From Octopus vulgaris (Eukaryota), in assembly GCA_951406725.2 (NCBI GenBank), contig OX597822.1:102734001-102798000 (forward strand): a stretch of 64,000 bases of DNA, written 5' to 3'. Shown here in pieces: positions 1 to 64,000 of this stretch. How positions within the stretch are numbered: the first letter of the stretch is position 1; every line of letters begins with the position of its first letter. The notes below the pieces were generated by a model, which was not told where the DNA came from, made no database searches, and worked only from the letters and a program-made list of their open reading frames with translations. A program made the translations under genes and the position numbers.

Positions 1-13345: not shown

Positions 13346-13482
13346 ACACGTATCCTCCTGTTCTGTTTAGTCCATTCTGTGGATTAAATAAGCTACAAGT
13401 GTTTATGTAATTTTGGGCAGCCATCAGCAGGCAAAACCACATCAGAACCACATTATCCAAAAACAATCTGATGAAGGAAAAT

Positions 13483-13707
13483 TTAACCCTTTTGATATCA
13501 GCCTGTCTAAAACAGCCCCCGGTTCTATAATACAAACTTCCTGTTTGAAGTGATCTAACTTGAAATTTCCCATCAAAATTTCATGTTAATTCATGTTCCA
13601 AATACAAGCTTCATAATGAGTTATTTTACAAAATTCTTCCTTATTTTCAAGATTAATTGAGAAAAGACAGTATCTTTCAACTTAAATATGGTAAGAAACA
13701 GGTTCAA
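13483..13707. mobile_element. piggyBac-type MITE
   Basis: TTAA|CCCTTTTGATA start; body matches 30287-30511; right end is degenerate. Confidence 0.7.
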
Positions 13708-16700
13708 ATAAGCTAACAGAATTCACAGCAACAAAAAAGGTAGACTCTAAATAATGAACTTCGTTCTTTCAAAGAGAAAAATTAATTTTGTTAAATAAAC
13801 CAAATCCTTAAAAAAAAATATATATAAACATACTTTTGTAATTTTCTTTTGATAAAAAGAACACTAAATTATATTATCAAGTCACAAATACTTATTTGAG
13901 CTTTAGAAATAGATTTCCATGTCGTTTATGACAGTGAATTTGGTCTAATTGTTATGATTTTCACCTAACAAAAACTTCAATTACAAATCCTTTTAATCTT
14001 CTTTAATTAGCTTTCAATTTGGCATAAAGGTTTATTTTGTGGGGAGGAGATGAAGAACGATGAATTTTTCCAAGAAAATTAGCTGCATAAATGAATAAGA
14101 AAACTATATCTCATCTTGTTTTACTGCACTCACCACGTTTTAATTAAACATTTTAATTAAATATACTTTGGGAGTACACTTTGACACCTCATCACCACTA
14201 CCCTTATCTCTCTTTCCAGCTCCACCCCAGGTACTCCCTCCCACCCTTATAAAATGAGGGGTAGCGATGTATCTCTTCAATAACAAACCTATTCCTGTTC
14301 TTGAATTTTCTATCATAAGCCACCTGCTTCTCAGATATACTCTCATTCAGTCTGGTGGGCTTGTTAGTCTTGCAAGTTTCAATGAAGACCTTGTTAGTGT
14401 TGTTGCTGCATAAACAAAAAGTACCCCATATACTCTGTAAAGTATATTAGGCAGGGCATCCAGCCATAGAAACTGCTAAAGCTGAAACACTGAAGTGAGA
14501 CATAGTCCTCCAACTTCTTGGATCCTGTGGCACCACCCAACCCATGCCTGCATGAAAAACAGATGTGAAAGGATAACAATTATCCATATTAAAATATCTA
14601 TTTCGTCCATTTCCAGAAACACAAACTTCAATAAATTTTCTAACATATAAAGTTACAAATCTTTAATTTAACCAATCTGAACACTAAAAGGATATGTCAA
14701 GTTGCTTGTTAATTATCCTATCTTAGAATAATCAATAGATCTATTTCTTATGAAATACACTTCATCTCATTTCACTGTTTTGGTCTGCCTTGCAAGGAAT
14801 ATATAATGCTAAGATTAACATCAAACTTGATACCGACTACATAGACTTGGGAACAGAGAGTGCTGTTGATTCAAATGCACACCCTAAAATTTTGTGGAAG
14901 CAATGAAAATGCTTTGAAATCCTGGGTTGGCCTGAGTTTGCAGCCCCTAAGCAAATTTCATTCTCGCTTTAATGGCTAATTAGTGACAACAAAATCTGCA
15001 CCATTGAGCATAAGGAAATAGGAATATTAAACAAAATTGTTTTGTTAGCAAAGTCTTACTCTAGCAAATATAAAATCTAAATATGAAAATTAGAATTGTT
15101 CAGGAGAAAGAAAAAAAAAACTCATCAAGAAGAATTAAGGTAACATAAGAAAATTCATAAAAATAATAAAATAAAGGAAAATAAAGTATAAAATATAATC
15201 TGATCGACACTAATTTAATTCTCTGAAATCTATTTAGGATTAAAATATAACTAGTTTTGACATGAAAATTAATCAGGTTAGTCAATGCTAATACTCAGAG
15301 AAATATGGCCAAAAAGAAAAAAAAGATAACAGTAATTGAAAGGAACAAGTTAAAGGAGAACTGAGAGAACCTGCTAGAAATAGCAACAAAGTCTTACCCT
15401 ACCATCTTTAAAAAAAATTATGCTGTATATTTATTCACAGGTATACAAGAAGATTCAATGGCCATGGATAGAACACCTTTGGTCATTGGTTGCATCAGTC
15501 AAAGTTGAAACTGGAGTTGGGGGCTCAACATCCAAATTATTTCTTGCCATAAATTTGATGCTAATACCCTAAACACAGTCTAACAGAAATATGAATTCCT
15601 TAAGTGTCCAGAAATGTTTAGATCATTGATCGCCAACCTTTTGACAAGAAAGGATCAATTTGAAGAGTTAAATCTTGTGGAAAACCATATTTTAAGCGTA
15701 ATACACTTAAGGTCAAAAAATGTAAAAACATTTATATAGATTATGCTGCATTTTCGATGGAACAATGGGGTTTAAATTTGATGAAACATTCTGAAGATTA
15801 AAATAGTGTTCATACTCATGTAAAAGTGGGACTTACATTTAGCCCAAAATTTTAAAGTTAAATTCTAACAGCTGACTTAATACACAAATACTACCTTTCA
15901 GGAATTGAAAATGAAGATACACTCTAAAATATCAATAGGAGAATCTGAAATGATCTCTGAAGTGAATGAATGAACAAAAAATTTTTTACAAAGAGAAAAG
16001 AATTGCAGTGAATTATAAAAGTAATGTCAGAAATGACATTGTTAGGTCTATGTCAGAAATGACAGCATATTTTGTAGCACTCTATTTATATTAGAGTAAT
16101 TGCAGTGACTCTTCAGTATTGGATATGAAGTAAGTCCACAACCTAATTTATCCCTGTACATCAAAATGCTTCCTTGTAGCAATATTTATACACAGACTAA
16201 TCTTTTGACCTGCAAATGTTGATGTTGAATAATTACAAAACCTGGAAAATTCCAGATTTTTAATCCTCAAAAGAAAGGAGTCAATTTTTACACAAGATTG
16301 AATTCTGTTTGAATACAAGCACCATTTTGAAAGAAATATGAAAGAAATTTTAACAAGATGTTTGAAACTAAACTTCAACAAGCTAGGTATGTCTCTCTTT
16401 TATGCTCGAAAATTTTATGTAATTTGCCCCCAAAGTCATCTCTGATACTGTGCCTCACAACAGCCAACTATCTCCTTGCTCTCCTTCCTACATAGTTACT
16501 GCATTTTGCAGCATGATAGACACTGCATTGTGGAAAATGCATCTTGGTTTGGAATATTTAATTCTAGGCAAATAATATTTTACATTTACCAAAGCCTCAT
16601 CCACATGATCGGTCAGGGTTCAGCAGGCCAAATCAGCTGAGTGCTCATTGCCAGCTGTCAGATGGGTGGTGGTAAAAACAGTAAATAATGGACAGCAAAT

Positions 16701-18203
16701 AGAGATGGGCAATGGTAAATGAGAGTGATTGAATATTAATAAAGGATGAGAGAGAGAGAGAGAGAGAAATGGCTAGCAATAGAAGAGTGATGATAGAAAC
16801 TATTGAATATGACTTACCTGATGCCACCCCCTCATTAAACAGTTGTCATAATCATAGCCTAATAACCCATTTAAATCTATCTTTAATTACTTACACACAC
16901 ACAAATGACTTAATTCTACTATTTAATATGAGTTACCTTCCAAAAGCTTGATAATGTGATCAAGTGAAAAAGTTAGGTATGCAAGATCAACAGTTTCTCC
17001 ACCAGCCATGGATGTACGATTGTATTTCAAGTGATCAATGGTTTGGAATGTATTACTGTGATTTTGTTCACACTGGAACAGAATCTGTTTTGTTTTTTTT
17101 TCAGTCTGCCATACAGAGACACAATCAAATATATATCAACATTTTAGCCAAAAATCTAGCAAAAAAATAAAAACTCTGAATAAGGCTACAAAAAGGACAC
17201 TCTACATATAAGGTTTCAAGGATACTTATAATTACAATATAAATGTCCTTCAAGTGGAGTTTATTGTCATGATTCATCTATAGTTCAAGATGATACAAAT
17301 AAGCAAAAATGTAAAATATAAAAATGATAGCGTCTAACTGTGCTGAAATACTTAAATACCCTTTCATTTTTCACCTGCTATGATCTGTACAAAATTGTTT
17401 ATATGTAGGGAATATAACCCTATATGAAAACATATATCCAGCTATGTCAAAATTTATTAAACAGAATAATTTTGCATTTTGACAGTATGTGGTTAAAAAA
17501 ACACAAGAATGATGATAATGCAAAATTAATTAAATTTAGGAAATGAATTGCTGAAGTAAAGCTAAATTAGAACAAGTATGTCATGCTAATGACATATATT
17601 TTTTTAAATAGTTTCGCCAAAAGAAGTAGAACTCAATCAGCTAAAATATGATGCTGTTGTAGAAATGCTAAATGACTGGATAAAACCCAAATGGTTTGCT
17701 ACTGGGAAAAGTACAAATCTATGTGTTTTTAAAAGAGTAACAAGCTTTGCAGTTAGTCATAAGGTAAACAACCTAATACGGTTTACCAAACCAATTTTCA
17801 GTGACCAATGAAACACTATCTTGTATCAGAGACTAAAGTGTATTAGACTTGTGCTGAAACATTCAGCGTTGACAAGATAATCTTGATAACTGTACGGCAA
17901 ACTTTGACTGTCTTTTGTCAAAAAACAATTGCCATATATCTTCTTGCAAAGTTCTAAATATACACACATAATGAAAGGTTGTTAAACCATCAGCAAGAAT
18001 AAAAAACTCTCTCAACTTTATGTTATCAGTAATTCATTTATCAACCCCTTTGCCGAGTGCAGTGATGCATATTATCATGGTACCAGTGCCAGAGATACTG
18101 CCTTGTCTCCTTTAAGACTAAAGAATCCTAAGTTGTCTCCTCCATTTGTCCAAAGAAATCATGAATGAGAGGATGCTCAATTCAATCGGCATATAAGAAT
18201 TCA

Positions 18204-18409
18204 AAAAGGCGGCGAGCTGGCAGAAACGTTAGCACGCCGGACGAAATGCGTGGCCGTATTTCGCCTGCCGTTACGTTCTGAGTTCAAATTCCGCCGAGGT
18301 CGACTTTGCCTTTCATCCTTTCGGGGTCGATAAATTAAGTACCAGTTACGCACTTGATCCGTTTGTCTGTCCCCTCTATGTTTAGCCCCTTGTGGGTAGT
18401 AAAGAAATA
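18204..18409 (+). mobile_element. Young tRNA-derived SINE family D with a 16-bp target-site duplication
   Basis: GGCGGCGAGCTGGCAGAA head, GAGTTCAAATTCC B-box, CpG-rich; GGCATATAAGAATTCA repeated at 18188-18203 and 18410-18425. Confidence 0.9.
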
Positions 18410-18787
18410 GGCATATAAGAATTCATTCATACATAGAATGTTTACAAAATGCAATTTTTAATTTTTGGGGATCCTCATCCCAGTTGGAAAATAAAACCTT
18501 GACAATTCAACACCATTCACACTGGTCCTTACTTAGCAACTCTCAATGCCCTACCCCATGTTAAGATAAATTTCTCTGAGTTTGCCTTTAACTTTTCTAT
18601 GCCAGGTGTTTTGTGGTTGTCACGGCTTTCACACTCCAAATAGCATCCATCCTAATGCTACTTTTGGTATCTTATTCCAGTCCATTTTGAGTATGTAGCC
18701 AAATTATTCTAACCCAACAATATTTTATTTCAAGAACCATGCCACAGCAATCAGTTTTACTGTACAATACCTCATTTCACACTTTGT

Positions 18788-19140
18788 TGGACCAGAAGAT
18801 TTAATCAAGTTTCTTTGGACACCCACTGACCTTATCCATCCCTTTTATCACTCACCAGCATTAAGATCAAGTTTGTTATAGGAGTGTATCTTCCTAGTTG
18901 TAAACTGGACTATCTGGAAGACCACAGCAGATATGGCCAGAGGCATCCAGTGAATGACTTGGTAGACCTCTCCTCAAAAAGAGATCATCTACAGAAGAGA
19001 AACTGAAAAGCTGAACAAGGATGCAAAGCAGACAAGTCTTAACATCAATAGATCAAAAACACAAGTCATACGCTTAAATTCCAACAACCCACGTATATCA
19101 CTATCACTAGTGAGCCAGTAGAATATATATGGAAGACTTT
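18788..19140 (+). mobile_element. Degraded RTE-clade LINE RT fragment
   Basis: Reads GCI..RGIQ..HLQ..EKLNKDAKQTSLNINRSKTQVIRLN, like the RTE RT block QEKTxxLxxxAxxxGLxINxxKT; a second copy of its first ~230 bp lies at 19543-19765. Confidence 0.7.
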
Positions 19141-19363
19141 ACATACATACACTGTCAGTACAGAACTATTACCTGCTCCAACTAGTTAACTGACTTGAAA
19201 TACCAAAGGATTTGAGAATAAGGATTGTTGTGTAGTAGGCGGAAGATGTGAGGTATTTCACTTGATTCAGGAGTGGCTAGACAAACGTAATAGAAAAAAA
19301 TAGTGGATTTGTTTGTTTTTGGTTGCTGGGTTTTTTTTTTACTTATTTGGTTAAACTTCCTTT

Positions 19364-19532
19364 CAACCCTTTTGATACAGGTTTACCAAGACTGGGACCT
19401 TTCCTTTTATGATAAAAAACTTCCAGTTTTAAAGTGATCTAAGTTAAAACTTTCTATCAAACTTCTATGTAAATTTATGTTTCAAACACAGGCTTAATAA
19501 TGACCAAGTTGGTTTACAAAATTCTTCATTTA
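19364..19532. mobile_element. piggyBac-type MITE, truncated
   Basis: AACCCTTTTGATAC start; body similar to the 13483 and 30287 copies. Confidence 0.6.
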
Positions 19533-19779
19533 CACCTTGATGGGCCAGAAGATATAATCGAGTTTCTTTAGACACCCACTGACATTATCCATACCTCCTT
19601 TTACCACACACCAGTATTAAGATCAAGTTTGTTATAGGGTTGTATCTTCCTAGTTATCATCTGGAAGACCACATCAGATATGGCCAGAGGCATCAATGAA
19701 TGACTTTGCAGAACTCTCCTCAAAAAAGATATCATCTACAGAAGAGAAACTGAGAAGCTGAACAACTACAGGAAATACC

Positions 19780-20560
19780 AGAGGGCCAACCTTGAGGAAG
19801 AAGTGTTGAGGTCGGTGAAGGGTCTGAAGACATGGACACAATATGGGTGAAGAAAAAGAGAGGGTAATAAACAAATGAGTCAACAGTAATTAAATATAAG
19901 TGGCACAAAACCAGCCAACTCTAAGGACTAGAAGGTCCTGTAGTAGCCATAGACAAGGCAAACAGAAAAGGAACATCTATAAGTAGGAGACTGGAATGTG
20001 TGAGTAACTCCATACCAATTGGTTACACAACCTTTGTTTGGATGTGGTGGTCAAAGATCCCAGTGTATTTACTACACTTTGGGTATTACCTGAGATTTGC
20101 AGAAGATTAATAGGTATTAGAAACTTATTTGTCTGGCCAGTCTTTGCTTCATTAAAAATGTGCATTCATTAGGAGAAACCTTCAATAATCACAAGGTCAA
20201 ACATGCATTTGTAGCAAGCAACCTTGAGAGTTCTGGTTTGATGTTTGTGCTTAGGAGAAGGCTGAAATATGTAGTGACTGTATCTGAGTGCTGTTGAAGG
20301 GGACAAAACTGGTATGGCCCTCCACCCACGAGATGAATATTTTTGAGGTCCCTGTTCATGGAGTCAGTGTAGATGTGGTGTGAGGTAATCAACATTACAT
20401 GGGGATGGCACTTGAAAATTTAAAAAGAAATGAAGAGTGGATCATTAAAGTTTGATTTGAGAGAGAGAGAGAGTAAGAAGTCAGAAGTGCTTTCAGAAAA
20501 GCAATTTGCCAGTCAGAAATATGAGTAAAATAACTCATGCGGAAGTTAGAACAGCAAATA
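19780..20560 (-). mobile_element. Degraded CR1/L2-group LINE fragment
   Basis: Minus-strand IHSS..DSMNRDLKNI..ELAGFVP pieces parallel the + strand fragment at 8300-8945. Confidence 0.55.
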
Positions 20561-21445
20561 ACCCGGTCTCTGAACTGTAGCACTGCTATGGGAGGAGTGC
20601 AACAGCCAAGAGGTGTGGTATGCATTAAAAATCACCAAAGACAGTAACTACAAAGAGAGGTTAGTAAAATATGAAATAGAAGTCTTCAATGCAAGAATGA
20701 GATATGGTCAAACTGACAATTGTTGGATGAATTCAACATAGAAGAAACAACAAATGAACTGAGAGGAATGGAAAAAGAAAGATTTTGAACTAGAGCAGCT
20801 GCAAGTTTTCATTACTGCTATTCCACTGAGAGGCAAGAAGGAATGTGAATGAAGTTGTAATATAGAATAAACTGGACTGAAAAGAATGCTAGAGATAGCA
20901 GTTGAGTGATTTGTAAAAATCTTACAAGTTGCATAAGCTCCAAAAATACTAGAAAAATATTTACTAATCTCTAAATGTTTCCTTTTTTTATTATTTTTTT
21001 TTAATGTTTTAGGACTGGCCATTCAATGAGGATGAGCATAATTCTACAATTTCACAGTACAGTCTCAGAGGGAAATGGTCCTATATCAGAGAAGATAGAA
21101 GGAACAAAAGTGGGGGAGTGCAAAAAGCAGATGTGTTTGTGTGTGTGTGACATTTTTACATGTACTTTATTTGCTGACCTGGGAGGGTAAGTTTTACACA
21201 TTTATATAATATACAGGAATGAATAATGAAAACTATTTGCTGGCAATCTCTTCACTTATCTAAGAAATGGCAAAAATCCTAGATTTAAGTCAGCTGATAA
21301 ATCTAAACTGACTGATATACAAAAATCTTTCAAAAAAGATATGCTAAAAAGGAAAAAAACAAAAACACAGGGTAAAATCCTTCAGAACACAAAATGCCAT
21401 CAACTATGGCCAAAGATAAAGGACAAAAATCCTTATTATATAAAC

Positions 21446-21837
21446 TCTCTATATATAAAGCTGAAGTTGTTTGTGTATGGCAGGTTTGGTAGCCTTCAAC
21501 TAACACTATCTCCTCCGAGACCCTGCAGTGCAAGTTGACCAAAATTGAAAGTATGATAGAAGAAGGCTTGCTCTTCCTTCCGTAGAAGAAAAAATTCAAA
21601 TCGGACCATGTTAACACCAAAATCTATTTACATCAAAAAGGTGCTTTTTTTTCTATGAAAATCCCTATTTTTTACGATTTTTTTACTGCTGTGTCGCCAT
21701 TTTTTTGGTGTATTTCAACCAGAAAAATGTTCACTTAAAGAGAATAACAAGCTACATAATGCAAAATTTTTACCTTTCGAAAATTCCAATTCAAAAGGGT
21801 CGAAACAAACCCGAGCAACACCGGGCGATACTGCTAG
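21446..21837 (+). mobile_element. Non-autonomous Helitron, family 1
   Basis: TC...hairpin...CTAG|T; colinear with 6559-6951. Confidence 0.85.
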
Positions 21838-23599
21838 TATAAAATAAAACAGAAGTCAGTCAACTTGTCTAAACCACATCAGAATTACTATCAATCAACA
21901 AATAGAATGTGAAATAATTTCTTGCAAATAAAATATAGTCATCTGATATTTTAAAAACAAATAAATTTATGAAACAATAATAAATTACTACCAATTGGTA
22001 ACTCATTATGTTTAACTAGGGAAACAGTCTAGTTTTAGTCTGTCTCCCTCATTCTGCTGTTCGAGATATTAATGTAATACAAGTCCACAAGTGGATAGAG
22101 AAAAGAATTCAAAATATTCTTTTACAGTGTGCAATTGTAGAAATGTATAAAAGAAGGATCGTTTTGGTTGAAGGAGGAAGGGACATGTCACCAGTTTAAA
22201 TATCGCAATTACATTGGAGATAAGAATCAACAGGCTAATTAAAAATAAAAAGAATTAGTCATTCATTCTTATTGCAGGAATTCATTACAGTCTGAAGTGG
22301 AAATTAAAACGTCTAAACTCAACAAGTTGGTGGAAATCGACATTTACAATCTAGAGGATGAAGAAACTATGTAATTGCTCCACATAATTTATAGGCTTTC
22401 TACTTTTACTACCATGCACTGTACTGCATTGTACTGCACATATTCCTTTTTTTGTTTCCACTAAGATATTTTAAATTGTTGCCACTGCAGATCTTTGCTA
22501 GTATTATATCAAAAAAACTTGGCTTTCGTCATCCAAGTATTTCCTACTATAACTTATGCACAACTTCCACATTTTGAAGATGAGACTTCAATCATTGGCC
22601 TTTAGGATCACATTATATTTAAATGATGATCGATTATGAATCAATACTACAATTAAACTAAATAACTCCCACTATAAATACAGACTAGAACAGCTTGATA
22701 TCTAAATTTAAACATAATACTTTTAACTTCACATTGACTAAATATGTATCCTGCAAATGGTGTCGGATAGAAAGCTTTGCAGTATTTGTTCCAATACTAT
22801 GCACTCTGAGTTCAAATCCCGCCAAGATCATCTTTGCCTTTCATTTTTTCAGGGTCAATGAGAAAATAACAATCCTGTGCAGTAGACTGGCAAAACTAAG
22901 AATAACGGACCAGATGTCCAGAGGTTTTTGCTCCACTTTTTGCATTTTAAGTTCAAAGAACCACCATGGCATACCTGGATGGTAGACTATATTAGTCACC
23001 CAATTTAATTAACTAGCTACATGGTTTCAGGTTCAGTCCCACTGCGTGGCACTTTGGGCAAGTGTCTTTTGCTATAGCCCCGGGCCGCCTGAAGCTTTGT
23101 GATTGAATTCGGTAGGTGGAAGTTACTGCCATGTGTGCATATGGCGTGTAGGTGCTTGTGCCTCTCCGAAAGAGAGAGAGGGATCACTTGGCACATTAGG
23201 TACCTTTAGTATAGTCCACTCTGTTACAAGCATTCAGGCCATGTTTCCAGTTTGAGGATACCTTTATCTCTCCCTCTTTCCCACCTGTCTCAGAGGCCCT
23301 GTAAAGGAAGCATGGGCACTGTCTTGCTTGCTGACTAAAAGATATGAAAAAAGAGAAAAAGATATTTGGAGCACTGACAACCACATACTACAGTTCCAAT
23401 CATACTACAACCATTGCATTGTACTTTTACATAAGAGACACAACTATGCGTATCGTATTTACATGCCAGGAAATAGATTCCACACCTTCTTCATGGCTGA
23501 ATGGCCAACAACAGGAAATAATATTGCAGTCCTCTAACAAAATTATATGAATAATATCAAAAAAAGTGAAACTAATGCAAATACAGAATAAAACAGCAA

Positions 23600-23836
23600 A
23601 TGAACAAAGCAGATGGTTGACAACGAAAAACCTGGCTGATGACGGTCAAGGCTGATCTGGAACACAACCTAGGCCCCCATGTCTACGGTGTTCGCCACTG
23701 GAATAGTGAGAGGTTGGAGATCACGCGGTCATTAGCCTCAAATCGCCAGGCCTGGTCGGCGTTTGTGAGAGATGTAGCATTGAGGATGAATGAAGCCAGC
23801 TCAACCCACCCTGGGTGAATGCTGTCTCAAGACAAG
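23600..23836 (+). mobile_element. RTE-clade LINE 3' end
   Basis: Translates QRKTWLMTVKADLEHNLGPHVYGVRHWNSERLEITRSLASNRQAWSAFVRD, the RTE C-terminal GxQxKTW...LAxNRxxW motif. Confidence 0.8.
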
Positions 23837-23839
23837 AAG

Positions 23840-24065
23840 GTGCAGGTATGGATGTGTGGTAAGAAGCTTGCTTCACAACCACATGGTTCTAGTTTCAGTC
23901 CCATTGTGTGGCATCTTGAGCAAATGTCTTCTACTATAACCTCAGGCCAACCAAAGCATTGGGAGTAGATTTTGTAGATGAAAACTGAAAGAAGCCCATC
24001 ATGTGTGTGTGTGTGTGTGTGTGTATGTGTCCCACCACAACTTGAAGACCAGTGTTAATGTGTTT
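23840..24065 (+). mobile_element. SINE family A, degraded 5' half
   Basis: GGTGCAGG..GTGTGGTAAGAAGCTTGC..GAAACTGAAAGAAGCCCATC followed by (TG)n. Confidence 0.75.
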
Positions 24066-24509
24066 AGGTCCCTATTGGGAAGCAAACTTCTGAACCATAC
24101 ACTCCATTTATATTCCTTATTTAGCAGTCTTTTTTCCAATAAATTAACAGCCTTCATAATAATTATTTATTATAATGTTATGCTAGCTGGATCAGCCTTG
24201 TTTTCAGTTTTAATCTAAAAAGCAATTTTAAACCTGCTCATTACAATATCTATGCAAGATGTGCATCTAAGATGCTGGGTACTAAGAAATTAAATTACTT
24301 GATTTCGTTCCATATTAATCAATATTAGGAACAGACATGCTCAACCAGGACCTTTGTCCAATTTCCTCAAGACACCACCCACCACTTTTTATTTCTCTAA
24401 CTCCAACTTTCCTTTGATACCACTAATCTTTCACACTACCAGGAACCATTTCACTTGATATACATCCCCCATCCTTAGCACGATCCATACCAGAGGCGCA
24501 AATGAGTGT

Positions 24510-24633
24510 CTCTTATTTACAGCTATGAAATCCCATATGGACCGTTAAAAGATGCATTTAAGCATCTCTGGGATTTTATGTCTGTGAGCAGAGCATATAC
24601 GTACCACTGGGATTTCACAGCTACAGATAAGAG
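24510..24633. repeat. Small imperfect inverted-repeat element (MITE-like)
   Basis: CTCTTATTTACAGCTATGAAATCCCA ... TGGGATTTCACAGCTACAGATAAGAG, ~26-bp arms with ~4 mismatches. Confidence 0.55.
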
Positions 24634-26259
24634 GTGTTTATAGGCATTTGTGGCATGGATTAATACTATCTTCTCCATCCACACTTTACATTGTTCCCCA
24701 CCTCCAAGACATCAACTCATCTCACCTTCTCCACCACCACATCTCTCCCCCTCTCCATGCACAATGCATACTTCTCTCTCCTTCCCCCACACTCTTGCAA
24801 CCTACCCAACTACTTGTCCTATCTCTCTCTCTCACCTTCTCTCTCATCCTTCTCCTGTCTATTGTTATCATCATTATTATTCTGCTACTATGCCCAACAC
24901 ACATGCATCACTGGTCACACAAACCCTCCAACCAACCTCACCCCTTACACACCATACACTATATCCACCCCTCAACCCTACCAAAATAGACAGTGGGGCA
25001 CAATGCAGTCCTTGGGCCCCTCTTCCCTTTCCCCCTAGGATTCTATCAAACTGTCCAATTCATATCAACATGGAACATGGATATTAAAAGATGGTGACGT
25101 AACCATGATCCAAATCCTCAAACATAACTACACAAATTGCTTAATAAAATTGTTTGCCCAGCAGAGATGCTGATATAAAATGTCTGTCTATCCCTCAAAT
25201 AGATAAGAACATGCTTAATCCAAGCAAATGTAAACTACATAAATTTCTTCTCGTGCTTCGTGGAACCAGTTTTCTTGGTGCAGAGCAGATAAGGAATAAT
25301 TCATTTCTGGACAAGATGCCAGTCTCAAATATAACATATCCAGGTAATCCAGTTCAACTTCACAGCAGCTAAGTACCCAGAATTAAGTGTACTGTCTCAT
25401 TACACAAAATGTTGGAAGCTGGTTTGAACCCAAAACCTATGAAGTGGTGGCTTATTACCAAATCTATTCAGCCACATCTCCTGCCACTAATCCATACAAG
25501 TTTTTCAAGTAAGAGATTTCTTATTCCACAAGGCTTCAAAGGCACAAAGAAAGCAAAGGATTTGTTAACAGAATAAACTACAACATCCCCCACTTATAGG
25601 TCAAGACATTCATAAAAGTGTGTACAAATGTAAATAAACACAGACTCACACATGTACATGCACACATACCAATGTTTTTTCAGTTTCTATCAACCAAATT
25701 CACTTGCAAGGCTTTGGATAGCCCAGGGCTTCAGTAGATCACACTTGCCCAGAGCGTCACACAGTGGAACTAAATCCAAAAACCACGTGCTTGAGAAGCA
25801 AACTTCTTGATCACACGCCTCCACCTCATCACTTAATGTCTCTCTTCCATGCTGAGATGTGGTGGCTGGTTTGACAAGGAGCTGGTAAGCCAAGGGACTG
25901 CACCAAGCTTCACTGCACGCATCCACTCTTTAACTCTTCAACCAGTCTCAGGTCAAGAACTGCAGCCATGCTGGGGTACCTATGTATTGTTCTACAGTCA
26001 AACGCTCTTCCTGCCAAGATATGTATCTCCTATATAAATGAGAGTGTATGTGTGTTTAAACCCAAAAAGGCTCTGAAACAGTGCATCCTTGAAAAAAACA
26101 GATTTGATTTTGATATCTACATCCTAAAAAGACAGTTTTCAGTAAATAATAATAAAAAAATATTAGAAACAAACTTCTTAACTACACAGCTATGACTGTG
26201 CCCATAGCTTTTTTCACTTTGGCTGCAAATGGCTTAGAGACTTGCAAACTTAGATCTAT

Positions 26260-26461
26260 ACTCTTTTACTTGTTTCAGTCAGTTGACTGTGGCCATGCTG
26301 GAGCACCGCCTTTAGTCGAGCAAATCGACCCCAGGACTTATTCTTTGTAAGCCTAGTACTTATTCTATTAGCCTCTTTTGCCGAACCGCTAAGTTATGGG
26401 GATGTAAACACACTACCATCGGTTGTCAAGCAATGTTGGGGGGACAAACACAGACACGCAA

Positions 26462-26512
<51 letters not shown>

Positions 26513-26654
26513 CATACACATACATATATATACGACGGGCTTCTTTCAGTTTCTGTCAACCACATCCACTCACAAGGCTTTGGTCGGCCCGAGGCTATAG
26601 TAGAAGACACTTGCCCAAGGTGCCACGCAGTGGGACTGAACCCAGAACCATGTG
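26260..26654 (-). mobile_element. tRNA-derived SINE family A (5' end missing)
   Basis: Reverse complement of ~10560-10950. Confidence 0.9.
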
Positions 26655-26889
26655 AAGTTACACAGAACTGCGTTTTAATATTAGTTTTAAAACTGGTTAT
26701 AAATAATCCTGTTACTTTAAATATTCCTTAATTTATACTTTATTTAAAAAAAAAAAATTCAGGTTATCAATAAAGTAAAATTAAATCCCCTGTGATGCTT
26801 CTCTGTTATTACCCAGCAAGCCATTCTTTTTCCACCAGCCTTTTTGACTTGGAAATACATCAACTACAGAGGATAAATGCTTACTAATT

Positions 26890-27296
26890 ACATCATCATT
26901 ATTTCAACATCTACTTTACCAAGCTTGCATGGAACCAGTGGAATTTGAGGCAAATTTTCAATGACCAAATACCTTTCCTGTTGCCAACCTGTTTTCAAGC
27001 AAGGTAATATTACCCCATAGCTATTCATGTGTTTCACAGAAGACAGAAACAAACAACATTACTTGCATGATGGTGATGCATGCTTACAGCTATCACGTGA
27101 TGTCAAGGCAAGGGCACATAGATACATATATAAATACAACAGGCTTCATTTAGTTTCCATCTACCAAATCCACTCACAAGGCTTTAGTTGGCCCATAGCA
27201 ATAGTAAAAGACACTTGCTCAAGATACTACACAGTGGAACTGAACCTGGAACCACATGGCTTGCAAACAAGCATCTTAACCACACAGCCATGCCTA
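26890..27296 (-). mobile_element. Old composite SINE (family C)
   Basis: Same motif order as 4110-4505. Confidence 0.7.
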
Positions 27297-28047
27297 TATT
27301 TATAAATATCTGGCATGTCATTTCTTTATATAATGCACTTAACCCAAAAGGGAACTACTATCGTTGACTTATGAATCATTCAGACTGTAAATACTGTTAA
27401 TCAGTCCATGACAATTTATATTCAAAACCTGTAAAGCAAAAAGGAATATGGAATCCAATTGAGGTCTGTCAGACACATGTCTGATTGAAATTATGTAGCA
27501 TAATAATTTGGTCATGATGCCAGCATGGAAAACGGATATTATATGATGATGACAATAATCCACAAGAAAGTCGGTCTGTGTAAAAACTTTTCCCAGACAT
27601 ATTCAGCCATGTTCTCATTTGTTTTGTTTCATTTTGAAATGCAGAGTAATAACAAAAAATGTCTACCTTGCTTTTAAACTTTGGGCCTGTGACAGTATTC
27701 AGCCAAAAATGGATGAGATGAATGTCTCAATTAATTTGGATTTGGATGTTAGCTAATGAATTGTTATAATACATATTTCTTTTACAACCAGATACTTTGG
27801 GACTATAACTTTTTTAATTGTGAAATGCGAGCATCACCTATAATCAGGTAAGTAGAACACAAACACACATGCATATATAGAAAGTCACCATCTTGTAGAA
27901 ACCCAAATTGCTACTTTAGAGGTCAGAAGTACAAAAAGAAATAGTATTTCAAATGTAGCTAATTGAAAAGACAATGAGAACAGACACTATATTTAAATCC
28001 TAAATCACTTAACATTACTCCTTAATTAACTTCAGATAAAAACTTAC

Positions 28048-28160
28048 AAGTGGATATATTATATTCAACTTGAAAGTTTGCCCAGGTTGTTTACGACAAC
28101 AGTAAAAGCCAAGTTTACTGTAAAGGATGCTTTAAGTACACTAGTGTGCTTTGCTCAAGC
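28048..28160 (-). other. Candidate non-coding exon (113 nt)
   Basis: Minus-strand acceptor aatttatttgcAG|G and donor ctt|GTAAGT; stops in all three frames. Confidence 0.3.
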
Positions 28161-28204
28161 CTGCAAATAAATTATTTTGCTAAATTCATTTTCTAATTTT
28201 GCAT

Positions 28205-28325
28205 AGATCGCAGCTGAAGACAATAGGAATTTCAAATAAACATTACACTATTGGCAGGGGGTGGGGAAGTGTAGTTTGAGAAATTTCCGGATGCTAGCAG
28301 TTGGCAGCAGCTGATACATAAGAGC
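28205..28325. promoter_or_regulatory. Candidate intragenic promoter or enhancer
   Basis: Cluster of CAGCTG x2, ATTGG (CCAAT), GGGGGTGGGG and TTTCCGGA (ETS-like) in non-repetitive DNA, just upstream (minus sense) of the 28048-28160 candidate exon. Confidence 0.3.
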
Positions 28326-29321
28326 ATACAGAAAAACAATAATTACTAAGTTTCACAGGGGGAAAGAAAGAAAAAAAAGCACAATAGCTTTCTGTGTGTA
28401 TGGTACATTCTAAAGAAATTATACTGCATTTGAATTGGTACGGCATGCTGACAGCAGTACTTTTAGGTTACAATAAAAGCTCCCTTTTCTTGGTGGTGGT
28501 GGTAAGGGGGAGCAAGTTCTTGGGATGAAATTTTTGTCTGAGAATGGAATTTTTTCTTTTAGTAGTTTTATGTTTTTTTAAACTATTAGCAATTACTGTT
28601 TCGGTGAGATGAGATTGTTTTAATAGTTATTGTATGGTTTCTATAACTGTCAAACCTTAATGAACTCTAAATGAAATTTGTAATAAAACGATGACTAAAT
28701 TTTAACAATTTCACAGAATTAAGATGTCACACACACACAATGAAAGAAATACAAGGGAAGAAGAGAAGAAAGCAAATATCACAAAAACATAACAATAGAA
28801 AAATTTCTTATTTGAATTTAAAGAAATAAGCTATAAAGGAAGCAGTCTATAACCAGTACACAATTTTATTATGTAATTTTGCATAGTGATAGAACAAGAT
28901 ATAAACAAATGTTGGATCTCTGCAAAAATAAAGAACTGTTTGGAAACCTCTGTGATTGATTAGATTATTATTTCTTGATCACTAGATTATTTCAAACGTT
29001 CATAAACTTAAATACTTGATTGAACAGGTATTGATGTAAAGAGACTAATTATCATCTTGTTACAATCAGTAACAATTTGACTATATTTCCATTTTGTTTT
29101 CATTTTCGTTGCTTTTTTTTTTTTTAATATAAGTAATTTGTGGATGAACAGCAAATGAGAATTTTATGATAAAACAAAGAGTTCAGTTTTGCATGAAACA
29201 CTGAATTTTTAGCATTTTTTTTACCTTTCTGATTCGTAGAACAAATTTTCAAATCTTCAAAACAGAAATCAAATAGAAAGAGCCAGGAGAGACCCATGGC
29301 TAAACCCATTATCATGACCTT

Positions 29322-29695
29322 CATTTTAACACCCACTTTTCCATGCTTGCATGGGTTGGCAGACTTTGTTGAGGCAGATTTCCTGATAAGAAGCCCTACC
29401 TGTTTGCCAAACCTCAGCTGTTTCCAAGCAAGGTAATATTTCCCCATAGCCAGTCATGTTTTCACAGAAACAAATTATACTACATGTATAACAGTAACAT
29501 TCGTTTGTAACTACCATATGGTGTCAAGACAAAAACACACATACACACACACGTATTCAACAGGCATCTTTCAGCTTCCCTCTACCAAATCCACTCACAA
29601 GACTTTGGCCTCGGGTTATAGTAGAAGACCCTTGTCCAAGGTGCTGTGCAGTAGGACTAAACTCAAAACCATGGGTTAGGCAAACTGCTTAACCA
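29322..29695 (-). mobile_element. Old composite SINE (family C)
   Basis: Same motif order as 4110-4505. Confidence 0.7.
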
Positions 29696-30286
29696 TTTAG
29701 AGGCCACACTTACATCTCAAATTTTTTGATACAAAGTCTAATTAATCCAATCACATTGCAAATGATATTGATGACAAATTTAACCACAAAAGCAACATTC
29801 AACAACACAAAAGATATAGTGATGCGCTAGATGTCAGACTGCAACAAATTATGCAGATCATACACAAGATTCATAGTTGATAACATCTGTACAAGTCTGA
29901 CCTAAAAATCATACAATTAAAAAAAAATTCTAATAATTCTTACTTGATGCTGTAGGTGACCTAAATAGAATTTAGCAATCCAATTGATCTGTAATTAAAA
30001 AAAATAAAGAATTTGTAAGTATAAAAAATAAATCTTTTTTTTTTTAAATAATTAGAACCTCAAGTCATATTTTAGTATTCTTATTGAATTTTTTTTTTAA
30101 TAAACAGACTAATATTTAAAAGAGAAGAAAAATTATTAATGTATTAATACTTCAGTAAAAAAAAATAGTAAAGATGACACAGTTTGATCTGAAGCTGAAA
30201 TGACATATAGTGAAATTTAACATTAAAGACTTTAATTTCGATGTGGTATTGTCTTTGACAATTGTGCGACTTTTATAAATATCACA

Positions 30287-30511
30287 TTAACCCTTTTGAT
30301 ACCAAGATATCTGAGATGCCCTTGGTTCCATGATACAAACTTGTTGTTTTAAAATGATCTGAATTTAAGCATCCCATCAAAATTTCATGTTAATTTATGT
30401 TCCAAATACTAGCTTAATAATTAAAAGGTTATTTTACTAAATTCTGGATTATTTTTTAAAATTAATGAAAAGGCAGTGCATTTCATCATTTGATAGTAAC
30501 AAAAGGGTTAA
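30287..30511. mobile_element. Intact piggyBac-type MITE
   Basis: TTAA|CCCTTTTGATAC ... GTAACAAAAGGG|TTAA: TTAA TSD plus CCC-initiated TIRs. Confidence 0.85.
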
Positions 30512-30585
30512 TGTAACATTTGAGGTGTGTTCCACTGTTTTGGTTAAAACACTTTCTGTCTTGTAGGGAGCCACTTGTCTGTTAC

Positions 30586-30654
30586 TCCCGGCTTTCCGAC
30601 ATATTTATTTCCTACATCCCAATCCAAGAGATTAAGTATACAAAAATATGACAT
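30586..30654 (-). CDS. Candidate exon (69 nt, MSYFCILNLLDWDVGNKYVGKPG)
   Basis: Strong minus-strand acceptor tttctgtatttgtttctaattgtcttcAG, weak donor gga|GTAACA; local CpGs retained. Confidence 0.15.
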
Positions 30655-30957
30655 CTGAAGACAATTAGAAACAAATACAGAAAAGGTTGATATCAATGAT
30701 TCCAGAACAAAAAAATAACAAATTTGCTAAAAATTTGTTTGCTTTTTTGCAGATGATTAAAAAAAAAAAAAAAAACAGGAAAAAATATTTGAAGAATTAT
30801 ATATTTCTTAAATAGGTGGCCTTTCCATCCTTTTGAGAATCAATATTTTTTTTAAATGATGGCCGTAGCAATCAAGTCAGATGAAACTTACTTTAAAATT
30901 ACTGTGCTTATTATAGCACACTCATTACTGTAGCAATTACTTGCTAACCATAAAAAC

Positions 30958-31104
30958 ATCATCATCAACATCATCGTTTAACGTCCGCTTTCCATGCTAG
31001 CATGGGTTGGACGATTTGACATAGGGCTGGTGAACCAGATGGCTGCACCAGGCTTCAATCTTGATCTGGCAGAGTTTCTACAGCTGGATGCCCTTCCTAA
31101 CGCC
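30958..31104 (-). mobile_element. SINE family B 3' fragment, abutting a degraded SINE A (~31110-31495, +)
   Basis: (CAT)n CGTTTAACGTCC...CTGGATGCCCTTCCTAACGCCA. Confidence 0.85.
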
Positions 31105-31732
31105 ACAGACGGGTGTAGTTAAGTTTGCTTCACAACCATGTGGTTCTGAGTTCAGTCCCAATGGGCAGCATCTTGGTCAAGGCCAACCAATGCCTTATGA
31201 CTGAATTTGGTAGGCAAAAACTACATGGAAGCTCATTAAACATACATAAACCATCCATCGCATGCCAGTATAGAAGACGGACAGTAAATGATGATAAATA
31301 TACGCGTGTGTGTGTGTCTTTGCGTTTGTCCCCTCACCATTTTAACAAGTGTTGGTTTGTTTATATCTCCGTAGTTTCGCAGCTTAGCAAAAGAATCTGA
31401 TAGTAAAAGTACTGGGGGTTAATTTGTTCAACTGATCTGATAGGGCAGTGCCCCAGCATAGCCACAGTCCAATAACTGAAACACGTAAAAGAGTAGACAT
31501 AAAGTCGATAAATAATGGAGGAATTGAGAGCTCAATTTCTAAGCCCTAATAAAAATACTATAACACAGCTCAAAAGCGATAAAACTTGATGCTTTTATGC
31601 TTAGTCATTTTTTTGCATGTTCACTTTAGTCAGACTGTCAGACAAAGGAAAGCAAGCCGAAGTATTGAAATGCAAGGTAATAGTAAAAACCATCAACTTG
31701 TATCATTTCTTACAATTTGCATTGTTTTGCCT

Positions 31733-31962
31733 TTAACCCTTTTGTTACCAACCCAGCTGAAACCGCCTATGGCTCAGTAGTACAAATGTCTTGTTTTCAT
31801 AAGTTTTGCATTAAAATCTTTCACCAAACCTTAATCACAATTTATTTTCCTAACACTAGCTGAATGATAACTAAGTTATTTTACTAAATTCTTTGCTATA
31901 TTTAAAGTAATTGGAAGAAACACAGAGCACCTCAAAATAAATACAGTAATGAAAGGGTTGAA
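31733..31962. mobile_element. piggyBac-type MITE
   Basis: TTAA|CCCTTTTGTTAC ... GTAATGAAAGGG|TTGA. Confidence 0.8.
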
Positions 31963-32075
31963 AACGATTTTTAAATATTTATGTAAAAAGCTTATTTTAG
32001 TTTCCAGCTACCAAATCCAGCCACAAGGTTTCAGTCAACCCAGGGACATAACAGAAGACACTTGCTCAAGGGGTC

Positions 32076-32535
32076 ACACAGAGCTAAACCGGTGTCCAAC
32101 AATGACAAAGTCTGTGTTCTCAGCGATGAGCGTGCATGTGACTCTGCAATCCAAAGCTGGAAGCACACAAGTGCCCACAGATGTCAAAATGATAGTCTGT
32201 TGACTGGATTGAGATGACCACTGTCCCATGACGTCTTTCTCTTGCAGCAGTGAGATGTTGTCACCAGTTGTCTTCTTTGAAGGCAGCTGCTGCTTGTGAG
32301 GTGAGAGACTTCCATGCTGATCTGTCTGCAGCAGAGGCTTCAAGTTTTCATAGACTAGTTAATGCCGCTCCATTTGAAGTTGCTTTTCAAGGTGTCCTTG
32401 TACCTCAGTTTAGGCCTTCCTTGTTTGCTTGAGCCCTGCATGAGCTTGCCGTACAACAGCTGTCTGGGTACACAGTTGTCAGTCCATCTGATGACTTGAC
32501 CAGTCCAGCATAACTGAGCCTTCAGCAAAATTGAG
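32076..32535 (-). mobile_element. RTE (BovB-like) LINE C-terminal fragment
   Basis: SILLKAQLCWTGQVIRWTDNCVPRQLLYGKLMQGSSKQGRPKLRYKDTLKSNFK matches the RTE QLRWxGHVxRMxDxRxPKQLLYGELxxGxRxxGRPxxRYKDxLK motif; continues ADRSAW. Confidence 0.9.
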
Positions 32536-35457
32536 TAAGTACACAGAAAAGGACTAAGTACCAAACAGCAGGCAATCAAGAAGATGCATAAAACAATACA
32601 AGGAAGATGTATATAAATATCATCATCATCATCATTTAACATCCATGTTCCATGCTGTCAAAAGTTGGCTGGTTTGAGAGGATCAATGTGCCAAAGGACT
32701 GTTATCATGCTCCGATGTTTGCTTTGGCATGGTGTCTAGGGCTGGACGCTCTTCCTAACACTGACCCCTTTATAGTGTAGACTAAGTGCTTTTTATTTTT
32801 GTGCTACATGCACTATTGAGTTGCCATACAGTTTAGAGGTTTACAAACCCTGGGGAGGGCAACTTCATGCTAAAGAACAAGGGGATTACTATGAGAAGTG
32901 GAAGCATGGGGAAGGGCAAGTACTTGTGGAGGATCATCTGCATGGCAACTACACAAACTTGTAGGGGGAAAGAGGACAGACAAAGAGAAAATGATCAGTA
33001 AGAACTGTAAGGGATAGATAATGATGATAAGATGCCCTTTTAATGCTTCAGATAATTTGTTGGGAAGAGAAGCATTTGTTATCAACACCATTATTTCAAA
33101 ATGCACTTTTCCATGCTTGCACAGAATTTATTGAAGCAAATTTTCTATGGCCAGATGCTTTTCCTGCCACCAACCCTCACCATTTTCCAAGCAAGGTAAT
33201 AAACCCCTACTACTGGAAAATAAACAACATGGGTATAGTTACATGATAAAAAGAAAATTTAAAACAAAAACATACTAAGAAGGTAAGACATACTTTCAAG
33301 GTTGGCTGCATGCAAAGAACAAAACCAGTGGGGTTGATTACAATCAGCAAACACATGAAAACAAAGGGAAATACAAACTCACAAAAAATTGCTCACAGAT
33401 ACTACACATACACACACAAACACATGACAGGCTTCTTCAGTTTCTGTCAACCACTTTCACTCTCAAGGTGTTGTTGATTTGCATCTATAGCATAGAATGC
33501 CAATCAACAACATTCACAGTTGGATCAAACCCCAAATCACACAGTCCCAATGTGTACTTCTTAACCATCCACCCATGGCTGCATCCAATCAATTTATTGT
33601 AAGTTAGGTTGTGGTTAAGTCATTTAAGAATATTAACCATAACATAGTTTAAAAAAAAGTTTATTTTATCATTAGCTTGATATGCAATCTGAAGTAGACG
33701 GGAGCACAATGAAAGCCTTGGACCCACAGATCTTTTCAATCCATTCAACACATGCCAATTTGGACGTTTAAATGGTAATGATGATGTTGATGAGTGTAAA
33801 TTCAGAATCCAACTTTTCTGTAAATTTATATTTTTTCTCCTCTTTCTATGTCTTCATTAATTGTCTCTTCAGATACATAAGAGAACTGTGAAAGCTTAAT
33901 GTCTTCACAAGCAAACTACAGCTGTCCAGAATTCTTTGCTGATGCTGACCAAAATCTCCATACAGGATATGTCTGCACTGTGTAATTTTGTGAACTAAGC
34001 AGCACATGCCAATACTTATAGGTACCTCTGCACAGACAAAATTATTTATATCAAACCTAAACATCCTCAAGTTGAGCCTCTCTACCACCCAGACAATGCA
34101 GCACAGAAAGAAGGTATATTATTTGAGATAAGTGGCGTTAGATAAAAAAATGTGCACTCTCCCAATCTTGACCAATTGTGTGATTTACAAGTTGTTGTCT
34201 ACTGCTCTCATTGACCAATGTTCCTTAAATTCATTTTAGTCCCACACCCAACTTTAATTTTCAAACAAAAAAAAAGAAAAAAAATCTGTACACCCAACCA
34301 TGAATGGACAAAGTACACAACAGATATACAAGGAGTGGCAAAAACCTCCCACATTTTACAAGCTCACAAACATTTAAAAACCAAATGCCCAATGTGCACC
34401 AGTCAAAAACCACAATGGTAACTGGAAAATGAAAAACTGTAAAACATTAGCTGCATTGTTGCTATTTACCTAGCTTCATTAACCAATAAATATCAAAGCA
34501 ACAAGAGTAGGTTTTCCTGTTGTACCTTATGTATCCAAGTTTTAATTGGAATTTTATTGCAAGTTTTATTTCTTTGTCACTTATGCCCTACTTTGAAATA
34601 ACCCACATCACGCCTCCGGAAATTCTGTGCAACGGAATTTGATCATTAAATCATATTGAATACACTTGTGGATGCTTCAAAGTGGGTTTGTCTAAAAGTT
34701 AAATTTTACCATAATAATCAAAGTATTATCAGTTAATTTTACAAGCCAAGTAAAATGTCCTCACTTGGCATACAACTGCATCAAGTGAGTTCATTTACTT
34801 GGGCTTTTAATTCCCACCAGCCAATCAAAGAACAAGGCTGATAAGTACAAACTTCATATGAGTTTGATGTCCAGATTAGCAGTCCCAAAAGGAAATTATA
34901 CGATCCACAAAATTCCATGTGATGTAAGAGCTGGCTTACTCTCAAGTCTTCTCTAAAACTATTTAAAGCAGACGTGCATGAGCCAAAGGTGTCTGAGTGT
35001 TCAGTGATTAATGTTTGAGAAGCATGCCAGATGTATGCCTCATTGAATGGGTGTAGATATATTATCTTCAAAAACATTACTCTGTACACTACAGTCGTTG
35101 CAAATCCGAACCTAACAACTTTGCAGATTTGGCAGCCTTGAATGTTTAGATACTCCAGAAAGCTTCAATGCTGTTGACAATGAACTTCATATTTAGGTTG
35201 ACATCACCACCATTGACAGACAACTGAAAACATGGCAAGTTATTGAAACAAATCTTTCACTGATCAGCAACTGTCTAACAGTCTTTATTAATGGAATGTA
35301 GACTGATTTCAAATTGTGTCTGATCTGGGCAGTGCCAGAGATTCCACTGGAAAAGCTGAATGATTCACCAAAGTTCATCCAAGTAAGATGCAAATATGTC
35401 CACAAATTTGCATATTAAGCTACTAGATCTAATCATTATAATTTAAGATCCTTCTTT

Positions 35458-35841
35458 GAGTGGCTGTGTGGTAAGTAGCTTGCTTACAAACCACATGGTT
35501 CCGGGTTCAGTCCCACTGCGTGGCACCTTGGGCAAGTGTCTTCTACTATAGCCTCGGGCCGACCAAAGCCTTGTGAGTGGATTTGGTAGACGGAAACTGA
35601 AAGAAGCCCATCGTATATATGTATGTATGTTTGCATGTCTGTGTTCATCCCCCCCAACATCGCTTGACAACCGATGCTGGTGTTTACGTCCCCGTAACTT
35701 AGCGGTTCAGCAAAAGAGACCGATAGAATAAGTACTAGGCTTACAAAGAATAAGTCCTGGGGTCAATTTGCTCAACTAAAGGCGGTGCTCCAGCATGGCC
35801 ACACAGTCATATGACTGAAACAAATAAAAGAGTAAAAGAGT
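35458..35841 (+). mobile_element. tRNA-derived SINE family A
   Basis: Colinear with 10520-10950. Confidence 0.9.
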
Positions 35842-35984
35842 AATACAAAATGGGAAAGAACTATTTTTCAATTAAGCATATAACGCACTATAACAGACTT
35901 TAAACCAATAGCCATAAAATTAATAATGGAACATTTTATTAAAAGAAAAACAGATTTCTTTATAAATTTTATGTTTAAGAAAAT

Positions 35985-36465
35985 CTCGCTGACGTGGCCA
36001 ATGACAGTACCACCTGATTGGCACTCATGCCAGTGGAATGTTAAAAGCACTATCTGAGCATGATCGTTGCCAGGGCTGCTGATTGGCCCCCACCATGCTA
36101 GTGGCACGTAAAAAGCACCATTCGAGTGTGATCGTTGCCAGCATCACCTTACTGGCACATGAAACACAACATTCGAGCATGGTCAGTGCCAGTGCTGCCA
36201 GACTGGCCTCCGTGCAGGTAGCATATAAAAAACACCTTTTGAGCACAGTCACTGCCGGAACCACCTGACTGGTCCTCATACCGGTGGCACGTAAAAGCAC
36301 CCACTACACTTTCAGAGTGGTTTGCGTTAGGAAGGGTATCCAACTGTAGAAACTTTGCTAGATCAGATTGGAGCCTGGTGCGGCCTTCTGGCTTGCCAGT
36401 CCTCAGTCAAACAGTCCAACCCATGCCAGCATGGAAAGCGGACATTAAACTACGATGATGATGAT
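35985..36465 (+). mobile_element. SINE family B with several internal GTGGCAC..AAAAGCACC units
   Basis: Five diverged ~50-60 bp units, then the central motif and (GAT)n tail. Confidence 0.85.
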
Positions 36466-37104
36466 TACAGTTCACTTAAAAATAAGTGTTGAAAAATTGA
36501 AATATTTAAAATGTTTTATTTTGTTAAATTTTATTATAATTCTTCTTTGGCTTATGTTAAACTTAATGCCCATAAAACCATAACCTTCAAAGTATGACCT
36601 AGTAACATGTACCATGCTTTCACTAATTGTGTAAAGCACCTTTTAGTTACAAACAGATATAGATACCCTCTTGACTCTCTCCACTTCACCCAATGTGACA
36701 GCTTGAAGGAGACAGTTACACCAACACTAAGTCAATGCTAATTTTCAGCTGAGAAGACTGGAGTAACAAGATAGGAAGTGCCTTGCTCAAAGACACAAAG
36801 TGTTGTCCAGTGCAGAAATCAGACCCATGACCTTATGATTTTAACCCCAATATACTAACCACTAGGCCTGATATAATCAATAGTAACTGTTTTGTCTCTG
36901 ATCCACATAGACATATAATGGATAATTTTCATTTAGGTAAAGACCAATTAGGTATCGGTGCTCTGAATTTGAATCTCAAGTGCCCAAACTTGTAGTGTCA
37001 TCATTAAAAAAACAGTACTACATCTATAAAATAACAATAGAAAGACAACAATGCAAATAAATAAATAAATGAGATGTGTATCAATGTTTTCAAGTGTAAG
37101 ATAA

Positions 37105-37451
37105 TCTCTCTATATATATATAAACGGCAAAAGGTCTGTCTGTGTGTGTGTGTCCTTTATACAAATCCACAATTTTTCAGTTAGAGGGCTCGCACTTTCT
37201 GTGGTCATTCAAAACCGTCCAAGGGTGGTCGTGCACATCTTTACATTTCCCCAGTCACCCCGCAAAGCCATTAAAAAAATCAATAGAAGTGACTCTTTTG
37301 TGAAGTTTCTATCCAAAACCCAATTGAATGCCAGCTAGCTGTATGTGATTGGTCGGAGATTTGGACAGTACTCGCGTGTATGTGCGCACGCATGCAGCTA
37401 TATATGCATGCACTAGCACTATGACCAGGCGTTGCTGGGTCATAGTGCTAG
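37105..37451 (+). mobile_element. Non-autonomous Helitron, family 2
   Basis: A|TC start, GCACTATGACC..GGTCATAGTGC hairpin, CTAG|T end; inverted copy at 42369-42735. Confidence 0.85.
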
Positions 37452-37725
37452 TCTGAAATATTTCTGAGTTACCCAATTCAACCGGTGAATATCTAGACAA
37501 AAATACAGGTAAACATTTGCTTATATTTTGGTGAAAATTATTAAGTTGCTAAAATAAGTTGCTTTTTAAGTGGAGATAAATATAACTATTGTAAATTTAA
37601 CTTTGCAACATACTATTCTAAGTTTTAACTTAGTTCGAAATGATAACAATGGAAAGAATTTTACACACTGTGAAAGAGGCCACTGCAGGGGCATTCACAA
37701 AACGGTTCCTATTTGAAAAAGACAA

Positions 37726-37881
37726 GGAGTGGTTGGCATTAGGAAGGGCATCCAGCCGTAGAAACACTGCCAGATTTGACTGGGCCTGATGAAGCCTTCT
37801 GGCTTTACAGACCCCAGTAGAACCGTCCAACCCATGCTAGCATGGAAAACGGACGCTAAACGATGATGATGATGATGATGA
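37726..37881 (+). mobile_element. SINE family B 3' fragment
   Basis: Central motif plus (GAT)n tail. Confidence 0.85.
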
Positions 37882-39037
37882 AGGAATATGAAATTTATCA
37901 CCAACAGCTGTAATGAATACATAAGAAATGGAGACGACACAACAAAACTGAATCTCTTTTCACAAGACCAGCCATATAACAGGAAGGTAAAAGCCAGCAG
38001 TAGCTGTATTCAAATTCACATGGTCTCTATGACTGAAATGTAAACTCATAAGCATAGCTCTACCTGAAAATTGACAATGCAAATCCTATGACCTCTGCTG
38101 CTGTTTTACAATGCAGGTTTGACAAGAAACAAGGTTGTAAAACGGGATTCTTTCCATTGCTAACAGCAACACATCCTTCCTGGTATTCGGTGGGCAAACA
38201 AAACCAGCAATATACACACTACACAAGATGTGGATACATTCAACTGAGCCTTAATATTACAAAATTTCATACGGTTTCTTACTGGGGGGAATAGAGGGGG
38301 AATATACACAGAATCATCTGATAGCATTGCTATGATAAATTTCTTTAAAGCAGTAGCAGGTCACAAGAAACTGTAACTAGCTACATATACCTATCTCTTA
38401 CACTTTTATGCAATCACCTGACTTTCAGCAAAATTAGCCTAAAAAGAAACGAAAACATCAAAAAGAAAGAGGCCTAGAGAAAACTTATTGTCAGAATAGA
38501 GACAACTTTGCAATAGAGAATGAAAAGAGGCAATACTAATATTTATAGATGTTAATAATATTTTCGTGTCTTCACTTTACAAAAGTAAGGCTATTTCATC
38601 GTTATCATTATTTAGCACTCACTTTTCCACGTTTGTATGGGTCAGATGGGTTTTATTGATGCAGAGTTTCCAAAACCAGATGTCATTCCTGTTGCCAATC
38701 CTCACCTGTTTTCAAGTAAGGTGATATTTTCTCATCGCCAACCACATTTTTATGGAGGACTGGAAGCAAATGACACTACAAGTATATCCGGTGATATCAA
38801 AAATATATACATACAACAGGCTTGTTCCTGTTTCTGCCTAACAAATCCACTCTTAAGGCTTTGGACAGCCTGGGCCTATAGTGAAAGACACTTAACCAAG
38901 GTGCCACAGAGTAGGACTGAACCTGAAACTATGTGGTTGAGACACAAACTTTTTTGATGGTAGGCAACAACTTAAATTATTCAAGTAATGATGCTACAGA
39001 GCTCACTCTGTAAATGTAACCACAGAAATTACCTTTG

Positions 39038-39516
39038 CTTCTGTGGACCTGTTGGGGCAAGGGAAATCAGAATCGAAAGTGCCACTGGACTGACTCCTGT
39101 GCAGGTGGCAAGTAAAGAGACACTGTTTCGACCCTGTGCTTGAGGAGACCTATTGAGTCAAGTAAATCAGCATCAAAAATCAATGGAAATTGTAGTTGTA
39201 ATCCCTGTGCCAGTGGCACGTAAAAAGCACCATCCGAACATGGCCAATGCCAGCGCCACCTGACTAGCTTCCGTGCCGGTGGCACGTAAAAAGCACCAAT
39301 CGGTTGTGGCCACTGCTAGCCTAGCCTGGCACCTGCGCCGGTGGCACGTAAAAAGCACCCACTACGCTCACAGAGTGGTTGACGTTAGGAAGGGCATCCA
39401 GCTGTAGAAACACTGCCAGATTAGACTGGAGCCTGGTGCAGCCTTCTGGCTTCCCAGACCCCGGTCGAACCGTCCAACCCATGCTAGCATGGAAAACGGA
39501 CATTAAATGATGATGA
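39038..39516 (+). mobile_element. SINE family B, long copy
   Basis: TGTTGGGGCAAG 5' part, three to four internal units, central motif, (GAT)n tail. Confidence 0.85.
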
Positions 39517-40017
39517 ATATTCTCTGGACAATCCAGGAGACGATTCAGAAACCATTTCTAAGTTGAACTTTCTCAAGATTATTACCTCTCAATGTTAATT
39601 ACAAAGTTAATTAACCTGCTGCAGTAACTAAAATACTAATATAATTCCCATTTTTTATACGATCATGTAAACATTCAGCTAAAAATAGTGTTGGGACTTT
39701 CTCAAACAGAAACAAGTTCTATGGAGAATAGTTAAATGTATTTAACGCTTAATTTCAAATTATGTAGAAACATTGTATTAAAATTAGACATCCTGGTAAC
39801 TAGTTTAATATTTTTGTCTGGTCAAACAAACTGTTAAAAAAATATTCTTAATAATTATGAATTTTTTTTAGAATAGTTTCTTTTTGTCTGATATTAAAAC
39901 AAAAAATGCCATAAATTATCATCTCTGATTTTAATAAATAGTCTTCCTACATAAATTAAAAATTAACTGAACAACATATGCTTATTTGAAAGTTATTTAC
40001 CACAGAATCAGATTTAC

Positions 40018-40108
40018 TTTGATTAGAATTGCCTTTTCCAGGAGAGGACGAATGAACTCAAATCCTTTGTCTATTGGAAGCTGAAGTACGGTCGCTGTTG
40101 CATCAACT
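40018..40108 (-). CDS. Candidate exon (91 nt, VDATATVLQLPIDKGFEFIRPLLEKAILIK)
   Basis: GC- and CpG-richer island in AT-rich DNA; minus-strand tAG acceptor after a pyrimidine-rich tract, aaa|GTAAAT donor; single open frame is phase-compatible with ATGATGAG|GT at 54809-54802. Protein not recognised. Confidence 0.35.
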
Positions 40109-41657
40109 CTATTCATAAATAATGAATAAACAGAAGGGAAACAACATTAATATTACAAACTTCCTCCGTAATTATCATTGCTACCAATAACGAACAAAGC
40201 TTTTAGTGTTCAATTATGATGTGCAAAAAGTACTTCCCGTTAGAGATAAAAAAAAAACAAAAGAACTTGTGTCCTAGAAATAAATAAACCTGGTAAAATG
40301 TTCAGAAATTATCACAAGATTTTAGATTCAGAATTTTTCATTAAAGGCACAGACATGGCTTGTGTCATTAAGAAGTTTTTGTTTCCCAAACACAGTTTCG
40401 CATTCACTTCCACAGCATTGCACTTAGGACAAATGTTTTCTACTTTAACCCAGGCCTTGTGAATGGATCTGGTAGATGGAAACTGAAAGAAGCCAATCAT
40501 GTATGTGTGTGTGTGTGTGTGTGTATACTTGTGTGTGTGTGTGCTTGGATGCGTCACATCTTGACATCACATGATAGTTGTTGAGTGTCACAAGCTATGG
40601 GGAAATGCCAGCTTGATTGGAAAACAAGCGAGCTTGGTAAAAAGAAGGGCAACTGGCTGTGGATAATGATAAACTGAATTTAAAATTTCTTTCTAAACAA
40701 ATTTGTAGATTTACATTGAATATGGAAATGATCTTTAATATGCTATCAAGAAGTAGGGAATGGAAAATCTTAAATTAAAATAGGATAGCCTCATAGTTTT
40801 AACAATCACTTTTCTTAGCTTGCATGGGTCACCAGAACTCAATGCGACAGAATTTTTATGGCTGGATACCCTTCTAGTCAGCAACACTCACCTGGACAAA
40901 TTTTGATCAAAGACTAGAAACGGACACCACTGCTTGTATGATAGAGACGCTCGTTTACAACTATCCAAGGCTTTGGTTGGTATGGAGCTATAACAGAAGA
41001 CATTTGCCCAAGATACCACGCAATGTGAATGAACCTGCTTGAAATCATGTGGTTGAGAATTGAACTTTTTAACACGCAGTGATGCTTTGTCTAGAAATAT
41101 GACAATTGCCAGTTTAAATAACTACTGAAATCTTCTGACATCCATTATTCTTTATTTCATATTTTGTTTTTTTTACATAGATTTCATTTTCCTAAGAAAA
41201 AGCATGAAAAGTGGTTTGCTCTGAAATTTGGAAACAGATTCATTAATGCTGCTTTTTTTTTTATTCAAAGGGAGCCAAAAATACTTATGTTTCTCTCTGC
41301 ATTACACTTTAATGAAATAAAGGCAGTACAGATTGATTATCCTCTAACCAAAATTCCCAAATCCAAAACCTCCAAATATCTAAATTTTTGAGACAAGCAC
41401 CACAAAAAGAAAATTCCAGAAATCACTCAAAGATTTCTAGATGATGTACCGTTTCTTGAATGACATGTTGGCAGTTACGAACAGAGGCAGAGGTGTGGAA
41501 GACTTCTAACAGGAATTTACTATGAAAGGATACTACATACAAAGTTGTCAATATATTGGACCAAATAACTCTCTTAGACATACATAGTACTATGTTCGGT
41601 GATGAATTTGAAGGATTCCATGAACCAAATGCAATGATGATGTCACTAGATCTCTTT

Positions 41658-56097: not shown

Positions 56098-56211
56098 ATT
56101 GTTACAAGGGGGGAAAAAACTGACAGTAACTTCGAAGTTTCGGCAAGTCTAAATGACGGCTTTTAAACCGAAAGTTCGAAGTTACTGCCAACATATTTCC
56201 TTAGTAACAAT
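56098..56211. repeat. Inverted repeat / hairpin
   Basis: CAGTAACTTCGAAGTTTCGG (56124-56143) vs CCGAAAGTTCGAAGTTACTG (56168-56187), one mismatch; outer ATTGTTAC/GTAACAAT; a third copy of the arm at 55641-55660. Confidence 0.75.
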
Positions 56212-56328
56212 TAATAAATGGTACCAATGCTAAAGCACTAAAAAGTATTGTGTGATCTTTAGATTTTAATGCACAAGTGTTTTGTTATATATACACCTCA
56301 CATAAAAACAAATATATCTGTATATATA

Positions 56329-56456
56329 CAGGGTGTCCCCAAAAAATGCATACACATAGTGGTTCGGCAAAAGAGAACGATAGAATAAGTACTAGGCTTA
56401 CAAAGAATAACAAATTTACAATTATTTAAGGTGTGTATACATTTTTTTGGGACACC

Positions 56457-56459
<3 letters not shown>
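56329..56459. mobile_element. Tc1/mariner-type MITE containing a SINE A fragment
   Basis: TA|CAGGGTGTCCCCAAAAAATGCATACAC ... GTGTATACATTTTTTTGGGACACCCTG TIRs; interior GGTTCGGCAAAAGAGA.CGATAGAATAAGTACTAGGCTTACAAAGAATAA. Confidence 0.8.
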
Positions 56460-56509
<50 letters not shown>

Positions 56510-57099
56510 CGTATATTTAGCGAAAAATATTAATATATACACATTTCTATTAAACACCCAGATAACTATATATAGTTATTCTTGACGAAAAATGAGTGGT
56601 AGGTAACAATATGGGTCTGAATGAAATAAACTGTATAGAGATGTAGATGTGTGTAAAAAAAAAGGCTTAATGCGTGTATGTGTGTGTATGGTTGTATACA
56701 TAATTACATGTGTGTAGAAAAGAAATTTATATATATATGCGTCTGCGTTGTTTAAAATCCTCAAATTATGCAGTACTAAAGCACCCTGTGATAGAAGGTG
56801 CGCCCGGCAAGGCCACAATGTCTTCTACTGTGCAATATGTGTTTTGGGACAACATTAGTACTCAAAGATTCTAGATGGAGGAGTAAAAATTTAATGAGGA
56901 TTTAGCTACTGTTAAGAGCAGGTCGAGTGGCTACTAGGTTCTATTCCCGTAAGAGATATACATGAACACATATTTACAAACATATATATATATATATATA
57001 TATAAGGACAATGATGACATACATATATTTCTATATATACACATATATACATATATTCATATATGCACAAATATATGTACTCACACATACATGTATATA

Positions 57100-57270
57100 C
57101 ATCAGCATCGTTTAACGTCCGCTTTCCATACTAGCATGGGTTGGACGATTTGACTGAGGTCTGGCGAACCAGATGGCTGCACCAGACTCCAATCTGATCT
57201 GGCAGAGTTTCAACAGCTGGATGCCCTTCCTAACACCAACCACCCCGTGAGTGCAGTGGGTGCTTTTACG
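57100..57270 (-). mobile_element. SINE family B 3' fragment
   Basis: CATCGTTTAACGTCC tail and central motif. Confidence 0.85.
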
Positions 57271-57271
57271 T

Positions 57272-57818
57272 TCATATATATATATATATATTCACAAATA
57301 CATACATATATACAAATATATGTTATATAAACATACATATATTACACATATATCACAATATATATATACATATATACACACATATACATATATATATATA
57401 CAAATATATACATATATACACACATATACATACATATATATACACACACATATACATATATATATACACAAATATATATATGTATGCACAAATATATACA
57501 CATATATAAGCATATATATACACACATATATAAATATATATACACACGTACACACACATATATACGTATATACGCACACATACATATGCACACACACATA
57601 TACACATGTGTATATATATATATTTGGGACGATTCGTTTATTTTTGGTAGTAATGACTTTTAAAGTCCCTCCTAGCGTGTGGCATTTATGTGTAATAATG
57701 CCCTCTATATAATATATATATATATATATATATACTCATACATATATACATATACGTATATGCATGTATTTAATATATATGTATACATACATGTATATGC
57801 ACATATGTATTTATATAC

Positions 57819-57860
<42 letters not shown>

Positions 57861-57870
57861 ACACACACAG
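57272..57870. repeat. Degenerate (TA)/(CA) microsatellite tract
   Basis: Read directly. Confidence 0.9.
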
Positions 57871-58396
57871 AGGGGTGTTGACGCGTGCTTATGAAATCTA
57901 CAGATTGCATGAATGAATCTTATCAAGACGCAGATGTATTAATTATAATTACCAGTGTTTTAAGATTCGATGTGTGTAAACAAATCAGTTTTGATATATG
58001 TAGGTGAGTGTGTATGTAATATGACGAACATGCTATATAATGCTATACTCAGAGTGAGTAAACAAGCTTCAGGTCAGAAAGAAATAGTCTGCGGAGGAAG
58101 GGAAAGAATCGAGTGTCGACTTCCATTGAACGACTCGGAGGGAACTTGCTTTCAGTTTCGAAATAATAATAGTCGGGGGGGATATTCTTTTTTTTTTCAC
58201 CTACAAACAATCACCTTTGTCTGCTCTTGAATTTTTTTATTAACTTCATAACTTCTTTAAAAGACCATTCATTCATAAGCGACCCGTATAAACAACATTT
58301 CCATCATTAGAAGTGGGGGGGGAAGGACTAGAAAGCAAATCAAATACATTAACAATTTTTATCTATCTCTCTTAATTGTGTTTAAACACCAAAGCT

Positions 58397-58590
58397 TTAT
58401 ATATATATATATATATACATATATATATACATACATATATACATATATATATATACATATATATATATACATATATATATATACATATATATATATACAT
58501 ATATATATATACATATATATATATACATATATATATATACATATATATACATATATATACATATATACATATATACACATATAACATATA

Positions 58591-58662
<72 letters not shown>

Positions 58663-58693
58663 TATATACATATATATATACATATATATATAC

Positions 58694-58724
<31 letters not shown>

Positions 58725-58847
58725 CATATATATATACATATATACATATATATATACATACATATATATATATACATATATATACATATGTATGTATATA
58801 CATATATATATTTATATTTATATATATATATATGTGTGTGTGTGTGT
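58397..58847. repeat. (TA)n/(CATATA..)n microsatellite
   Basis: Read directly. Confidence 0.95.
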
Positions 58848-58848
58848 A

Positions 58849-59034
58849 TTATAATTAGGGTTCAGCAACGATTTGCTTTACCACATACCGAAGTTTAGAA
58901 ATAGCAGCTATTTCCTCTACTTTAAAAAAGAGATTCCCGGACAAAAAAGGAAATAGCTAAGTCTCTCTCTCTGGCTGCTATTTCTAAACTTCGGTATGTG
59001 GTAGAGCAAATCTTTGCTGAACACCTAATTATAA
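58849..59034. mobile_element. Fold-back element (MITE-like), ~60-bp arms
   Basis: 58849-58908 pairs with 58974-59034 with ~3 differences; inner AGCTATTTCC/GGAAATAGCT pair as well. Confidence 0.8.
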
Positions 59035-59139
59035 AATATTACTTAAGTTTACCGAGAAATGGTCCCTTTTCATGCCGAATTCTACTTGGTGAAACTATTG
59101 ATTACTAGTTAATTAATTAATTTTACCCTTTGTTATTAT

Positions 59140-59186
<47 letters not shown>

Positions 59187-59541
59187 TCAAGACTACAGGA
59201 CTATAAAATCTATCAATTTTCTTCACTGTTGTCTACATGTATTACAGCTATAAATGTGTGTGTGTGTGTCTATTGCACTGGCCAAAATACTGCGATGTTA
59301 TTAAAGACAAGACTATCAGTTTTCTTTATAGCAGCAAATTACAAAATACTTGTTGTTTACACCTTAATTTCATATTTTATTTTTTTTTTAAATATTAGCT
59401 TTAATAAACAATTACAAGAAAACAATCAGAAACAGAATACGAAAACATCACGTGTACATTGATAGACATATAGGTGTATATAGCCTATATGTGTTTAAGC
59501 ATATATATAGTGTATATGTGTTATATATATATATATATATA

Positions 59542-59726
59542 TTATAGAAGGAGCTTCTACAGGACTAGAACTGTTTCATTCAAATGAAATCATCAGGCTT
59601 CCTGATGATTTCATTTGAATGAAACAGTTCTAGTCCTGTAGAAGCTCCTTCTATAAAATAAATTAATTTACTCTGCCATGTATTGAGTACCTTATTTACT
59701 GTGGTTAACCCCGACTCAACCCGGGA

Positions 59727-59730
<4 letters not shown>
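59542..59730 (+). mobile_element. Penelope-like pLTR remnant with an inverted 5' copy, forming a perfect palindrome (56-bp arms, 3-nt loop)
   Basis: 59542-59597 is the exact reverse complement of 59601-59656; unique tail to ~59730; (TA)n on both sides; contains an HHR. Confidence 0.75.
59597..59645 (+). ncRNA. Type I hammerhead ribozyme motif
   Basis: Stem I GCUUC/GAAGC; CUGAUGA 59602-59608; stem II UUC-AUUU-GAA; GAAA 59621-59624; stem III ACAG/CUGU with 8-nt loop; GUA cleavage triplet ending 59640. The base of stem II is U-U rather than the usual R-Y pair. Confidence 0.7.
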
Positions 59731-59786
<56 letters not shown>

Positions 59787-60507
59787 ATATATATATTATA
59801 TTATATATAAACATAGACTATATATAGTACAGACATTGTAGATCATTACTGATGATTTACTAAAATTTAATTGACATTACAGGTAAAGAAGGTGGAGATT
59901 GCTGAGCAAATCGGCTTCTTTTAGTTTATAATTTCCCAAGCTACAATGCAATAAAAAAACATCAATAAATGTTTATGTAACATCAATGAAAGAAATTATG
60001 CTGTTACATATAATAATAATAATAATAACAAATAAGGTGTAAAGAGGAAGGATCTAAGATATCATTACAATATTGTAATAACTGTAATTGACGATATTGT
60101 ATTAATATGAGTTTCATAATTGTTTATAAAGTTGATTAAATGCAACAATCACTTCTTCTAATGAAACCTCAGGAACAAAGACTGCCACACACCTTTTCGT
60201 TTGATTAATATCTTTTCTTTTTTTTTTTTTTGCAGGTAAAAAACTATGGTTAATGTTTACACCTTATTATAGTAATTAGTTTGTTTTTTTTTTCTTGTTT
60301 TATTTATTTTAATGTTTTGTTCTGGGAGGAGAGATATTATTTGTCATTGATGGGGTTTTTTTTTTTTCATATATAAATATAAATATAACATAAGATTCAC
60401 TTCCTCTCACCAATAATAATACTTTGAAGAAGAGAAATAACTTCCTGTAATCTCATTCTCTTATAAACTCTTTTTTCTATCAGGCTTTCATAGACAGGAA
60501 CGATTTG

Positions 60508-60514
<7 letters not shown>

Positions 60515-60549
<35 letters not shown>

Positions 60550-60571
60550 GCATATATATATACATATACAT

Positions 60572-60603
<32 letters not shown>

Positions 60604-60605
60604 AA

Positions 60606-60696
<91 letters not shown>

Positions 60697-60762
60697 CACA
60701 CACATATATATACACACACATATATATATACACACACACATATATATATATATACACACACA

Positions 60763-60810
<48 letters not shown>

Positions 60811-60813
60811 CAT

Positions 60814-60848
<35 letters not shown>

Positions 60849-60851
60849 CAT

Positions 60852-60886
<35 letters not shown>

Positions 60887-60889
60887 CAT

Positions 60890-60924
<35 letters not shown>

Positions 60925-61049
60925 CACACACATATATATATATACATACATACATATATACACACACACACACACATATATATATATACACATATATATA
61001 TACACACACACACACATATATATATATATACACATATATATATACACAC

Positions 61050-61086
<37 letters not shown>

Positions 61087-61114
61087 CATGCACGTGTGTG
61101 TGTGTGTGTGTATA
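60515..61114. repeat. Compound (TA)n(CA)n microsatellite
   Basis: Read directly. Confidence 0.95.
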
Positions 61115-61323
61115 TAAAGAATACAAGGGTCTGGTTGAGGTACAGACAAGGCAAGCAGCGATTGAGGAGTGTCTTATAACCAAAATTTAAAGGGGAAAAA
61201 AAATAGATGTGAACATAAAATTACACCCAAATAACCAGAGGTGGTCTTCTTATTCATTAAACACAGACCCTTAACTATTTCGCAATCGGAATACATTGCT
61301 TCAAATAAATTATATATACATAC

Positions 61324-61362
<39 letters not shown>

Positions 61363-61765
61363 GCTAAGGCAAGAAGCAGATTTTTTTTCGCAGATTTAGA
61401 CAATTAAGCATTAAAATATAAACAGATGTATATATGTGCATAAATAAAAAATATATATATTGTACCTATTGCTAGAATTATCATCGTAATTATTTATTTA
61501 GATGGAATAAAACTTACCAAGAGTGAAGATTGCCTTTCTGCTGACATTTAATTCACGGAGACTTTGTGGGAAATAACGTCACGATTGCAGAATCGGCACT
61601 GGACGTTCAAGTATGGAAGACCAGTTATATCATCATCATCACCCACCCCAGAAATTGTTTTTTTATCAGTGAAACTTAATTTAATTTCTTCTCATTTATA
61701 AATCACTGTATTATTTATGGACAGCAGTGGTATTTTGCTCGAATATTTGAAGAGGATATTTTAAG

Positions 61766-62153
<388 letters not shown>

Positions 62154-62740
62154 ATCATCATCATCATCGTTTAACGTCCGCTTTCCATGCTAGCATGGGT
62201 TGGACGGTTCAACTGGGGTCTGGCAAGCTCGAAGGCTGCACCAGGCCAGTCAGATCTGGCAGTTTTTCTACAGCTGGATGCCCTTCCTAACGCCAACCAC
62301 TCCGAGAGTGTAGTGGGTGATTTTATGTGCCACCGACACAGGTGCCAGATGAGGCTGGCAGACGGCCACGCTCGGATGGTGATTTTATGTGCCACCGACA
62401 CAGGTGCCAGACGAGGCTGGCAGACGGCCACGCTCGGATGGTGTTTTTTATGTGCCACCGACACAGGTGCCAGACGAGGTTGGCAGACGGCCACGCTCGG
62501 ATGGTGTTTTCTTATGTGCCACCGACACAGGTGCCAGACGAGGCTGGTGAACGGCCACGCTCGGTTGGTGTTTGTTACGTGCCCTCAGCACGGAGGCCAG
62601 TCGATGCGGTACTGGCTACGGTCACATTCGGATGGTTTTCTTATGTGCCACCGGCACTGGTACCACAAGGATACAAATTCCATTGATGTTCATCTATTTT
62701 GATTTGGTTTGATTTGATTTTGATTTTGATTTCACTTGCC
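62154..62740 (-). mobile_element. SINE family B, long copy with an expanded ~61-bp internal VNTR
   Basis: (CAT)n tail, central motif, four near-identical GTGCCACCGACACAGGTGCCAGACGAGGCTGGCAGACGGCCACGCTCGGATGGTG units at 62327-62575. Confidence 0.9.
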
Positions 62741-62776
62741 TATATATATATATATATATGCATGTATGTGTATGTA

Positions 62777-62832
<56 letters not shown>

Positions 62833-62846
62833 CATGTATGTATGTA

Positions 62847-62889
<43 letters not shown>

Positions 62890-63372
62890 TTGTATGTATG
62901 TATGTAGATAGATGGATAGATAGATATCAATTTGTCTATCTCTCCATCTGTATACTCATCTATGTAACTATGTGTCTGTATATCTATCAGTTTATCTGTC
63001 TACCTGTCAGTCTATTTGTCTATCAATCTCACTCTTTAAATGTATGCATCTATCAAATTGCAATATTTCTAAGAGTAATTAATGCTTAATTAAAATGAAT
63101 ACCTGGCTTATTTTTACAATTAATTTAATATCATTAAATAGCATCATATATTTTCTTCAAATAGTCTAGGTTAATTAAATAGAAATTAATATTCTCAATT
63201 AAAATAAACAATGAAATATTTTTTAGCAAAAATATCTTTAAAGTTCTGGAAAATTACTAAGTGGGTGTCTGTATATGCATGCATATGTACATGCATGTGT
63301 GTGTGCATACACTGGCAAAAAAATGAGATATGTGAATGATATAAATATGTATATAATCACATATATATATAT

Positions 63373-63680
63373 CACCATCATTGTTTAACGTCTGCTTTCC
63401 ATGCTAGCATGGGTTGGATGATTTTGACTATGGGCTGGCGAACCAGATGGCTGTACCAGGCTTCAATCTCAATCTGGCAGAGTTTCTACAGCTGGATGCC
63501 CTTCCTAACGCCAGCCACTCTGATAATGTAGTGGGAGCTTTTATGTGCCAGTCAGGCGGCACTGGCAACAACCTTGCTCGAATCTTTTACACATGCCACC
63601 GGCGCAGGTGCCAGTAAGGCGATGCTGGTAACAATCACTCTCGAATGGTGTTTTTTACATGCCACTGGCACGGAGGCCAG
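63373..63680 (-). mobile_element. SINE family B, 5'-truncated
   Basis: Tail, central motif and internal units. Confidence 0.85.
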
Positions 63681-64000
63681 ATGTATATATATATATATAT
63701 ATACACAACAGAACAAATAGTGAGGATTTATCAATCCAGGCAAAATATTTCATAAGCCCTCTGATGGCTGTGGTAGGGTCCAAAGTTATTTTGTTCATCA
63801 CAATTTTATATTGTAAATCCACAGATGGGCTCTAGACAAACTGATTTTCACAGATTGACATATAAGAAACAAGTTATAAATAAAGGTCATTATATATATT
63901 TCTTTTATTGGAACAAATTTGGCTAATTGCTGTTTCAAGTAGTCATTATCGGTATATTACTGATGAGTTTACTCAGTCGATTGATCAGTTGAGGAAAATT

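Follow-up and report, generated by a model that had tools for sequence, protein, structure and literature searches.

How does a perfect palindrome that encloses a hammerhead ribozyme motif come to interrupt a TA microsatellite, and does it behave as a unit in its own right? The question is posed by a 189-bp insert at positions 59542-59730 of a 64,000-nt stretch of Octopus vulgaris DNA (OX597822.1:102,734,001-102,798,000), the whole of which is referred to here as the window. A first-pass annotation had proposed a recent, non-autonomous Penelope-like or retrozyme-type insertion whose RNA folds either as a self-cleaving ribozyme or as a long hairpin. The results below favor a different reading, to which we assign a probability of roughly 0.8: that what we see is the 5'-truncated, head-to-head stump left by a Penelope-like retroelement of the Hydra clade, which copies the initial segment of its RNA onto each end of a cut (TA)n target.

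The palindrome and its hammerhead motif

The perfect palindrome is borne out: exact 56-bp arms lie at 59542-59597 and 59601-59656 around a CTT loop, the runner-up among complex palindromes in the window has arms of only 15 bp, and the insert folds with z = −24.8, a stability equalled by 0 of 200 shuffles. The (TA)n flanks that had been described are present around the whole 189-bp insert (left part of the target microsatellite, 59522-59541; right part, 59729-59826), but not around the palindrome as such, since a 74-nt tail separates the right arm from the right-hand (TA)n. The left arm (59542-59597, minus strand) is an inverted pLTR copy: it begins near the inner of two end sites, which lies ~67-74 nt short of the 3' end, and extends back as far as stem I of the hammerhead. 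The right arm (59601-59656, plus strand), as delimited by the exact-arm search, is a direct pLTR copy. The tail (59657-59730, plus strand) lies between the two end sites and carries a small terminal hairpin, CCCG/CGGG, whose loop is AC-rich (59710-59725); in the parent element described below, tail sequence runs on for ~50 nt more, up to where the ORF begins. The head-to-head junction, GG-CTT-C (59596-59601, plus strand), is also the 5' strand of stem I, and corresponds to AGCTTC in the parent, the putative RNA +1.

Three other features were observed in the window. An inverted-repeat element at 58859-59034 (arms ~58859-58920 and 58965-59034), the sequence of which recurs beside three copies of the family (L040, L094 and L114), is probably a separate common repeat; 14 nt at 59193-59206 match the left arm at 13 of 14 positions, probably by chance; and a tandem repeat at 51734-52832 consists of 156-181-nt units with (TA)n tracts in between. 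The ORF list for 40000-64000, which is not a gene search, identified no host exon near the insert.

The type I hammerhead motif is likewise present: the descriptor matches once in the window (core at 59602, plus strand) and in none of 100 Markov-resampled windows. The motif spans 59596-59646 on the plus strand, has the Hydra-clade pattern (CUGAUGAU ... UGAAAC), and consists of stem I (GGCUUC/GAAGCU), the core CUGAUGA (59602-59608) followed by U, a 3-bp stem II followed by U and GAAA (59621-59624), and stem III (ACAG/CUGU) with an 8-nt loop containing the palindrome CUAG, with cleavage predicted after A59640. CUGANGA, GAAA and UH thus accompany three stems, as in type I hammerheads; positions 10.1/11.1 are U-U, not G-C, and U-U is also found in published Hydra-clade motifs. 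In the Rfam comparison that had been suggested as a check, Hammerhead_3 was matched at 13.3 bits, with an E value of 2.8 and below the gathering score of 48.5, and the other Rfam matches to the insert were to a generic hairpin (a microRNA model), with no further hammerhead. A search for diverged hammerheads with altered stem II returned 21 matches, all from the same family. Across 86 arm records, which are related and partly redundant, so that variation in them serves as a contrast and not as a test, common variants within the hammerhead occur only at N7, loop 2 and loop 3; the stems have no common variants, hence no compensatory changes to count, and no covariation was seen.

In the window copy a full stem I is available on the plus strand only (6 bp, vs. 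1 bp on the minus strand), the hammerhead of the inverted arm being without its 5' strand of stem I. That stem I is supplied by the loop is true of this copy's eroded tip, but not in general: the commonest junction is the loop-less CAGGAAGCTTCCTG (AAGCTT centre), found in 16 of 29 cases in a count that includes loci L031-L060, and other types include CTT (2, one of them the window copy), AAG (3), AGCTT (1) and AAGCT (2). As the AAGCTT centre gives both strands a full stem I, the strand asymmetry is peculiar to the window copy.

Folding predictions indicate that the hammerhead fold of the monomer has a P of 0.004 to 0.04 (0.004 for 59596-59650) and that a dimer of the parent 57-mer swaps stem III via the CUAG of loop 3; the ribozyme is accordingly modeled as weak in monomeric form and able to dimerize through that CUAG. 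The predicted P of the hammerhead fold is ~1e-51 when the insert is folded as a whole and 2e-4 when folding begins at the junction, and the ribozyme of a stump that is read through would, on these predictions, be a passenger locked in the hairpin. In one copy (L203), a C3>A change in the hammerhead core is present in both arms, implying that an RNA with a likely inactive ribozyme was copied.

The repeat family and its parent element

The terminal 30-mer of the insert has at least 2,017 exact matches in the 2.8-Gb genome (control, 0), and 40 scored matches at 96-100% cover the 189-bp insert over its full length. Pieces of the family occur in contigs of four public sequencing runs, none of which spans the whole stretch; in two of these runs, guessed to be RNA, contigs cover the family and not the flanks of the window locus. 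The family is therefore not peculiar to this assembly, and the dispersed 3'-end copies and the four runs together answer the concern, raised at the outset, that the palindrome might be an assembly artefact.

To describe copies we set position 59730 to 0, and we used as an unselected sample the first 100 listed matches on contig C1, all of which were fetched. An inverted arm ending at −69 to −59 is present in 77 of the 100 (43 of them at −67); the other 23 have none in that interval, and ~10 of these run far upstream. An inverted copy of the 0 end was found in 0 of 100 copies within the 1,500 nt examined. The (TA)n target is present at the right end in 97 of 100 copies ((TA)4 within 30 nt) and at the left end in 70 of the 73 with an adjacent inverted arm ((TA)4 or longer). 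Palindrome centre, arm length and filler vary from copy to copy, unequal arms and fillers being common, and 21 of the 100 direct arms continue into the parent's pLTR or 3' UTR, all of which speaks against the non-autonomous or retrozyme-type unit first proposed. Variants agree between the two arms of a copy: in 40/40 copies for loop 2 (four variants), 33/33 for N7 and 47/49 for an A/T site. That both arms share variants makes it likely that the inverted arm is made anew at each insertion.

Several copies have features of their own. Repeated TTTA or T runs occur at the inner end site, at left ends (L012, L073, L092, L218), and (CA)n at the outer end site, at right ends (L005, L009, L035, L099); both resemble a stutter as copying begins, of the sort that an enzyme related to telomerase might produce. 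The upstream flanks of L038, L057, L070 and L071 contain fragments that resemble the ends of further Penelope-like families, adjoin the same (TA)n tracts and have minimal hammerheads on the opposite strand. At L062 (G000:C1:57299500-57309400), two identical stumps stand 8.1 kb apart with identical upstream flanks, pointing to local duplication, and the 5' end of the unit is joined to non-(TA) sequence.

Some copies can be read upstream without a break through a microsatellite-rich 3' UTR to an ORF with a GIY-YIG domain, and at least 11 exact matches read on past the 3' end to the ORF. One locus (L152) has the order unit-ORF-unit with a period of ~4.3 kb; another (L257) has an unbroken 713-aa ORF between two pLTRs, with YRDD and VY..YIG; and at these loci and L161 the pLTRs are partial tandems. 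The window unit is identical to the pLTRs of L152 and L080 at 131 of 133 positions. A search at the protein level yielded 113 matches from 112 scored candidates, almost all of them at 90-100%. The single ORF of L257, with reverse transcriptase (RT) followed by GIY-YIG, is of the EN+ Penelope-like type, and its product aligns with 11 homologues at 37-43%. Pfam returned only a weak RVT_1 match (E 0.0096) and nothing relevant for the full ORF, and a PDB sequence search with a homologue returned no match. By eye, the protein has RWR, DKT, CNCPDKTTC (CxCX5C), CDLC-E and N-CMH (CxxC-E-N-CxH) and no CCHH; the Hydra clade is defined, in the available text of PMC8557442, by RWK/RWR, DKT, CxCX5C, CxxC/CxH around E and N, and no CCHH. 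The same text gives a length tendency of <3 kb, from which L152 departs, at ~4.3 kb from pLTR to pLTR.

We conclude that the insert almost certainly represents the terminal part, pLTR plus tail, of a Penelope-like retroelement of the Hydra clade, the clade being assigned from motifs and not from a tree with named references. It is a new family in a known clade, with a layout already published for Penelope-like elements, as far as the accessible literature describes it. Its structure is unremarkable, being the inverted-pLTR footprint already known for such elements; the interest is mechanistic. The core of the first-pass annotation, a recent Penelope-like insertion with a pLTR hammerhead and an inverted, truncated copy, is upheld by the parent with both RT and GIY-YIG, as is the linkage to these domains that it had suggested checking together with copy number (at least 2,017 3'-end copies). 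MITE and Helitron were considered for the unit and rejected, since its ends do not form terminal inverted repeats and it passes uninterrupted into an RT element. The parent ORF starts ~184 nt after the first base of stem I, which makes the stump both the 3' end of the element and the likely start of its mRNA.

Where the arms stop and how the stump would form

Arm 5' ends are concentrated at stem I: positions −136 to −130 account for 76 of 177, against 5.8 expected, and 48 of 177, a count inflated by perfect palindromes, lie exactly at −134, the first base of stem I. The cleavage site is not enriched (5 vs. 3.3 expected). The scarcity of arm ends there implies that the template was mostly uncut, and hence that the ribozyme had no part in making the stump. 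Among all fetched loci, 29 arms begin with AGCTT that the mirror arm cannot supply. With the first base of stem I as +1, TATAAA or CATAAA stands 29 nt before it in 61 of 64 arm records, whereas 14 of 22 sites in the spacer between box and +1 vary (86 records). Before AGCTT, 13 of 23 arms carry a non-templated G once four arms with a preceding base possibly derived from the mirror arm, and two mutated palindromes, are set aside; when four more possibly templated arms are dropped, the count is 9 of 19 (p 0.03 vs. 0.25), a small number with exclusions chosen by hand. An extra G is a mark of cap copying, and the G before AGCTT suggests such copying here.

A second Hydra family, with 43% amino-acid identity to the first, provides a replicate. 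It is very young, dozens of its 727-aa frames being unbroken; its hammerhead has 3,978 matches, and its stump layout is the same (loci L277-L306; for example, G000:C27:15433926-15436043). In its first 30 matches there are two end sites, 72 nt apart, one of each being present in 9/9 head-to-head pairs, in either order; the 30 arms divide into 8 that end at the stem I base (4 of these not in a perfect palindrome), 12 that continue upstream and 10 that end closer.

From these sequence patterns we judge it somewhat likelier than not that the parent RNA has its 5' end at the first base of stem I. Several points count against such a start: in both families the hot spot falls on a 4-mer that is its own complement (AGCT, CTAG) and could favor joins without an RNA end; the −30 box of the second family, TATAGA or TCTAGA, is not conserved; and the Drosophila Penelope promoter is described, in the available part of PMC2377424, as internal and TATA-less. 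An alternative, which we regard as doubtful, is that the pile-up reflects palindrome-directed joining at AGCT, an RT pause, or a 3' splice site (YAG/CTTCC) of the kind found in helix I of Drosophila Penelope. A 4-nt palindrome does lie at the hot spot in both families, a pyrimidine-rich stretch followed by TAG, CAG or AAG lies upstream, and the end of the D. virilis intron maps to helix I (accessible part of PMC4209133); but there is no such pile-up at the unit's other 4-nt palindromes, such as CTAG in loop 3, arms that are joined to fillers or (TA)n also stop there, keep AG and have no common upstream exon, and the TATA box is conserved at −29.

On the reading that we prefer, the enzyme would cut a TA microsatellite, and the parent RNA, starting at the first base of stem I with TATAAA at −29, would extend through the hammerhead and tail into the ORF. 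Both target strands would be primed at internal start sites, at ~+134 to +140 and ~+68, aided by a few bases of TA/AT match; both short cDNAs would run off the RNA 5' end; and the cDNAs would join via their self-complementary AGCT ends, or one would fold back and its extension pair with the other, a joining step that in the window copy would leave the CTT loop. Two-ended priming is the probable part of this scheme. Two outer ends are fixed, one of each per insertion (in the first family, inverted arms from the inner end in 77/100 copies and from the outer end in 0/100), and for an anole element the accessible text of PMC11167929 describes two internal sites at which RT starts, has both strands extended, and finds cleavage dispensable in vitro. 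The same text reports no strand difference in start site in vitro, which counts against the use of one of each. The full proposal, that the mini-palindromes are paired run-off cDNAs made by an enzyme dimer from one of each start site, on capped RNA that begins at stem I 29 nt after a TATA box, is tentative, and we put it a little short of even.

The same element might instead have formed the palindrome by self-priming on a single, perhaps antisense, fold-back template and not from two separately primed cDNAs. We consider this unlikely. It is the published proposal for rotifer Penelope elements (in the part of PMC3846280 available), the window junction G-CTT-C closes a 3-nt loop, and arm variants agree within copies; against it stand the loop-less form of the commonest junction, the occurrence of mirror-image junction types (CTT and AAG; AGCTT and AAGCT), the frequency of fillers and unequal arms, the fixed outer end of the inverted arm and its joining to (TA)n, and the presence in the second family of one of each end site in every head-to-head pair, in either order.

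That the palindrome is a non-autonomous element or retrozyme, transcribed and copied as a unit and switching between ribozyme and hairpin, is largely refuted and most improbable, for although there are many near-identical 189-bp copies and the isolated right arm can form a predicted three-way junction, arm lengths and junctions are variable and show a gradation to the full element, no head-to-tail hammerhead array occurs among the 100 unselected copies, the hammerhead fold has the minute predicted probabilities given above, the stump is without a TATA-like box, and the 64 arm mismatches show no A>G excess. The loss of the parent's promoter-like box leaves the proposed switch without an evident way to work; by prediction, moreover, the ribozyme cannot fold within the hairpin. 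An RNA-editing signature is absent from these mismatches (4 plus-strand and 8 minus-strand A>G-type changes, vs. 15 G>A or C>T). Dicer or ADAR action on read-through RNA is possible, and stumps, if read through, would be a large source of perfect double-stranded RNA in the genome.

If paired run-off copying is correct, the genome would preserve a trace of where transcription starts, of the two sites of priming and of the joining step in Penelope integration, and an inverted pLTR would need no antisense template. How Penelope-like elements form inverted repeats is called unresolved in the available part of PMC8557442, and in the literature searched, which covered few subscription papers, we found no description of run-off at the RNA start or of one-of-each start-site use. 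A young family with unbroken ORFs and thousands of footprints yields exact predictions for start site, priming sites and junctions.

Comparison with known systems

The comparisons that follow draw on the accessible parts of the published accounts. With Hydra-clade elements (Craig et al., 2021, PMC8557442; Hydra-1_Obim and Penelope-13_HM) the family shares the C-terminal GIY-YIG, the clade motifs and (TA)n targets. The hammerheads in the supplement to that paper have the same ctgatgat...tgaa-ac pattern, with the acag/ctgt-a stem III in three listed families, and Penelope-13_HM is alike in having an inverted 5' copy and hammerheads on both strands. The octopus element Hydra-1_Obim differs in hammerhead sequence, and the family studied here differs from the clade as described in its ~4.3 kb unit (vs. 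<3 kb), its long microsatellite-rich 3' UTR, its 8-nt loop 3 and its GFKS motif.

Non-LTR retrozymes (PMC7229834; bioRxiv 10.64898/2026.07.22.740005) have in common with the family the type I hammerhead and the link to Penelope-like elements, but are head-to-tail tandems of units that each contain a hammerhead, an arrangement found in none of the 100 unselected copies, which are head-to-head remnants left by a coding element. Poseidon of Anolis (Frangieh et al., 2024, PMC11167929) is the same in having two internal RT start sites that bound the tail, an AC-rich stem-loop, AT-rich targets, extension of both strands and an uncut RNA template. Its ORF starts inside the hammerhead, in contrast to ~184 nt after +1 here, and the use of one of each site, seen in the genome for the present family, was not seen in vitro for Poseidon.

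Opposite-strand hammerhead pairs have been described before (PMC4209133), and the insertions of EN+ Penelope elements (Arkhipova et al., 2013, PMC3846280) are the same in their head-to-head inverted pLTR, their palindrome at the junction and their tail at one end only. The family differs from these in its tail, ~67-74 nt here and 30-40 nt there, and in its thousands of ORF-less stumps, with junctions piled at one base.
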